64,000 nt of DNA from the NCBI GenBank assembly GCA_942493035.1, contig OW818666.1:3936813-4000812 (forward strand). The letters are read 5' to 3'. Shown here one piece after another: positions 1 to 64,000 of the stretch. The position numbers and the translations under genes are program-made. The notes under the pieces were generated by a model that was not told the DNA's origin, ran no database searches, and saw nothing but the letters and a program-made list of their open reading frames with translations. The first letter of the stretch is position 1; the number at the start of each line of letters is the position of its first letter. The stretch comes from an uncultured Spirochaetota bacterium. GTDB lineage: Bacteria; Spirochaetota; UBA4802; UBA5550.

Positions 1-1632
1 TTTAATAGCACGTAGTATATTCATCTGTTCTTTGCCGAGATGTTCCTCCATCCACGGTGCAATCATTTTACCGACACCATGATGATGACTCAGCGAGCCG
101 CCGCTTTTACATATAGCATCTATTACCCCTTCCTGAAACTTCACATAATCTTTTACACCGCTATCTTTCATAATAAATATAAAATAAAGATTTGTCCCCT
201 GGGAATAAAAATGTGAACTGTGGGTCATGCAGATTGTCTCTGGACGGGCTTTTATGAATTTTCTCACTTCACTGTGTACTTTATGAAGATTATCCCAGCA
301 CACACCGGTTTCCAGTGTATCTATAAGAATTCCATAATCGTGAAGATCCTCTCTTAAATAGGGATCTTTGTATCTTCCCGGTTCCCACATCTTTGTGGGG
401 AATCCTGTGATATACATACCGCCATGCTTTCTGCAGATTTTTTTTACCTGTTTTTTTACATTTTTTGTAAAATGTTTTTCCCCTTCGCTTGAACCGAGGA
501 AGAGACATCGCTGCATTGGTTTGAATCCGCGCAGCTGCATTGCTTTATCAAGAATTGTGCCATCAATGCCGTACAGCTTAAGACCTATGTGAGTCTCCTC
601 TTCATCAGAGATACGGAATACTGCTGGCATTCCAAATTCAGCCTGAGATATCTCTCTGCCTGCATTTATAGCATCCTGAAATGTGGGGAATATAAAGCCG
701 AATCTTTCTCTATTCTCCGGCATGTATTTAAATACTTTAAGTGTCAGTTCAACGAGAACACCGAATGTTCCTTCGTTTCCCTTCATTATATCATTAACTT
801 TCGGTCCGGTTGCAGTTCCGGGATAATCGAGAGTTGTAAAGGTTCCCGCCGGAGTAATATATTTCTGGCTCAGAACAATATCGTATGCATCTCCATAGTA
901 TGATGATCCCTGTCCTGAACCGAGGGTTACAATCCATCCGCCGGCTGATGAGTACTCAAAAGACTGAGGGAAATGTCCGCATGTAAATTTTGTTTTAGCG
1001 TTCAATATTTCAGGAGCATTGTTTAGCGCTTTTTCAAGATCGGGACCCATTATTCCCGCCTGGACTTTAACTGTATGGTTGAGTTCGTTCAGTTCAAGAA
1101 CCTTGTTCATGTGAGTATTCATTACAAGTGTAACTCCGCCTTTCGATGCCTTAAGACCGAAATTGACAGAAGAACCTCCGCCGTAAACATAAACAGGAAT
1201 TTTCTGGGTGTTACAGTATTTTATAACTTCAGAGATAACAGCTTCTGATATGGGATGTATAACTATATCTGAAACAGTACTGATTTTCCCGTTGCGGAGA
1301 TTGATTGCTTCTTCAACAGTTTTACCGGTTGAATATTTCAGTCTGTTATACTCATCAATCTGAGTATTTTCTTTCCCTGCAATTTTTTCGAGTTTAGCAA
1401 CCTGTTCCTTCTTAAGTTTAACCGGTTTTTTGAATGATACAATTTCATCTCCATTGCTTTTTTCAGATGCAAAATGTGAATCATCAAGATGAAACTGGTT
1501 TTTTATCTCTTCAAAAAGCTTATGATTCGGATGCTTAAATCCTTCAGGTGCACCCCATTTGAATATTGATCTGTAGCTTTTTTCCACCGGAGCGGATTCT
1601 CTCCATGCCGGTTCAATTATTTTCTTTGTCAT
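1..1632 (-). CDS. FAD-binding oxidoreductase, FAD-linked oxidase family (alkyldihydroxyacetonephosphate synthase / GlcD-like); N-terminus complete, C-terminus beyond window edge
   Basis: ATG at 1632-1630 preceded by AGGAGAA; frame open to position 1 (absent from ORF track because no stop lies inside the window). Hand translation MTKKIIEPAWRESAPVEKSYRSIFKWGAPEGF... contains PCMH-type FAD-binding segments (VYVYGGGSSVNFG, GNEGTFGVLVELTLKV) and C-terminal HHHGVG. Long N-terminal extension before the FAD domain. Confidence 0.65.
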   Translation of the reverse strand, partial: MTKKIIEPAWRESAPVEKSYRSIFKWGAPEGFKHPNHKLFEEIKNQFHLDDSHFASEKSNGDEIVSFKKPVKLKKEQVAKLEKIAGKENTQIDEYNRLKYSTGKTVEEAINLRNGKISTVSDIVIHPISEAVISEVIKYCNTQKIPVYVYGGGSSVNFGLKASKGGVTLVMNTHMNKVLELNELNHTVKVQAGIMGPDLEKALNNAPEILNAKTKFTCGHFPQSFEYSSAGGWIVTLGSGQGSSYYGDAYDIVLSQKYITPAGTFTTLDYPGTATGPKVNDIMKGNEGTFGVLVELTLKVFKYMPENRERFGFIFPTFQDAINAGREISQAEFGMPAVFRISDEEETHIGLKLYGIDGTILDKAMQLRGFKPMQRCLFLGSSEGEKHFTKNVKKQVKKICRKHGGMYITGFPTKMWEPGRYKDPYLREDLHDYGILIDTLETGVCWDNLHKVHSEVRKFIKARPETICMTHSSHFYSQGTNLYFIFIMKDSGVKDYVKFQEGVIDAICKSGGSLSHHHGVGKMIAPWMEEHLGKEQMNILRAIK

Positions 1633-1648
1633 GATAAGTTCTCCTGAT

Positions 1649-3277
1649 TTATGGTTTTGTAAAAAGTTTTTCCGATTCAAGTATCTCTCTGCTTTTTCTA
1701 TCCTGATCCCAGCCTAAAATTGTTCCTGCTGTATCAGCTATCTTCATAAGTGTATCTTTTCCGGGATGGCCAAGTGTGCCTAAACCGGTTCTCCTGAATA
1801 AAATATCCGTAAGTTTTAAAGCCATTTCATTCTCTACAGCATAAATAATCTGTGCCGGGATTTCACCTTCAGTTGTGAGAGGTGTAGCTAAAGCTTTGTC
1901 TTTTTCCGCAATATCCATGAGACTATCTATCTCGGTGCCGTAAACTCTTGAAAGATAATCTACTGATTCTGAAGGGAGATTGCTATACTTTGTTTTACAG
2001 AATTCTACGAATGCATTGATATCTTCTATTTCAGAACCGTATAGAAATTCTTTATCGGTTCCGGCTTTTTTTTGCGGCAGTCCGAGTTTTCTGCACGCCA
2101 TTTTCATTACGTTTTCGGCAAGGTTCCGGCTTGTTGTATATTTTCCACCTTCAACTGTGATCAGTCCATCCAAACCGTCTAAACTGTTATCAAAGATTTC
2201 ATATTTTCTTGAAGATTCATAAACATCTGCAGTCTGATCCTCAACAAGGGGGCGCAGTCCGCCGTAACAGTAAAGAATATCATCATATGAAATTTTAACA
2301 TTTTCACCAAAGGATGCATTTACATCATCAACCAGTTCCATGACGCTCTCTTTTCTGATTTTCCAGTCATCGGGGCTTCCGATGTATTCTTTATCCGTTG
2401 TTCCTATTAACGAATAACCTCTCCATGGTATTATAAAAATATGCCGTCCCCCGGGAGTTGACGATGTAACAAGATACTTGCTGAGAATTTTTTTTGTAAT
2501 TATATGTATCCCTTCAGATCTGCGGAGAACCTCTTTATGCTCTTCAGTTCCAGTGAGAGATAAAACTCTGTCTGCCCATGGACCGGCACAGTTTATTGTA
2601 ATCTTTCCTTTTATTGATAATTCGCGGTTGCTGATTTTATCTAAAACATTTACTCCATCTATTCTGGTGTTGTTGATTCTGAATCCTTTTACTTCCATGT
2701 AATTTGCAACATCAGCACCTTTTGCTGCTGCTGACTTGATGAAAGCAAGTGTGAGACGTTCAGGACAGAGGCTTGCGCAATCATAATACACAAGTGATCC
2801 ATCCTGCTCTTTACTGTCCAGTGTCGGTTCCTGTTTAACGGTTTCTTTTCTGGAGAAGTTTTTGTGTGACGGGAGTTTTTTACTTTTGTCCCATGTAAAT
2901 TTTTTATCGAAAGATAATATGTCATAAAGAATCATACCGATTTTAAGTAGATGTTTCTGTTTTTTCATCGCAGGATTATTGAATATTATCATGTTTCCGA
3001 TGGGGTAAACAAAATTCGGCGCTATATTTTCAAGCACACGTCTCTCTTTTAAGGATTCACGTACAAGTGAGAGTTCAAAATTTGCCAGATATCGAAGACC
3101 ACCATGAATCAGTTTTGATGTTGCAGATGATGTTTTTGAACCGAAATCATCTTTTTCCACTAATGCAACAGAGAGTCCCCTTGATGCTGCATCGTATGCA
3201 ACTGCAGCTCCGGTTATACCTCCGCCGATTACGATTATATCGTATTCATTGCTGCTGTTAAATTCAGATCTTATCAT
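1649..3277 (-). CDS. FAD-dependent glycerol-3-phosphate dehydrogenase/oxidase (GlpA/GlpD/GlpO family)
   Basis: 542 aa; N-terminal dinucleotide fold DIIVIGGGITGAAVAYDAASRGLSVALVEKDDFGSKTSSATSKLIHGGLRYL; ATG start with GGAGAG SD. Confidence 0.85.
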   Translation of the reverse strand: MIRSEFNSSNEYDIIVIGGGITGAAVAYDAASRGLSVALVEKDDFGSKTSSATSKLIHGGLRYLANFELSLVRESLKERRVLENIAPNFVYPIGNMIIFNNPAMKKQKHLLKIGMILYDILSFDKKFTWDKSKKLPSHKNFSRKETVKQEPTLDSKEQDGSLVYYDCASLCPERLTLAFIKSAAAKGADVANYMEVKGFRINNTRIDGVNVLDKISNRELSIKGKITINCAGPWADRVLSLTGTEEHKEVLRRSEGIHIITKKILSKYLVTSSTPGGRHIFIIPWRGYSLIGTTDKEYIGSPDDWKIRKESVMELVDDVNASFGENVKISYDDILYCYGGLRPLVEDQTADVYESSRKYEIFDNSLDGLDGLITVEGGKYTTSRNLAENVMKMACRKLGLPQKKAGTDKEFLYGSEIEDINAFVEFCKTKYSNLPSESVDYLSRVYGTEIDSLMDIAEKDKALATPLTTEGEIPAQIIYAVENEMALKLTDILFRRTGLGTLGHPGKDTLMKIADTAGTILGWDQDRKSREILESEKLFTKP

Positions 3278-3965
3278 AATTACTCTCCAGATAAATTAAA
3301 GTTTTTTTCTCAGCATAAACTATTACATCTGACATAATTTTTTTTGCTGATTTTGCATCACCGGCTATTATAGCTTTTGAAATTTCAGTATGGAATTTTG
3401 TTGTAACTTTTATATTCTCATCGATTGTGAAGTAGAGCTGGCCGAAATCCTTGAATATATCGTTAAAAAAATTGAGAATGAATATGTAGAGTATATTATT
3501 CCCTGCTCTTGCGATCATCTGATGAATAGATATGTCCTTTTCAATCAAAGATTTTTTCGAAGTAAGTATTTGCTGGAAAGATCCGATGTCTGAATCAGTT
3601 CTGTTAAGTGCCGCTTTTTCTGCCATTTCGGGAGAAATTATTCTGCGAAGTTCCAGAATGTCTTTAAAGACATCAGCGGTTTTGTCTTTCTTCAGATATA
3701 GAATATGTTTTAAAAGTTCAAGGTTTCCTGAATCCCTATAGTCTTTTATATATATTCCATCCCCCTGACGGACAGAGAGAAGACCAAGAGATTCCAGTTT
3801 CCTCAATGCTTCACGGAGTGTGTGACGGTTTACATTCATTTTGTCAGAAACTTCCCTTTCCGGAGGGAGTTTTTCTCCAGGGATAAGAGCTCCTGATATT
3901 ATACGGTTTATAATCTGAGCAGCAACTTCATCACTTAAATTTTTTTTGTTTATTTCAGTAAACAT
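3264..3965 (-). CDS. GntR-family transcriptional regulator (FadR-like, FCD domain)
   Basis: 233 aa; N-terminal winged HTH (EKLPPEREVSDKMNVNRHTLREALRKLESLGLL) plus C-terminal ligand domain; overlaps the downstream G3P dehydrogenase gene by 14 nt. Confidence 0.8.
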   Translation of the reverse strand: MFTEINKKNLSDEVAAQIINRIISGALIPGEKLPPEREVSDKMNVNRHTLREALRKLESLGLLSVRQGDGIYIKDYRDSGNLELLKHILYLKKDKTADVFKDILELRRIISPEMAEKAALNRTDSDIGSFQQILTSKKSLIEKDISIHQMIARAGNNILYIFILNFFNDIFKDFGQLYFTIDENIKVTTKFHTEISKAIIAGDAKSAKKIMSDVIVYAEKKTLIYLESNYDKI

Positions 3966-3984
3966 TTATTACACTCTTTGGTAT

Positions 3985-3999
3985 ATTGGTTGAACCAAT
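3985..3999. promoter_or_regulatory. Perfect palindrome ATTGGTTGAACCAAT just upstream of the GntR gene; candidate GntR-type operator
   Basis: Fits the GT-N3-AC core typical of GntR/FadR operators; lies 20-35 nt upstream of the GntR start. Confidence 0.3.
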
Positions 4000-4039
4000 A
4001 ACACAAACTATTATTTTGTTATAAAAGTCAAATTATTTT

Positions 4040-4232
4040 TAGTATTTATTCCTTAATTTTTCTAAAGTGCGGTCCCAAAAACCTCGTTTAAGAAACCGCA
4101 GGGAGCCATGCGGGGCTTATAAAGGGGCTGCTGCCCCTTTGACCCTGTAAAGGTTGAGTTTATAGAATTGCCCTAAAGTAATAAAAGCGATATATCCCCG
4201 CCGCCGAAGGCGGCGGGGATATATAATTTTTT
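4040..4232 (+). repeat. Hairpin-repeat family B copy, opposite orientation, with ~125-nt GC-rich structured insert
   Basis: Reverse-complemented module AGTATTTATTCCTTAATTTTTCTAAAG (4042-4067), GC-rich segment 4068-4180 with nested stems (GGGGCTGCTGCCCC), then hairpin CCCCGCCGCC-GAAG-GGCGGCGGGG (4196-4218) and an A/T run. Confidence 0.5.
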
Positions 4233-4434
4233 TCACTAAAAATTATATTTATGAATAATTACTGAATTATTTTTATTTTTTGCTATTTTTTCCTTTTACT
4301 TTACAAATAGTTTCTTTTAACGATAAATGGCTTTATAGTAGCTTGTATGATATTTTAAATCAGTAATAATTCATATACTCTTTACTGCGGTAGATTAAAA
4401 GTTACGCTTTAGATGCAAATGGAGTTTAAAATAA

Positions 4435-6087
4435 ATGAAATTCAGTGAATTTAATCTTGATGAGAAAATATTAAAAGGTATTGAAGATGCAGGTTTTGTT
4501 AACTGTACGGAAGTGCAGGCGGAGTCTTTAAAGTATACACTTGACGGGAAAGATATCCTTGTTCAATCCCAGACAGGGACCGGGAAAACTGCCGCATTTA
4601 TGATTCCGCTTTATCACCTCCTTTTAACTAATGAAAAGATGAAAAATAAAAAAGTTCTTATTCTGGCTCCAACAAGAGAACTTGTAATACAGATAGAGAA
4701 AGAGGGGAAACTTCTTGGTGCCCATCTTGATATTAAAATTCAGAGCTTCTACGGCGGTGTCGGGTATAATCAGCAGGAAAATGCCATGAAGGAGGGAGTC
4801 GATATTTACGTAGGAACTCCCGGAAGACTAATGGATTTTGCCAGCAGCGGAAAGATCAAATTCGGAGAGTTTGGTATTCTTGTTATAGATGAAGCTGACA
4901 GAATGTTTGATATGGGATTTTTCCCGGATATAAAAAGAATGATGAAACGCATGGTTTCACCATCTGACAGAATCTCTATGCTTTTCAGTGCTACTTTAAG
5001 TTCCAAGGTAAAGAATCTTGCATGGGAATATATGAATGACCCTGTTGAAGTTACTATTTCCGGCGGACAGGTTACGGTTGAAAAAATTAAGCAGGTTCTT
5101 TATCATGTGGGAACCAATGAAAAGATAAGTCTTCTTCTTGGAATTCTTAAGACACAGAATCCTCAAAACGCGCTTGTATTCACAAATACCAAACAGGACG
5201 CAGTAAAAGTCGCCGCAAGACTTGCAGGTAACGGATACGAATGCAGCTATATTATTGGTGACCTTCCACAGAGTAAGCGGTCTAAAATTATTGAAAATAT
5301 TAAATCGGGTAAACTGAAATATCTAGTTGCAACAGATGTTGCTGCAAGAGGACTTCATATTAACGATCTCGATATTGTAATAAACTACGATATTCCCGAA
5401 GATTTTGAAAATTATGTTCACAGAATCGGGCGGACTGCAAGAGCCGGTAAAACCGGTATGGCCGTAACTTTTGCATGTGAGAAATTTGTATATGGACTTG
5501 AGGCTATAGAGTCATATATAAAAATGAAGATTCCCGTAGAGTGGGCCGGGGACGAGATGTTTGCTGAAGATATGAGTAAAGATGAATTTATCAGAAATTA
5601 TATGAGAGAATCAAAGCAGACAAGAATTGTTTCTGAACATGATGATAAAAAGACAGACAAATTCAGCAAAGATAGAAAAGGGAAAGATAGACCTGCTGCT
5701 GGAGCAAGACCTGAGAAGAAAGATTTCCGGAAAGGTCCTGATAAGAGAGAGGATAAAGATTTCAAAACCAAAAAGAATATTACTGAGACAAAACCTAAAG
5801 CTCCATCCGATAAGAAGGTTTATGATAAAAACAGTAATGATAAAAATAACCGTAAAAAAGATACTGTTACCGAAAAAGTAAATGATAGAGCATCTAAAAA
5901 TCTTACTCCTGATAAGAGAATGGATTATTATAAAGAGAAATACGGAGAGGATTTTACTGTTAAAAGAGAGATTACTGCAGATCCTTCGAAAAAAAGTAAA
6001 AAACCGCCGGTTACAGCTGCAGCAAAGACTCCAGAAAAAAGCAGTTCACTTATTAGCAGGATAAAATCTATTTTCAGAAAGAAATAA
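4435..6087 (+). CDS. DEAD-box ATP-dependent RNA helicase with lysine-rich basic C-terminal tail
   Basis: 550 aa; Q-motif/Walker A (SQTGTGKT), DEAD motif (VIDEADRM), SAT, HRIGRTAR; GGAG SD upstream of ATG. Confidence 0.9.
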   Translation: MKFSEFNLDEKILKGIEDAGFVNCTEVQAESLKYTLDGKDILVQSQTGTGKTAAFMIPLYHLLLTNEKMKNKKVLILAPTRELVIQIEKEGKLLGAHLDIKIQSFYGGVGYNQQENAMKEGVDIYVGTPGRLMDFASSGKIKFGEFGILVIDEADRMFDMGFFPDIKRMMKRMVSPSDRISMLFSATLSSKVKNLAWEYMNDPVEVTISGGQVTVEKIKQVLYHVGTNEKISLLLGILKTQNPQNALVFTNTKQDAVKVAARLAGNGYECSYIIGDLPQSKRSKIIENIKSGKLKYLVATDVAARGLHINDLDIVINYDIPEDFENYVHRIGRTARAGKTGMAVTFACEKFVYGLEAIESYIKMKIPVEWAGDEMFAEDMSKDEFIRNYMRESKQTRIVSEHDDKKTDKFSKDRKGKDRPAAGARPEKKDFRKGPDKREDKDFKTKKNITETKPKAPSDKKVYDKNSNDKNNRKKDTVTEKVNDRASKNLTPDKRMDYYKEKYGEDFTVKREITADPSKKSKKPPVTAAAKTPEKSSSLISRIKSIFRKK

Positions 6088-6183
6088 TCGTAACTGATTA
6101 AAACCTGGTGTTATTTTATCTCCGCAGCACCATGGAGAGCAAATTCACCATCAGTTTAAGCGAAGATACTTATTCATTATAAT

Positions 6184-6212
6184 AGAAAAGGGGCCCCAGG
6201 CCCCTTTTCTAT
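6184..6212. terminator. Rho-independent terminator, bidirectional
   Basis: AAAAGGGGCCCCAGGCCCCTTTTCT between convergent helicase and TPR genes. Confidence 0.65.
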
Positions 6213-6259
6213 TTTGTAAATTTATCAGATTTTATTCCATTTTATAATCCCGGTAATGT

Positions 6260-7069
6260 TTAAATTGCAACACTCCCTCTGGCTTCAATAAGATAATCTA
6301 TGGCGGAATCGGTATTGCCGGAAAATAGATGACATAAGCTGAGCGAAATAAGGTTATCTCTGGTTTTTGATGGAGTTTCTTCAAGTTTCTGAATTTTTTC
6401 TTCAATCGATCCATATTTGTCAGTGAGTATTGCAACAGGTATAGTTTTTACATAATCATTAAAGTTTTTAAATTTTTCTGAGCTGTTTTTGATCTGCTTG
6501 ATTTCATTTGCAGATTCTGCAGTTTTTCCTGAACTGAAAAGCAATTCCGATTTTATTCTCTGAATTGCATCAGAATTAGATTTAAGAGAGGATAATTTAT
6601 TTATAAACTTAAGAGAATCATCGATTCTACCCTGATTATGATAGAGAACTGCAAGAGAAGTAAGAGCTGTAGTGTTTACCGGATCTGTCATAAGGACATT
6701 AATGAAATTTGATTCAGCAGCTTTAAAATTATTTAATCTGCTGTAACATAGACCTATGAGTAAAAAATTCATGTGGAATTTGCTGTTTAGAAGTTTGGAT
6801 TTTTCCAGAACTAAAATTGCGTTTTTAAAATCTGCTTTTTTATAATACAGGCATCCTATATTGTAAAATGTAATGTAATCCTCTTTCAATGAGTTTGCTT
6901 TACAAAAAGATTTAATCGCCTGATCGAATCTTTTTAATTCGGTTAATTTTGCTGCTAATTCAATATATGCATCACGATCAGCTGGATTATGTCTTATATA
7001 ATCAACTATTTTTATCAGACTTTCATTATTGTATAACTCTGTCTGGTTATTATTTATTGTATTCAGCAT
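6260..7069 (-). CDS. Tetratricopeptide-repeat (TPR) protein
   Basis: 269 aa with several TPR-like units (YNIGCLYYKKADFKNAILVLEKS...). Confidence 0.55.
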   Translation of the reverse strand: MLNTINNNQTELYNNESLIKIVDYIRHNPADRDAYIELAAKLTELKRFDQAIKSFCKANSLKEDYITFYNIGCLYYKKADFKNAILVLEKSKLLNSKFHMNFLLIGLCYSRLNNFKAAESNFINVLMTDPVNTTALTSLAVLYHNQGRIDDSLKFINKLSSLKSNSDAIQRIKSELLFSSGKTAESANEIKQIKNSSEKFKNFNDYVKTIPVAILTDKYGSIEEKIQKLEETPSKTRDNLISLSLCHLFSGNTDSAIDYLIEARGSVAI

Positions 7070-7083
7070 TTTTCCCCGCTAAA

Positions 7084-8133
7084 CTATTCTGATTTTATAA
7101 CCCGGTTTCTTCCAAGAGCCTTTGCAGAGTATAAAGCTGTGTCTGATCTTTTAATGAGATCAATACCGCTTTTATCAATGTTATGGTTGAATTGAGCCAG
7201 ACCTATACTGATAGTTATATGAATATCTTTTTTATCATTTTTATATACTTCAGCTTCAATTTTTTTTCTTAAGCGTTCTGCTATAGTATATGCAGCATCA
7301 AGGTCTGTTTCTGTTAATATTATTGCAAATTCTTCGCCGCCGTATCTGGACGCTATGTCAAAAGCGCGAATATTCTGATGAATTATGGAGGCAGTTCCCT
7401 TTAAAATAACATCCCCCTGCTGGTGGCCATAGGTATCATTAATATCTTTGAAGTGATCCAGGTCGGCCATAATAAGGGTTAAGGGTGTACCCGTACGTTC
7501 TGATCTTTTTATTTCCTCTACAAGTCTCTCCTGAAAATAATGATGTATAAAGAGTCCTGTCATCCTGTCCAGGGTTGCCATTCTGTAAAGACGGGAATTT
7601 TCAACCGCTATTGAAGCAAATTTTGCCATTTTTTCAAGAAATAGAAAATCCTGGTCAGTATATGAATTTTCCATAATTTTCTGACTTAAAAATATAAGTC
7701 CATTAATTGAATTTTTAGATTTTAATGGAATTACTATTTCAGGCTTCAACATCTCATATGTTTCCTTTGTTGAAGGATCTGCAGACATAAGTTCTCTGGC
7801 CTTTTCAGAGTCTATTATGCCGCAATTTGAATAGAGATAATTGATTAGATTTGATTTTGATACTATTTTTAAATCAGGCTCAAGAGTATAACCCCGTGAC
7901 ATATATAAAGTAAGTTCATCATTTTCAAGATTGGAATTTAAAAAAATAGCAGCCTTATCGACAATCATCTGCCCTATGCATATATATAGAATTGATTCAA
8001 CAAGACTATCAAATTCAAGATTTGACGACAGACTTAAAGCAATTTCGAGCAGGTTTTGCAGGTCAAATACCATCTTCTCAAGATTGTCTCTATCAAGTGA
8101 ATTAATATGTTTATTATTATGAATAGTTGTCAT
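7084..8133 (-). CDS. Diguanylate cyclase, GAF-GGDEF
   Basis: 349 aa; C-terminal GGDEF domain with intact RYGGEEF motif; N-terminal GAF-like domain. Confidence 0.9.
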   Translation of the reverse strand: MTTIHNNKHINSLDRDNLEKMVFDLQNLLEIALSLSSNLEFDSLVESILYICIGQMIVDKAAIFLNSNLENDELTLYMSRGYTLEPDLKIVSKSNLINYLYSNCGIIDSEKARELMSADPSTKETYEMLKPEIVIPLKSKNSINGLIFLSQKIMENSYTDQDFLFLEKMAKFASIAVENSRLYRMATLDRMTGLFIHHYFQERLVEEIKRSERTGTPLTLIMADLDHFKDINDTYGHQQGDVILKGTASIIHQNIRAFDIASRYGGEEFAIILTETDLDAAYTIAERLRKKIEAEVYKNDKKDIHITISIGLAQFNHNIDKSGIDLIKRSDTALYSAKALGRNRVIKSE

Positions 8134-8364
8134 ATGTTTTATATTATACTCTAAAAGGTATATCGGTTTTTTAAAGTATTATTTGTATCTTTTTAATTTT
8201 TTAGTCAATTTTATCGAAAAAATATTTGATAAAGATCAGGTATTTAGTGATAAACTGGCTGTTATCCGAGCACGCCGTTGATCAGATAACAGCTGTTTTA
8301 AGCAGTTACAGGATAATATATTTTTATTAAATATTTTAATAAAAATTAACATAAAAAACAAAAA

Positions 8365-8440
8365 TTATATATCCCCGTCGCCTTCGGCGACGGGGATAAT
8401 AGAGCCTTTTTTACAATAGAAAAATTAAGGAATAAATACT
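8365..8440 (+). repeat. Hairpin-repeat family B copy
   Basis: ATATATCCCCGTCGCC-TTCG-GCGACGGGGATAATAGAG, T-run, TAGAAAAATTAAGGAATAAATAC; stem carries compensatory G>T / C>A changes. Confidence 0.55.
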
Positions 8441-8667
8441 GTATTAAAACACAAATTATATGAAATTTTTTTTTGACAATGATCGTGAATTCAGTACTAT
8501 TTATTAAAGAAAAAAGCCTTTACAATTTATTAACGCAAAAAATATTATTCATTTTTTAATATAGAAATGTAAGAGTTATACTTGGGGAAAGTATACGGTA
8601 TCATTTTTCGGGTTTTTATTAAAAAGCCTTATAAATAGTTGCTAATATGTTTAAAGGAGAAAGATCG

Positions 8668-11394
8668 ATGGCTAAAAGAGTTTATAGTTTTGGCGCAGGA
8701 ATTGCAGAGGGTAGTGCCGACATGAAAAATCTGCTTGGCGGTAAAGGGGCGGGTTTGGCTGAAATGTCTGTTCTTGGTGTACCTGTATCTGCCGGATTTA
8801 CTATCACTACTGAAGTATGTACAGAGTATTATGATAATAACAAAGAGTTTCCTGCGGGTCTGGACAAAGATGTTGAAGCTGCGATGAAGAAAGTTGAAAA
8901 AATTATGGGTCACGGTTTTGGCGATGTTGAAAACCCATTGCTGGTTTCAGTAAGATCCGGAGCAAGAGTTTCAATGCCTGGTATGATGGATACTGTTCTA
9001 AATCTTGGTTTAAATGATCAGACAATAAAGGGGATCATCAGCAAAACAGGAAATGAAAGATTTGCATGGGATTCATACAGAAGATTTATTCAGATGTATG
9101 GTGATGTTGTAATGGGCCTTAAACCTGAATCTGCAGATGAGATTGATCCATTTGAAGAAGTAATGGATAAAGTTAAACATGAAAAGGGTTACACTTCAGA
9201 CGTTGATATGACTGTTGATGATCTTAAAGATTTAGTTAAAAGATTTAAAGCTATGATTAAAGCTAAATTGAAACGTCCATTTCCGGATGATCCGAAAGAG
9301 CAGCTATGGGAAGCTATTGGCGCAGTTTTTGGTTCATGGAATAATGAAAGAGCTATTTTATACAGAAAAATGAATCAGTTTGATGATGACTGGGGTACAG
9401 CTGTTACCGTACAGTCTATGGTATTTGGTAATATGGGGAATACCTGTGCAACAGGTGTTGCTTTTACAAGAGACCCCTCAACAGGGGAGAAAGCTTTTTA
9501 TGGTGAATATCTGGTAAATGCACAGGGTGAAGACGTTGTTGCAGGTATCAGAACTCCTCAGCAGGTTACACTTGTAAGCTCAAGAAACTGGGCAAAAGAG
9601 AATGGAGTAAGTGAAAAAGACAGAAAAGAAAAGTTTCCGTCTCTTCAGGAGTGTATGCCCAAGGCATATGATGAACTTGTAAAAGTTTATACTAAACTCG
9701 AAAAACATTATAAAGATATGCAGGACATTGAGTTTACAATTGAGAATGAAAAATTGTGGATGCTTCAGACAAGAAGCGGTAAAAGAACTGCAGCTGCAGC
9801 TGTAAATATTGCCGTTGATATGGTAAACGAAAAGCTTATAGATAAGAAGACTGCTCTTCTCAGAATAGATCCTGCTTCTCTTGATCAGCTTCTTCATCCT
9901 ACTTTTGATCCGAAAGGAAAAAAGGATGTAATAGCAAAAGGTCTTCCCGCTTCACCTGGTGCTGCGTATGGTAAAGTTGTATTCAACGCAGAAGAGGCAC
10001 ATGACTGGGCGGAGAAGGGTGAAAAGGTAATTCTTGTAAGGATAGAGACTTCACCTGAAGATCTTAAAGGAATGAACGCTGCACAGGGTATTCTTACACA
10101 GCGCGGCGGAATGACTTCTCATGCAGCTGTTGTTGCCAGAGGTATGGGTAAGTGCTGTGTTTGCGGCTGTGGTGTTCTAGGTATTGATTACGCTAAAAGA
10201 ACTATGACTGTGGCTGGAAGAGTTATAAAAGAGGGTGATTTTATCTCTCTTGATGGTTCTACCGGTGAAGTTATGTCTGGTAAAGTAGATACTGTTGAAG
10301 CGAAACTTTCAGGTAATTTTGAAACGATAATGAAATGGGCAGACGAATATAAAAAGCTTTCTGTTCGTACAAATGCAGATACCCCTCATGATGCTGCTGT
10401 TGCAAGAAAGTTCGGCGCGAAGGGAATTGGTCTCTGCCGTACAGAACATATGTTCTTCGAAGGGGATAGAATTAAAGCTGTAAGAGAGATGATCCTTTCC
10501 GAAGATGTTGAAGGAAGAAAGAAAGCTCTGAAAAAACTGCTTCCCATGCAGAAAAAGGATTTCACTGGAATTCTGAGTGCAATGGCAGGATATGGAGTTA
10601 CAATCAGGCTTCTCGATCCCCCTCTTCATGAATTTGTACCTCACGACGAAGAGAGTCAGAAAATTATGGCTAAAGAGATGGGAATGTCTCTTGAAAAAGT
10701 TAAAGCAAGGGTTGAATCTCTTCATGAGTTTAATCCAATGCTCGGACATAGGGGATGCCGTCTTGGAATAACATACCCTGAAATTACAGAGATGCAGGCT
10801 CAGGCGATATTTGAAGCTGCCTGTGAGCTTAAGAAAAAGGGTGTGGATGTAAAACCTGAAGTTATGGTTCCTCTAGTTGGAACTTTCAGAGAGATTGTTA
10901 TTCAGAAGAAAATTATCGTAGATACAGCTGAGAAAGTTATGGCACAGAAGAAAATTCGTGTTGATTATCAGGTTGGAACAATGATTGAAGTTCCAAGAGC
11001 GTGTCTCACTGCTGATAATATAGCTGCTGAAGCTGAATTCTTCTCATTTGGAACTAATGACCTTACTCAGATGACATTTGGTTTCAGCCGTGATGACGCG
11101 GGTTCCTTTTTACCTGAGTATGTTGATAGAAAAATTATATCAGTAGATCCATTTAAGACTATTGACAGAACAGGTGTTGGCGAACTGATGAAGCAGGCAG
11201 TTGCCAAGGGTCGTAAAGTGAACAAATTTCTGAAAATCGGAATTTGCGGAGAGCATGGTGGGGATCCGAATTCAATTGAATTCTGTCATATGCTTGGTCT
11301 CGATTATGTAAGTTGTTCACCTTACAGAGTTCCAATCGCAAGACTTGCAGCTGCACATGCTGTGATCTTGAATGATGAGAAAAAAAGTAAATAA
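8668..11394 (+). CDS. ppdK: Pyruvate, phosphate dikinase
   Basis: About 908 aa from ATG 8668 (AAAGGAGA SD); the track ORF starts 21 nt upstream. N-terminal ATP-grasp (MAKRVYSF...GGKGAGLAEM), phosphohistidine region (GGMTSHAAVVARGMGK), C-terminal PEP-utilising domain. Confidence 0.95.
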   Translation: MAKRVYSFGAGIAEGSADMKNLLGGKGAGLAEMSVLGVPVSAGFTITTEVCTEYYDNNKEFPAGLDKDVEAAMKKVEKIMGHGFGDVENPLLVSVRSGARVSMPGMMDTVLNLGLNDQTIKGIISKTGNERFAWDSYRRFIQMYGDVVMGLKPESADEIDPFEEVMDKVKHEKGYTSDVDMTVDDLKDLVKRFKAMIKAKLKRPFPDDPKEQLWEAIGAVFGSWNNERAILYRKMNQFDDDWGTAVTVQSMVFGNMGNTCATGVAFTRDPSTGEKAFYGEYLVNAQGEDVVAGIRTPQQVTLVSSRNWAKENGVSEKDRKEKFPSLQECMPKAYDELVKVYTKLEKHYKDMQDIEFTIENEKLWMLQTRSGKRTAAAAVNIAVDMVNEKLIDKKTALLRIDPASLDQLLHPTFDPKGKKDVIAKGLPASPGAAYGKVVFNAEEAHDWAEKGEKVILVRIETSPEDLKGMNAAQGILTQRGGMTSHAAVVARGMGKCCVCGCGVLGIDYAKRTMTVAGRVIKEGDFISLDGSTGEVMSGKVDTVEAKLSGNFETIMKWADEYKKLSVRTNADTPHDAAVARKFGAKGIGLCRTEHMFFEGDRIKAVREMILSEDVEGRKKALKKLLPMQKKDFTGILSAMAGYGVTIRLLDPPLHEFVPHDEESQKIMAKEMGMSLEKVKARVESLHEFNPMLGHRGCRLGITYPEITEMQAQAIFEAACELKKKGVDVKPEVMVPLVGTFREIVIQKKIIVDTAEKVMAQKKIRVDYQVGTMIEVPRACLTADNIAAEAEFFSFGTNDLTQMTFGFSRDDAGSFLPEYVDRKIISVDPFKTIDRTGVGELMKQAVAKGRKVNKFLKIGICGEHGGDPNSIEFCHMLGLDYVSCSPYRVPIARLAAAHAVILNDEKKSK

Positions 11395-11415
11395 AGAGAT
11401 ATTGTTTAATAAGCG

Positions 11416-11456
11416 AAAAAAAAAGAGCGACCATAATGGCCGCTCTTTTTTTTCTT
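11416..11456 (+). terminator. Rho-independent terminator after ppdK
   Basis: AAAAAAAAAGAGCGACCATAATGGCCGCTCTTTTTTTT. Confidence 0.7.
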
Positions 11457-11752
11457 AAGATAGGACGCATGAGTATATATTTGCGCTTCTTATCTTAAGA
11501 AAAATGGTGATAAATTGCTCTTCGTTACATCACTGGTACAGTAAAGATAAAATTAAAGCAGTATTTGAGTAGTTACGTGCTTTCACAAAAATAAAAAAAT
11601 TAATAGTAGAAATAGTTATTGAAAATATATTCATGGTCATAAAAAGTTTTTTAAATACTTTACTCAATTGTTTCCCCTATTTACAGATAGGGAACAAATT
11701 TTAAAATTCAATACCTTTTTTCAGGTATATATTCCGGTCGGATGGTTTAACT

Positions 11753-12481
11753 ATGAAGAAGTTTTCATTTTTTTTGATAATATTTACAATAATAAATTCA
11801 AACGCATTTGCTGCATATGACCAGGCGCTGTCGTTATTTCAGGAAAAAAAATATCAGGAATCACTTAATATTCTGGCTGAAGATCTGATTGTAGCAGATG
11901 ATTTTAAACCAGGTTCTCCGAATTACAAAATAAGATTTCTCGCAGCCCATATTCACTGGAAGCTTGGAAATGATGAATCTGCTTCACTGCATTTTAGAAA
12001 ATGCATGTCAATTGATAAAGCAAAAGTTGATCCTTATATAGATCTTGCAATGCTATATTTAGAGAGAGGACGATTGAATGGAGCTTATTCTATTGCAGAA
12101 GATGGTTTAAAGATTAAAGAAGACCCTATGCTGTTCTGGATCCTGGGGAGAGTCACCTATCAGAAAGAGAATTATGCGAGAGCAAAGGAGTTACTTGAAA
12201 AAGCTGTCTCTCTTGATCCTGAACTATATTTTTCATATAACGATCTGGGTATGGTTCTTATGAAATTAAGTAAGTTCGGCGATGCAAATGCTGCGTTTTC
12301 AGTAGCGCTTGCAGTAAATCCGCAATCTGCAGAGATCAATGCAAATCTTGCACATAGTCTTCTGATGCTGGGAAAATTTGATGAGGCGGATGGCTATGCA
12401 AAAAAAGGACTGGAATTAGCTCCAGATAATGAGATCATTAAAAATCTTATAAAAAAAATAGAAGAAAGTAAGAAAAAATAA
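11753..12481 (+). CDS. Secreted TPR-repeat protein
   Basis: 242 aa; signal peptide MKKFSFFLIIFTIINSNAFA followed by TPR-like repeats. Confidence 0.55.
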   Translation: MKKFSFFLIIFTIINSNAFAAYDQALSLFQEKKYQESLNILAEDLIVADDFKPGSPNYKIRFLAAHIHWKLGNDESASLHFRKCMSIDKAKVDPYIDLAMLYLERGRLNGAYSIAEDGLKIKEDPMLFWILGRVTYQKENYARAKELLEKAVSLDPELYFSYNDLGMVLMKLSKFGDANAAFSVALAVNPQSAEINANLAHSLLMLGKFDEADGYAKKGLELAPDNEIIKNLIKKIEESKKK

Positions 12482-12493
12482 ACGGTGGTGATT

Positions 12494-13675
12494 ATGGGAG
12501 TTTCTTTAAAAATTCAGGAATCAATTGAAAAATCTTCATGGATAAGGAAGATGTTTGAAGAGGGTGCAAAACTGAAGGCAGAAGTCGGTGCAGATAATGT
12601 ATATGATTTCAGTCTGGGTAATCCCGATCTTGAACCCCCTGTGGAATTTTTTCAGGCTCTTAAAAAGATGTCTGATTCAACTGCTGCAGGTATGCATGGC
12701 TATATGCCTAACTCAGGATTTGCCGATGTGAGAAATTCTATTTCGCAAAAAGTAGAGAAGGACCATAAAATAAAACTTGATGGTAATTCTCTGGTGATGA
12801 CATGCGGAGCTGCCGGAGGGATGAATATAATCCTGAAAACTATCCTCGACCCGGGTGATGAGATAATTGCTATTAAACCGTACTTTGCTGAATATGGTTT
12901 TTATATTTCAAATCATCAGGGTACGCTTGTACTGGTAGATTCGAATGATGATTTTTCAATAAATATTGATGCAATTGAAAAAGCAATAACGCCTAAAACA
13001 AAGGGTATTATTATTAATAATCCGAATAATCCTACCGGAAAAGTCTACGGCGAAAAAGAGATTGAATCGCTTTGCGAAATGCTTAGACGAAAAAGCTCAG
13101 GAGACAAGAGTATATTTCTTATTTCAGATGAACCTTATAGAGAGATTGTATATGATGACATAGTTGTTTCACCGGTTTTATCAAAATACAAAAACACACT
13201 TGTTGTAAATTCATATTCAAAATCGCTTTCGCTCCCTGGAGAGAGGATCGGTTATGTTGCGGTGAATCCGGAAGCAGATAATTATGCTCTCCTTATGGCC
13301 GGGTTGAATCTGAGCAACAGAATTCTTGGATTTGTAAATGCTCCAGCTTTAATGCAGAGAATTGTTGCACAATTAAATGATGCGGCTGTAAATGTAAGTA
13401 TTTATAAAAAAAGACGCGATATACTTATGGCCGGTTTGAAAGAAGCAGGTTATGAGTTTTCAGTTCCAGATGGCGCTTTTTATCTGTTCTGTAAATCTCC
13501 GGGTGGAGATGATGTAAAGTTTGTAAGACATCTTCAGAAATTTAATATTCTGGCAGTTCCAGGTGTGGGATTCGGCGGTCCCGGTTATTTTCGTCTTGCC
13601 TATTGTACTTCTGAAAAAGTTATTGAGAGAGCAATCCCTAAGTTCAAAGAAGCTCTAGCTTCATTTGATAAGTAA
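12494..13675 (+). CDS. PLP-dependent aminotransferase, class I/II (aspartate/alanine aminotransferase-like)
   Basis: Fold-type I features, PLP-lysine context NSYSKSLSLPGERIGY; track start 12485 is GTG, ATG at 12494 preferred. Confidence 0.8.
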   Translation: MGVSLKIQESIEKSSWIRKMFEEGAKLKAEVGADNVYDFSLGNPDLEPPVEFFQALKKMSDSTAAGMHGYMPNSGFADVRNSISQKVEKDHKIKLDGNSLVMTCGAAGGMNIILKTILDPGDEIIAIKPYFAEYGFYISNHQGTLVLVDSNDDFSINIDAIEKAITPKTKGIIINNPNNPTGKVYGEKEIESLCEMLRRKSSGDKSIFLISDEPYREIVYDDIVVSPVLSKYKNTLVVNSYSKSLSLPGERIGYVAVNPEADNYALLMAGLNLSNRILGFVNAPALMQRIVAQLNDAAVNVSIYKKRRDILMAGLKEAGYEFSVPDGAFYLFCKSPGGDDVKFVRHLQKFNILAVPGVGFGGPGYFRLAYCTSEKVIERAIPKFKEALASFDK

Positions 13676-13691
13676 AAAAGTTCTATTATAT

Positions 13692-13730
13692 AACAAAACG
13701 GCCACGTATTCTACGCGGCCGTTTTGTTAT
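13692..13730. terminator. Rho-independent terminator, bidirectional
   Basis: AAAACGGCCACGTATTCTACGCGGCCGTTTTGTT between convergent genes. Confidence 0.6.
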
Positions 13731-13845
13731 ATAAATGATTGTTGTTTAGCAACTGATTATAAACTGGTGGTTAAAATATTCTCCTCCGCGCCGGTGGCGC
13801 AGAGGAGATAAAATAGCTTCGGTTTATGAGCGGTTACGTAATGTG

Positions 13846-16839
13846 TTATTCTTCACTGGCATTAAGTCTAGCTTTTATTGCTTTTTTATTTACAGGGATC
13901 TTTATCTCTTCATCCTGTTCATCATCAGACATGTTTGTTTTGTCTTCGCTGGTTCCCTGGTTTGTTTCAATAGTTATCTTCTGATTAAGCTGATCAATTT
14001 GAGATTGAAGTTTTGCATCGCCCGGATCGAGAATTATTGCTTTTTCGAGATTCTCTTTGGCTTTATCAAGAAGTTTTATTTTTTCATAGGATATGCCAAG
14101 GTAAAGATATAGAGTGGCGGTATTTACTCCAAGCTCCTTTGCTTTTTCAAGATAGTCTATCGATTCTTTAAACTTATCACTTGAAAATTGTAATATCCCC
14201 ATCTGGTAAAGAACCTGAGGGTGATCTTTATTCAGTTTGAGTGCCATATCGAGATATTTAAATGCGTTGTTTAAGTCCTGCAATGTTATATACAAAAGAC
14301 CGAATCTATAGTTAGCATCGAAGTTATTGCTGTTCATCGTAAGAATTGCACGATAAAGAATTGCCGCATCATCCCACTTTTTTTCTTTTTCGAGCCGCAA
14401 TGCTTCACTGTAATAATAACTTTCTTTATATTCCAGAATAAGCTGAAGGTAATTTTTCAGGTCATTATTATATGGAGTAAGTTTTTTTAGCTGAAATAAA
14501 AGATCGGTTTCCTGATCATAAGCATTTATTGATTCTGCATATTCTGTTCTTTTTAGAAGATTGAGTATTGAAGAATTTCTTGAAAGATCGGATCTGAATT
14601 TAGAGATATAATTGTAACTCTCTTTATCTGTTATAAATAGTGAACTTAGCAATTCTGTTTTTTCTGAAAAGTAATACTCAGTAAGTTTTTCGGGAATATT
14701 TCTTATTTTAACCGGTGTGTATACATAAGAATTTTTCCCTGCTGATGGTAATAAATACTGTTTAAAGTTATTCAGGTCATCGAAAATTATATTCTGGAAG
14801 GGGTGAGTTTCGTCATAAAAAATAAGACCATAAATATTATTTTTTTCTATAATTCTGTTAATTGTTTCAAGTGAGTTCTGGCTTATTTTTAAACTGTTAA
14901 TGTTATCAGATGAGACAATTAAAGCGATATTAGAGAAAATAAAAACAAGATGATGTTTATAAATTTCTGAAAGAGCAGACAACGAATTGGATAAAATATT
15001 ATAATTTGATAATTGAAGATCTACTAAGCTGAAATATAATCCATCCTCAGTTAATCTTTTTTTTGCTAATGTGTAGTATTCTCTTGAGAATCTGAATGAG
15101 TGAAAATTCTGATCAAATATATTCGGGGAATCAATTATTGAAGTATACTGGTCTTTGCTGTCTATCATGAAATTCAGAATTTCTTTATCCTGAGCTACAT
15201 ACAGAGATCTCCCTGATACCGGGAGTTTGTTCCCGTTAACAAATTTTTCAGAGACATTATCAATTAATGTCGAATTATTATAAAATCCGAATATCGGATT
15301 TCTGAAAAACTTCTGATTGCTGTCAATGATTAATATTTTTGAATCTTCAGCGCAAAAAAGAGAAGTTGCTGCTGCGGCTCTTTTCAAATTCCGTATAGTA
15401 CTCTCTGAAAGATAAAATATGGTTGAACCGGAGTTTTTTATCTCTCCTCTTTCACTTATATAGTGGAGGTTGTAATTTGTATTCTGAAGTAACTCAAAAT
15501 TTGTTATATTATTTACAAAAGATCTGTTATTAAAGGGAATTTTAAAGTAAAGATGCATAAAAATTAATGCCGGAATAAATGCCAGCGAAAATACAAAATA
15601 AAAAATCTTTTTACTGGAACTCAGCTTTGAATTAAATAAATATAATCCCGGTATAATGATATTGAGAGATGTGATTATATATAGTATTAAAAAGAAAAAT
15701 ATATTCGTATAATTTACAAGGGATGCAGATATTATTAAAGGTATCGGGAGGATAAAAAGAGAAAAACTTATTATGCTGAATCTTTTTTCATGTTTATAAT
15801 TTGTTGTTATATTCAGAATCGTCTGCTTTATTGAAAAACCGAATATAATTGAAGGTAGAATCAGAAAACTGAATCCTGTTAAAGGATGGATTTTGTTTTC
15901 ATAGTTATATAGAAAAAACAGATATGATAAAAAAAATATAGGGAATAGCATTTCACTGAATACGTGCCAGGTTGAAAACTTTATTATTTTTCCAAGAATA
16001 ATTCCTGCTGTCATTGAGAAGAGCATAACAGATATATATAAAAAATTGTAATAATAAATATCTCCAAAAAACTTGTTGAATACGATAAGACCTAAAAAAA
16101 GATAGATTGTAATATATGAAAAGTTTGTATAAGTATAGAAAAGGTCATCTCTGTAGATTTCTGTGCTTGTTTCTATATGATCATCATCAGGGTAATGCTG
16201 TGCAATAAGGGATTCAGGATTGAATGGAATATTTAAAAAAATTAATAAGAACAATAGAGCAACGGCTGATGCAATAATAGAATAATTAAAGTAAACTGTA
16301 TCCGGATAAAGCATGTGTGAAATAAGTGAAGCAACGGCAGCAGATGAGATTGATAAAAACAGGACGGCAATATACTGTGATAATAGATTTTTTTCATCTA
16401 TGAAATCACCAGTTGAAATTTTTAAATAGTAGCAATTAATTAATCCAGCCAGAAAGGCCGGTACTATAATTATCAATGAAGCAAGGTATCGTGAATTGAC
16501 GTAAAGGTTGAAATGTGAAAATTTTTCACCCAATAACTGAACTTTGAAAATATAAAAAATAATTGAGAATAAAAATATTAGTGCAGCTGTTATGTTTATT
16601 AATTTATAGTATTTTATAGAGGAATAAATTGTTTTTCCCACTATATTTCCAGCTAAAAAAGAAAAAAGAGATATAAATAATATTATCCGGACTATTGGAT
16701 AATATGGTAAATACTGTTTGAAAACTAGAATTGAATTCGATAATATACATGTAATGATAATAAAAGTTAAAAATAGAGCAGAAAGGATCATCCATCTTCG
16801 TGATATATCGGGATAACTGAACTGTTTAAAATGACTCAT
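13846..16839 (-). CDS. Large polytopic membrane protein with C-terminal TPR repeats
   Basis: 997 aa; more than 12 hydrophobic helices in the N-terminal 470 aa, then a soluble region and C-terminal TPR units. Confidence 0.55.
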   Translation of the reverse strand: MSHFKQFSYPDISRRWMILSALFLTFIIITCILSNSILVFKQYLPYYPIVRIILFISLFSFLAGNIVGKTIYSSIKYYKLINITAALIFLFSIIFYIFKVQLLGEKFSHFNLYVNSRYLASLIIIVPAFLAGLINCYYLKISTGDFIDEKNLLSQYIAVLFLSISSAAVASLISHMLYPDTVYFNYSIIASAVALLFLLIFLNIPFNPESLIAQHYPDDDHIETSTEIYRDDLFYTYTNFSYITIYLFLGLIVFNKFFGDIYYYNFLYISVMLFSMTAGIILGKIIKFSTWHVFSEMLFPIFFLSYLFFLYNYENKIHPLTGFSFLILPSIIFGFSIKQTILNITTNYKHEKRFSIISFSLFILPIPLIISASLVNYTNIFFFLILYIITSLNIIIPGLYLFNSKLSSSKKIFYFVFSLAFIPALIFMHLYFKIPFNNRSFVNNITNFELLQNTNYNLHYISERGEIKNSGSTIFYLSESTIRNLKRAAAATSLFCAEDSKILIIDSNQKFFRNPIFGFYNNSTLIDNVSEKFVNGNKLPVSGRSLYVAQDKEILNFMIDSKDQYTSIIDSPNIFDQNFHSFRFSREYYTLAKKRLTEDGLYFSLVDLQLSNYNILSNSLSALSEIYKHHLVFIFSNIALIVSSDNINSLKISQNSLETINRIIEKNNIYGLIFYDETHPFQNIIFDDLNNFKQYLLPSAGKNSYVYTPVKIRNIPEKLTEYYFSEKTELLSSLFITDKESYNYISKFRSDLSRNSSILNLLKRTEYAESINAYDQETDLLFQLKKLTPYNNDLKNYLQLILEYKESYYYSEALRLEKEKKWDDAAILYRAILTMNSNNFDANYRFGLLYITLQDLNNAFKYLDMALKLNKDHPQVLYQMGILQFSSDKFKESIDYLEKAKELGVNTATLYLYLGISYEKIKLLDKAKENLEKAIILDPGDAKLQSQIDQLNQKITIETNQGTSEDKTNMSDDEQDEEIKIPVNKKAIKARLNASEE

Positions 16840-17077
16840 CTGTAGAGACTCCTCTCTCGGTCTGATTATAATAAATAAAGAAATAATGCTTATTATAAAA
16901 TCGGTTATGTCTGCTGAAATTTGAATTATTTATATAGTTAGAATTAAAAAAGCAAAGAATGATTTTTACAACCAATTTTTTCCGATAATATTAATATAGT
17001 ATAAAAGAATTCAAAAATTATGATCAATAGATTTTTAAGTATTGAATTCAAATATCTTGTAAAACGGGATTTTTCCG

Positions 17078-18367
17078 ATGAAAAAAATTATTCTCTGTAT
17101 TCCTTATATTATCGTTCTGATTTCATTACTCTCAGCTCAGCCGGCAGATGATTATGCTTCTCTTTTTGAAAAGAAGGAGTATGAAAAAGCATATGAGGTT
17201 ATTATTACCACTCTTAACGGAATATACAGCAAAAGAGTTGAGGATCGTAAAATACCTGCTGGTTATATAGCCTTGAGTAATGTGGGCGAAGATACCGATC
17301 TGCTTACTTTATTCAGACAGAGAAAAGAAAAAGGATTTTTTATTGAAGATAACAGCGAATTAGCTGATCTTCACTTTTTTGCCGGGAGATGTGCTTCAGC
17401 ACTGGATAAAAAAAAAGACGGGCTTAATCATTATATTCAATCTTTACGATTCAGAAAAATTGAGCCTTTAAGAGATGATGTTCTTTTTTATGAGATTGCA
17501 GGTATTTTTAAAACATACAAAGATACTCTTTTTTTTAAAGGGTATATAGATGCTCTGGAGCAGGCTTATACTCTTAATCCCGCTAATCCTCTGTATTCAT
17601 ATGAACTTGGAGATAGTTTATATTCAACTAAGGATAAGAAAAAAGCGATTTTTCATTTTAGACGATATCTTGAGAATACAGATGGTGAGGTAAAACCGGA
17701 GGTATATCTTAAACTTGGAGGATTATACGAAAGTATTGAGAAGTATCTTGAAACTGAAAAATATTATAATGAATATCTGAGAATTAAACCTGACGATTCT
17801 GAGATACTGTTTGCACTTGGTTACATTGCATATTCTAAAACAGGGAATTATATTTTAGCGGAATCTTCTCTTCAGCGGTCACTTAAAATTCTTAAAGAGG
17901 GTGATATTTACAGGAGATCCAAATCATATGAATATCTGGGCGATATGGCCTATAATAATTTGAAATATGATAAAGCTCTTCTTTTCTATAATGAATGTAT
18001 TAATTATCAGTCTAAGATTCTGGAGTTAAATGTTAAAAAAGATGATGAAAGAAAAAAATTGACTCTTGAAATTAATAAACTGAAAGAAGCATTAATTAAT
18101 AACAAAGAGTTTGAAAAATATGAGGATTATGAAATTCTGCTAGATGACAGAAATAAAATTGATAAAGAACTGGAAATTCTGAATCTTGAATTTAATAAAC
18201 TGCAGCCGGGCAGGGTCAGATGGTTTATGGCTGTTTCTTATGAAAAAATTGAAAAATATAATGAAGCAATTCAATATTACAGAGAATCAATTAAGTACAA
18301 CTATAATCCGAATAATGCAAGGGACCTGATAGTAAAATTACAGTTGAAAATTAAAAGGGGTTATTAG
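17078..18367 (+). CDS. Secreted TPR-like repeat protein
   Basis: 429 aa; signal peptide; TPR-like helical repeats and coiled-coil segment. Confidence 0.5.
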   Translation: MKKIILCIPYIIVLISLLSAQPADDYASLFEKKEYEKAYEVIITTLNGIYSKRVEDRKIPAGYIALSNVGEDTDLLTLFRQRKEKGFFIEDNSELADLHFFAGRCASALDKKKDGLNHYIQSLRFRKIEPLRDDVLFYEIAGIFKTYKDTLFFKGYIDALEQAYTLNPANPLYSYELGDSLYSTKDKKKAIFHFRRYLENTDGEVKPEVYLKLGGLYESIEKYLETEKYYNEYLRIKPDDSEILFALGYIAYSKTGNYILAESSLQRSLKILKEGDIYRRSKSYEYLGDMAYNNLKYDKALLFYNECINYQSKILELNVKKDDERKKLTLEINKLKEALINNKEFEKYEDYEILLDDRNKIDKELEILNLEFNKLQPGRVRWFMAVSYEKIEKYNEAIQYYRESIKYNYNPNNARDLIVKLQLKIKRGY

Positions 18368-18564
18368 TATATTGCAATCCACATGAAAGTGTATTATTTT
18401 TTCTTTTTAACAGATAGTAAAATATATATCTGCAGTGTAAACTCCCGTAGTTAATGGGGACAAATTCTATTCTTTCCACCTTCGGGATTATGAGGCATTT
18501 TAAGTAATTAATTCGTATTTAAGAAAGTGAATAACTGGAAAATTTTTTTATGTAAGAGGTTTTT

Positions 18565-19314
18565 ATGTCAGGACATAGTAAATGGTCTACAATTAAAAGA
18601 AAAAAGGGTGTTACAGATGCTAAACGCGGCGCTCTTTTTACAAAGCTTATAAGAGAGATAACTGTTGCTGCTAGAGCAGGTGGAGAGGAGCTTGATTCAA
18701 ATCCAAGGTTAAGGACTGCAGTTTTAAAAGCAAAATCAAACAATATGCCTAATGATAATATTGATAGAGCAATAAAAAAAGGCGTTGGTAATGTCGATGG
18801 AGCGGTTTACGAAGAAGTAAGATATGAGGGTTATGGTCCCGGTGGTGTGGCTATTATGGTTGATTGTATTACCGATAATAAAAACCGGACGACTCCTGAA
18901 ATAAGATCTATATTCGGTAAAAATGGCGGAAATCTTGGTGAAACCGGTTCAGTTAATTATCTTTTTGAAAAGAAAGGTATGCTTGTTATTGAATCACCAA
19001 CAATTACTGAGGATCAGGTTTTAGAGATGCTTCTTGATTTTGATGTCGAAGATGTGAAAAGTGAAGATGGAAATATTATTGTAACTACATCTCCTGAGGG
19101 TTATCCGGCTGTGGCTGATTTTCTTGTTAAGGAAAACTTTACTCTTCTTGAAAATCAGATTTCATATATACCTAAAACGACTGTTGCGCTTGATGAGAAA
19201 AAAGCAGCTCAATGTTTAAGGATTATGGAACTGCTTGAAGAGCAGGATGATGCACAGGAAGTATATTCAAACTATGATATTTCTGATGAAATAATGGCGA
19301 AACTTGGCGAGTAA
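18565..19314 (+). CDS. yebC: YebC/PmpR-family DNA-binding regulatory protein
   Basis: 249 aa; hallmark N-terminus MSGHSKWSTIKRKKGVTDAKRGALFTKLIREITVAAR; AAGAGG SD. Confidence 0.95.
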   Translation: MSGHSKWSTIKRKKGVTDAKRGALFTKLIREITVAARAGGEELDSNPRLRTAVLKAKSNNMPNDNIDRAIKKGVGNVDGAVYEEVRYEGYGPGGVAIMVDCITDNKNRTTPEIRSIFGKNGGNLGETGSVNYLFEKKGMLVIESPTITEDQVLEMLLDFDVEDVKSEDGNIIVTTSPEGYPAVADFLVKENFTLLENQISYIPKTTVALDEKKAAQCLRIMELLEEQDDAQEVYSNYDISDEIMAKLGE

Positions 19315-19792
19315 TTTAAAAATACTCGGAATTGATCCCGGCTATGATATAGTCGGGTGGTCAATTCTTAATAATGGATTTAAAGTAGAGAATTACGGTG
19401 TAATAAAAACGTCCCCCGCAGATGAATTCGACGAAAGACTCCTGTCTATACACAATGGCCTTAATAATATTATTGAAGAATTCAATCCTGATTGTGCCGC
19501 CGTAGAAAAAATTTTTTTTCAGAAAAATGTAAAAACCGCAATACCTGTAGCTAAAGCTGTAGGAGTTATACTTCTTACCTTAAAACTCAAGGGGATAAGC
19601 TATACGGAGTATTCCCCTACGGAGATAAAGCATTCTGTAACCGGTTATGGAAAAGCTACAAAGGACCAGATATATTTTATGATGAAAAAACTTCTTAAGC
19701 TGGATAGTATTGAAGGACCGGATGATGCTGCCGATGCTCTTGCAATTGCGATTTGTCATCAATTAAGCGGGAAAAGTTTATCTTTAAAATAA
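19304..19792 (+). CDS. ruvC: Crossover junction endodeoxyribonuclease RuvC
   Basis: 162 aa; KILGIDPGY catalytic Asp region; classic yebC-ruvC pairing; start appears to be TTG overlapping the yebC stop. Confidence 0.9.
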   Translation: MASNLKILGIDPGYDIVGWSILNNGFKVENYGVIKTSPADEFDERLLSIHNGLNNIIEEFNPDCAAVEKIFFQKNVKTAIPVAKAVGVILLTLKLKGISYTEYSPTEIKHSVTGYGKATKDQIYFMMKKLLKLDSIEGPDDAADALAIAICHQLSGKSLSLK

Positions 19793-19817
19793 ATTGTATC
19801 ATCAGTACAACGTGTTT

Positions 19818-19842
19818 CACCGCCGCCAAAGGCGGCGGGGTG
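19818..19842 (+). repeat. Hairpin-repeat family B, short copy
   Basis: CACCGCCGCC-AAAG-GCGGCGGGGTG between convergent ruvC and the beta-CASP RNase gene. Confidence 0.4.
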
Positions 19843-19904
19843 AGTTACTCATAAGCCGGTGATATCTTATCTTTGATGAGCCACCGGCGCGGAGGAGAGC
19901 AATT

Positions 19905-21509
19905 TTAAAGTTCGTCTATTATCATGGATAACATTTCTTTTGCATCGTTGATATCATCCTGAAGTCTTTTAATCGATTCAAGTCTGTTTTCAGATTTAGC
20001 TTTATTATACTTTTCTGTGAGTATTTTTAAAGAGTTAGTAAGAGCTTCAATCTGGCTGTCAACAGGTGAGAATCTTTCGGTCGTTTCAGATCCGTATGCT
20101 GCAAATTCTGAATGCATTGTTTCAAGATCAACAATCTCTCCCCATCTCGGTACATATGCAGTTAAACCAAACTCGCTGCTTACAAGTTTGCCGAAAAATT
20201 CCGCCGATTCCTCTTCGCCATGTACAACAAAAACCTTTGTTTTGGGATTCTTATTGGTACTGAGCCATTTTAGCAGTGCATCCTTATCCGCATGAGCAGA
20301 AAATCCCCCAAGTGTATGAATCTGAGCATTTACAGCAATATCCTCTCCATAAATCTTTACCTGTTTAGCTCCATCAATGATTCTTCTACCAAGTGTACCT
20401 TCAGCCTGATAACCTACAAAAACTACACTGGATTCTTTTTTGTATAAATTGTTCTGAAGATGGTATTGTATTCGTCCTGCGGTACACATTCCGCTGGCTG
20501 AGATGATTATAGCTCCCTTTGCTTCAGTAAGGAGTTTTGATTCTTCAGATGTTTTCGTAAATTTTAAATTCGGAAAATCAAGGGGATTATCTCCCGACAT
20601 AAGAATTTTAATCATCTCATCATCAAAGCACTGCTTGTTTTCTCTGAAAATTTCTGTAGCAGAAATCGCCAGGGGTGAATCGATAAAAACCGGGATGCGT
20701 GGAAGCTCTCCGCTTTTAAAAAGCCTGTTAAGAGTAAAAATTATCTCCTGAGTCCTCTCTATTGCAAAAGCTGGGATTATAATATTTCCTTTTTGATTTA
20801 TAGAACTCAAAAGGATGTTTTTAAATTCCTCGTATGTATCCTCTCTGTTTTTATGGAGTCTGTCACCATAAGTGGATTCAATAAGAATTATATCAGCATC
20901 TTCAAGCAGCTCAGGATCTCTGATTATTGACTGATCCCTGGTGCCTATATCTCCGGAAAAGACGACTTTTGTTTTTTTTCCTTTTTCATCAATCCACATT
21001 TCAATAAATGCAGAACCGAGGATATGTCCTGCATCACGGAACCGGACCTCAACTCTTGGATGTATCTGTACTATTTCGCCATAATTAACAGGAACGAAAT
21101 GGCTTAGTGAATTTTCAGCATCTTCAGGAGTATAGAGAGGTTCAACTTCAGGACGGCCGAGTTTCTTGTTCCGCTTGTTTATCCATTTTGTATCCATCTC
21201 CTGTATGTGGGCACTGTCCGGCAGCATTACCGAGCATAAATCAGCGGTGGCTTTTGTTGCATATATGTTCCCGAAAAACCCCTCCTTTACCAGCTTAGGG
21301 ATTAATCCGCTGTGATCTATGTGAGCATGAGTAAGAAGCATGCAGTCAATTTTTTGAGGAGCGTATATCAGATGAAGCTGATTCCTTTGAACAAGTTCCT
21401 GTTTTCCCTGAAACATTCCACAATCTATCATTATTGTAAAGTCATCATCTTTGATAATATATGAAGATCCAGTGACTGTTCTTGCACCACCAACGAATTC
21501 AATTTTCAT
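19905..21509 (-). CDS. MBL-fold beta-CASP ribonuclease (TTHA0252/RNase J-like)
   Basis: Metallo-beta-lactamase motif LLTHAHIDHSG; N-terminus MKIEFVGGARTVTGSSYII; C-terminal coiled-coil extension; ATG at 21509 with GAGGTG SD. Confidence 0.8.
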   Translation of the reverse strand: MKIEFVGGARTVTGSSYIIKDDDFTIMIDCGMFQGKQELVQRNQLHLIYAPQKIDCMLLTHAHIDHSGLIPKLVKEGFFGNIYATKATADLCSVMLPDSAHIQEMDTKWINKRNKKLGRPEVEPLYTPEDAENSLSHFVPVNYGEIVQIHPRVEVRFRDAGHILGSAFIEMWIDEKGKKTKVVFSGDIGTRDQSIIRDPELLEDADIILIESTYGDRLHKNREDTYEEFKNILLSSINQKGNIIIPAFAIERTQEIIFTLNRLFKSGELPRIPVFIDSPLAISATEIFRENKQCFDDEMIKILMSGDNPLDFPNLKFTKTSEESKLLTEAKGAIIISASGMCTAGRIQYHLQNNLYKKESSVVFVGYQAEGTLGRRIIDGAKQVKIYGEDIAVNAQIHTLGGFSAHADKDALLKWLSTNKNPKTKVFVVHGEEESAEFFGKLVSSEFGLTAYVPRWGEIVDLETMHSEFAAYGSETTERFSPVDSQIEALTNSLKILTEKYNKAKSENRLESIKRLQDDINDAKEMLSMIIDEL

Positions 21510-21824
21510 AAATAAACACCTCAAGTAAATTTTGTCTAATTTTGCATAGTTAATTCTAAGTTCAAATATAATTCTTTTTTGTTACTTCGGATAGCACAAA
21601 AAATGCATATATAAAAAAGAGATTTCTTTTTTAGAGCCAGAGGTTTCCGGTTTTCAATTATACTACAGTATTTTCAAAGGTCATTCTTCAGGTTTTGTTT
21701 TAATATTGAAAGAGTATGAACCTCTTCCCGGGAGAATCTGAGGGTAAAACGGCTAAATTCAATTATTAACTGTTATAGTAGAGAATAGATCTGATTTAGG
21801 TAAAATGAAATTGCTGTTTCAGAT

Positions 21825-21853
21825 AAAAAAACCGGTCATAATGACCGGTTTTA
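21825..21853 (-). terminator. Rho-independent terminator of the ABC transporter operon
   Basis: Palindrome ACCGGTCATAATGACCGGT flanked by A/T runs. Confidence 0.6.
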
Positions 21854-21876
21854 GAAATTTATTATATAAATTTATC

Positions 21877-22614
21877 TTAAGCTCTAAGCACATTTTTTAA
21901 AAAGCGCTGAGTTCTCTCTTTTTTCGGGTGATTGAATATTTCGTCCGGTGTTCCCATCTCTATAACTTCCGCACCATCCATGTAGACAACTTTGGTTGCT
22001 GCAGCTTTTGCAAAACCCATCTCATGAGAAACAACAACCATGGTCATCCCTTCACGGGCAAGATCGAGCATTACATCAAGGACCTCTTTTGTCATTTCGG
22101 GATCGAGTGCTGACGTAGGTTCATCAAAGAGCATTACTTTGGGATTCATCGCAAGTGCTCTTGCAATTGCCACACGCTGCTGCTGTCCGCCGGAGAGCTG
22201 TTCGGGGTAAGCTTTTTCCTTATCAGAAAGGCCGACTCTTTTCAGTAGAATTCGGGCATTCTCTTCAGCATCTTTCGGATTAACTTTTTTTACAATACGC
22301 GGCGCAAGTGTTATGTTTTCAATTACCGTCAGATGCGGGAATAGATTGAATGACTGAAAAACCATTCCGGTCTCTTCTCTTATCAGTCTGATATTTGCTT
22401 TTGGTCCAGTAACAAGATCCTCTTCTATCCATATGTCCCCGCTGGTAACATTTTCGAGTCTGTTGATACATCTGAGCAGAGTACTTTTGCCGCTCCCTGA
22501 AGATCCGATTATAAAGAAGACATCACCCTTTTTAACTTCAAGGCTTACATTTTTAAGGGCGATTACATCGTCAAAATTCTTTGATACGTTTATTACTTTA
22601 ACTCTGCTTGGCAT
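21877..22614 (-). CDS. Amino-acid ABC transporter ATP-binding protein
   Basis: Walker [10 protein letters not shown], signature [15 protein letters not shown], Walker [12 protein letters not shown]. Confidence 0.95.
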
Positions 22615-23428
22615 CTGTTTTCATCCTCTCTTCCATTATTGCAACAAGTCTTGAAAAGAACAGCGTCAGAATTAAATAAATTATTGCAATCATCGTGTAG
22701 GTTTCAAAATAATCGAAAGATATTGAAGCAAATTCCCGTCCTCTTCTTAACAGATCAGATACGGCAAGGATTGAAACCAGCGATGAATCTTTCAGCAGTG
22801 CTATAAATTCATTTCCTATCGGTGGTAAAACTACTTTCAATGTCTGAGGAAGTATGATTCTGAAAATTGCCTGTCCTCTTGTAAAACCGAGTGCAAGTGC
22901 TGCTTCCATCTGTCCTTTAGGAATGGATTGTATCCCCGCTCTGAAAATTTCACTGATATATGCACCATAGCATATTGCAATTGCGATAACGGCTGAAGAG
23001 ATATCTGAAATTCGTACAAATTTTGCAAGAGCATAGTATATATAGAATAACTGAACAAGGAGTGGTATTCCCCTTATTACTTCAACATATACTGTACTTA
23101 TTCTGTTAATGAAAGCGTGTCTTGAAATCCTTCCAAGTCCGATAATCAGTCCAACCAGTAGTGCAAAGACTATCGATAGTACTGTAACCTCGAAAGTCAT
23201 AATCAATCCGCTTGATTTATAATCAAAATGCCAGTTCTGATCGAAACCGACAACGAATTTAAATAGCTGCCGGTAAGGTTCCGGAGCAACAACAAGGAGC
23301 AATACCAGTGTGGCTATTGCTCCGTAAAATGCGATTCTCCAGGCGGAAAAGAGGGAGGAGTCATCCCTTCCCGGGATGAGTACTCCATCTGTAACATTTA
23401 TTTTGGTTTTTGTATTTATCTTAGCCAC
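22598..23428 (-). CDS. Amino-acid ABC transporter permease
   Basis: 276 aa multi-TM protein with permease EAA-like loop; apparent GTG start overlapping the binding-protein gene. Confidence 0.85.
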
Positions 23429-24174
23429 TTTTTCTCTAACTCTTTATCAATCCCTTTTTCTTTAACCTTCTTAAGCCCGTTGTTGATTAAGTCAAGGATT
23501 TCTTTATTACCTTTTGTTACAGCAACACCATACTCCTCTGTAGTAAAAGGCTGACCAACGATTTTTAGTATAGTCTTGTATTTAGGATTCTGAAGAGCAA
23601 AGTCTGCAGCGATCGGTGAATCACATACGATCGCATCTATTCTTCCTTTAGCGAGATCTTCCATTGCAAGACCGAGTTCATCATACTCTTTTGCAGTAAT
23701 TTTAGGATTCTTTTTAATTTCAATTGCTCCGGTAGTTCCAATCTGAGCACCGACTTTTTTCCCTTCAAACTGAGCAAGAGTCTCAAGACCGCTAAGTTCT
23801 TTCTTAACAACAATAATCTGTCCTGCATTTACATAAGGTACTGAAAAATCCATTGTGTTCTGTCTTTCAGCAGTGATGGTAACAGAAGAAACAACTGCAT
23901 CGTATTTACCAGCTGCAAGTCCTGCAAAAATTCCATCCCATGCCTGATTCTTAAATTCTACTTCAAATCCGCCCTCTTTTGCAGCAGCGTTCAGCATATC
24001 GATGTCAAAACCTACGATATTTTTATTGGCATCAATATATTCCATTGGAGGCCATGTTGCATCAGTAGCGATAACAATTTTTTTACCTTTTGCGCCATCT
24101 TTTCCGCAAGCTGAAAAGATGCAAAGCACTGATATTGCAGCAATCATTGATAGAATAATACCTTTTTTAATCAT
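23416..24174 (-). CDS. Amino-acid ABC transporter substrate-binding lipoprotein
   Basis: 252 aa; lipobox FSAC after signal peptide; periplasmic binding protein family 3 features. Confidence 0.85.
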   Translation of the reverse strand: MIKKGIILSMIAAISVLCIFSACGKDGAKGKKIVIATDATWPPMEYIDANKNIVGFDIDMLNAAAKEGGFEVEFKNQAWDGIFAGLAAGKYDAVVSSVTITAERQNTMDFSVPYVNAGQIIVVKKELSGLETLAQFEGKKVGAQIGTTGAIEIKKNPKITAKEYDELGLAMEDLAKGRIDAIVCDSPIAADFALQNPKYKTILKIVGQPFTTEEYGVAVTKGNKEILDLINNGLKKVKEKGIDKELEKKWLR

Positions 24175-24577
24175 TTTGATCTCCTGTTATTTTTTTACTG
24201 CCCTCTGCTGAAGTATTCTGGTGAGAATTGGGATAGAAACAGAGAACTTATCTTATTAGTTCATTTCATGTATTAAAAAAATCAAGAAAAATTTGTTACG
24301 CAATTATTTCATTCAAATGAAATTTTTTTTCTAAGTGGAAATGGCACGATACCCGAATATATAAATAAGGAGAAATATGCAAAAAAAGATATATGAGGCT
24401 AGATGAGTATTATATTTTGTAATAAACGGATATTAAAGGCTATAATCGGCTATAAATAGCCTTAAACGGGCTTAATAAAAAGGTACCTTCACCCGAATCT
24501 ATAAATGTCAGGAGAACCAAACTGACGCACCAGGCAAGGATGCCGGGTTTACAACAAACGATTCATGGAGGAATCAA

Positions 24578-25423
24578 ATGATTATTAACCACAATATGTC
24601 CGCTATTAATGCAAACAGAGCCCTAAAATTTCAGAACTGGAACGTAAGCAAGAATATGGAAGCTCTCTCTTCCGGTTTGAGAATTAACAAAGCTGGCGAT
24701 GATGCATCAGGTCTTGCAGTATCAGAAAAAATGAGAACTCAGATTAACGGTTTAAGACAGGCTGAAAGAAATACTGAAGATGGTATGTCTTTTATCCAGA
24801 CAACTGAAGGATATCTTGATGAAGTATCAAGCATTATCCAGAGAGTCAGGGTTCTTGCTGTACAATCTTCAAACGGAATCTATTCTGTAGAAGACAGACA
24901 GCTTATCCAGGTTGAAGTTTCTCAGCTGGTTGATGAAGTAGATAGAATTGCATCACAGGCGGAGTTTAACAAAATGAATCTTCTTCAGGGAGATTTTGCA
25001 AGAGTAAGTGTTACAGCATCTATGTGGATACACATGGGAGCAAACATGCATCAGAGAGAAAGAATATTCATTCAGACAATGACTGCTAAAGCTCTTGGTC
25101 TGAAAAATATGACAGGTAACCCTATCACTCTTTCAACTGCTGGTGAAGCGAACAGAAACATCGGGGTTATGGACAATGCTCTTCATGTACTTTCAAAGCA
25201 GAGAGCGGATTTAGGAGCATACTACAACAGGATGGAACATGCTGCTAAAGGCTTAATGACAGCGTATGAAAACATTCAATCATCTGAAAGCCGTATTAGA
25301 GACGCAGATATGGCAGAGACTATGGTTGATTTTACTAAGAATCAGATTCTTGTGCAGAGTGGTACTGCGATGCTTGCTCAGGCGAATTCAAAGTCTCAGG
25401 GAATTCTCCAGTTACTTAGATAA
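24578..25423 (+). CDS. flaB: Flagellar filament core protein FlaB (spirochete flagellin)
   Basis: 281 aa; N-terminus [18 protein letters not shown], conserved flagellin N- and C-terminal domains. Confidence 0.95.
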
Positions 25424-25449
25424 ACAAGGTTTATTATCATTTATTCTTA

Positions 25450-25660
25450 CCCCGGCGGGCTTGGGAGAGCCGGCCGGGTTTCCCTTTTGGGAGAAAAATA
25501 GAGTTCTTTGAAAACGATATTATAGCGAGCATGAGGCCCCGCAGGGGCATAACGGAGGGGCGAAGTAAGGGCGAAAAATCTTTCGCCCTTACTTCGCCCA
25601 TACTTCTTCGCCAACACAACCCGCCCACAGGCGAGGCCGCATGGTCGCTGTAATGAAGGC
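25450..25660 (+). other. GC-rich structured intergenic element between the flaB genes, with a 19-bp perfect hairpin (25558-25599)
   Basis: GGGCGAAGTAAGGGCGAAA-AATC-TTTCGCCCTTACTTCGCCC plus smaller stems; GC content far above the local background. Confidence 0.4.
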
Positions 25661-25780
25661 GTCTGTATTCCCTATAGTAAGAGTACAAACCTGGTATCAA
25701 ATGCCTGATAAGGATGTCAGGCAGTTTCGAGTCCTGTAGGAGGGACTTTAAACATCTAATTAAACAAAGGAGTGTTTAAT

Positions 25781-26632
25781 ATGATTATCAATCATAACAT
25801 GAGTGCAATCAATGCTAATAAAGCGTTGAAGTTCAAGCAGTGGGATACAAACAAGTCAATGGAATCTCTTTCCTCTGGTCTCCGGATCAATAAGGCTGGA
25901 GATGATGCTTCAGGACTTGCTGTGTCTGAAAAGATGAGAACACAGATTCAGGGTTTAAGACAGGCTGAGAGAAATACTGAGGATGGTATGTCTTTCGTTC
26001 AGACTACTGAAGGGTATCTGAACCAGACTACTGAAATACTTCAAAGGATTAGAGTTCTTGCCGTACAATCTTCAAACGGTATCTATTCTGATCAGGATAG
26101 ACAGCTTATCCAGGTTGAAGTTTCAGCTCTTGTTGACGAAGTTGACAGGATAGCATCACAGGCTGAGTTTAATAAATTTAAACTTCTGCTGGGGGATTTC
26201 TCAAAAACCGGTGCGAAAGCCAGTATGTGGTTTCATATGGGTGCAAATATGAATCAGCGGGAGAGGGTTTATATTGGTACTATGACTGCGAACGGTTTAG
26301 GTCTTAAAGAAAAAAATGGCGCCTTTATCGCTGATCTGGCATCTGCTGACAGCGCAAACAGAACTATTGGTGTGGTCGACGATGCTCTTCACAAAATTTC
26401 TAAGCAGCGGGCGGACCTTGGCGCATATTTTAACAGACTCGACTATGCTACAAGAGGTCTAATGACTGCCTATGAAAATATACAAGCATCCGAAAGCCGG
26501 ATAAGAGACGCTGATATGGCTGAAACAATGGTTGATTTAACAAAAGATCAAGTTCTAGTGCAGAGTGGTACTGCGATGTTAGCTCAGGCAAATATGAAAA
26601 CAAGAACCATTCTTCAGCTTCTTGGCGGTTGA
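25781..26632 (+). CDS. flaB: Flagellar filament core protein FlaB, second paralog
   Basis: About 283 aa from ATG 25781 (AAAGGAG SD; track start is GTG); N-terminus [18 protein letters not shown]. Confidence 0.95.
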
Positions 26633-26667
26633 TTTAAAAACAGACGACTATTTTCAAATAGGGAATA

Positions 26668-26702
26668 CAAAAAATCCCGCCTAATGGCGGGATTTTTTTT
26701 TA
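26668..26702. terminator. Rho-independent terminator, bidirectional
   Basis: AAAAAATCCCGCCTAATGGCGGGATTTTTTTT between convergent flaB and the OMP gene. Confidence 0.7.
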
Positions 26703-26716
26703 ATATAATGCTATTA

Positions 26717-27316
26717 TTAGAAATTAGATGTTTCAAGAGGGAAACTTATACCGATTCTTCCGACCGGACCGGACATATCAATTTCTACATTTTCAGAATT
26801 TTCAACTGGTGCTCCTCTGTATCCGCCTTCAACAATTAATGAAAGTCTGGAATCTGCTCCTAGTTTGATCTCTGCTCCAACCATTGCCTGCCAGGTTAAA
26901 CCATCAAATCTGTCTTTGAAATCAGGATGACGGTACCATGTCCATGAATAACCAACTCCGCCTGTAACATAAGGCATAAATCCATAATCTTCCATCATAT
27001 CTGCAAGTCTTATTGTGGCTACGCCAAGAAGAGGGAGAGTATATAGATTTGTTTTGTCAACTTCAACTCCGCTGACTTTTGCAACTGCGATATCAGAGGT
27101 TTCGTCTTTCCACTGAATCCAGCCAAAACCTGTTTCAGCACCTACTGTAAAATATTTATCAACTCCAATATTCAACGTTAAAGCTGAATCAAATCCGGCT
27201 TTTTCAGTCGCATCAGGATACTGAACTCCGCCTTTGATATTAAGAGTTGAGTTTTCAGCAAATACTGCCACTGAAAAAATAAGTATAGCCAGTGTTGCTA
27301 ATATTTTTCTTTTCAT
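26717..27316 (-). CDS. Outer-membrane beta-barrel protein (OmpW/porin-like)
   Basis: Signal peptide MKRKILATLAILIFSVAVFA, alternating amphipathic strands, C-terminal F; ATG 27316 with AAGGAG SD (track start is TTG). Confidence 0.55.
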   Translation of the reverse strand: MKRKILATLAILIFSVAVFAENSTLNIKGGVQYPDATEKAGFDSALTLNIGVDKYFTVGAETGFGWIQWKDETSDIAVAKVSGVEVDKTNLYTLPLLGVATIRLADMMEDYGFMPYVTGGVGYSWTWYRHPDFKDRFDGLTWQAMVGAEIKLGADSRLSLIVEGGYRGAPVENSENVEIDMSGPVGRIGISFPLETSNF

Positions 27317-27460
27317 CTGCAAGCTCCTTTTATTATTATTTTATTAAACTATAAAAACTCTTAAAAAAAGTCAAGTATATTCAAAATTATATCCATTGTA
27401 TAATATTATTACATTATTGTATTAAAGCGGACAATTCAATTATTATAATTGAAGTCATAA

Positions 27461-27560
27461 TATATAGTAACTACTCATAAATTGCAGGTAATTATGATTT
27501 TCCCCGCGACTACGGCGCGGGGAAACAGATTTCACCACCGGTTTATGAACAGTTACTATA
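27461..27560. repeat. ~100-bp palindromic element with central GC hairpin (family B-like)
   Basis: Arms ATATATAGTAACTACTCATAAA / TTTATGAACAGTTACTATATAT flank the hairpin CCCCGCG-ACTAC-GGCGCGGGG. Confidence 0.4.
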
Positions 27561-27732
27561 TATAATAATTGCAAAAAATGAATAATGTTGACAAAAGTAT
27601 GGTTGGAATATGGAAAAGTATTTATAATTATAATAATGGGTTTGAAACTGTTTTTTACAGAAATAGTATTAGAAATTTTTTTAAAATATATAACAGGCAA
27701 ATGCCTTTTAAACAGAATGAGTGAGGTGCAAT

Positions 27733-28260
27733 ATGGCAGCAGTCGGAGTGATTCTCGGCAGTGATTCGGATCTCCCCAAGGTAAGGGATTGTTTTGAAAT
27801 TCTTGATCAGTTTGCTATTGATTATGAAGTAATAGTTTCATCAGCACACAGGTCTCCGGAAAAGACTGTAGAATGGGTTCAGAGCGCATCTGACAGAGGT
27901 TTGAAAGTAATCATTGCTGTTGCCGGTGGTGCAGCACATCTCCCCGGTGTTGTTGCAGCTCAAACTGTTCTGCCGGTGCTTGGTGTGCCGGTTGAGACAA
28001 AAATTGCAGGGGGGCTTGATTCAATACTCTCCATACTGCAGATGCCTGCTGGAATACCGGTTGCTACTATGCCTACGGGTAAATCGGGCGGAGCTAATGC
28101 GGCTCTTTTTGCTATCAGTATACTGGCAGTGGGTGATAATAGTATAACTGAAAAACTTATAAGCTACAGGAAAAAGATGGAGACAAAAATTACCGAGAAG
28201 AACAATAGTATCAAAGAGATGGGTTTGATGAAATACATAGATAAATTAGAGGGAAAATAA
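27733..28260 (+). CDS. purE: N5-carboxyaminoimidazole ribonucleotide mutase PurE
   Basis: GVILGSDSDLP, AGGAAHLPGV motifs; ATG 27733 (track start is GTG). Confidence 0.9.
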   Translation: MAAVGVILGSDSDLPKVRDCFEILDQFAIDYEVIVSSAHRSPEKTVEWVQSASDRGLKVIIAVAGGAAHLPGVVAAQTVLPVLGVPVETKIAGGLDSILSILQMPAGIPVATMPTGKSGGANAALFAISILAVGDNSITEKLISYRKKMETKITEKNNSIKEMGLMKYIDKLEGK

Positions 28261-29825
28261 TGATAAAACATAACGCGGAAATTCCGAAAGAACGGGTTCT
28301 GATTTTAGATTTTGGTTCACAATATACTCAGCTCATTGCACGTAAGATCCGGGAGCTAAAAGTCTACGCTGAGATAGTCCCATTCCATACATCCATGGAT
28401 GAGATAATGAGAGAGAAACCATCTGCTATAATTCTTTCAGGCGGGCCGTCATCTATTGATGAAAAGGGTGCTCCCCAAGTCTCTGATGAGATATTTAAAC
28501 TTGGGGTACCTGTTCTTGGAATCTGCTATGGACTTTATCTTGTTGTTCATGCTTTCAAAGGGAAGAGTGCAGGTGCAAGCTCCAGAGAGTATGGACGTGC
28601 TTTTATCACACAGAAGGAAAAGTCTGATCTGTTTAAAGGTTTTAAAGCAAAAGAGCAGGTCTGGATGAGTCATGGTGATAAAGTTGTTAAGATGCCTGAA
28701 GGTTTTAAAGTTACAGCTTCATCGGAAAATGCAGAGATTGCAGCTATTGAGAATAAAGAAAAAAGAGTATATGGTGTACAGTTTCATCCGGAAGTTTACC
28801 ACACAACAAACGGAACAAAGTTTTTGAGCAACTTTGTATTTGGAATTTGTAAGCTTAAGCCTACATGGACGATGGATTCCTTTATCGAATCTTCAATTGC
28901 TACAATTAGAAAAGATGTCGGAGACGGAACAGTTCTTCTTGGACTTTCAGGGGGAGTTGACTCTTCTGTTACCGCTGAACTATTACATAAAGCGATTGGT
29001 GACAGACTATACTGTGTGTTTGTTAATAATGGTGTACTTCGAAAGGATGAGGCTAAGAAGGTTGTAGACCGGTATCAGAAAAATATGAAGTTAAATCTTA
29101 TATATGTTGATGCATCTGCTAGATTCCTGGGTAAACTTAAAGGTGTTGGGGATCCTGAGAAGAAGAGAAAGATTATCGGTAAAGAGTTTGTTGCTGTATT
29201 TATGGAAGAGGCTAAGAAGATTGGGAAATTTGATTTTCTTGCACAGGGCACACTTTATCCCGATGTAATTGAGTCTGTTTCTACTAAAGGTCCATCTGAT
29301 ACTATAAAGAGTCATCACAACAGAGTTCCTGAAATTCTGAAACTGATTAAGTCAGGGAAGGTTGTTGAACCTCTGAAAGAATTATTCAAGGATGAGGTAA
29401 GGGAACTTGGCGTTAAGCTTGGTATGGCAGAAGAGCTTATTCACAGACATCCATTTCCAGGCCCGGGACTTGCAATTCGTATTGTGGGGGATGTTACTCC
29501 TGAAAGAATTGCGACACTGCAGCATGCAGATGAGATATTGATTAACGAAATTAGAGATGCGGGATTATATAATAAACTCTGGCAGATATTTGCAGTTTTT
29601 CTTCCTGTAAAATCTGTGGGGGTTATGGGGGATAAGAGGACATACGAGAATGTTATTGCTATACGCGGAGTTACCTCTGTTGACGCAATGACCGCGGATT
29701 GGGCTTATCTTCCGGAAGATCTTCTAAGACGAGTATCAAATAGAATTATAAATGAGGTCAAGGGGATTAACCGGGTTGTTTACGATATCTCTTCGAAGCC
29801 GCCATCCACGATTGAGTGGGAGTAG
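28260..29825 (+). CDS. guaA: GMP synthase (glutamine-hydrolysing)
   Basis: 521 aa; GATase1 domain (GICYG), ATP-pyrophosphatase SGGVDSSV, C-terminal dimerisation domain; start overlaps the purE stop (TAATG). Confidence 0.95.
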   Translation: MIKHNAEIPKERVLILDFGSQYTQLIARKIRELKVYAEIVPFHTSMDEIMREKPSAIILSGGPSSIDEKGAPQVSDEIFKLGVPVLGICYGLYLVVHAFKGKSAGASSREYGRAFITQKEKSDLFKGFKAKEQVWMSHGDKVVKMPEGFKVTASSENAEIAAIENKEKRVYGVQFHPEVYHTTNGTKFLSNFVFGICKLKPTWTMDSFIESSIATIRKDVGDGTVLLGLSGGVDSSVTAELLHKAIGDRLYCVFVNNGVLRKDEAKKVVDRYQKNMKLNLIYVDASARFLGKLKGVGDPEKKRKIIGKEFVAVFMEEAKKIGKFDFLAQGTLYPDVIESVSTKGPSDTIKSHHNRVPEILKLIKSGKVVEPLKELFKDEVRELGVKLGMAEELIHRHPFPGPGLAIRIVGDVTPERIATLQHADEILINEIRDAGLYNKLWQIFAVFLPVKSVGVMGDKRTYENVIAIRGVTSVDAMTADWAYLPEDLLRRVSNRIINEVKGINRVVYDISSKPPSTIEWE

Positions 29826-29899
29826 AATTTTTAAATATTGCAGGGACGAATTTTTGAGGTTATGTCGGGATGTTGTGAAAATATCAGGTGAAATTATAT

Positions 29900-29935
29900 A
29901 GTAGAGACGTAGCATGCTACGTCTCTACATTTTTA
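29900..29935. terminator. Rho-independent terminator, bidirectional
   Basis: GTAGAGACGTAGCATGCTACGTCTCTAC followed by ATTTTT, between convergent guaA and alaS. Confidence 0.7.
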
Positions 29936-29947
29936 GAATGTTTTGAA

Positions 29948-32575
29948 TTAATTCACCATCTTCTCAGCAAGCTTGACAGCCTCTTCAACAGCCTTTTCCA
30001 GATTTGCTGCATCTTTTCCACCGGCCTGGGCCATATCCTTTCTTCCTCCGCCGCCACCGCCGACAATTCCGACTGTTTCCTTGACGAGCTTGCCGCAGTC
30101 AATTCCTTTCTCCACAGCCTTGTTAGTTGCTGCATAGAGAAGCATTGCTTTGCCGCCGATATCTGAACCAAAACATACTACTGAGTTCTGGACTCTCTCT
30201 CTTATTGAGTCTGAAAGTCCGCGCAGTGTATCAACATCCATATCCTTAAATGTTCTGGAGATGATTTTTATTCCATTGATATCTTTTCCCGACGCGATTA
30301 TCCCCTCGAGATCGGATGTGAGGGATGACTTTTTCATCTTGTCGATCTCTTTCTCAAGAGCTTTGCTTTTTGTTACAATTTCATCTACTTTTTTAACAAG
30401 TCCCGACTCAGATATATTTACTGTTTCTGAAAGTATTGATACTATTTTATTCTGTTCGTTGAATCTGTCGAGAAGTCCCTTCAGGGTTACAGCTTCAATT
30501 CTTCTGATTCCGGCACCTGGTGAACTCTCTTTCAGTATTTTGAAGAGTCCGATTTTTCCTGTGTTTGTAACGTGGGTTCCGCCGCAGAGTTCCATGCTGA
30601 AACCGGGGACTTCAAGTACACGGACTGTATCCTCATACTTCTCATCAAATACTGCCATGGCGCCTTTTTTAACAGCATCGTTTATGTTCATTATCTCTGT
30701 TGTTACATCGACATTTTCCCAGATGACTTCGTTGACCATATTTTCAATCTGAATTATTTCTTCATTGGTCAGAGAGTTGAAGTGTGAAAAATCGAAGCGG
30801 AGTTTTTCCGGATCGACAATTGAACCGGCCTGTTTAACGTGATTTCCAAGAGTTTTGCGCAGAGCTGCCTGGAGCAGGTGTGTCGCCGTGTGATTTGCAC
30901 GGATCAGGTTTCTGTTTACTATATCCAGTTTTGCTTCAGCTTTATTACCTGTTTTAAATGTTCCTGATGAAACAGTTCCAACGTGGATTATTGTTTTATT
31001 GGTTTTTTTGGTATCTTCTACTGTAAATACTGAGTCACCGCAGACTATCTGACCCTTGTCTCCAACCTGTCCGCCTGATTCGCCGTAGAATGGTGTACGG
31101 TCCAGGACGATAAGCCCACGATCACCGGCAGAGAGAGTATCAGTCTTTGAAGTCTCCTTGTATAATGCCAGTATTTTAACCTCTGCAGAGTCTGAATCGT
31201 ATCCGAGGAATTCAGTGTTGCCGCATGTTGAAATGATCTCGTCATAAACTGTATCGAGCCCCATGTCGCTCCCTTTCCAGCTCTGCTTGCCACGCTCACG
31301 CTGTTTTGACATCTCGGTGTTGAAGCCTTCTGTATCAACAGAGAGCCCCTGCTCGATGGCCATCTCTGTTGTCATTTCAAGAGGGAATCCGAATGTATCG
31401 TAAAGAACAAATGCGTCATTTCCGGTGATGGTTTTCTCTCCGCTTTTCTTCACGGATTTGACAATCTCATCGAGTCGGTCCATTCCGTTTTCGATTGTTT
31501 CCAGGAATCTTCTCTCTTCGGATTCGATTACACTTTTTACATTTGAAGCGCTCCCTATTATTTCGGGATAGAACTCACCCATGATGTCTACAATAGGATC
31601 AACGACTTTATATACAAATGGTTCTTTAAATCCAAGGAATCTGCTGTATCGAAGCGCACGGCGGAGAACTCTTCTCAGGACATATCCTCTTCCGTCGTTT
31701 GAAGGATATATTCCGTCAGACATTGCGAATGTTAAGGTTCTTGCGTGCTCAACTATTACTTTTATAGGGAGAGTGTTGTTCCCCTCATATTTCATTCCAG
31801 ATTCGCGGCTTACAAATTCAATGAGAGATTTAAGTTCGTCTGTTTCGAAAACAGAGTCTACTCCCTGGACAAGGGTGGTGAGTCTTTCGAGTCCCATACC
31901 TGTATCGATTCCTGTACGGGGGAGGGGATTCAGTGCTCCGGTTTCGTCCTGGTTAAACTGATTGAAAACAAGGTTCCAGTATTCAAGGTAGCGGTCGCAG
32001 TCGCAACCCGGTTTGCAGTCTGCAGAACCGCATCCGAACTCCTCCCCTCTGTCGTAGTAGAGTTCTGAACATGGACCGCATGCTCCGGTAAGTCCGGCAG
32101 GTCCCCAGAAGTTATCTTTTTTTCCAAGGCGAACAATTCTTTCGGCAGGGATTCCTATTCTTTTATTCCATATTTCGTGAGCTTCGTTGTCATCTTCGTA
32201 TATGGTGGCCCAGAGTTTTTCCTTAGGGAATTTAATTATGTTTGTAGAATAGTCCCAGGCAAATTCGATCGCTTCGGTTTTAAAATAATCACCGAATGAA
32301 AAGTTTCCAAGCATTTCAAAAAGTGTAAGGTGGCGCTTAGTCCGTCCAACCTGTTCAAGGTCGCTTGTACGGAGGCATTTCTGTATGGAAGCGGCGCGTG
32401 TATATTCAAGATCTACTGTACCGGCAAACATCGGTTTGAACTGTACCATTCCGGCAGTTGTGAACAGTAATGTCGGGTCATCTTTAGGCATGAGTGAACT
32501 TGACGGTACAATCCTGTGACCATTCTCTTTGAAGAAATCTATGAAAGATCTGCGTAAATCTTTAGCTTTATGCAT
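29948..32575 (-). CDS. alaS: Alanine--tRNA ligase
   Basis: About 875 aa from ATG 32575 (MHKAKDLRRSFIDFF); class II core, editing-domain motif HTATHLLQAALR, C-terminal DHHA1-like region. Confidence 0.95.
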   Translation of the reverse strand: MHKAKDLRRSFIDFFKENGHRIVPSSSLMPKDDPTLLFTTAGMVQFKPMFAGTVDLEYTRAASIQKCLRTSDLEQVGRTKRHLTLFEMLGNFSFGDYFKTEAIEFAWDYSTNIIKFPKEKLWATIYEDDNEAHEIWNKRIGIPAERIVRLGKKDNFWGPAGLTGACGPCSELYYDRGEEFGCGSADCKPGCDCDRYLEYWNLVFNQFNQDETGALNPLPRTGIDTGMGLERLTTLVQGVDSVFETDELKSLIEFVSRESGMKYEGNNTLPIKVIVEHARTLTFAMSDGIYPSNDGRGYVLRRVLRRALRYSRFLGFKEPFVYKVVDPIVDIMGEFYPEIIGSASNVKSVIESEERRFLETIENGMDRLDEIVKSVKKSGEKTITGNDAFVLYDTFGFPLEMTTEMAIEQGLSVDTEGFNTEMSKQRERGKQSWKGSDMGLDTVYDEIISTCGNTEFLGYDSDSAEVKILALYKETSKTDTLSAGDRGLIVLDRTPFYGESGGQVGDKGQIVCGDSVFTVEDTKKTNKTIIHVGTVSSGTFKTGNKAEAKLDIVNRNLIRANHTATHLLQAALRKTLGNHVKQAGSIVDPEKLRFDFSHFNSLTNEEIIQIENMVNEVIWENVDVTTEIMNINDAVKKGAMAVFDEKYEDTVRVLEVPGFSMELCGGTHVTNTGKIGLFKILKESSPGAGIRRIEAVTLKGLLDRFNEQNKIVSILSETVNISESGLVKKVDEIVTKSKALEKEIDKMKKSSLTSDLEGIIASGKDINGIKIISRTFKDMDVDTLRGLSDSIRERVQNSVVCFGSDIGGKAMLLYAATNKAVEKGIDCGKLVKETVGIVGGGGGGRKDMAQAGGKDAANLEKAVEEAVKLAEKMVN

Positions 32576-32795
32576 GAAGTTACCTTTTTTATTTATTAAT
32601 GCGATATTAATGTAATCTGTCAGGAATATGAGGTTTTTTTTCAAGAATTATTTGTATTGGAAGATGTTAAGGGGAAGTAAGTTAAGTAATCAAATGAATT
32701 AAAAATCAGATTAATCAGCAGAGAGTCATTAAACTCTCTGCTGAAGTATTATTGAAAGAATGGCCTGAAATGACCACTTTAGTTTAAGGATGACA

Positions 32796-33662
32796 TTAAT
32801 TGGTTTTTTTAATTATAAGAGTGTAATCGCCCTGAGTATTCCAGTAAGAACCTTGTTGAATAACTACAGTTCTGGCACTCTCTACTGTGTAATTTTCATT
32901 ATAAGGAGCATTATCAATTCTTGAAATGAAAGTTGATGATCCGGTATTGATGAGATTTGCTATGCTTCCCTGTGCAAGATTAAAAACAGAAAAGTTATAA
33001 GAGTATTTTCCAGCAGGAACAATTAATTTATATGTATCTCTTGATGGACTACCGTAAGAAGAGTTACATTCTCCCGAAAGAGTTATTTTAGAGTAAGGCG
33101 TTATGTTAATTGATATAGTTCCATCTTCATTATAATCGTCAAAATTATTGAAAGATGAAAAATAAGCTGAAGTTTGATTCCTGTCTATTCTTGTTGTAAT
33201 TTTTCCAATGAGAGTTCTATTTAAAACTCCTCCGTTCCATACTTTTCCGGAAAATGATAATTGAACATCGGAATCATGCCATTTCTCAACGGTGAGCGTA
33301 AAATCATCATTGAATGGGGATGTTTTAAAAGTTCCGCTGTCCTCTCTGAAAACAACTTTTACACCATCGTCTCCAGGTTTTAATATTTCACCTTCTATTA
33401 GATCTTTTTTCAAATGGAAAATAATTGGGTGTTCCAATTGACTTCCCTGATGTTTAAAGTTTATGTGCCAGTACTCATAATCCGGGTAGAGTTTTATTCC
33501 TCTGGTGTCTTCATGTTCAGAAGCAGTGATAGTTTTTGAATCTGCCTGAAGCGTTAGTTGTGCATAAGATGAATTGCCTTCTTTCTCATCGGGTTCAGTA
33601 TCGATACAACTGACCATTCCAAGAAAGAGAATGGCTGCTAAAAAAACTTTAAATTTGTTCAT
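32796..33662 (-). CDS. Hypothetical lipoprotein
   Basis: Start chosen at ATG 33662 (GGAG SD) giving signal/lipobox MNKFKVFLAAILFLGMVSC; no recognisable family. Confidence 0.45.
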   Translation of the reverse strand: MNKFKVFLAAILFLGMVSCIDTEPDEKEGNSSYAQLTLQADSKTITASEHEDTRGIKLYPDYEYWHINFKHQGSQLEHPIIFHLKKDLIEGEILKPGDDGVKVVFREDSGTFKTSPFNDDFTLTVEKWHDSDVQLSFSGKVWNGGVLNRTLIGKITTRIDRNQTSAYFSSFNNFDDYNEDGTISINITPYSKITLSGECNSSYGSPSRDTYKLIVPAGKYSYNFSVFNLAQGSIANLINTGSSTFISRIDNAPYNENYTVESARTVVIQQGSYWNTQGDYTLIIKKTN

Positions 33663-33795
33663 TTGAAACTCCATATTGATATTTTTTAAGTCATTAATAC
33701 ATACGTTCCAAACGTGCCTTGAAATAAAAAAAAGTAAAATAAAAAATACCCGGATAAAAAAATTGGTTTTTCCCGGGTATTTGTAATTCATGAAG

Positions 33796-35145
33796 TTATC
33801 CTGCGAGTTTTGTGCTTCTTCTCCAAATGTTAAGACGATCTGCCTGTTTTATCATATCCTCTCTGAAATCGGGATGAGCTATTTCTATGAGAGATTCAGC
33901 GCGCTGCCATGTAGATTTACCCTTCATCTGCGCACAGCCGAATTCTGTAATTACATAATGTGTTATTGATCTGGGACATGTGACAATTGTTCCAGATGAG
34001 AAAGTCGGTACTATTCGAGAGTGAACTGTGCCATCCTTATCTTTATAAGTTGAGCTTATACAGATAAGGCCTTTTCCTCCGCGTGAATTAAAAGCACCCA
34101 TAATAAAATCGAGCTGTCCGCCGGTGCCTGATATCTGTCTTGATCCGTTAGATTCTGAAGCAACCTGTGAAAAAAGATCCACTTCAAGCGCATTGTTTAT
34201 TGCCACAACTTTATCATTAAGTCCGATGATTCTCGGATCGTTTGTGTAGTTTACAGGATAGGATGCGCAGACGGGATTATTGTGCATAAAATCGTAAAGT
34301 TTTTTTGATCCCATTGCGAATGTATAAACCATTTTGCCTTTGTCTATATTTTTCTTCTTCCCTGTGATTCTTCCTGCTTCGTACATTTCGACATAGGAAT
34401 CTGCAAGCATTTCTGTGTGGACACCGATATCTTTCAGATCACTCTGTGCTATCATCGAACCGACAACATTGGGGAGTCCGCCGATACCTAGCTGAATTGT
34501 TGAACCATCTTCAATAAGATCCATAACATACTTTGCGATCTCTTTATCGGTTTCTGTAACCGGAGCTGCAGGGAGCTGAATAAGGGGACAGTTGCTCCCT
34601 TCGATAATCATATCCACCTCTGAAATATGTATACCCTCTGACGCACCGCCGAGGCATCTTGGTATGCTTGTGTTCACTTCAACGATAACTTTTACAGCCT
34701 TCTGGCAGTATGCATATCCGATTGAATTAGAAGTTGAAAAATTGAAAAATCCGGTTTCATCCATAGGTGTTACCTGAAGACATACAACATCAACTTTGTT
34801 ATATTTAGCGATGATCTCCGGTCCCTGATGATATGTAAAAGGGATATAATTGACAAGACCCTGTTCTGAATACTTTCTACCCATGCCGGAGAAGTGCCAG
34901 TCGTCCCATGTAAATACAGATCGATCCTTGTCGGCTTCTACACATTTCAGCGGCTTTGCTCTGGTTGTTGTAACGATAATGACATCTTTAAGTTCATTTT
35001 TTCTTGCTGCCAGTGCATTGTCCATTGCTTCGACATTCTGAACAAATTCCCCGAGGAAAACCACATCACCCGATTTCACAATTTTTGCTGCGACATCGGC
35101 TGTCTTTAATTTTTCCTGATATTGTGAGCTCCACATATTTGACAT
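33796..35145 (-). CDS. Acetyl-CoA hydrolase/transferase-family CoA-transferase (4-hydroxybutyrate / butyryl-CoA:acetate CoA-transferase-like)
   Basis: 449 aa; N-terminus MSNMWSSQYQEKLKTADVAAKIVKSGDVV typical of this family; next to crotonase. Confidence 0.75.
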   Translation of the reverse strand: MSNMWSSQYQEKLKTADVAAKIVKSGDVVFLGEFVQNVEAMDNALAARKNELKDVIIVTTTRAKPLKCVEADKDRSVFTWDDWHFSGMGRKYSEQGLVNYIPFTYHQGPEIIAKYNKVDVVCLQVTPMDETGFFNFSTSNSIGYAYCQKAVKVIVEVNTSIPRCLGGASEGIHISEVDMIIEGSNCPLIQLPAAPVTETDKEIAKYVMDLIEDGSTIQLGIGGLPNVVGSMIAQSDLKDIGVHTEMLADSYVEMYEAGRITGKKKNIDKGKMVYTFAMGSKKLYDFMHNNPVCASYPVNYTNDPRIIGLNDKVVAINNALEVDLFSQVASESNGSRQISGTGGQLDFIMGAFNSRGGKGLICISSTYKDKDGTVHSRIVPTFSSGTIVTCPRSITHYVITEFGCAQMKGKSTWQRAESLIEIAHPDFREDMIKQADRLNIWRRSTKLAG

Positions 35146-35234
35146 TTTGCGCCTCCTTTCCCCTGATAAATCTTTTTATGTATTACATTAAGTCTGTCAC
35201 ATCCGCGGCATTTTAACCGCGGATGTAGTTTGAA

Positions 35235-36026
35235 TTATTTTAATTTGAAAGCGGGGGATCTTTTTTCAGTAAAAGCATTCATCCCCTCTTTCTGATCCTC
35301 TGTTGCGAAACATAGCGCAAATATCTGATTTTCAAATATTATAGCAGTTTCTAAATCAGTTTCGATTCCCCTGTTAATTGCCATTTTGGAATATCTCACT
35401 GCTATCTGGGCTTTAGATGCTATCTTTCCCGCCATATCAATTGCCACATCAATAAGATCTTCAAATGGAACAACCTTGTTTACAAGACCGATCTTTGCCG
35501 CTTCACAGGCAGAGATAGAATCACCCGTATAGATCAGTTCTTTTGCTTTTGCTATCCCTACGAGTCTGGGGAGACGGATACATCCTGAATAACCGGGAGT
35601 AATTCCAAGGCTTACCTCAGGCTGACCGAATTTTGCGTTCTCACTTGCGATTCTTAAATCACAAGCCATTGCAAGTTCGCAGCCCCCCCCAAGAGCAAAA
35701 CCGTTAACTGCTGCTATTGTAGGAATTTTCATTTTATCAATTTTGTTAAATACTGATGACCCGAGTTCACCCCAGGCCCGCCCCTCTTCGCTGTTATAAT
35801 TTTTCATTTCGTTTATGTCTGCACCTGCAACAAAGGATTTTCCGTCGCCTGTAATGATAAGTGCATAAACTTCAGAATCATCATTGACCATGTCAATGGC
35901 CTGTCCAAGTTCAATAAGCACCATTGCATTTAAAGCATTAAGCGATTTTGGTCTGGAAATTGTCAGGATGGCCACACGGCCCTCTTTCCGGTATTTGAGA
36001 TTTTCAAATTCATGTTCTGTTTTCAT
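35235..36026 (-). CDS. Enoyl-CoA hydratase (crotonase family)
   Basis: 263 aa; ALNAM...ITGDGKSFVAGADI and GGGCELAMACD crotonase-fold motifs. Confidence 0.9.
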   Translation of the reverse strand: MKTEHEFENLKYRKEGRVAILTISRPKSLNALNAMVLIELGQAIDMVNDDSEVYALIITGDGKSFVAGADINEMKNYNSEEGRAWGELGSSVFNKIDKMKIPTIAAVNGFALGGGCELAMACDLRIASENAKFGQPEVSLGITPGYSGCIRLPRLVGIAKAKELIYTGDSISACEAAKIGLVNKVVPFEDLIDVAIDMAGKIASKAQIAVRYSKMAINRGIETDLETAIIFENQIFALCFATEDQKEGMNAFTEKRSPAFKLK

Positions 36027-36112
36027 AATTTTAACCTTAATATTAAGATTCTGATACTACAAAGGAGATAACATATTAAGGGGGTAATTGGAATAGCCTT
36101 CGTATCTATTGA

Positions 36113-36166
36113 TTTGTGGTCGTATTAATTATTTTTCTGTGGCAGTGTGCGGCATTTGTTTTTTCT
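36113..36166. promoter_or_regulatory. Shared upstream motif, copy 1 (TTTGTGGTCGTATTAATTATTTTTCTGTGG...)
   Basis: 24-nt exact match to 42092-42148; lies upstream of the crotonase operon start. Confidence 0.4.
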
Positions 36167-36238
36167 ATAGAGTTTTGATGAGACTCCAGCCTAAATTATT
36201 AAATTGAAAAAGGTAAAAAATTTCTTGACAAAAATATA

Positions 36239-36266
36239 ATACTATATAGTATATTTCTATATAGAA
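36239..36266 (+). promoter_or_regulatory. Tandem palindromes ATACTATATAGTAT and TTCTATATAGAA in the MarR promoter; candidate MarR operator
   Basis: Perfect palindromes with CTATATAG core just downstream of a TTGACA box (36225-36230), 20-45 nt upstream of the MarR start. Confidence 0.4.
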
Positions 36267-36284
36267 TAAAAAGGATGAGTTCAT

Positions 36285-36731
36285 ATGGAAGAGTATCGCG
36301 GTGGTTTTCTTATAAGCCAAATAAAACAAATGAGTGGCAGATTATTCAATCAGCTGCTTTTAAAGAAGAATGTTGACGCCTTCAATGGAGAACAGGGACG
36401 TATTTTATATATTCTCTGGCAGGAAGATAGCATTACAATCCGGGAATTGGCAAATCGTACCGGGTTGGCTGTTACAACACTTACCAGCATGTTGGATCGG
36501 ATGGAGCAGGCAGAACTTATTGTTCGAAAATCTGACCCCGATGATAGAAGAAAGACATTAATTCAATTAGGGGAAAATGCCAGATCTTTGCAAAAGGATT
36601 ATGAAGAAGTATCCACAGAGATGGGCTCCCTGTTTTATCAAGGATTTAATAAGCAGGAAATACTGCAGTGTGAAAGGTATTTAATAAAAATATTAGAAAA
36701 TATGCAAGAAATAGAACAACAAAAGAAGTGA
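36285..36731 (+). CDS. MarR-family transcriptional regulator
   Basis: 148 aa; winged-helix core ITIRELANRTGLAVTTLTSMLDRMEQAELIVRKSDPDDRR. Confidence 0.85.
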   Translation: MEEYRGGFLISQIKQMSGRLFNQLLLKKNVDAFNGEQGRILYILWQEDSITIRELANRTGLAVTTLTSMLDRMEQAELIVRKSDPDDRRKTLIQLGENARSLQKDYEEVSTEMGSLFYQGFNKQEILQCERYLIKILENMQEIEQQKK

Positions 36732-36738
36732 AGTTTTT

Positions 36739-36861
36739 ATGATTTCTGTATACACCGGTTTCATAATGAGATTTGAAAGAAAAGGAATTATGAATAGAGT
36801 TAGAATACCTGCTGATGGAAAAGTTATTCTCTTTAGTAATAGAATCAAAATAGGAAAATGA
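36739..36861 (+). CDS. Small ORF (40 aa), translationally coupled to the following radical SAM gene
   Basis: MISVYTGFIMRFERKGIMNRVRIPADGKVILFSNRIKIGK; stop overlaps the ATG of the next gene (ATGATGG). Could be a chance ORF. Confidence 0.2.
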   Translation: MISVYTGFIMRFERKGIMNRVRIPADGKVILFSNRIKIGK

Positions 36862-37559
36862 TGGAAAAAATAGATATCAAACAATATATCAAAAACTTAG
36901 ATGCTGTTACGGGGTGCTCGATTGGCTGTAGTTATTGTTATGCCCGAGTTAACAATCAAAGATTTCCTGTTACAGTTGATTTTTCAGTACCGGAACTAAT
37001 AGAAAAACGGTTGAAACGAATCAGCACAAAAACTCCCAACATATATTTGATGACAAGTGCCAGCGATTTTTCCGGCTGGAAGGATGAATGGAGAGGTAGA
37101 GTTTTTGACTGTATGAAGCAGAATCCACAGCATATCTATTTGTTTTTAACAAAACGTCCGGACTTGATAGACTACTTTACAGACATGAAAAATGTCTGGT
37201 TTGGGGTTACGGTAAACAACAATGATGACAAAGCGCGTATTAAGATCATGAGAAAAAATATAAAGGCGTATCGTTATTTTATAACGTTCGAACCTTTACA
37301 TGAGGATTTAGGCAAACTTGATCTGGATGGGATTTCCTGGATTGTGATCGGCACGGAGACAGGAAAAAGAAAAGGAAAGATTGATGCAAGGGCAGAATGG
37401 GTAACGAATATTAGCAGACAAGCCCAAAAGTATAATATTCCGGTATTCATGAAGGCTGCACTTGAAGATGTTGTCAGGGGAGAGAATATGATACAAAACT
37501 TCCCGGATGACTTTAATAGAATATTTAAGCTGAATGGAAAGGAATTGCACTATGGTTGA
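36858..37559 (+). CDS. Radical SAM-like protein, Gp37/Gp68 (DUF5131)-type, SPL superfamily
   Basis: 233 aa; N-terminal CX3CX2C cluster GCSIGCSYCYA. Confidence 0.65.
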   Translation: MMEKIDIKQYIKNLDAVTGCSIGCSYCYARVNNQRFPVTVDFSVPELIEKRLKRISTKTPNIYLMTSASDFSGWKDEWRGRVFDCMKQNPQHIYLFLTKRPDLIDYFTDMKNVWFGVTVNNNDDKARIKIMRKNIKAYRYFITFEPLHEDLGKLDLDGISWIVIGTETGKRKGKIDARAEWVTNISRQAQKYNIPVFMKAALEDVVRGENMIQNFPDDFNRIFKLNGKELHYG

Positions 37560-38448
37560 AAAGATACAGGAGATTCATACAAAAAGTGTTTTGACAAAAT
37601 CAAATCTGCCGATAGCAGGATATTCAGTTAATCCGTATGTAGGATGTCCTCACAGTTGTAAGTATTGTTATGCCACTTTTATGAAGCGTTTTACAAACCA
37701 TACAGAACCATGGGGTACTTTTCTGGATGTCAAGAATTGGCCGCCTATAACCAATCCGAAAAAATATAAGGGAAAAACGATTATTATTGGTTCCGTTACA
37801 GATGCTTATCATCCGTTGGAAGAGAAATATAAACGCACACGGCAATTTTTAGAACAAATGCAGGGAAGCGAAGCAAATCTTATCATAACCACCAAGTCAG
37901 ATTTGGTGCTGCGGGATTTGGACCTGATAAAAACATTTCCCGATCCTCTGGTTTCCTGGTCAATCAATACTCTCGATGAGAATTTTCGCTCTGATATGGA
38001 TTCAGCTTCTTCCATTGAACAGAGGATCGCAGCCATGAAGATCTTTCATGATGCAGGTATTCGAACTACCTGTTTCATCTCACCGATATTTCCGGGGATA
38101 ACGGATGTTCTGGCAATAATCAACAGGATAAAAGATCAATGCGATTATATATGGCTTGAAAACTTGAACCTGAGAGGAGATTATAAATCTGTCATAATGA
38201 ATTATATTGAAAGTCGTTATCCTGATTTAGTTCCGTTATATAAAGAAATCTATCAAAACAAAAGCAGACAGTATTGGGAGGAATTGAATAATCAAATTGC
38301 TTCTTACACAGAACAGAATGGTTATTTATATCTTATTAACGAAGAACCATTTCAAAAAAATTCAACTGGAAAACCGATTATCATCAACTATTTTTACCAT
38401 GAAAAAATCCGGCAAACTGCTAAAAAAATAACACCTCAAAAATTCTGA
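37552..38448 (+). CDS. Radical SAM protein, spore-photoproduct-lyase (SplB/COG1533)-like
   Basis: About 298 aa from ATG 37552 (AAGGAA SD); N-terminal CX3CX2C cluster GCPHSCKYCYA; overlaps the previous gene. Confidence 0.75.
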   Translation: MVEKIQEIHTKSVLTKSNLPIAGYSVNPYVGCPHSCKYCYATFMKRFTNHTEPWGTFLDVKNWPPITNPKKYKGKTIIIGSVTDAYHPLEEKYKRTRQFLEQMQGSEANLIITTKSDLVLRDLDLIKTFPDPLVSWSINTLDENFRSDMDSASSIEQRIAAMKIFHDAGIRTTCFISPIFPGITDVLAIINRIKDQCDYIWLENLNLRGDYKSVIMNYIESRYPDLVPLYKEIYQNKSRQYWEELNNQIASYTEQNGYLYLINEEPFQKNSTGKPIIINYFYHEKIRQTAKKITPQKF

Positions 38449-38562
38449 GTTAAAACAATCAATACACAATATTCGACTTCTCTTGTTTCTATAATTTTTA
38501 ATCATACTGTTTCTTTGACATTCCTTTTTATAGATTAATACCATAAAGTATTTAAAAAATAG

Positions 38563-38610
38563 TACTATATAGAAATAAAATTACTTGACGAATAATATTA
38601 CTATATAGTA
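38563..38610 (+). promoter_or_regulatory. Two copies of the CTATATAG-core palindrome flanking a TTGACG box
   Basis: TACTATATAGA (38563-38573) and TACTATATAGTA (38599-38610), same motif as the MarR promoter operators. Confidence 0.35.
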
Positions 38611-38647
38611 CTGTTTTATATAGTAATATTATGGAGGTGTCTTTTAA

Positions 38648-38863
38648 ATGGATGATTTACAGTTAAAAAGAATAAGTAGCGACTTATTGAAAACTGCGGA
38701 GGTGGCATATTTATAAACGATAACTGGTGATGGTTTTCCTGAAACACGCGGATTATTAAATCTTAAGAATGAAAAGCAATTTCCAGATTATACATTACTA
38801 AAGATGAAACCGACGGTTGTAAAAGGGTATCATCAGGGCAATACTTACAAGTTGGAATTTTAA
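38648..38863 (+). pseudogene. Remnant of a pyridoxamine 5'-phosphate oxidase-like (PPOX/general stress protein 26) gene with in-frame TAA and truncated 3' end
   Basis: MDDLQLKRISSDLLKTAEVAYL*TITGDGFPETRGLLNLKNEK... reads like a PPOX-family N-terminus, interrupted by TAA at 38714-38716 and ending after about 70 codons. Confidence 0.35.
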
Positions 38864-38940
38864 AAAACACATATTTAGTGTTATTAAAACTACAGCATAA
38901 AATTTAAATTTATTTAAAATTAATATAACAGGAGAATAAG

Positions 38941-39330
38941 ATGAAAGGACAACAAGTAATTGAAACTTTTTATGAAGCTTTAGCAAAAGGAGATGTTCCA
39001 ACAGCATTTTCATTTTTTACAACAGATGTAAAGTGGAATCAACCAGGAAGTAATAAATTTTCAGGTATTAAAAACAATCCTGATGAAATTGGAGCTATGT
39101 TTGGTGAAATGTCGGCAGTCACAAATGGTACTTTGCTTATAGTTCCCAATGGTCCGTTGATGGTAAGTGGTGACTTGATAGCTTGCCCGGTAAGATTTAC
39201 CGGAAAAAAAGGGGATAAGAGTATGGATTTGACAGGACTTGACCTGTTTGAAGTGAAAACCGGCAAAATCACCCAGGTCTGGCTTTTCACTGAAGATCAA
39301 AAGAGCGAAGATGATTTCTGGGGGAAATAA
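38941..39330 (+). CDS. NTF2-like / SnoaL-like small protein
   Basis: 129 aa; N-terminus MKGQQVIETFYEALAKGDVPTAFSFFTTDVKWNQPG typical of the ketosteroid-isomerase-like fold; AGGAG SD. Confidence 0.55.
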   Translation: MKGQQVIETFYEALAKGDVPTAFSFFTTDVKWNQPGSNKFSGIKNNPDEIGAMFGEMSAVTNGTLLIVPNGPLMVSGDLIACPVRFTGKKGDKSMDLTGLDLFEVKTGKITQVWLFTEDQKSEDDFWGK

Positions 39331-39404
39331 AATATTATTCAAAAATCTGAATACTTTGTAGAAATGGCGTTGAAACTCTCTGTGTGATATCACAGATTAC
39401 TGTT

Positions 39405-39441
39405 TAAAAAAGAGAGCCGCTGAATTAGCGGCTCTCTTTCA
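39405..39441. terminator. Rho-independent terminator, bidirectional
   Basis: AAAAAAGAGAGCCGCTGAATTAGCGGCTCTCTTTCAC between convergent genes. Confidence 0.65.
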
Positions 39442-39462
39442 CAAAAGTATGACAGTAAAATA

Positions 39463-40659
39463 TCAGTAAGTGTAGTTATATTTTCCATCTTTTGTAAGAT
39501 ATTTACCTATAACCATTCTCTGCACCTGAACTGTACCTTCGAATATCTGCATAATCTTTGCATCTCTCATGAATTTTTCTGCGGGATACTCTTTTGAATA
39601 TCCGTAGCCGCCGAAAATCTGCACTGCATCAACTGTGTTTTTCATAGCAGTATCTGCTGCGTACATTTTAGCCATGTTTGAGAGCATTTTAAAAGGGAGA
39701 CCGTTATCCTGAAGCCATGCAGCTTTCTGATAAAGAAGTCTGGCTGCTTCGGTAGTTGTGGCCATGTCAGCCAGCATAAAATGTATTGCCTGGAATGATG
39801 AGATCGGTTTTCCGAACTGTTTTCTTTCGTTTGAATATGCAAGCGCTGCGTTGAGTGCACCGGTTGATATACCTGTAGCCATAGCTGCAACAGCTGTTCT
39901 TGAGTAGTCAAGAGTCTCCATAAGTATTGCAGTTCCATTCCCCTCTCCGCCGATACACATCCAGCCGGGAACTCTTACATCATCAAATATTACTTCAGTT
40001 GTACTTGTGCTTCTAATACCGAGTTTATCCTCTTTGTTTCCGATTTTGACACCTGGAAAATCCCGGTCTACCATGAAGCAGCAGATACCCTTATTGCCGA
40101 GACTTTTGTCTATAGTGGCAAAAACAGAAAACTGTTTTGCGAATCCGCCGTTTGTAATAAACTGTTTTGTTCCGTTAAGAATCCAGTCGTTTCCATCTTT
40201 TGTGCATTTCATTGACATTCCAAGAGCATCGGATCCTGCACCCGGCTCTGTGAGACAGAACGCGCACATTGCACCTTCAAGCATTCTTCCGAACCACCAT
40301 TTTTTCTGCTCGTCATTTGCTCCAACCATAATCGGATCGGCAGCGAGGAGTGAAGATGCAACAACGGTTGTTGCTATTCCGGCATCTCTCTGTCCCAGTT
40401 CGTCAATTACTGTGTATCTTGTGAGGTTGTCAAGTCCCTGTCCGCCGTATTCTCCGGGAACTCCTATGTTTGTTAGACCAAGATCGTGCATTTTTGCAAG
40501 TACATCCATTGGAACTTTGTCTTCATGATCCCACTGACCGGCGAAGGGTTTGATCTCTTTGTCGGCAAACTCAGCAGTCATCTGCCTGATCATCTCCTGC
40601 TCTTCTGTAAGTCTGAATCCGAATCCGCTCTCTACCTGGCTGCTTATTACTGTATTCAT
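39463..40659 (-). CDS. Acyl-CoA dehydrogenase (butyryl-CoA dehydrogenase-like)
   Basis: About 398 aa from ATG 40659 (AGAGGA SD; the track extension runs through a repeat); ACAD N-, middle and C-terminal domain features. Confidence 0.9.
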   Translation of the reverse strand: MNTVISSQVESGFGFRLTEEQEMIRQMTAEFADKEIKPFAGQWDHEDKVPMDVLAKMHDLGLTNIGVPGEYGGQGLDNLTRYTVIDELGQRDAGIATTVVASSLLAADPIMVGANDEQKKWWFGRMLEGAMCAFCLTEPGAGSDALGMSMKCTKDGNDWILNGTKQFITNGGFAKQFSVFATIDKSLGNKGICCFMVDRDFPGVKIGNKEDKLGIRSTSTTEVIFDDVRVPGWMCIGGEGNGTAILMETLDYSRTAVAAMATGISTGALNAALAYSNERKQFGKPISSFQAIHFMLADMATTTEAARLLYQKAAWLQDNGLPFKMLSNMAKMYAADTAMKNTVDAVQIFGGYGYSKEYPAEKFMRDAKIMQIFEGTVQVQRMVIGKYLTKDGKYNYTY

Positions 40660-40689
40660 TTTTATTCCTCTTTTTACTATAAATTTTAA

Positions 40690-40726
40690 ATATTCCCGCC
40701 GCCTTTGGCGGCGGGAATAATAGAGC
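40690..40726 (+). repeat. Hairpin-repeat family B copy
   Basis: ATATTCCCGCCGCC-TTTG-GCGGCGGGAATAATAGAG between the thiolase stop and the acyl-CoA dehydrogenase start. Confidence 0.5.
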
Positions 40727-40738
40727 ATTTATTTTTTA

Positions 40739-41941
40739 TTAAATTTTTGTTGTCCAGAGTGATGCCATTGCAGGTCCTGTTCCAACACAGAGGGATGCTC
40801 CTCCGTATGAATAGCCTTTTCTTTTCATTTCATAAAGAAGAGTAACAATCAGTCTTGCCCCTGTGCATCCTATCGGGTGGCCAAGTGCAATTCCGGAACC
40901 GTAATGATTTACTTTATTCAGATCAAGATCAAGATTGTGGTCAATTTTCAGTTTTCTCTGGCATCCGATAAATTGCGGAGCAAAAGCTTCATTTATTTCC
41001 CAGTAATCAACATCATCAAATTTAATTCCGGTTCCTTCCAGACATTTCGGGATTGCTTCAGCAGGTCCTATTCCCATGATCTCAGGTTCAACACCGTATG
41101 AACATACATTCATGAGCTTACCAAGAGGTTTTAGTCCAAGCTTTTCAGCTCTGCTTTTTGACATAAGTACAAGTGCAGCAGCTCCGTCATTTATACCTGA
41201 TGCGTTAGCAGCTGTAACAACTCCGCCGTCGGGTTTAAAAGCAGGACGGAGTTTAGCCATTGACTCAACACTTGCATCTGGAATGAAGTGTTCATCCTTT
41301 GCGAATACTGTGGTGCCTTTTTTAGTTTTAATCTCTACGGGAACAATCTCTTCGTCAAACACACCTGATTCTACAGCCTTTGCTGCTCTCTGATGGCTTA
41401 GCAGCGCCAGGTTGTCACACTCTTCACGTGTAATATTATATTTAACTGCAACATTTTCAGCTGTGAGTCCCATGTGTCCAGGAACAAGTGAATCGAAAAG
41501 TGCATCGTGAGTTAGCGCGTCAACAAGTTCTCCGCTTCCCATTCTATAACCGTTTCTGGCGCCTGGAAGCATATAGGGGACGGCCGACATATTTTCCACT
41601 CCAACAACAAGAGCGATCTCTGTTTTTCCCAGCATGATATTGCTTGCAGCAATTTCCATTGCCCGCATTCCTGATGAACAGTTCTGATTCACAACCATGG
41701 CGGAACTTCTGAAAGGGAGTCCGCATGCAAGTCCGACGATTCTTGCAGGAAGAGAATTCTGCATATGCTGGTAAACCTGACCCATTACTATTTCATCGAT
41801 GCTTTGAGAATCAATTCCCGCACGTTTAATCGCTTCCTTTCCTGCTGTTACAGCAAGATCTTTGGCAGTTACATCTTTCAGGGATCCTAAAAATTTACCT
41901 ATAGGTGTTCTGCATGCTCCAACTACTACTACTTCATTCAT
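40739..41941 (-). CDS. Acetyl-CoA C-acetyltransferase (thiolase)
   Basis: 400 aa; thiolase active-site Cys context and C-terminal signature GGASLCVGTGPAMA; GGAGG SD. Confidence 0.9.
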   Translation of the reverse strand: MNEVVVVGACRTPIGKFLGSLKDVTAKDLAVTAGKEAIKRAGIDSQSIDEIVMGQVYQHMQNSLPARIVGLACGLPFRSSAMVVNQNCSSGMRAMEIAASNIMLGKTEIALVVGVENMSAVPYMLPGARNGYRMGSGELVDALTHDALFDSLVPGHMGLTAENVAVKYNITREECDNLALLSHQRAAKAVESGVFDEEIVPVEIKTKKGTTVFAKDEHFIPDASVESMAKLRPAFKPDGGVVTAANASGINDGAAALVLMSKSRAEKLGLKPLGKLMNVCSYGVEPEIMGIGPAEAIPKCLEGTGIKFDDVDYWEINEAFAPQFIGCQRKLKIDHNLDLDLNKVNHYGSGIALGHPIGCTGARLIVTLLYEMKRKGYSYGGASLCVGTGPAMASLWTTKI

Positions 41942-42091
41942 AAATAGCCTCCATTATCTAATTATTAAAAACGGATTGCCTTTTGTATTCGAAGCGGTAC
42001 AGCTTCGACAATGAGTCTTTAAATAATTTAAAATCATATAAAGAGAGATAAGGCATAAAAAGTATTAATGCAATAGCCGTCATAGAGGGAG

Positions 42092-42148
42092 TTTTGTGGT
42101 CGTATTAATTATTTTTTTGTGGTGAGAGGGGTGCAGCGGAATTTTTTT
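42092..42148. promoter_or_regulatory. Shared upstream motif, copy 2 (TTTGTGGTCGTATTAATTATTTTTTTGTGG...)
   Basis: 24-nt exact match to 36113-36166; upstream of the thiolase / acyl-CoA dehydrogenase operon. Confidence 0.4.
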
Positions 42149-42385
42149 ATTGTATGCTTAAAAAAACACATCGATCGTCACCTCTATTTTAATATAGACT
42201 TATGTATTACTCTTTAATCGTATTGAATAAATATAGATTGTTAGAAAAGATACAATCAGTACCTTCGGATAAGTTTCAACCTGTCCCTTTAACTCTAAAA
42301 ATTTCAGCATCAACTCGCTGGAGTTAGCAGGATTATCTTATTTAAATTTATATAATTAGAATCTCGTAACTAAGGTAAATTACTG

Positions 42386-43477
42386 ATGAAATTTTATTCC
42401 ATACTGATCCCGCTATTGATTATTCTTTCTGTAACAACATTGCCTTTAAGGGCTGTTTCCGAAGAAGAATCGGATAAAAAAATTTTAACCGAAGATAATG
42501 CCGCATTAAATATTTATGGAGGATATAATTTATCATATTGGAAAATAGTCCCCAGTATATTTTTTGAATTCAGTTATAATAATGAACCGTATAAAATAAA
42601 GCAGTTTGGTATAAAAACAAATTATTCATTATTCTCTTTTGGATTAGAATATAACAACAGCAATATATCTTTCTCCAACGCTTTTAATTTAGATGAAAAT
42701 AATGAAGAAAATCGGAGCCATCTTGCCGAACAGTTGAAAATATTTAACGGATTATCATTTGGAAATCTGTCAATATTCATCTCAGCAACGTATCAGAAAT
42801 TCAACACTACTGCAACTTCAAGTCAGGAAGACGATATTAACTATTATTCGAAAAATGACGGATTAATAATAGTTAAAGAGTACGACACAATTGAGTGGTT
42901 CACTAAATATTCAAAATACGATCTTAGATTTGATTATTCAACATCCGATGCCGGAATTTTCAGTTTGGGTATAAGATATATGAATTATGAAGCTCCAACC
43001 GAAGTTGATATAAGTAAACAGAATTCAACTACCAGCGGTAAAATTATACTCTTCACAAAAAATAAAATAATCGATCCATATTTTGGAATTACTTTAAAAA
43101 ACCGGTTTTCAGACAGCTTCTATTCTTTCTTTTCTGTTTCAGGGAGTATGCTGCTTACATCGTACTATCCTGAAAGTCAATATTTCGATATAGCTTACAA
43201 TAATCCTTTATCATTTGAATCTTTTTCTATTACGGGAATCTACACTTGCAGTTATGCATTTCATTTAACCGGAGAGCACTATAGAATTGAAACCGGTATT
43301 AAAGCAGAAGTATTCATGGCATCTTTATCATACGACAGTACGCTTGAAGATGATATTACCGCCAGAAGCCAGACAGGTACACCAGTTGTGTTTAATACCG
43401 GTGATGAAGTTGAACTGAACTTCAGCAGAACCGAAGTATTCTGGGGATATTATATAAAGGCATCATCATTTTTTTAA
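42386..43477 (+). CDS. Hypothetical secreted protein, possible outer-membrane beta-barrel
   Basis: 363 aa; signal peptide; N/Y/S-rich; C-terminal aromatic residues (SSFF). Confidence 0.4.
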   Translation: MKFYSILIPLLIILSVTTLPLRAVSEEESDKKILTEDNAALNIYGGYNLSYWKIVPSIFFEFSYNNEPYKIKQFGIKTNYSLFSFGLEYNNSNISFSNAFNLDENNEENRSHLAEQLKIFNGLSFGNLSIFISATYQKFNTTATSSQEDDINYYSKNDGLIIVKEYDTIEWFTKYSKYDLRFDYSTSDAGIFSLGIRYMNYEAPTEVDISKQNSTTSGKIILFTKNKIIDPYFGITLKNRFSDSFYSFFSVSGSMLLTSYYPESQYFDIAYNNPLSFESFSITGIYTCSYAFHLTGEHYRIETGIKAEVFMASLSYDSTLEDDITARSQTGTPVVFNTGDEVELNFSRTEVFWGYYIKASSFF

Positions 43478-43805
43478 TTATTCAATTTTATCTACGGATT
43501 TTACAGGCATCACGGACCAGCTTATCCTCTTAATAATTTAAACAATTTCAGAGTTTTTAAATTATTTTTTAGCCATTGAATATTCCGAAGATAATGAGTA
43601 GAACTGTATGCAGACAATTTTTACACTCCGGATCAGGAATGCTGAAGGAGCAACTCACTTGTTTTTGAAGATATCCCGAAAAGTATATGATACTATTATG
43701 TGTTTAACATTCCTCCCTAAATTGAAAATAAAGTATCATCCTTGACAAATACTCTTTAACAAGACTGCATTAATCCAGTAAAAATAATCCTCCAAGGATG
43801 AATAA

Positions 43806-45995
43806 ATGCGAATTTTTGCTACAGCTATCCTTTTCTGTATCCTAACTGCCGTATCGGCAACTTCCGTTAATTCGGCACCGGCTGCAGTGCAGGGAGTGCT
43901 CGACTTGAGGAGTTTCAGTTTCACAGATAACAATATAGCGGATATCACCGGTGAATATCTTTTTTATTGGGATAAGTTCGTCAACTATGAAGATCTATTT
44001 CTGGAAAGCAGCGGTGGAGAAATATTCTCCGGACCGAGGCTCTGGAACTGGAAGGAAGGGGATAGTAAACTCTATCCTGCAATCGGCAAGGGAACATTTG
44101 CAGTTAAAATACTTCTCCCCGAAGGACATCCACGTCTGGCCGTACGAACAGATACAGTCTTCAGTGCGTATACACTTTTTGCTGACGGAAAACCGGTTAT
44201 AACAAAGGGGACTCCAGGAAACGGAGAGTCAACTTCAATCCCGTACATCTGCCCTGATTATGCAGTGATAGACAATTCCACTCCAGAACTGATACTATCA
44301 TTTCATATATCCAACTATCATGCAGAGTGGGGCGGATTCTGGGAGCCGGTTAAGATCGGAAGTGAGCGTGCTATCCGCAATGAGTGGATATCATCACTTA
44401 CAAAAATATATATCCTTTTTGGAGCTTTAATTATTATGGCGTTATATCATATAGCCATATTTGTTCTGCGAAGAGACGACAAGGCGCCACTCTATTTTGC
44501 TCTTTTCTGCATCCTGATGGCAGCAAGAGCAATAACTATGGATCAGAGACTGATTACTCATTTAATCGGAGGATTTAACTGGAGGATTCTGAGAAGTCTT
44601 GAATACTTTGGTCTTTTTATGGGAGTCCCGGTTTTTGTACTTTTTCTTTACTCTCTGTTCCGGGAATGTGTCTCTCTGAAATTTGTGCGTGTGGTAATCT
44701 ATACCGGAACGGCTTTTACCTTTCTCGAGATAATCAGAATACCATTTATATATCCTTACCTGCTTAATTTATTTCAGGTACTACTTCTTGTTACATGTAT
44801 TTATTTTGTATATGTTCTCATTATTGCATTCCGGAAAGGTTACGACGGGGTTATTATTTTTTCATCAGGACTTGCAATATTTCTGGCGACAATAATTAAT
44901 GATCTGCTGCATTCGATATCAGTAATCAACACAGGATACTACGCTCCTTTTGGTCTGATGGGATTTATGCTGTCACAGGCATATCTTCTCTCCCGGAGAT
45001 TTTCAAAAGCATATAACACCGCAGAGATCCTTAGCGAAGAACTTCTTATAGAAAAAAAATCACTGCTGGATCTTGTTGAAAGGATCAGGCTTTCGGTGAC
45101 TGAGCTTAATGATTTTTCAGGAATGATAAGAAAAACGGCAGACACACTTCAGGCTAAGATGGAAATACAGGGGAGCACACTTGTGGAGACATCAGCCGCA
45201 ACAGAAGAGGTCAGCGCTTCAATAGCATCCATTTCGGATAAAACTATGGAACAGAATGATATAGTTCACCAGACAATTCCGGTTTTGAATGAATATCTTG
45301 CAGGTTTGAAAAGAATTATAGATGCATCTTCACGGGCAGAAACTCTTAGTATTGAAAACACCCGCCGTACTGAAGAGAGTGCAGTGAAACTCAATGAAAT
45401 CATAAAGGGAATGGAGGATATCCGTATCTCATCGAATGAGATTAGCGAAATAACTGATGTTATAAATGAGATTGCTGAAAAGACAAATCTTCTCTCTTTA
45501 AACGCGGCTATCGAGGCTGCCCGCGCCGGAGCTTCAGGCAGGGGATTTGCTGTTGTTGCCGAAGAGATTGGTAAGCTGGCTGACCTTTCGATAACTCAGT
45601 CTAAATCGATTCATTCACACATTCAATCGGCTGTGTCAAAAATTGAGGCCGAGATTAAGATTGTTTATGACTCGGAAATAATTATAAGAGGGATAGGTGT
45701 TGATGCCGGGGCCGTACTTGAAAGTGTAAGATCAATAGGATTGCTCTGCAGTGATCAGGAGAAAAAGGCATCTGCTCTTCGAAAAGGCTCAATTGAAATT
45801 ACAGGCGGTTCCGAGGTGATAACCCAGGCTATGAGTGAACAGAAGATAACTGTATCTGAAGTAGCTAAGGCCGTAGAACAACTTAACGAGATTATGTTCG
45901 ATGTAGTTGAAAGTGTTTCCGTGCTGATGGATTCACTGGTGGTACTTAATTCACAGACGGGCGCTCTCTCAAAGATGGTTGAGGAAAAGATTTAA
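43806..45995 (+). CDS. Methyl-accepting chemotaxis protein with 7TMR-DISM-type sensor
   Basis: 729 aa; signal peptide, extracellular domain, seven-TM block, C-terminal MCP signalling domain ([31 protein letters not shown]). Confidence 0.85.
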
Positions 45996-46048
45996 TTTAA
46001 AATCAGTAATTACACCTAAATATAATTTTTAGAGTAAAAGGCAAAAAA

Positions 46049-46120
46049 ATATATCCCCGCCGCCATTGGCGGCGGGGATAATAGAGTTTTGTTACTTTAG
46101 AAAAGTTAAGGAATAAATAC
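46049..46120 (+). repeat. Hairpin-repeat family B copy
   Basis: ATATATCCCCGCCGCC-ATTG-GCGGCGGGGATAATAGAG, then TTTAGAAAAGTTAAGGAATAAATAC. Confidence 0.55.
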
Positions 46121-46211
46121 TGATTTAAACTGTATTTATTGATTATTTTTTGCCAAATTTGTAATGAATATATTGAATCTAAAATAGAAAATACTACAAA
46201 CCGGGGGATCG

Positions 46212-47345
46212 ATGTTAAAACGAACCGCAATGATTTTTCTGTTACTCTCTGTAACCTGTTTTTTTTCCTGTGATTTTGAGAAAAGCGGATCATCTGAAAA
46301 AGATCAGAAGTCACGCCCGTTTCTTATGGGATTCACTCCATGGCCCTATGATGCAACAATCGAAGCTGTCGACTGGTCGTATGAAAAGATCAATGAAAAC
46401 GGGGATATTATCTCGCACCACATGGAAGAGGGTGTCCCATGGCAGGAATCTTTTTCCGGCTCAGACTTTCCAGCCGAACTTATTTCAGAGATTGAATCCC
46501 GCACAATAAGATATATCGACGGTAAAAAGGTTCTGCTCTCGGTATCCCCTCTTAATATGGCACGGGATGGAATGGCTCTCAACCGCGGTTCATCAGAAAG
46601 TATGCCTCTGCCTGCGCCATGGAATACATACGCTTTGAACAGTATTGAGGTCAAAACTTCATTTTTAAATTACTCGAAGAGAATGATTGAATATTTTGAT
46701 CCCGATTTCCTCATCATCGGGGTTGAGGTTAATCTTCTTATCCGCAACACGCCTTCTCTCTGGCAGCAGTATCTTGAGCTTCATCGCTATGTATATACTG
46801 AATTGAAAAAATTTTATCCATCATTGCAAATCGGTGTTTCTGTCGTCTGCACCGCCTACTTCCCGGAGTGGTCATCTGAAGATAATATTGATGATCAGTT
46901 ATCGGGACTTGAAGATCTCGATTCTTCAATTGATTTTCTTGCGTTCTCGGTGCATCCGTTTATGAGTGCATTGACAGCTGAATCTTTTCCGGACGATTAT
47001 ATGCAGAGGCTCTTTGCTCTAACAGATAAACCGGTAGCTATCTCCGAGAGCAGTTATCCCGCGCAAAGTTGGCAGACAATAAACGCCCCAATAATTGATT
47101 TTAACGGTACACCTGAAAAACAGAAGAATTTTGTTTCGCTTATGCTGGAACAATCGGCCGAATCAAATGCGTTATTTGTTATCTGGTTTTCTATTCGTGA
47201 TTTTGATGCACTATGGAACGGTCTCCTGAACCAGGATGCGCTCTCACTCATCTGGCGCGACACTGGATTATATGATGAACAGGGAGATGGACGTTTAGCG
47301 CTTGATACCTGGACAGACTGGTTTGATATGGGAGTATCAGAGTAA
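46212..47345 (+). CDS. Hypothetical lipoprotein, possibly glycoside-hydrolase-like
   Basis: 377 aa; lipobox FFSC; acidic and aromatic-rich soluble domain; family assignment uncertain. Confidence 0.4.
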   Translation: MLKRTAMIFLLLSVTCFFSCDFEKSGSSEKDQKSRPFLMGFTPWPYDATIEAVDWSYEKINENGDIISHHMEEGVPWQESFSGSDFPAELISEIESRTIRYIDGKKVLLSVSPLNMARDGMALNRGSSESMPLPAPWNTYALNSIEVKTSFLNYSKRMIEYFDPDFLIIGVEVNLLIRNTPSLWQQYLELHRYVYTELKKFYPSLQIGVSVVCTAYFPEWSSEDNIDDQLSGLEDLDSSIDFLAFSVHPFMSALTAESFPDDYMQRLFALTDKPVAISESSYPAQSWQTINAPIIDFNGTPEKQKNFVSLMLEQSAESNALFVIWFSIRDFDALWNGLLNQDALSLIWRDTGLYDEQGDGRLALDTWTDWFDMGVSE

Positions 47346-47414
47346 TGAACAATAGCGGGAGCGAGGCTGACTTTTTAAATCATTTTTTAAATTCATTGAA
47401 GGACTGAAGATTAT

Positions 47415-48374
47415 ATGAAAAAATTTTTAATCGTTACTATCTTTTTACTGACATCATTTAATTCCGGTATAGCGGAAACAAATGATCAATCAATAGATTA
47501 TTTTGAAGATAAATTTACTGTCCGTACATCTATTAAAAATTCTTTCCTGCAGTTCAGAATTATTGATCCTGATCAGGAAGGAGAAGATATTAAATATTTA
47601 CCCAATGTGAAAACAGCAATCAGCGCATTAATTTATTACGAATCGTTCGCCTTATCGGTTTCAAAGGATTTTAATCTAAGAAATGATGAAAAAAAGGGGG
47701 ACACTGAATACTATGATTTCCAGCTGTATTATTTTACAGAAAATTTAGGCTGTGAATTATATTACCAGAGATATAAAGGCTACTATCTGGATGATCCGGA
47801 AAACTTCGGTTATGTTGCTGGAGATTCTAAAACAATAAGATCCGATATAAGTACATCTCATCAGGGATTGAATATCTACTATATATTTACTGATGCTTAT
47901 TCTATGAACGCCGCAATGAATCAGGGGGAGAAGCAGAATGAATTGAAAGGTTCATTTATGATAATGGGTTCATTTAATCGTGTAAAGCTGGATAGCAGCT
48001 ACAGTTTAATTCCTGAGAATCAGCATATATATTATGATGAAGATTCAAACTATACTGGCGGAAAATATTTTACACTTTCAATTTCACCCGGTGCGGGAAT
48101 TATTATACCTTATGAAGATATTTTTGCTTCTTTTGCTGTCTTTATAGGTTATGGAAAGTCATATAGTGAATATCAGAATCTTGATGACCGGCAGACAGGT
48201 GTTGATAATGTTCTGAAAGTTAATATGAAGTTTTCAGCCGGTTATAATGCTGATAATCTATTTTACGGAATTGTCTGTAATTACGATGCAACAAATTTAG
48301 TAGAAAATGAAAATCAGTTCGAAAATTCGTTTGAGGCGGGATTTGTAGAGTTATTTTTAGGTACGCGCTTTTAA
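47415..48374 (+). CDS. Hypothetical secreted protein, possible outer-membrane beta-barrel
   Basis: 319 aa; signal peptide MKKFLIVTIFLLTSFNSGIA; Y/G-rich alternating pattern; C-terminal F. Confidence 0.4.
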   Translation: MKKFLIVTIFLLTSFNSGIAETNDQSIDYFEDKFTVRTSIKNSFLQFRIIDPDQEGEDIKYLPNVKTAISALIYYESFALSVSKDFNLRNDEKKGDTEYYDFQLYYFTENLGCELYYQRYKGYYLDDPENFGYVAGDSKTIRSDISTSHQGLNIYYIFTDAYSMNAAMNQGEKQNELKGSFMIMGSFNRVKLDSSYSLIPENQHIYYDEDSNYTGGKYFTLSISPGAGIIIPYEDIFASFAVFIGYGKSYSEYQNLDDRQTGVDNVLKVNMKFSAGYNADNLFYGIVCNYDATNLVENENQFENSFEAGFVELFLGTRF

Positions 48375-48533
48375 AAGTTTTCAATTTACTCATAAGAAAT
48401 AATTTAATATTAAGTGAATTGAAAACTTTTTGTCAACAATGAAACTAAATGATTCTATTTATAAGTTTCAGTATACTACCGTAATTACAAAGAGTTACAT
48501 TATATCCTCTGAAGTCAAACTCCTGTTAACTCA

Positions 48534-49202
48534 TCACTCCTCAGTCTTCTGAACCCATTTGATTGCGTATGATAAAAGCTCATTCGATGATGAAATATTC
48601 ATCTTCTCTTTTATTCTTTCCCTGTATGTTCCGATTGTATTTACATTAAGATTTAATGACTCGGCTATATCTTTCCTTGTATATCCTTTCCCGATGAGCC
48701 GGAAAATTTCCAGCTCTCTCCCTGTGAGCATTGATGCTGGATCATCATCGATATTTTTCTTTCCGGCCTCTCCACCCTTGGCCAGAAAATTGCTCAGCAG
48801 CCGGTCATTCATACTCTCGCTTATATAAATCTTTCCGGAGATAATCTGCCGGATGGCGGTTGTAACCTGTCCGGACATCTCCTGTTTCATTATATATCCT
48901 CTTGCTCCGGTGACCAATGCCCGTTCGGCATAAACTTTTTCATCATGCATCGATAGAACCAGTGAAGGTATGTTCAGATTGTTGTCCTGAATAAATTTGA
49001 TCAGCTCCAGGCCGCTTGTATCCTTCAGAGTAATATCCGCGATGACAAGATCCGGTTTTAGCTGGCGGACTTTATGTGTCGCGGAAAAAACATCTTCAGC
49101 CTCGCCGCAGACCTCCATGTCAGATTCTTCGTTGATCAGCTGGATAAGCCCTTTTCTGAATATGGGGTGATCATCAACTATAAATATTCGTAATTTCTTC
49201 AT
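48534..49202 (-). CDS. Response regulator, NarL/FixJ (LuxR HTH) family
   Basis: Receiver domain (IFIVDDHPIF...) plus C-terminal LuxR-type HTH (LTGRELEIFRLIGKGYTRKDIAESLNLNVNTI); ATG 49202 with GGAAGGA SD. Confidence 0.9.
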   Translation of the reverse strand: MKKLRIFIVDDHPIFRKGLIQLINEESDMEVCGEAEDVFSATHKVRQLKPDLVIADITLKDTSGLELIKFIQDNNLNIPSLVLSMHDEKVYAERALVTGARGYIMKQEMSGQVTTAIRQIISGKIYISESMNDRLLSNFLAKGGEAGKKNIDDDPASMLTGRELEIFRLIGKGYTRKDIAESLNLNVNTIGTYRERIKEKMNISSSNELLSYAIKWVQKTEE

Positions 49203-50982
49203 ATGTTTTTTCCTTCCAGTCCCACTCATTTTTCTTATTGTTAATTCTTGGAAATTTCAGAAGTATCTCTGTTCCCGATCCGGGATTGCTGTTTATATCA
49301 AGTGAACCGCCGATTGCCCTTGCACGATATTTCATCAGCTCAAGTCCTATTCCCGGGGATGATATTTCATTCTCATTAAATCCTTTTCCGTCATCTTCTA
49401 TGGATAGATAAATGTTGTCTTCATTTGAAGAATACGTTATGATAATGTTTTTAACCTCACCATGTTTAACCGCATTATTGACTGCTTCCTGTACAATGTA
49501 GTACATATTTATTGCAACCTGGCTGTTATATATTCTCACATCCATATTGAAATTATGAAAAATACAATTTATAGCAAAAATTTTTTCTGTTTTATTTATC
49601 AGATCGGTAATGGCAAAGCTCAGTCCATTCTCCTCAAGTCTTACAGGGCATAGACCTCTGGCAGTGACTCTTGCTTTTTCATGAGCCTCCTGAAGGTATG
49701 CGTGTATCTCCTCTGCAATTTTAACTTCAGGATTATTCTGATTCTTCAGCCGTTTTAAAAGGAGTGAACACATTGCTTCTATTCCCACAAGGTGCTGTCC
49801 CAGGTCATCATGCAGGTACTGACCGATTTTATAGCGTTCACGACTGGCTGCAGTCAGTACCTCTTTTTCAAGCTGTATCTGGTCCGTTACGTCGTAACCT
49901 ACCCATATTATACATTTCTCAGACTGAAGCTCAATAATTTCAGCTGCAATTGATACTGTTCTTATACCATTAATTTTTGAATACATCTGAGTTACGTAGC
50001 TTCTGAGTTTACCCTCTTTAATAAGTTCGTTGATAAATCTGTTCCTGTCTTCCCGGTCTGTAAAAAATTTTATATCAGTTGATGTGTTGCCGATGAGCTC
50101 CTCTTTCGAGTAACCTACAAGTTTTGTATAACTTTCGTTAACGTCAACGTATCGTCCCTCTTTGAGAGTTGTAATGGAACTGGGTGCAGGACTTGCGTGA
50201 AAGGCTTTTGAATACTTTTCATCTGAGATGCGGAGTTTCTGTTCTGTTATTTTTAATTCGGTTATGTCTGAAAACATGAACATGCACCCTACAACTTTCT
50301 TGTTCAGATCAAAAAAAAGTTTCGGCGATGCAATAACATGAAAAATCTTATCATTGGTTTTTATGCTGTCAAATTCAAGATATGGTGGAAGCATATCCGG
50401 TTTATTTTTCATCCAGTAGAGCCATTCATCGACTATTTTACTGTCGAAGAATTCTCGGATATGTTTTCCCAGAATATCCTTTTTATCCACACCGGCCATT
50501 TTGCATATTTCTGTAGAGGCCAGTTTGATGATACCCTCCCTATCATGGAAAGCAACAGCGTCTTTGAGATTATCAGCTATTGACCCGATAATAAGCCCGC
50601 CGTCATGGAGCAGTCTTTCAGGAGCCATTTGTCCTGTTATGTCATAAAATGTCGCATAGTAACAACGGCGTTCACTGTTATACGATATGGTTGCAGAGAT
50701 CAGTTTTCTCGGATTTTTATCTTTTATTGAACACCAGAATTTTCCCGATGGGATACCATTCATGCTGCCGAAAACTGCTGCATGTTCAAGGGGGGTGTAG
50801 GGATAATCATATATTATCAGATCGTGCCAGTGTTTGTGAATTACATTTGCAGGGGAGAGGCCTGATATCTTTAAAAATTCTCTATTACATTTTAATACTA
50901 TAAGATCACTATCGAGAATTACTGTTGCCAGTCCCGATTGTACTTTAAATAAATCATCACTGAATAAATAATCAGAATTCAT
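49174..50982 (-). CDS. Cytoplasmic PAS-domain sensor histidine kinase (HisKA_3 / NarL-partner type)
   Basis: PAS regions, then H-box YLHDDLGQHL and HATPase_c; 3' end overlaps the response-regulator start by 29 nt; ATG 50982 (track start is TTG). Confidence 0.8.
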   Translation of the reverse strand: MNSDYLFSDDLFKVQSGLATVILDSDLIVLKCNREFLKISGLSPANVIHKHWHDLIIYDYPYTPLEHAAVFGSMNGIPSGKFWCSIKDKNPRKLISATISYNSERRCYYATFYDITGQMAPERLLHDGGLIIGSIADNLKDAVAFHDREGIIKLASTEICKMAGVDKKDILGKHIREFFDSKIVDEWLYWMKNKPDMLPPYLEFDSIKTNDKIFHVIASPKLFFDLNKKVVGCMFMFSDITELKITEQKLRISDEKYSKAFHASPAPSSITTLKEGRYVDVNESYTKLVGYSKEELIGNTSTDIKFFTDREDRNRFINELIKEGKLRSYVTQMYSKINGIRTVSIAAEIIELQSEKCIIWVGYDVTDQIQLEKEVLTAASRERYKIGQYLHDDLGQHLVGIEAMCSLLLKRLKNQNNPEVKIAEEIHAYLQEAHEKARVTARGLCPVRLEENGLSFAITDLINKTEKIFAINCIFHNFNMDVRIYNSQVAINMYYIVQEAVNNAVKHGEVKNIIITYSSNEDNIYLSIEDDGKGFNENEISSPGIGLELMKYRARAIGGSLDINSNPGSGTEILLKFPRINNKKNEWDWKEKTYEEITNIYS

Positions 50983-51079
50983 TGTATTTACCAATTGATA
51001 TACTTAGGCAGTTGCCGGTTGAAAAATGTCAATATTAATTAAGCATACAATTAATAGTTATGAAGTTTAATCACGAAAT

Positions 51080-51364
51080 CTAAAGCAGTGCATCGTATCT
51101 TTTTTTTATCGGATTAAGGAGATACTCAAGGCCATAAATTTTTATTTCATAGAGTGTAGATAAAAGCATTCCAAGTCTCCCTGAAGGGAAACCGTTTTCA
51201 TGATACCATACAACATAATGTTCAGGGAGATTGCACAACGTCACACCTTTGTATTTTCCGTATGGCATCTCTGTAGTTACCAGATCAAACAGTACAGTTG
51301 GATCCATCATCTCATTCATACTCTTTTCATTATTTTCCATCAGAGACAGCGCCTTTTGTTTCAT
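51080..51364 (-). CDS. DUF3820-like small protein
   Basis: Conserved MPYGKYKG...LP..Y..W core; start ambiguous (51364, 51340 or 51319) and overlaps the upstream tgt-fusion gene. Confidence 0.5.
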   Translation of the reverse strand: MKQKALSLMENNEKSMNEMMDPTVLFDLVTTEMPYGKYKGVTLCNLPEHYVVWYHENGFPSGRLGMLLSTLYEIKIYGLEYLLNPIKKRYDALL

Positions 51365-53381
51365 GAAACTGAGGGTGATTTAAAATGAGTTTTTCAATCC
51401 GATCCTGTTCATCTTTAGAGATGTATTCATCGAACTTTGCGCTGCTCCTTTTGAATCGTTCAAGCCACTCAGTTCCAAGGAGTTTTATGTCGGAGTTTTT
51501 AATTTCCAGTGATGTGAATGCAGCAGTGGTATCGTTTTTAGGACCTGTTCCCTTTCCTGATCCGGTATAAAAACCTGCAGCAAGAAGTGATCCTCTTACC
51601 ATGGTGGAGCTTGAATATGTAAAGAGTTTAGCAGGTCTGTTTATGCAGTGATTGTATATACGTTTAAATACAGAATAATTCCAGAGAGTTCCATTTGTAT
51701 TCAAAGAGAACGGATCGAAGAAAATGCAGTGCGGCTGATGAGATTTTTCAATATGATCAAGAAAATCCCCCTCAACAAGATTCCATTCAATATTAAACTT
51801 ATCAGATCTCCATGACCCTTTGTTAAGAATTGAAGCAGGAGCTGAGTGCCGCACATGATGAAAAAGTGACGGATTTTTTACTGTAAGGAGGAATGAGTCG
51901 AGATCATTTTCAAAGCTTACTATGCGCACCACTTTCTGAAAATTATTTTCAGAATATAGTTTTTCACATTCCAGTATTGCAGCCATTGCATTAGTCGCTG
52001 AACCCATCCCCACATCCCAGATAACAAGTTCGTCATCGGTAATTGAATTGAGCATCACTTCCAGCTCTGACTGGTCAACGTAAAGAGTTTTTGCTTCAGT
52101 TAAAGGTTCAATAACAGAATGCATTATCTCCCCCGATTTTATATGACGAATGCTGTGAAATCCCGCATCCTGTTTTACAATCTGGTAGTCTCCAAGTGCA
52201 GGTAGCTCTGACTTTTTTTTGCGAATAGGGTGAGTTACCGGATGTTCATCGTCATCCCGTACTAACAGTTCTTTCTGTTCGGAGTAGTAAGATGCAAAGG
52301 TTCCTTTTAGAATATGATTCCGCATTGAATTCATAAGATTGCGGTAAAAAGTGAGATTATGTATTCCAATGAGATTGCCGCCATAGTACTCCTGAGTCTT
52401 AGTCAGGTGATGGAGATAGGCGCGGCTGTATCTGCTGCATGCCGGGCAGGAACAGTTTTCGTCAAGGGGTCTGTCCTGGAATTTATAGATCCCTCTGCGC
52501 AGCTCCATTCTTCCATGGGATGTATATGCAACTCCCTGCTGTGCCATTGCAGTCGGGAGGATGCAGTCGAACATATCGACACCACGGTGAACTCCCTCTA
52601 AAAGGTCTATTGGAGTTCCCACACCCATGAGATATCTCGGATAGTCGCGCGGGAGGAGTGATGCGGTAAACTCAGTCATGTCCTTTCTTTCATCTTCAGA
52701 TTCACCAACTGCAAGCCCGCCGATTGCAAATCCGTCAAAGGGGAGGGATGTAATCTGTCCTGCGCTCATTTTCCGGAGTTCCGGGAAACATGCACCCTGT
52801 ACAATTCCGAAAATAGATTGAGCTGAATCTCCCCTTGCTGCTATACTTCTCTCTGCCCATCTTGCTGTAATATCGGCTGCCTCTCTGCAGAGAGACTCTT
52901 CTGATGTGGACGGAATACACTGATCCATTGCCATCATTATATCGCTGTTAATTAATTTCTGTGTTCCGATACTTGTTTCCGGACTTAAAAGAATTTTTCT
53001 GCCATCGTGATAACTTCTGAAGACGGCACCATCTTCAGTTACTTTAACATCTTTTGAAAGTGAAAATACCTGAAAGCCTCCTGAGTCAGTAAGTACAGAT
53101 CTCTTCCAGTTCATGAACTGATGTATCCCTCCGAACTTCCGGAAAACATCAGTCCCGGGGCGGAGCAGCAGATGATATGTATTTGCCAGTAGAACAGGAA
53201 ACCCCAAATCCTCAACGGCAGTAGTATCCTGTGAACGGAGTACAGCAAGGGTCGCTACGGGCATAAATACAGGTGTCTGTACGGTATTGTGCAGTGTAGT
53301 GAAAGTGGATGCACGTGCAGCTGAATTTTCCGCTTCAGCTTCAACGGTGAAACCAAGGCGATGTATATTTTTTAAGTTCAT
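51330..53381 (-). CDS. tgt: Queuine tRNA-ribosyltransferase (Tgt) fused to a C-terminal MnmC2-like (DUF752) methyltransferase-like domain
   Basis: 683 aa. Residues 1-370 match Tgt (LTDSGGFQVFSL, Zn site CSCPACSRYSRAYLHHL); residues 440-650 resemble the MnmC methyltransferase domain (VIWDVGMGSATN, FFDPFSLNTNGTLWN, FTYSSSTMVRGSLLAAGF). Confidence 0.8.
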   Translation of the reverse strand: MNLKNIHRLGFTVEAEAENSAARASTFTTLHNTVQTPVFMPVATLAVLRSQDTTAVEDLGFPVLLANTYHLLLRPGTDVFRKFGGIHQFMNWKRSVLTDSGGFQVFSLSKDVKVTEDGAVFRSYHDGRKILLSPETSIGTQKLINSDIMMAMDQCIPSTSEESLCREAADITARWAERSIAARGDSAQSIFGIVQGACFPELRKMSAGQITSLPFDGFAIGGLAVGESEDERKDMTEFTASLLPRDYPRYLMGVGTPIDLLEGVHRGVDMFDCILPTAMAQQGVAYTSHGRMELRRGIYKFQDRPLDENCSCPACSRYSRAYLHHLTKTQEYYGGNLIGIHNLTFYRNLMNSMRNHILKGTFASYYSEQKELLVRDDDEHPVTHPIRKKKSELPALGDYQIVKQDAGFHSIRHIKSGEIMHSVIEPLTEAKTLYVDQSELEVMLNSITDDELVIWDVGMGSATNAMAAILECEKLYSENNFQKVVRIVSFENDLDSFLLTVKNPSLFHHVRHSAPASILNKGSWRSDKFNIEWNLVEGDFLDHIEKSHQPHCIFFDPFSLNTNGTLWNYSVFKRIYNHCINRPAKLFTYSSSTMVRGSLLAAGFYTGSGKGTGPKNDTTAAFTSLEIKNSDIKLLGTEWLERFKRSSAKFDEYISKDEQDRIEKLILNHPQFHETKGAVSDGK

Positions 53382-53451
53382 TATTGTCTATTAATCCTTT
53401 TTGTTCTTAAAGGGATTAAGAGATTTTTTATGATTCCGGGTCAAGTTTTTT

Positions 53452-53910
53452 ATGAGGGATTTTTTTATCGGGGAGAGGATATTATTAATTGAGCGAATGA
53501 TCCTTTCCGTTGGGGTGAATGATTATTCGCCCGTACGAGGTTGAGAGAAATTTTATAAAGGGGATATTTTTAGGAGTGGGATTTTTTTATCGGGGGAGAG
53601 GGGATTTTTAATTGAGCGAATGATCCTTTCCGTTGGGGCGAATGATTATTCGCCAGTACGAGGTTGAGAGAAATTTTATAAAGGGGATATTTTTAGGAGT
53701 GGGATTTTTTTATCGGGGAGAGGGGATTTTTTAATTGAGCGAATGATCCTATCCGTTGGGGCGAATGATTATTCGCCCGTACGAGGTTGAGAGAAATTTT
53801 ATAAAGGGGATATTTTTAGGAGTGGGATTTTTTTATTGGGGAGAGGATATTTTTAATTGAGCGAATGATCCTATCCGTTGGGGCGAATGATTATTCGCCC
53901 GTACGTGATT
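53452..53910 (+). repeat. Tandem array of four ~122-bp units, each with REP hairpin GGGCGAATGATTATTCGCCC
   Basis: Near-identical units beginning AGTGGGATTTTTTTATCGGGGAGAGG...; each holds GAGCGAATGATCC plus the palindromic GGGCGAAT-GATT-ATTCGCCC followed by GTACG. Confidence 0.85.
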
Positions 53911-54013
53911 GGGAGAATAATATTTATAAAATATTTTTTATTAAGGGAATTTTTTAAAAATTTCTCTGCTGCTATCGTATTCATATGTAAGAAATATTAT
54001 TAAGGAATTTAAA

Positions 54014-54565
54014 ATGTCATATAATCCGGTTTTTCATCATAGGCGATCTATTCGTTTAAAGAGATTTGATTATTCTTCTTCGGGTGCATATTTTGTTACT
54101 TTATGTGTAAAAAATAGAACAAAAATTTTTGGCTATATTGTCGGTGGTAAAATGATTTTAAATGCTGCCGGTATAGCAGCTCAGTTATGCTGGCAGGAGA
54201 TACCTTTACATTATCCCTTTGTTTCTCTGGATGTATTTGTTATTATGCCCGATCATATTCATGGGATAATTTTGATTAAGGAATCGGATTTGAGGTGGGG
54301 AAAGGATACTGATGTCGTGGAGAATGATTATTCGCCTGTACGTGAAAATGATAATTTGTTTCATAATAAGCGGCCGCGCGGTACTTCAAAAACAATCGGA
54401 TCGGTTGTTCGCGGATATAAGATAGGTGTAACAAAATGGTTCCGTAAGCATACACTTGTCGAGTCTGTCTGGCAGCGAGATTATTATGAGAATATTATAA
54501 GAAATTATGATGATTTAAATCGAATTCGTAGGTATATTATAAATAATCCGCAGAAGTGGAGATAG
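54014..54565 (+). CDS. REP-associated tyrosine transposase (RAYT; IS200/IS605-like HUH Y1 transposase)
   Basis: 183 aa; N-terminal GAYFVTLCVKNR, HUH motif PDHIHGII, C-terminal WQRDYYENIIR...YIINNPQKW, all resembling E. coli RayT/YafM; flanked on both sides by REP copies. Confidence 0.8.
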   Translation: MSYNPVFHHRRSIRLKRFDYSSSGAYFVTLCVKNRTKIFGYIVGGKMILNAAGIAAQLCWQEIPLHYPFVSLDVFVIMPDHIHGIILIKESDLRWGKDTDVVENDYSPVRENDNLFHNKRPRGTSKTIGSVVRGYKIGVTKWFRKHTLVESVWQRDYYENIIRNYDDLNRIRRYIINNPQKWR

Positions 54566-54595
54566 ATTTGTTTTTAATTCAGGATGTGCGAATAA

Positions 54596-54675
54596 TCTTT
54601 TTTTTCGGGAGAATTATATCTTGATTTGAGAGAATGATATTATCTGTCGGGGCGAATGATTATTCGCCCGTACGG
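54596..54675 (+). repeat. REP unit downstream of the RAYT gene
   Basis: TTGATTTGAGAGAATGATATTATCTGTCGGGGCGAATGATTATTCGCCCGTACGG, same unit as the upstream array. Confidence 0.75.
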
Positions 54676-54715
54676 ATATAGATTGAATTATAAGTATTTA
54701 GTGGAGAAAATAAAA

Positions 54716-55078
54716 ATGAAAATTATTTCGCAGGTCTTAATCGGATTAATAGCATTTCAGCATCTGTATATTCTATGGATCGAGATGTTTGTATGGACTA
54801 CAGTGGGGAGGAAAGTGTTCAGAGGTTTTCCAAAAGAATTTTTTCATACAACAAAGGCTATGGCTGCCAATCAGGGTTTATACAACGGATTTCTTGCTGC
54901 AGGATTAATATGGTCGCTTCTGATATCAGATAGAATCTGGAGTTTTCAGGTTTCACTTTTTTTTCTGGCGTGTGTAGTTACAGCGGGTGTTTTCGGAGCT
55001 TTTACAGCGGATAAGAAGATATTTTTTGTTCAGGCTCTCCCTGCTTTAATTGCAATGGCTGTTTTATTTCTGGCTTAG
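54716..55078 (+). CDS. Small membrane protein, DUF1304-like
   Basis: About 120 aa from ATG 54716 (GGAGAAAA SD); the track ORF start at 54656 lies inside the REP hairpin and is rejected; 3-4 TM helices, NQGLYNGFLAAGL motif. Confidence 0.5.
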   Translation: MKIISQVLIGLIAFQHLYILWIEMFVWTTVGRKVFRGFPKEFFHTTKAMAANQGLYNGFLAAGLIWSLLISDRIWSFQVSLFFLACVVTAGVFGAFTADKKIFFVQALPALIAMAVLFLA

Positions 55079-55085
55079 ATTTATT

Positions 55086-55106
55086 GGGGCGAATGATTCA
55101 TCGCCC
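55086..55106. repeat. REP variant hairpin, terminator-like between convergent genes
   Basis: GGGGCGAATGATTCATCGCCC. Confidence 0.6.
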
Positions 55107-55112
55107 TTACTT

Positions 55113-56174
55113 TTATTCTGTAAATTCATGATGGATTTCGAGAAATTGATCGATGTTTTTAATAAATAGTTCTGCAAGTTCCGGATCAAAAATTTTTCCG
55201 GAATTGTCTTTGATGTAGATGCATGAATCATTGATGTTCCATGCATCCTTGTAAACCCTTGAATGTGATATTGCATCAAATACATCTACTATGGTTGTTA
55301 TCCTGGCATTGAGAGGGATATCCTTTCCGCTGATACCGTTGGGATATCCGGAGCCGTCCCAGTTCTCATGGTGACACAAAGCAATCTCTGCTGCCAGTTT
55401 CAGTACAGGGAGTTCTGATGTATTGAAAATCGAGTAGCCGATAGTTGTATGTGTTTTGATTACAGCAAATTCTTCATCGGTAAGTTCTCCAGGTTTATTT
55501 AAGATGCTGTCAGGAATTCCGATTTTTCCCACATCGTGCATCGGGGAGGCGAGTTTTATATCAAGTGCCTGATATTCAGTCATTCCATAGAGTTTTCCTA
55601 GAAGATAGGTATATTCTGAAACTCTCTGTACATGGTTTCCTGTTTCGTGAGATCGTGTTTCGACAACGTCACCAAGTTTAAGAATAATCTCTTTTTGAGC
55701 TGCAATAAGTGATCTGCTCATCTCAATTACCTGGGCTGTTTTTCGTACAACTTCCTCTTCAAGATGTTCACGGTAAAGCCGGTTTTCAGATTTAAGACGT
55801 GCATTCTCAAATACACGATTCAAGGTTATAGGTAACACTGAAAAACTGGTTATAGGTTTAGGAATAAAATCCCAGGCTCCTCTTCTTAAAGCTTCAACTG
55901 CTTTCTCTATTAATCCGATACCGGACAATACTATTATAGGCATATTAGGATTTTCCGGTGCTACTCTTTCTATAACCTCAAAACCATTAATTTCGGGCAT
56001 GTTGAGATCCGTTATAACCGCATCATATTTTTTTGATCTAATCATTTCGACTGCTTCGCGTCCATTAGAAGCAGTATCGGTGCGATACCCGACGTGTTCG
56101 AGATAGGCAGATATAGATTCTCTTATAACCTTTTCATCATCAACGACAAGAATTAATTTATCTTCGCAATCCAT
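55113..56174 (-). CDS. Response regulator with HD-GYP domain (c-di-GMP phosphodiesterase type)
   Basis: 353 aa; receiver domain (LVVDDEKVIRESI...DAVITDLNMPEINGFE) plus HD-GYP domain (HHENWDGSGYP). Confidence 0.9.
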   Translation of the reverse strand: MDCEDKLILVVDDEKVIRESISAYLEHVGYRTDTASNGREAVEMIRSKKYDAVITDLNMPEINGFEVIERVAPENPNMPIIVLSGIGLIEKAVEALRRGAWDFIPKPITSFSVLPITLNRVFENARLKSENRLYREHLEEEVVRKTAQVIEMSRSLIAAQKEIILKLGDVVETRSHETGNHVQRVSEYTYLLGKLYGMTEYQALDIKLASPMHDVGKIGIPDSILNKPGELTDEEFAVIKTHTTIGYSIFNTSELPVLKLAAEIALCHHENWDGSGYPNGISGKDIPLNARITTIVDVFDAISHSRVYKDAWNINDSCIYIKDNSGKIFDPELAELFIKNIDQFLEIHHEFTE

Positions 56175-56296
56175 TCATTCACCTGTTATTTAACCTGAAT
56201 TAAACTTTGTAATGAAATATCTCTGTTCAATATAATAGTTTAATTTTTATCCGGTAATTATTCCTAAATATAATTTTTATTGTAAAAAACAAAAAT

Positions 56297-56369
56297 TTTA
56301 TATCCCCGCAGCTTCCGGGGGCGTAGATAATAGAGTTTTTTTATTTCAGAAAAGTTAAGGAATAAATAC
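56297..56369 (+). repeat. Hairpin-repeat family B copy, degenerate stem
   Basis: TTATATCCCCGCAGCTTCCGGGGGCGTAGATAATAGAG, T-run, TTTCAGAAAAGTTAAGGAATAAATAC. Confidence 0.5.
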
Positions 56370-56406
56370 CGTTTTTTATCACTGAAAATTCTTGGGAACA
56401 TGAATT

Positions 56407-58263
56407 TTAAATACTATAGATTATAGTTTCATTCAGGCAATATTCAATAAATTCATAAACTTCATTTTTGCTGATCTTAGGATATTTTTTCAGCATATCT
56501 TTTAGCGTATTTTTCTCTGTAAGACCGTAGAGGAAATCGCTTAGTTCTTTTTCAACGATCAGAGGTTTAACTTCTCCGCCGCAATTGTAAACTATTACTG
56601 CTGTTTTTTCAGGACGGAATCTGGATAAAAACTCCTCTAATGTATATTCACCAACACTCATGAGCTCATCGAAATTGTATTTAAGTGAAATAAACTCAGT
56701 TGCCGGTGAGAGTTTAAACAGTGTATTATCATTGAAGGATACTTTTAATTCTCCAGTGTATGGGCCTTTAAGCAGAGAGTTGTTTAAAGCTCCATGTATT
56801 GTAATAATATCCTTCATGACAGGGAAGAGATTCTTTTTATCATTCCTTGTGAATATCTCCTGCACAAATGATAATTGTGAAGATGTTATATCATCTATTG
56901 AATTTCGGGATAATAGTTTTGCAGCGGATTGATGAAGTGCATAATTATCCAGCAGATCAGCCGGTTCCATATCAAGTGTTTCGATAATCATAAACATCCA
57001 TCCTGCAGCTCCCCCCTGATTATAGAAAATATTGCAGGAATTTTTTAATGACTCTGCGGAAGCCATATCCTTTTCAGAAAATCCGGGTGATGAGATGAGT
57101 GTATATGGCGCGTCATCGGTAAATTTTAAATTAAATGATTCTGCATTGTCATACAGAACTGTTCCCGGGAGCACTGCAAGGGGAAATATATCCAGATGGT
57201 TCGGCTGAAGGGTAAGTGCGTAATTTAAACTTTGTTTAAAACCGTCAAGGGTATCTCCGGGGAGTCCATATATCAGGTCCAGGCCGAATATTACACCGGC
57301 TTCATTGAGCAGGGCAATTTTATCGGCATATTTATCAGGATCAATATTTCTGTTCACATTGGAAAGAACTTCAGGGATTGCACTTTGCAGACCTATCTGA
57401 AGGCTGCAGTTTATCATGGCGAACAGTTGAGCCATCTCTGAATCTAAAAATTCAGTGCGGACTTCAAATGTGAAGTGTATAAGCGGAGCAGTTTTAATTA
57501 TCATGCGGAGTATTTTTTTTGCACGTTTAACATCACGGTTGAATGTCGGATCGAGGACAAATACCTGATTTACATTTTCCGATTCAAATAGTTCAAGCTC
57601 CTTCTGGATGCGCTCAAGAGAGTACTGCCGTACACCTGCAACTCCTCGCGACTCAAAACAGAAACTGCACTTAAAAGGACATCCTCTGGAGAGTTCCCAT
57701 AGAACTCCTGAATATTTTTTTACGTCAATAACTCCGGATAAAAAAGGGGAGGGGAGTTCATCAAGATTCATTATCGGGCACTGATTTTTATCTGAATCGG
57801 CAGTCTGGTTTTTTACAATTACCGCATCGATATTATTGCAGGGTTCTTTTTTTTGTATTTTTTTAATTACTTCAGTGAGGGCAAGCTCACCTTCACCCTT
57901 GATTACAAAGTCGAATGGTCCGCTTTCCAGAAGTCTTTCAGGAAGAGCTGTAGCCTCGGCTCCCCCTGCAAAGAGAACTTTATCTGGAAAATTGTTATGA
58001 ATGATGTGACATATTTCCAGAGTCAGGTGTCTGTTCCATAGGTAAGTGGAAAAACCGATCATGTCCGGGGAATTTCCGCATATCTGATCCGCAATCAGCT
58101 GAGCATCAGTGTCGAGATAAAAGTCAAGATATGAGACCTCTGTTTTATTATTAATTTCCAGAACTGAATCAAGCTGTGATTTCAGCAGGGCAGCAGCGAG
58201 GGGCATCGCCTGTGGTGAATTTTTTATGTGAATTGATACTATTATCAGTTTCAGTTTTTTCAA
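56407..58263 (-). CDS. B12-binding domain radical SAM protein with C-terminal extension (DUF4080-like)
   Basis: 618 aa; N-terminal cobalamin-binding-like domain, radical SAM cluster CPFKCSFC, about 200-aa C-terminal domain; apparent TTG start with AGGGA SD. Confidence 0.8.
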   Translation of the reverse strand: MKKLKLIIVSIHIKNSPQAMPLAAALLKSQLDSVLEINNKTEVSYLDFYLDTDAQLIADQICGNSPDMIGFSTYLWNRHLTLEICHIIHNNFPDKVLFAGGAEATALPERLLESGPFDFVIKGEGELALTEVIKKIQKKEPCNNIDAVIVKNQTADSDKNQCPIMNLDELPSPFLSGVIDVKKYSGVLWELSRGCPFKCSFCFESRGVAGVRQYSLERIQKELELFESENVNQVFVLDPTFNRDVKRAKKILRMIIKTAPLIHFTFEVRTEFLDSEMAQLFAMINCSLQIGLQSAIPEVLSNVNRNIDPDKYADKIALLNEAGVIFGLDLIYGLPGDTLDGFKQSLNYALTLQPNHLDIFPLAVLPGTVLYDNAESFNLKFTDDAPYTLISSPGFSEKDMASAESLKNSCNIFYNQGGAAGWMFMIIETLDMEPADLLDNYALHQSAAKLLSRNSIDDITSSQLSFVQEIFTRNDKKNLFPVMKDIITIHGALNNSLLKGPYTGELKVSFNDNTLFKLSPATEFISLKYNFDELMSVGEYTLEEFLSRFRPEKTAVIVYNCGGEVKPLIVEKELSDFLYGLTEKNTLKDMLKKYPKISKNEVYEFIEYCLNETIIYSI

Positions 58264-58437
58264 ATAATTATCCCTATTGTTTATATAAAGATAAGTTCTG
58301 CCGGTATCATTACAAGTATTTTATTTGTTGTAAATATATAATAATGGAAAGATTTTTTTCGTATGGTTCAACTGTTTTATTTTAAAGAATATTCCTGCCG
58401 TACGATTTTATATACAGCAGGAATATTCTATAGATTC

Positions 58438-59196
58438 TTATTGAGTCAGTTTTCTTATTATATCGTCGGCACACTTTTTTCCGGACAGAAGCATCCCTCC
58501 GAAGATGGGACCCATACGCGGTGAACCGAAGTATCCGCATGCAGCCATTCCTGTTACGTATAAGCCGGGATAAATTTCTCTGGTATTTTCTACAGTCATC
58601 AATTCACCCATATCTGAATTCATTGGAGCTTCACCTTTGGGCGGATCAATAATCCCGCGTTTTGCAAGCATTGAAACTATTGCAGAGGGGTGGCCCGTTG
58701 AATCTACAACAATATCCGATGAAATCATAAGCGGATCAACATGAAGACCCGTTGCTCTTACCGGTGACCAGTTTATAACAACTCCGCTCATTGCGCCATT
58801 TTTGACTGATACATCTTCCACTTCAACAGTATTAAAAATGGTCAGACCTGCATCGACAGCATGTGCAGTTAACTTTGCTGCCATTTCCACTGAATCGAGA
58901 GAATAATAATCGCCGGGATGTTCGGTAAGGTGCAGAGAGAATTCTCTTGCTATCGGTATACTCTCCTTCTGCAGTATAACCCTGTTCATCATCATACCGC
59001 CGCCCCATACTCCGCCACCTATAGAAAGCTTGCTTTCGAAGAGTGCAGTTTTAATACCGGCGTGTGAAAGGTAGTATCCAAGGACAACTCCCGACGGACC
59101 TCCTCCGACTATTACAACCTGATTTCTCAGGTGTGCCAACAGCTTTGCTGAAAATGTTTCGATTACCAGTTGAGAAATTATTGATTCATCAAGCAT
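58438..59196 (-). CDS. thi4: Thi4-family thiazole synthase
   Basis: 252 aa; VVIVGGGPSGVVLGYYL dinucleotide fold and SIGGGVWGGGMMMN; GGAGG SD; TPP riboswitch upstream. Confidence 0.85.
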   Translation of the reverse strand: MLDESIISQLVIETFSAKLLAHLRNQVVIVGGGPSGVVLGYYLSHAGIKTALFESKLSIGGGVWGGGMMMNRVILQKESIPIAREFSLHLTEHPGDYYSLDSVEMAAKLTAHAVDAGLTIFNTVEVEDVSVKNGAMSGVVINWSPVRATGLHVDPLMISSDIVVDSTGHPSAIVSMLAKRGIIDPPKGEAPMNSDMGELMTVENTREIYPGLYVTGMAACGYFGSPRMGPIFGGMLLSGKKCADDIIRKLTQ

Positions 59197-59224
59197 GGTT
59201 CCTCCGTTTTATATTTTAAAAAAT

Positions 59225-59362
59225 AAAAAAGCCGCGTACGGAGGAACGCGGCATATACATTGATAATCTATAGTTATTGTACTGCCGTTTCCCTCCGCCG
59301 GTATTAACCGGATCAGGTAAAAAGGGTATAATCTCAGCACGCATTTACTGCGGCACCCCTAA
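59225..59362 (-). promoter_or_regulatory. TPP (THI-box) riboswitch with terminator expression platform
   Basis: Minus strand reads UAGGGGUGCCGCAGUAAAUGCGUGCUGAGAUUAUACCCUUUUACCUGAUCCGGUUAAUACCGGCGGAGGGAAACGG, then hairpin GCCGCGUUCCUCCGUACGCGGC plus U-run, then GGAGGAA SD and the thi4 AUG. Confidence 0.9.
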
Positions 59363-59534
59363 CGGTAAAAATTTTATCAAAGAACTGATTTATTAAAAAA
59401 TCTACCGGGCATTGATGTCAATTAATTATTATATTTTTAATCTAATAAAAATATAATAATTTAAAGCGCTGTGAATTTCTATTATAAACAAGCCAGTGTC
59501 GAAAAACCATGATTCTAAAAACTAGCTGATATTA

Positions 59535-59867
59535 TTAACCTGCTATTTCTCTTTTCATCGCTTCGAATTCTTCTTTTGTTATTTCACCTTTTGCATAACG
59601 TAACTTTAATATTTCCAGAGGCTTTTCTTTACCCCCTGACAAAAAACCATCTTTTTTAAAATAGTTAATTCCCAAGAAAATCAATAGGCCCAGAATAACT
59701 AATGAAAAAATTCCCATAAAGATACCTCCACCATTAAAAAATTCGAACCAGTGCGGTCCCATGAATCCATCATAACCGCATCCGCTGCCTCCTCTCCAGG
59801 CATATAATGTGTTTGCTGTGAAAGATAAAAATAAACCGGTCATAACTATAATTAACCACTTTTTCAT
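59535..59867 (-). CDS. Membrane protein with C-terminal SHOCT domain
   Basis: About 110 aa from ATG 59867 (AAGAGG SD); two TM helices; C-terminus LEILKLRYAKGEITKEEFEAMKREIAG. Confidence 0.6.
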   Translation of the reverse strand: MKKWLIIVMTGLFLSFTANTLYAWRGGSGCGYDGFMGPHWFEFFNGGGIFMGIFSLVILGLLIFLGINYFKKDGFLSGGKEKPLEILKLRYAKGEITKEEFEAMKREIAG

Positions 59868-59981
59868 AATCTTTAACCTCTTAATTTTAATTGTTAGACC
59901 TGATAAAAAGAAGAAAGGTTCCATTATGATATTTTTTCAGTAATTATTCCTGAATATAATTTTAGTGAAAAAAACTAAAAT

Positions 59982-60021
59982 TATATATCCCCGCCACCGA
60001 AGACGGCGGGGATAATAGAGC
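59982..60021 (+). repeat. Hairpin-repeat family B copy
   Basis: TATATATCCCCGCCACC-GAAG-ACGGCGGGGATAATAGAG. Confidence 0.5.
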
Positions 60022-60138
60022 CTTTATATAGATGCTTGCAGTTTTTTGAAGAGAACTAAAATTATCTTCATAGTTAAAAAATGGTTGCAGAGGCGTCATA
60101 AATTAAGTAAATATATTTATACAGTTAAGGAGATTTTC

Positions 60139-61206
60139 ATGAAGATATTAAAAAAAATTACTATTGCAGTATTGAGTTTTTTCCTTATTTTATTTGGGCT
60201 TTTCTATTTTTCAACATTTCATCCTGATGAGATTCAGAAAGAGAAATTTGTAACAGGAGAAAATCTCCCTCTTCTTCAAAAAGGGAAAGAATACAAAGTG
60301 CTTTCATGGAATGTGCAGTACATGGCCGGAAAAAATTACGTTTTTTTCTACGATGAATGGGATGGTTCGGGTCCTGATATCCGACCTACTGCAGAGGATA
60401 TAGCCGTTACTTTTAAACGTGTTGCTGAGATAATTAAAAATGAAAATCCCGATTTTATTCTTTTACAGGAGATGGATTGTGATGCCAAACGGACTGATCG
60501 TCAGGATCAGATGGCGGAACTGCTGAAACTTCTCCCGTCAGAATATGCATCATATACAGATTCATACTACTGGAAGGCGGCATTTGTTCCACACCCTCAA
60601 ATAATGGGAAGAGTGGGAATGAAAGTTTCTATAATCTCAAAATATAAGATTCAAAGCGCAACAAGATATCAGCTTCCGCTGATGCCTAATAATTATATAG
60701 TTGAAAACCTTCAGTTTAAAAGAGCTGTACTTGAAGCTGCTTTTCCTGTTAAAAACGGGGAGAGTATTTCTCTGATGTCTACTCATCTTGATGCTTTTGC
60801 ACAGGGATCGGATACTATGCAGAAACAGGTGCAGTATATTTCAGATCTTCTAACAGATAAGAGCAATAAGAAACGTGATTGGATTATCGCTGGAGATTTT
60901 AATCTGCTCCCTCCCGGAAACAGTTATGATTTTTTACCGGAAAATGAAAAACAATATTTTCAGAAAGATAGTGAAATGAAAGTTTTATATGATAAATTCA
61001 ATGTTCTTCCTACTTTGGGAAACATGCTGAAAAACAGAAATGCGTATTTTACACATTTTGCAAATTATAATAAGGAAGCAGATAGAACTATTGATTATGT
61101 GATTCATTCAGACAAAGTTAGAATGACTAATTTTTATGTAAGATCAAAAGATACGAAAGATATTTCGGATCATTTTCCGGTTATTATGAAGTTTGTAATA
61201 AATTAA
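60139..61206 (+). CDS. Membrane-anchored endonuclease/exonuclease/phosphatase (EEP) family protein
   Basis: About 355 aa from ATG 60139 (AAGGAG SD); N-terminal TM helix; EEP motifs (LSWNVQY, LLQEMD, IIAGDFN, SDHFPV). Confidence 0.75.
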   Translation: MKILKKITIAVLSFFLILFGLFYFSTFHPDEIQKEKFVTGENLPLLQKGKEYKVLSWNVQYMAGKNYVFFYDEWDGSGPDIRPTAEDIAVTFKRVAEIIKNENPDFILLQEMDCDAKRTDRQDQMAELLKLLPSEYASYTDSYYWKAAFVPHPQIMGRVGMKVSIISKYKIQSATRYQLPLMPNNYIVENLQFKRAVLEAAFPVKNGESISLMSTHLDAFAQGSDTMQKQVQYISDLLTDKSNKKRDWIIAGDFNLLPPGNSYDFLPENEKQYFQKDSEMKVLYDKFNVLPTLGNMLKNRNAYFTHFANYNKEADRTIDYVIHSDKVRMTNFYVRSKDTKDISDHFPVIMKFVIN

Positions 61207-61212
61207 AAAAAT

Positions 61213-61248
61213 GGATCATCCGGTAGTGATGCTGATACCGGATGATCC
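61213..61248. terminator. Hairpin terminator with 13-bp perfect stem, bidirectional
   Basis: GGATCATCCGGTA-GTGATGCTGA-TACCGGATGATCC between convergent genes. Confidence 0.6.
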
Positions 61249-61280
61249 GCAATTAACTAATGTGTGTTTTCAAAATATAA

Positions 61281-62858
61281 TCAAGCCACTACCTCTACAC
61301 TCGAATCATCTGAGATAATAACATTCAGTTTGTCCGCAAGTTGTTTAAGTTTTACATAATTAGTTTTTAGTATCTGCGCACTGCCGGCAATGTTCTGTAC
61401 AATTGAACTGGTGTTATCTATTGAAACTACAATTTCATTAATGGCTGTTGATTGTTCTGAACTTGCATTCTTTATGATTTCCGATTTCTCCTGAACACTG
61501 CCGGTTTTATCGAGCATATCATGCTGAATAACGCTTTGCTTTAAAATTGTTTCCATGGTTTCTGTTGCTTTTTTTTCTGCGGCAATAAGAGATGTCCCTA
61601 TACTTTCAATGAATTTGACTATCTCTCCGACTATGATACCGGATGATTCCATATCTTTGCGGTTATTGCTTATCAGATCTTTTATCTTACTCAATTCAAT
61701 TGTGGAGTTATCTGCAAGTTTTCCCACTTCATCGGCAACAACACCGAAACCGCGTCCATGTTCTCCGGCTCTGGCTGCTTCGATAGATGCATTGAGAGCA
61801 AGGAGATTTATTCTTTCAAAAAAATCATCCATAATGTCAGCAATGCTCTGCATATTTATGGAGTTCGCAAGTATCTTGCTGTTTATATCGCTTATAGCCT
61901 GAGATGATTTTTTTCCGCTCAAAGCGATAGAGGTGATAACAGCAAACTCATTCTGCAGATCAACTCCGTATATCTGAAGCTGGTTTATAAGTTCATAAAG
62001 TGAATGTATGCTGCTTCCGAGTTCTGAAACGGATTCGTTCTGATTTGCCGCTGCATTATCTACATTTACTGTATTTGCAGAGATCTCTTCCATTGATGCA
62101 GCAAGTTCTTCAATTGTTGCAGCCTGAGTCTGAGTACTGATAAATATATCTGTTATAACATCCTCTGTTGAATTTATGGATGTTGTAAGCTCATTGTATG
62201 ATGTGCGGATTGTTTCAATCAGGTGAGTTATATATTCATTTTTTTCTGATGTGATTTTCGCTTCATTTTCACTTGCGCTTATTGCAAGACGAAGAAATTT
62301 CATTACAAAGTATGTAATGGTATATGTCAGGATAATTGACACTATCCCCATTATTGTTCCTGCACGTATAAGCTCAATTTTATCAGCAGCTCCGGCAGTT
62401 GCCATTGATGAATCAAAACGGCTCTGATTCCATATAAAAAGGCCTATTATAAGAAATACGACAATAAACTGAATAATTCTTGGTGCAAACATTGCAGCTA
62501 AGACAAGCATGGGATAAACAAAATATATAATCGTTACCATTGTTATTTCAGGGGTCCGGGCTTCTGCTCCTCCAATCGAAATGAGACATTGAAAAAGTAC
62601 AAAAAATGAGGCAGCGCTGCTCAGTTTTCCTCTGTATATCAGGAAGATGGTAATTACAGCAGATGTAATGGAACTTAAGCAGGAGACTGCCAGCTTCATG
62701 AAATCTATTCTGCCGATGAAAATAAAGAATGTTGTAATCATTAGTAATAAAAATATGAAAGCAATGACGAAAAGAAACTGCGCGCTTGAACGTTCTACTA
62801 TTCCTTTATTATTGTAATTATGAAAAAGTCTTTTTTTTAAACCCATGAAAAGTACCAT
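61281..62858 (-). CDS. Methyl-accepting chemotaxis protein with N-terminal multi-TM domain
   Basis: 525 aa; several TM helices, then MCP signalling domain ([31 protein letters not shown]). Confidence 0.85.
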
Positions 62859-62942
62859 TTTTTCCTCTCTTGCGGATAAGGCTTTTTTATATATTTTTTT
62901 GGAAATTTTTTTTAAATTTAATTTTTAGTATAAAAAAAAGAA

Positions 62943-63015
62943 TTATATATCCCCGCCGCCGAAGGGGGCGGGGATAATAGAACTTTTTTTACTTCAGAAA
63001 AGTTAAAGAATAAAT
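62943..63015 (+). repeat. Hairpin-repeat family B copy
   Basis: TATATATCCCCGCCGCC-GAAG-GGGGCGGGGATAATAGAAC, T-run, TTCAGAAAAGTTAAAGAATAAATGC. Confidence 0.55.
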
Positions 63016-63124
63016 GCATATTTTATTGATCCTGAATTCATATAATTCTGTTTTATTAAAAAATTGAGCCGGACTTTAATCCGGCTCGATGAAAGTTCAG
63101 GAAGTATGAATAGAGAATTGATCT

Positions 63125-63880
63125 TTAGAAAATTGTATATCCTCCATCTATCTGGTACGCTGCTCCGTGAATGAAAGAAGAATCATCAGAAGCAAGGAAG
63201 AGCGCTAGTTTTGCTACCTCTTCAGATTTTCCCGGTCTACCGGCCGGTGAAGCTTTGATTTTCATGTTCAGAGGGTGCTGAGGCATTTCAAGAACTCTCT
63301 GTATCATCGCGGTTTCAATTGGTCCGGGACAGATAGCATTTGTTCTGATCCCCTGTGGTCCATGCATAAAAGCGAGCTGTCTTGTAAAACCAAGAAGGCC
63401 ATGTTTAGCTGCTGTATACACAAGTCCGCCGCGGCCTGCAGCAAAAGATGCCATAGAAGCTATATTGATAATGTTTCCTTTTCCGTTTTTAACCATGTGA
63501 GGTATAGCTTTTTTAGATGCGAGGAAGGGGCCTTTAAGATTTACAGCCATTACCTGATCCCACTCTTCAATTGTTGTGTCGAATATTGATGAGAGAGTTC
63601 CGCCAATGCCGGCGTTGTTTACAAGTATGTCGATCTTTCCGAAATCGGAGACAGTTTTGTTCATCAGATTTTCAACATCAGATTCTTTTGATGCGTCAGC
63701 CTGAACAAAGATCGCGGTTCCCCCCTCTTTCTTTATAAGGTCAACGGTTGCTTCTCCTGTATCTTTAAGGAAATCTGATACAACAACTTTTGCTCCCTCT
63801 TTTGCGTACTCTCTGGCGATCTCGCGTCCTATTCCGCTTCCGGCGCCGGTTACTATTGCAACTTTATCTTTTAATTTCAT
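63125..63880 (-). CDS. SDR-family oxidoreductase (3-oxoacyl-ACP reductase-like)
   Basis: 251 aa; TGAGSGIG Rossmann motif, NNAG, catalytic YTAAK. Confidence 0.9.
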   Translation of the reverse strand: MKLKDKVAIVTGAGSGIGREIAREYAKEGAKVVVSDFLKDTGEATVDLIKKEGGTAIFVQADASKESDVENLMNKTVSDFGKIDILVNNAGIGGTLSSIFDTTIEEWDQVMAVNLKGPFLASKKAIPHMVKNGKGNIINIASMASFAAGRGGLVYTAAKHGLLGFTRQLAFMHGPQGIRTNAICPGPIETAMIQRVLEMPQHPLNMKIKASPAGRPGKSEEVAKLALFLASDDSSFIHGAAYQIDGGYTIF

Positions 63881-63944
63881 AATTCAAAACCTCATTTAAT
63901 ATTAAAATATTATTGAATTTCAACAAACTGCTTTATATAACCAT

Positions 63945-63985
63945 CCGGCCCCCAACCCCCGGAGTCGGGCTTTGGGATAATAATA
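63945..63985 (+). repeat. Degenerate GC hairpin, possibly family B-related
   Basis: CCCAACCCCCGGAGTCGGGCTTTGGGATAATAATAA. Confidence 0.3.
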
Positions 63986-64000
63986 AAAACGTTAAAAATT

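Follow-up and report, generated by a model that had tools for sequence, protein, structure and literature searches.

A REP-derived segment inside a subclass 2.4-like RAYT gene of an uncultured Spirochaetota bacterium is probably an eroded copy of the genome's own REP

INTRODUCTION

In-frame REPs located inside the transposase gene, between the HuH motif and the catalytic tyrosine, are a hallmark of TnpA-REP subclass 2.4 (Quentin, Siguier, Chandler and Fichant 2018, BMC Genomics 19:475; PMC6006769), which is RAYT Group 4 of Bertels et al. 2017 (PMC5581495). In Table 1 of the former study, subclass 2.4 has the signature NH[IFV]H, WQ and YIxNNP and no C-terminal extension. Its median length is 194 aa and its median HuH-Y distance is 88 aa, with a highly variable spacer (PMC6006769). 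The REPs of this subclass are long or "double foot", lie within 1 kb of the gene, carry GT[AG]G as their 5′ foot, and are closed at the base of the stem by three G-C pairs (PMC6006769). The Y motif is different in related subclasses, being YIH[QN]NP in subclass 2.6 and YI[LR][NQ]NP in subclass 2.7 (PMC6006769). A named member of subclass 2.4 is K9PHU2 of Calothrix PCC 7507. In-frame REPs within unrelated genes had been catalogued earlier (Di Nocera et al. 2013, PMC3733652).

Here we analyse a 64,000-nt stretch of contig OW818666.1 from an uncultured Spirochaetota bacterium (the window), in which a RAYT gene carries a segment resembling the REPs that flank it. Its homologs, its codons, its predicted structure and the erosion of its hairpin in one lineage are compared with the described systems.

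RESULTS

A subclass 2.4-like RAYT gene with an enlarged, disordered linker

The window contains a subclass 2.4-like RAYT (TnpA-REP) gene at 54014–54565 on the + strand, an open reading frame of 183 aa identified by profile, homologs and structure. The HUH motif, H81-I82-H83, lies inside PDHIHG (54254–54262, +), and the catalytic tyrosine is Y174 of YIINNP (54533–54535, +). In an alignment of 22 diverse sequences (A1), H81 and H83 occupy invariant columns, as do W153-Q154 and the motif Y174-I-I-N-N-P179 (Y174, I175, N178 and P179). The protein ends nine residues past the tyrosine and thus has no C-terminal extension. The spacing from H83 to Y174 is 91 residues, compared with 58–67 in most TnpA-Y1 subclasses (PMC6006769), in agreement with the claim of an earlier reading made from the sequence only that this region is longer than in typical RAYTs. 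The protein matches NCBIfam REP_Tyr_transpos (NF047646) at 1.8e-14 and 53.8 bits, below the cut-off of 80, and Pfam Y1_Tnp (PF01797) weakly, at 17.3 bits, below the cut-off of 23; both matches fall short because the core is split.

The structural model predicted by AlphaFold2 from the 22-sequence alignment has a mean pLDDT of 76 and a pTM of 0.71, with most of the core above 90. In particular, residues 94–121 (54293–54376, +) have a pLDDT below 50 and are without secondary structure, and A1 varies in length at this position. This variable linker, predicted to be disordered, houses the REP-derived DNA, with the REP-encoded residues 101–111 lying within the loop. The top Foldseek match of the model is 4ER8, the structure of E. 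coli TnpA-REP with a bound REP hairpin, and the IS608 and ISDra2 transposases come next; all of the top 30 matches are TnpA-REP or IS200/IS605 transposases, with probabilities of 0.98–1.0. Furthermore, a sequence profile reaches 4er8 at 2.7e-5, with Y174 aligned to the YIYINP region of 4ER8. The core is intact, and the model predicts that folding should be normal, which answers the question of whether a protein carrying this segment is still predicted to fold. In the window RAYT and its ortholog L081, an N replaces the GTAG-contacting His of most homologs (YYENIIR versus YYEHIIR).

The YIINNP motif excludes subclasses 2.6 and 2.7. Homologs from Nostocales and other cyanobacteria match the window RAYT with E-values of ~1e-40 to 1e-45. 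Judged by its motifs and architecture, the window RAYT is probably a TnpA-REP of subclass 2.4, or RAYT Group 4.

One REP family lies upstream, downstream and inside the gene

We searched the 64-kb window with the REP core GCGAATGATTATTCGCCCGTACG, allowing up to three mismatches, and used 100 dinucleotide-preserving shuffles of the window as a control. Six matches were found, all on the + strand, five of them intergenic (0–1 mismatch) and one in the RAYT gene; the 100 shuffles gave none. The in-gene core, GAGAATGATTATTCGCCTGTACG at 54320–54342, shares 21 of its 23 bases with the core of the flanking REPs. The sequence-only reading had reported this match, and had placed it in frame between the HUH motif (H81/H83) and the tyrosine (Y174); both statements are correct, and the coordinates it gave are right to within 1–2 bases.

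The likeness to the REP extends beyond the core, over approximately 54313–54345 (+), and includes a GTCG foot at 54314–54317. This in-frame, partly decayed copy codes for V101 V102 E103 N104 D105 Y106 S107 P108 V109 R110 E111. Its 5′ flank, tgtcgtg, is similar to the tgtcggg of the downstream copy, and its 3′ flank, tga, is that of the copy at 53883. The REP consensus of the genome is GT[TC]G-GGGCGAAT-GATT-ATTCGCCC-GTAC, and the intergenic REP consists of an 8-bp stem with a 4-nt loop (GATT) and a GGG/CCC stem base. The feet of the window REPs are GTTG or GTCG on the 5′ side and GTAC on the 3′ side (53509–53512, 54314–54317 and 54646–54649), while the canonical foot is GT[AG]G. Translated in the frame of the gene, the intergenic REP of the window reads G-A-N-D-Y-S-P-V-R, which is the motif found across the family.

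Seven REP copies are present around the RAYT gene, with REPs on both sides. The upstream array (53460–53950, +) is made of four tandem units of ~123 nt, each comprising a half-REP, GAGCGAATGAT, placed 22 nt ahead of a full REP, and the full-REP cores are located at 53515–53537, 53638–53660, 53761–53783 and 53883–53905 (all +). The same arrangement is kept in the syntenic orthologs L081, L083, L084 and L085. The downstream REP is an exact core match in the same orientation (54652–54674, +). A degenerate REP, GGGGCGAATGATTCATCGCCCTTAC, lies past the DUF1304 gene (55079–55110, +), where a looser hairpin pattern matches at 55087; this is the convergent junction of the DUF1304 gene and a response-regulator/HD gene (55113–56174). 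The listed start of the DUF1304 reading frame, 54656, falls within the downstream REP, and translation probably begins at the ATG at 54717 instead.

Immediately past the in-gene copy there is a probable second, more decayed REP-derived unit, GAAAATGATAATTTG..., at 54344–54367 (+), which codes for ENDNLFHN. This assignment is tentative: the unit lies 24 nt past the first and has four mismatches to a 15-nt REP half, a level reached on the + strand by ~12 background matches per 64 kb outside the REP zone, and the post hoc p-value for its adjacency is ~0.01. The MAFFT alignment sets it opposite the decayed copy of the orthologs.

The REP is found well outside this locus. An exact 25-mer of it occurs in 77 metagenome stretches, of which only two have a RAYT nearby, indicating that the REP is genuinely dispersed. 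In a GC-rich metagenome contig (L139, positions 1900–2700), the REP type of the window, GGGGCGAATGATTATTCGCCC, is present upstream of, inside and downstream of a RAYT gene whose product is 49% identical to the window protein; the REP hairpin is the same and its foot is GTAG. The REP sequence is thus conserved between genomes that differ greatly in base composition.

Another REP type is present elsewhere in the window as a long nested palindrome, GGGGCGAAGTAAGGGCGAAAAATCTTTCGCCCTTACTTCGCCC (25556–25600), between FlaB-like flagellin genes (24578–25423 and 25772–26632). The looser hairpin pattern also matches here, at 25569. Read on the − strand the palindrome encodes RAKDFSPL, the common in-gene motif of the family, and no RAYT gene adjoins it.

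A cognate REP at this linker site is the rule in the subfamily

A protein-database search returned 3,317 homologs, of which 120 listed ones were inspected. Nearly all of these 120 carry the motif VGA[KN][ND][FYH]SPL between the HUH motif and the GTSKTIGS block, often several times in tandem, and the residue after SPL is Q, R, P or H. The homologs are 176–296 aa long, and the variation lies entirely within the HuH-Y spacer. In A1, VVENDYSPV of the window protein is aligned under this motif. A literature search with the peptide motifs (GAKNFSPL and others) gave no match.

To examine the DNA, we retrieved 80 homologous loci from many phyla, with reading frames anchored by tblastn and flanks of up to 10 kb per side. 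In this set the codons of the motif are fixed as GTA GGG GCG ... TCG CCC CTA C. Specifically, Val is GTA in 15 of 20 cases, Gly is GGG in 19 of 20, Ser is TCG in 14 of 14, Pro is CCC in 20 of 20 and Leu is CTA in 13 of 14. The codon after SPL begins with C in nearly all homologs, which completes the CTAC foot. Together the fixed codons spell the "double-foot" REP GTAGGGGCGAAAAATTTTTCGCCCCTAC, which is perfectly palindromic and presents a GTAG foot on each strand. In distant homologs, other palindromes occupy the same place, encoding VGARHAVPL, VGAQHAAPL, VGAGLKPAPT, VETQNLASL or GEHTGSPL. The earlier reading had named, as the outcome that would refute it, orthologous RAYTs encoding the same peptide with unrelated nucleotides; the homologs instead use REP-specific codons for the equivalent peptide, and the reading is not refuted.

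Hairpins were counted in 58 well-delimited, trimmed genes, taking perfect hairpins of at least 7 bp. The linker holds 53 hairpins in 6,069 nt, and 44 of the 58 genes (76%) have a perfect hairpin there; the N-terminal part of the core has 6 in 14,436 nt and the C-terminal part 11 in 13,110 nt. The core of the in-gene hairpin recurs (≤2 mismatches) in the extragenic flanks of its own locus at 24 of 43 loci (56%), compared with 147 of 3,655 pairings with the flanks of other loci (4%). Matching extragenic copies are mostly within ~150 nt of the gene ends. The VGAKNFSPL type of REP is common to many unrelated genomes, and the cross-locus control is uninformative for that type alone. Of the 53 in-gene hairpins, 24 are without an extragenic copy in the fetched locus (≤10 kb each side); when the loci are limited to those with ≥15 kb of flank, the figure is 13 of 28. 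All these counts come from homologs that are phylogenetically non-independent and from MAG contigs, which tend to break at repeats. A cognate REP at exactly this linker site is the rule in the subfamily, and the in-gene copy matches the flanking REPs of its own gene.

Three further features characterise the family. First, 28-nt in-gene REPs are identical across phyla where the proteins are only ~50% identical. Second, of 54 matches to the GT[AG]GGG foot, 49 fall in codon frame 0, despite differing REP cores. Third, one REP, GTAGGGGCACGGCATGCCGTGCCCCTAC, is read in two frames in homologous genes, as VGARHAVPL in L038, L039 and L065 and as RGTACRAPT in L032, which points to entry of DNA rather than conservation of a peptide. 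The linkers of homologs also contain tandem multiplications (VGANVGANAGAN...).

The Fluviicola chungangensis locus L024 encodes two paralogous subclass 2.4-like genes 9 kb apart (951–1484 and 9995–10522). Both contain a perfect in-gene GTAGGGGCGAAAAATTTTTCGCCCCTAC, and neither has an extragenic counterpart within the 20-kb locus.

The in-gene hairpin decays in this lineage while the enzyme core is maintained

Four syntenic orthologs (L081, L083, L084 and L085) are 72–77% identical to the window RAYT and retain both the TGT - RAYT - DUF1304 neighbourhood and the flanking REP family. The TGT gene encodes a 683-aa protein (51330–53381, −), in which a tRNA-guanine transglycosylase domain is fused to a Methyltransf_30 domain. 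This fusion gene lies upstream of the RAYT gene in all syntenic orthologs, indicating that the chromosomal position of the RAYT gene is fixed.

The in-gene copy of the window differs from the intact REP at three positions in the arms, which break the 8-bp stem. In the 5′ arm, GTG has replaced GGG and GAG has replaced GCG, which substitutes Val for Gly and Glu for Ala; in the 3′ arm, CCT has replaced CCC, which is synonymous. The calculated DNA folding energy is −9.2 kcal/mol for the intergenic REP (8-bp stem, loop GATT) and −4.2 kcal/mol for the window in-gene copy. The in-gene copies of the orthologs are weaker still, at −2.2 kcal/mol for L081 (GTGGCGAATAATCATTCTCCC, foot lost), −1.7 kcal/mol for L083 (TCGAATAATCATTTGTCC) and 0 kcal/mol for L084 and L085 (TCGAATAAATATTTATCT). 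As RNA, the window in-gene copy folds at −5.5 kcal/mol (z −0.65), like shuffled sequences, compared with −14.5 kcal/mol for the intergenic REP. The embedded segment therefore forms the REP hairpin poorly.

The enzyme core shows pairwise dN/dS of 0.17–0.27 at dS of 0.24–0.35 among the window gene and its syntenic orthologs, indicating that the RAYT genes are retained even as the in-gene repeat erodes. At this dS, neutral decay since the ortholog split would produce about as many changes as the three mismatches in 28 nt that are seen. On the same ground, a recent lineage-specific insertion as sole explanation is rejected.

The loop of the window copy is GATTA, compared with AATCA in the orthologs, and the protein alignment (A1) and the DNA alignment (MAFFT) disagree on where the window copy lies relative to that of the orthologs. 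The copy in the window may correspond by position to that of the orthologs, or it may be a newer unit 24 nt upstream of it.

With the TnpA-REP of S. maltophilia, cleavage is lost when the middle of the stem contains a mismatch or when the foot is GTTG or GTAC (PMC8266576). Since the stem of the window in-gene copy is broken, this precedent makes it unlikely that the copy is still a substrate of the RAYT.

DISCUSSION

Origin and maintenance of the in-gene REP

The in-gene segment is, on its nucleotide and codon agreement with REPs, REP-derived DNA, and a chance or peptide-level resemblance is ruled out. The sequence-only reading had suggested an in-frame insertion into the transposase gene. REP-derived DNA is indeed read in frame, but it is not a private insertion of ~10 residues, as almost every listed homolog has an equivalent; alignment with the syntenic orthologs, which carry an eroded equivalent, likewise speaks against an insertion specific to this lineage.

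We consider it probable that window positions 54313–54345 represent the genome's own REP, copied into a permissive loop and since partly eroded, that such a copy is the rule in the subfamily and arose by entry and renewal, and that it is now a passenger. REP DNA would have entered the permissive, disordered loop connecting the HUH strand with the helix before the catalytic tyrosine; its route would have been RAYT-type single-strand transposition beside an existing foot, or else gene conversion with the adjacent REP array as donor. The copy would then have been renewed periodically and in register, and a copy would survive only if it preserved the frame and did not expose the TAG stop contained in GTAG. 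We infer both acquisition and renewal. The tandem multiplications in homologs, together with the probable second decayed unit of the window, fit growth of REP clusters in place. In the window lineage, the copy would now be a tolerated passenger.

At the level of the family, the data are not easily explained by a purely passive passenger. The perfect hairpins in 76% of genes, the identical 28-mers across phyla, the frame bias (49 of 54) and the roughly half of in-gene hairpins without an extragenic copy in the fetched locus are all counterpoints to it. The family data are equally compatible with in-register homogenisation with a conserved genomic REP pool and with selection on the in-gene element.

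The same four observations favour a reading that we regard as unlikely overall, namely that the in-gene REP is a functional cis-element under selection, acting as an autoregulatory site in the gene or its mRNA or as a heritable master copy that reseeds REPs. A perfect linker hairpin kept in 44 of 58 homologs, 28-nt identity where the proteins have diverged by half, a foot held in frame 0 whatever the core, and hairpins that persist with no extragenic partner in the fetched locus (24 of 53, or 13 of 28 with at least 15 kb of flank) are in its favour. The window copy would then be a weakened yet still meaningful version. Stated for subclass 2.4 as a whole, the in-gene REP would be a fixed frame-0 element, kept by selection or by RAYT-mediated in-register exchange and used as a regulatory site or a reseeding template. 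This broader statement also has, in our judgement, a low probability; if it is true, the window records the outcome once that constraint lapses. However, the hairpin is decayed in all four syntenic genomes while the core is under purifying selection, indicating that the in-gene REP is dispensable in this lineage, and the RNA folding of the window copy is no better than that of shuffles. Moreover, continuous homogenisation with a conserved REP pool would equally yield perfect copies, the flank seen was at most 10 kb on each side of the gene in MAG contigs that break at repeats, and the homologs are phylogenetically non-independent.

A derivation in the opposite direction, in which the extragenic REPs stem from an internal segment of the gene, had also been raised in the sequence-only reading, and we find it quite improbable. 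In its favour, the in-gene element is fixed in position and is more widespread than detectable flanking REPs in our sample. Against it, REPs or hairpin ends also flank Y1 transposase genes of subclasses that have no in-gene copy (PMC6006769), which suggests that the extragenic element is more general and probably older. In addition, the reading of one REP in two frames (VGARHAVPL and RGTACRAPT) fits DNA arriving from outside, and the tandem multiplications in the linker look like growth of a REP cluster.

Finally, peptide convergence, in which the loop merely needs a Gly/Ala/Asn/Ser/Pro-rich peptide and the nucleotide match is accidental, has nothing but the low complexity of the peptide to recommend it and is refuted by the codon and covariation data: the shuffles give no match, synonymous positions are fixed to the REP sequence over phyla and GC contents (including L139), the C after SPL completes the CTAC foot in nearly all cases, and the hairpin in each gene varies in step with the flanks of that gene.

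With an eroded own-genome REP as the preferred reading, the window adds a further, eroded example of a feature described in 2018, and the phenomenon itself is known. The relationship between transposase and substrate is accordingly not unusual, as had been supposed, since in-gene REPs are the published hallmark of subclass 2.4 (PMC6006769). Our analysis sharpens that description in four respects: the in-gene repeat varies together with the repeats that flank the same gene, its codons are fixed across phyla, its codon register is almost always the same, and it can decay while the enzyme is kept. These points bear on whether the link between a domesticated RAYT and its REPs runs via enzyme-substrate recognition only, or also via a copy of the substrate held in the gene.

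Comparison with known systems

The closest described system is subclass 2.4. As in that subclass, the REP of the window gene is in frame, between HuH and Y, in the variable peripheral loop between beta3 and alphaC. The protein has WQ, YIINNP, an enlarged spacer (91 residues; median 88), a length of 183 aa and no C-terminal extension, REPs with a stem base of three G-C pairs flank the gene within 1 kb, and homologs are spread across Bacteroidota, Cyanobacteria, Chloroflexota and other phyla. The locus departs from the subclass in several respects. The window protein and its four syntenic orthologs read DHIH rather than NH[IFV]H, so that three of four positions fit; most homologs have NH[IVL]H, and D is also found in L007, L009 and L014. 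The window REPs have GT[TC]G and GTAC as feet in place of GT[AG]G and C[TC]AC, and the in-gene copy is eroded, whereas those described are intact. The host belongs to Spirochaetota, with which the FlaB-like flagellins encoded in the window agree; this group has no mention in the supplement of PMC6006769.

The single-copy gene of the E. coli TnpA-REP, or REPtron (4ER8; PMC3479197; PMC8266576), is flanked by REPs at a conserved chromosomal position, like the window gene, and its product has the same HUH/Tyr fold. Unlike the window RAYT, the enzyme of E. coli, which belongs to subclass 2.2, has a short HuH-Y spacer, no in-gene REP, bulged REPs and a C-terminal tail. The TnpA proteins of the IS200/IS605 family (IS608, ISDra2) share the catalytic fold, and their hairpins, like the window copies, which are all on the + strand, lie on one strand on both sides of the gene. 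In contrast to the window RAYT, IS200/IS605 elements are insertion sequences that are autonomous and present in multiple copies; their hairpins occupy strictly subterminal positions outside the coding sequence.

Rickettsia palindromic elements are short palindromes that lie in frame in protein loops and are comparable to intragenic REPs. Like these elements and the intragenic REPs catalogued earlier (PMC3733652), the in-gene REPs studied here are palindromes tolerated in permissive loops, sometimes multimerised, that add 10–30 residues. Unlike the catalogued intragenic REPs (PMC3733652), which are scattered, the site here is constant over the whole RAYT subfamily, and the host gene encodes the very enzyme presumed to mobilise the repeat.
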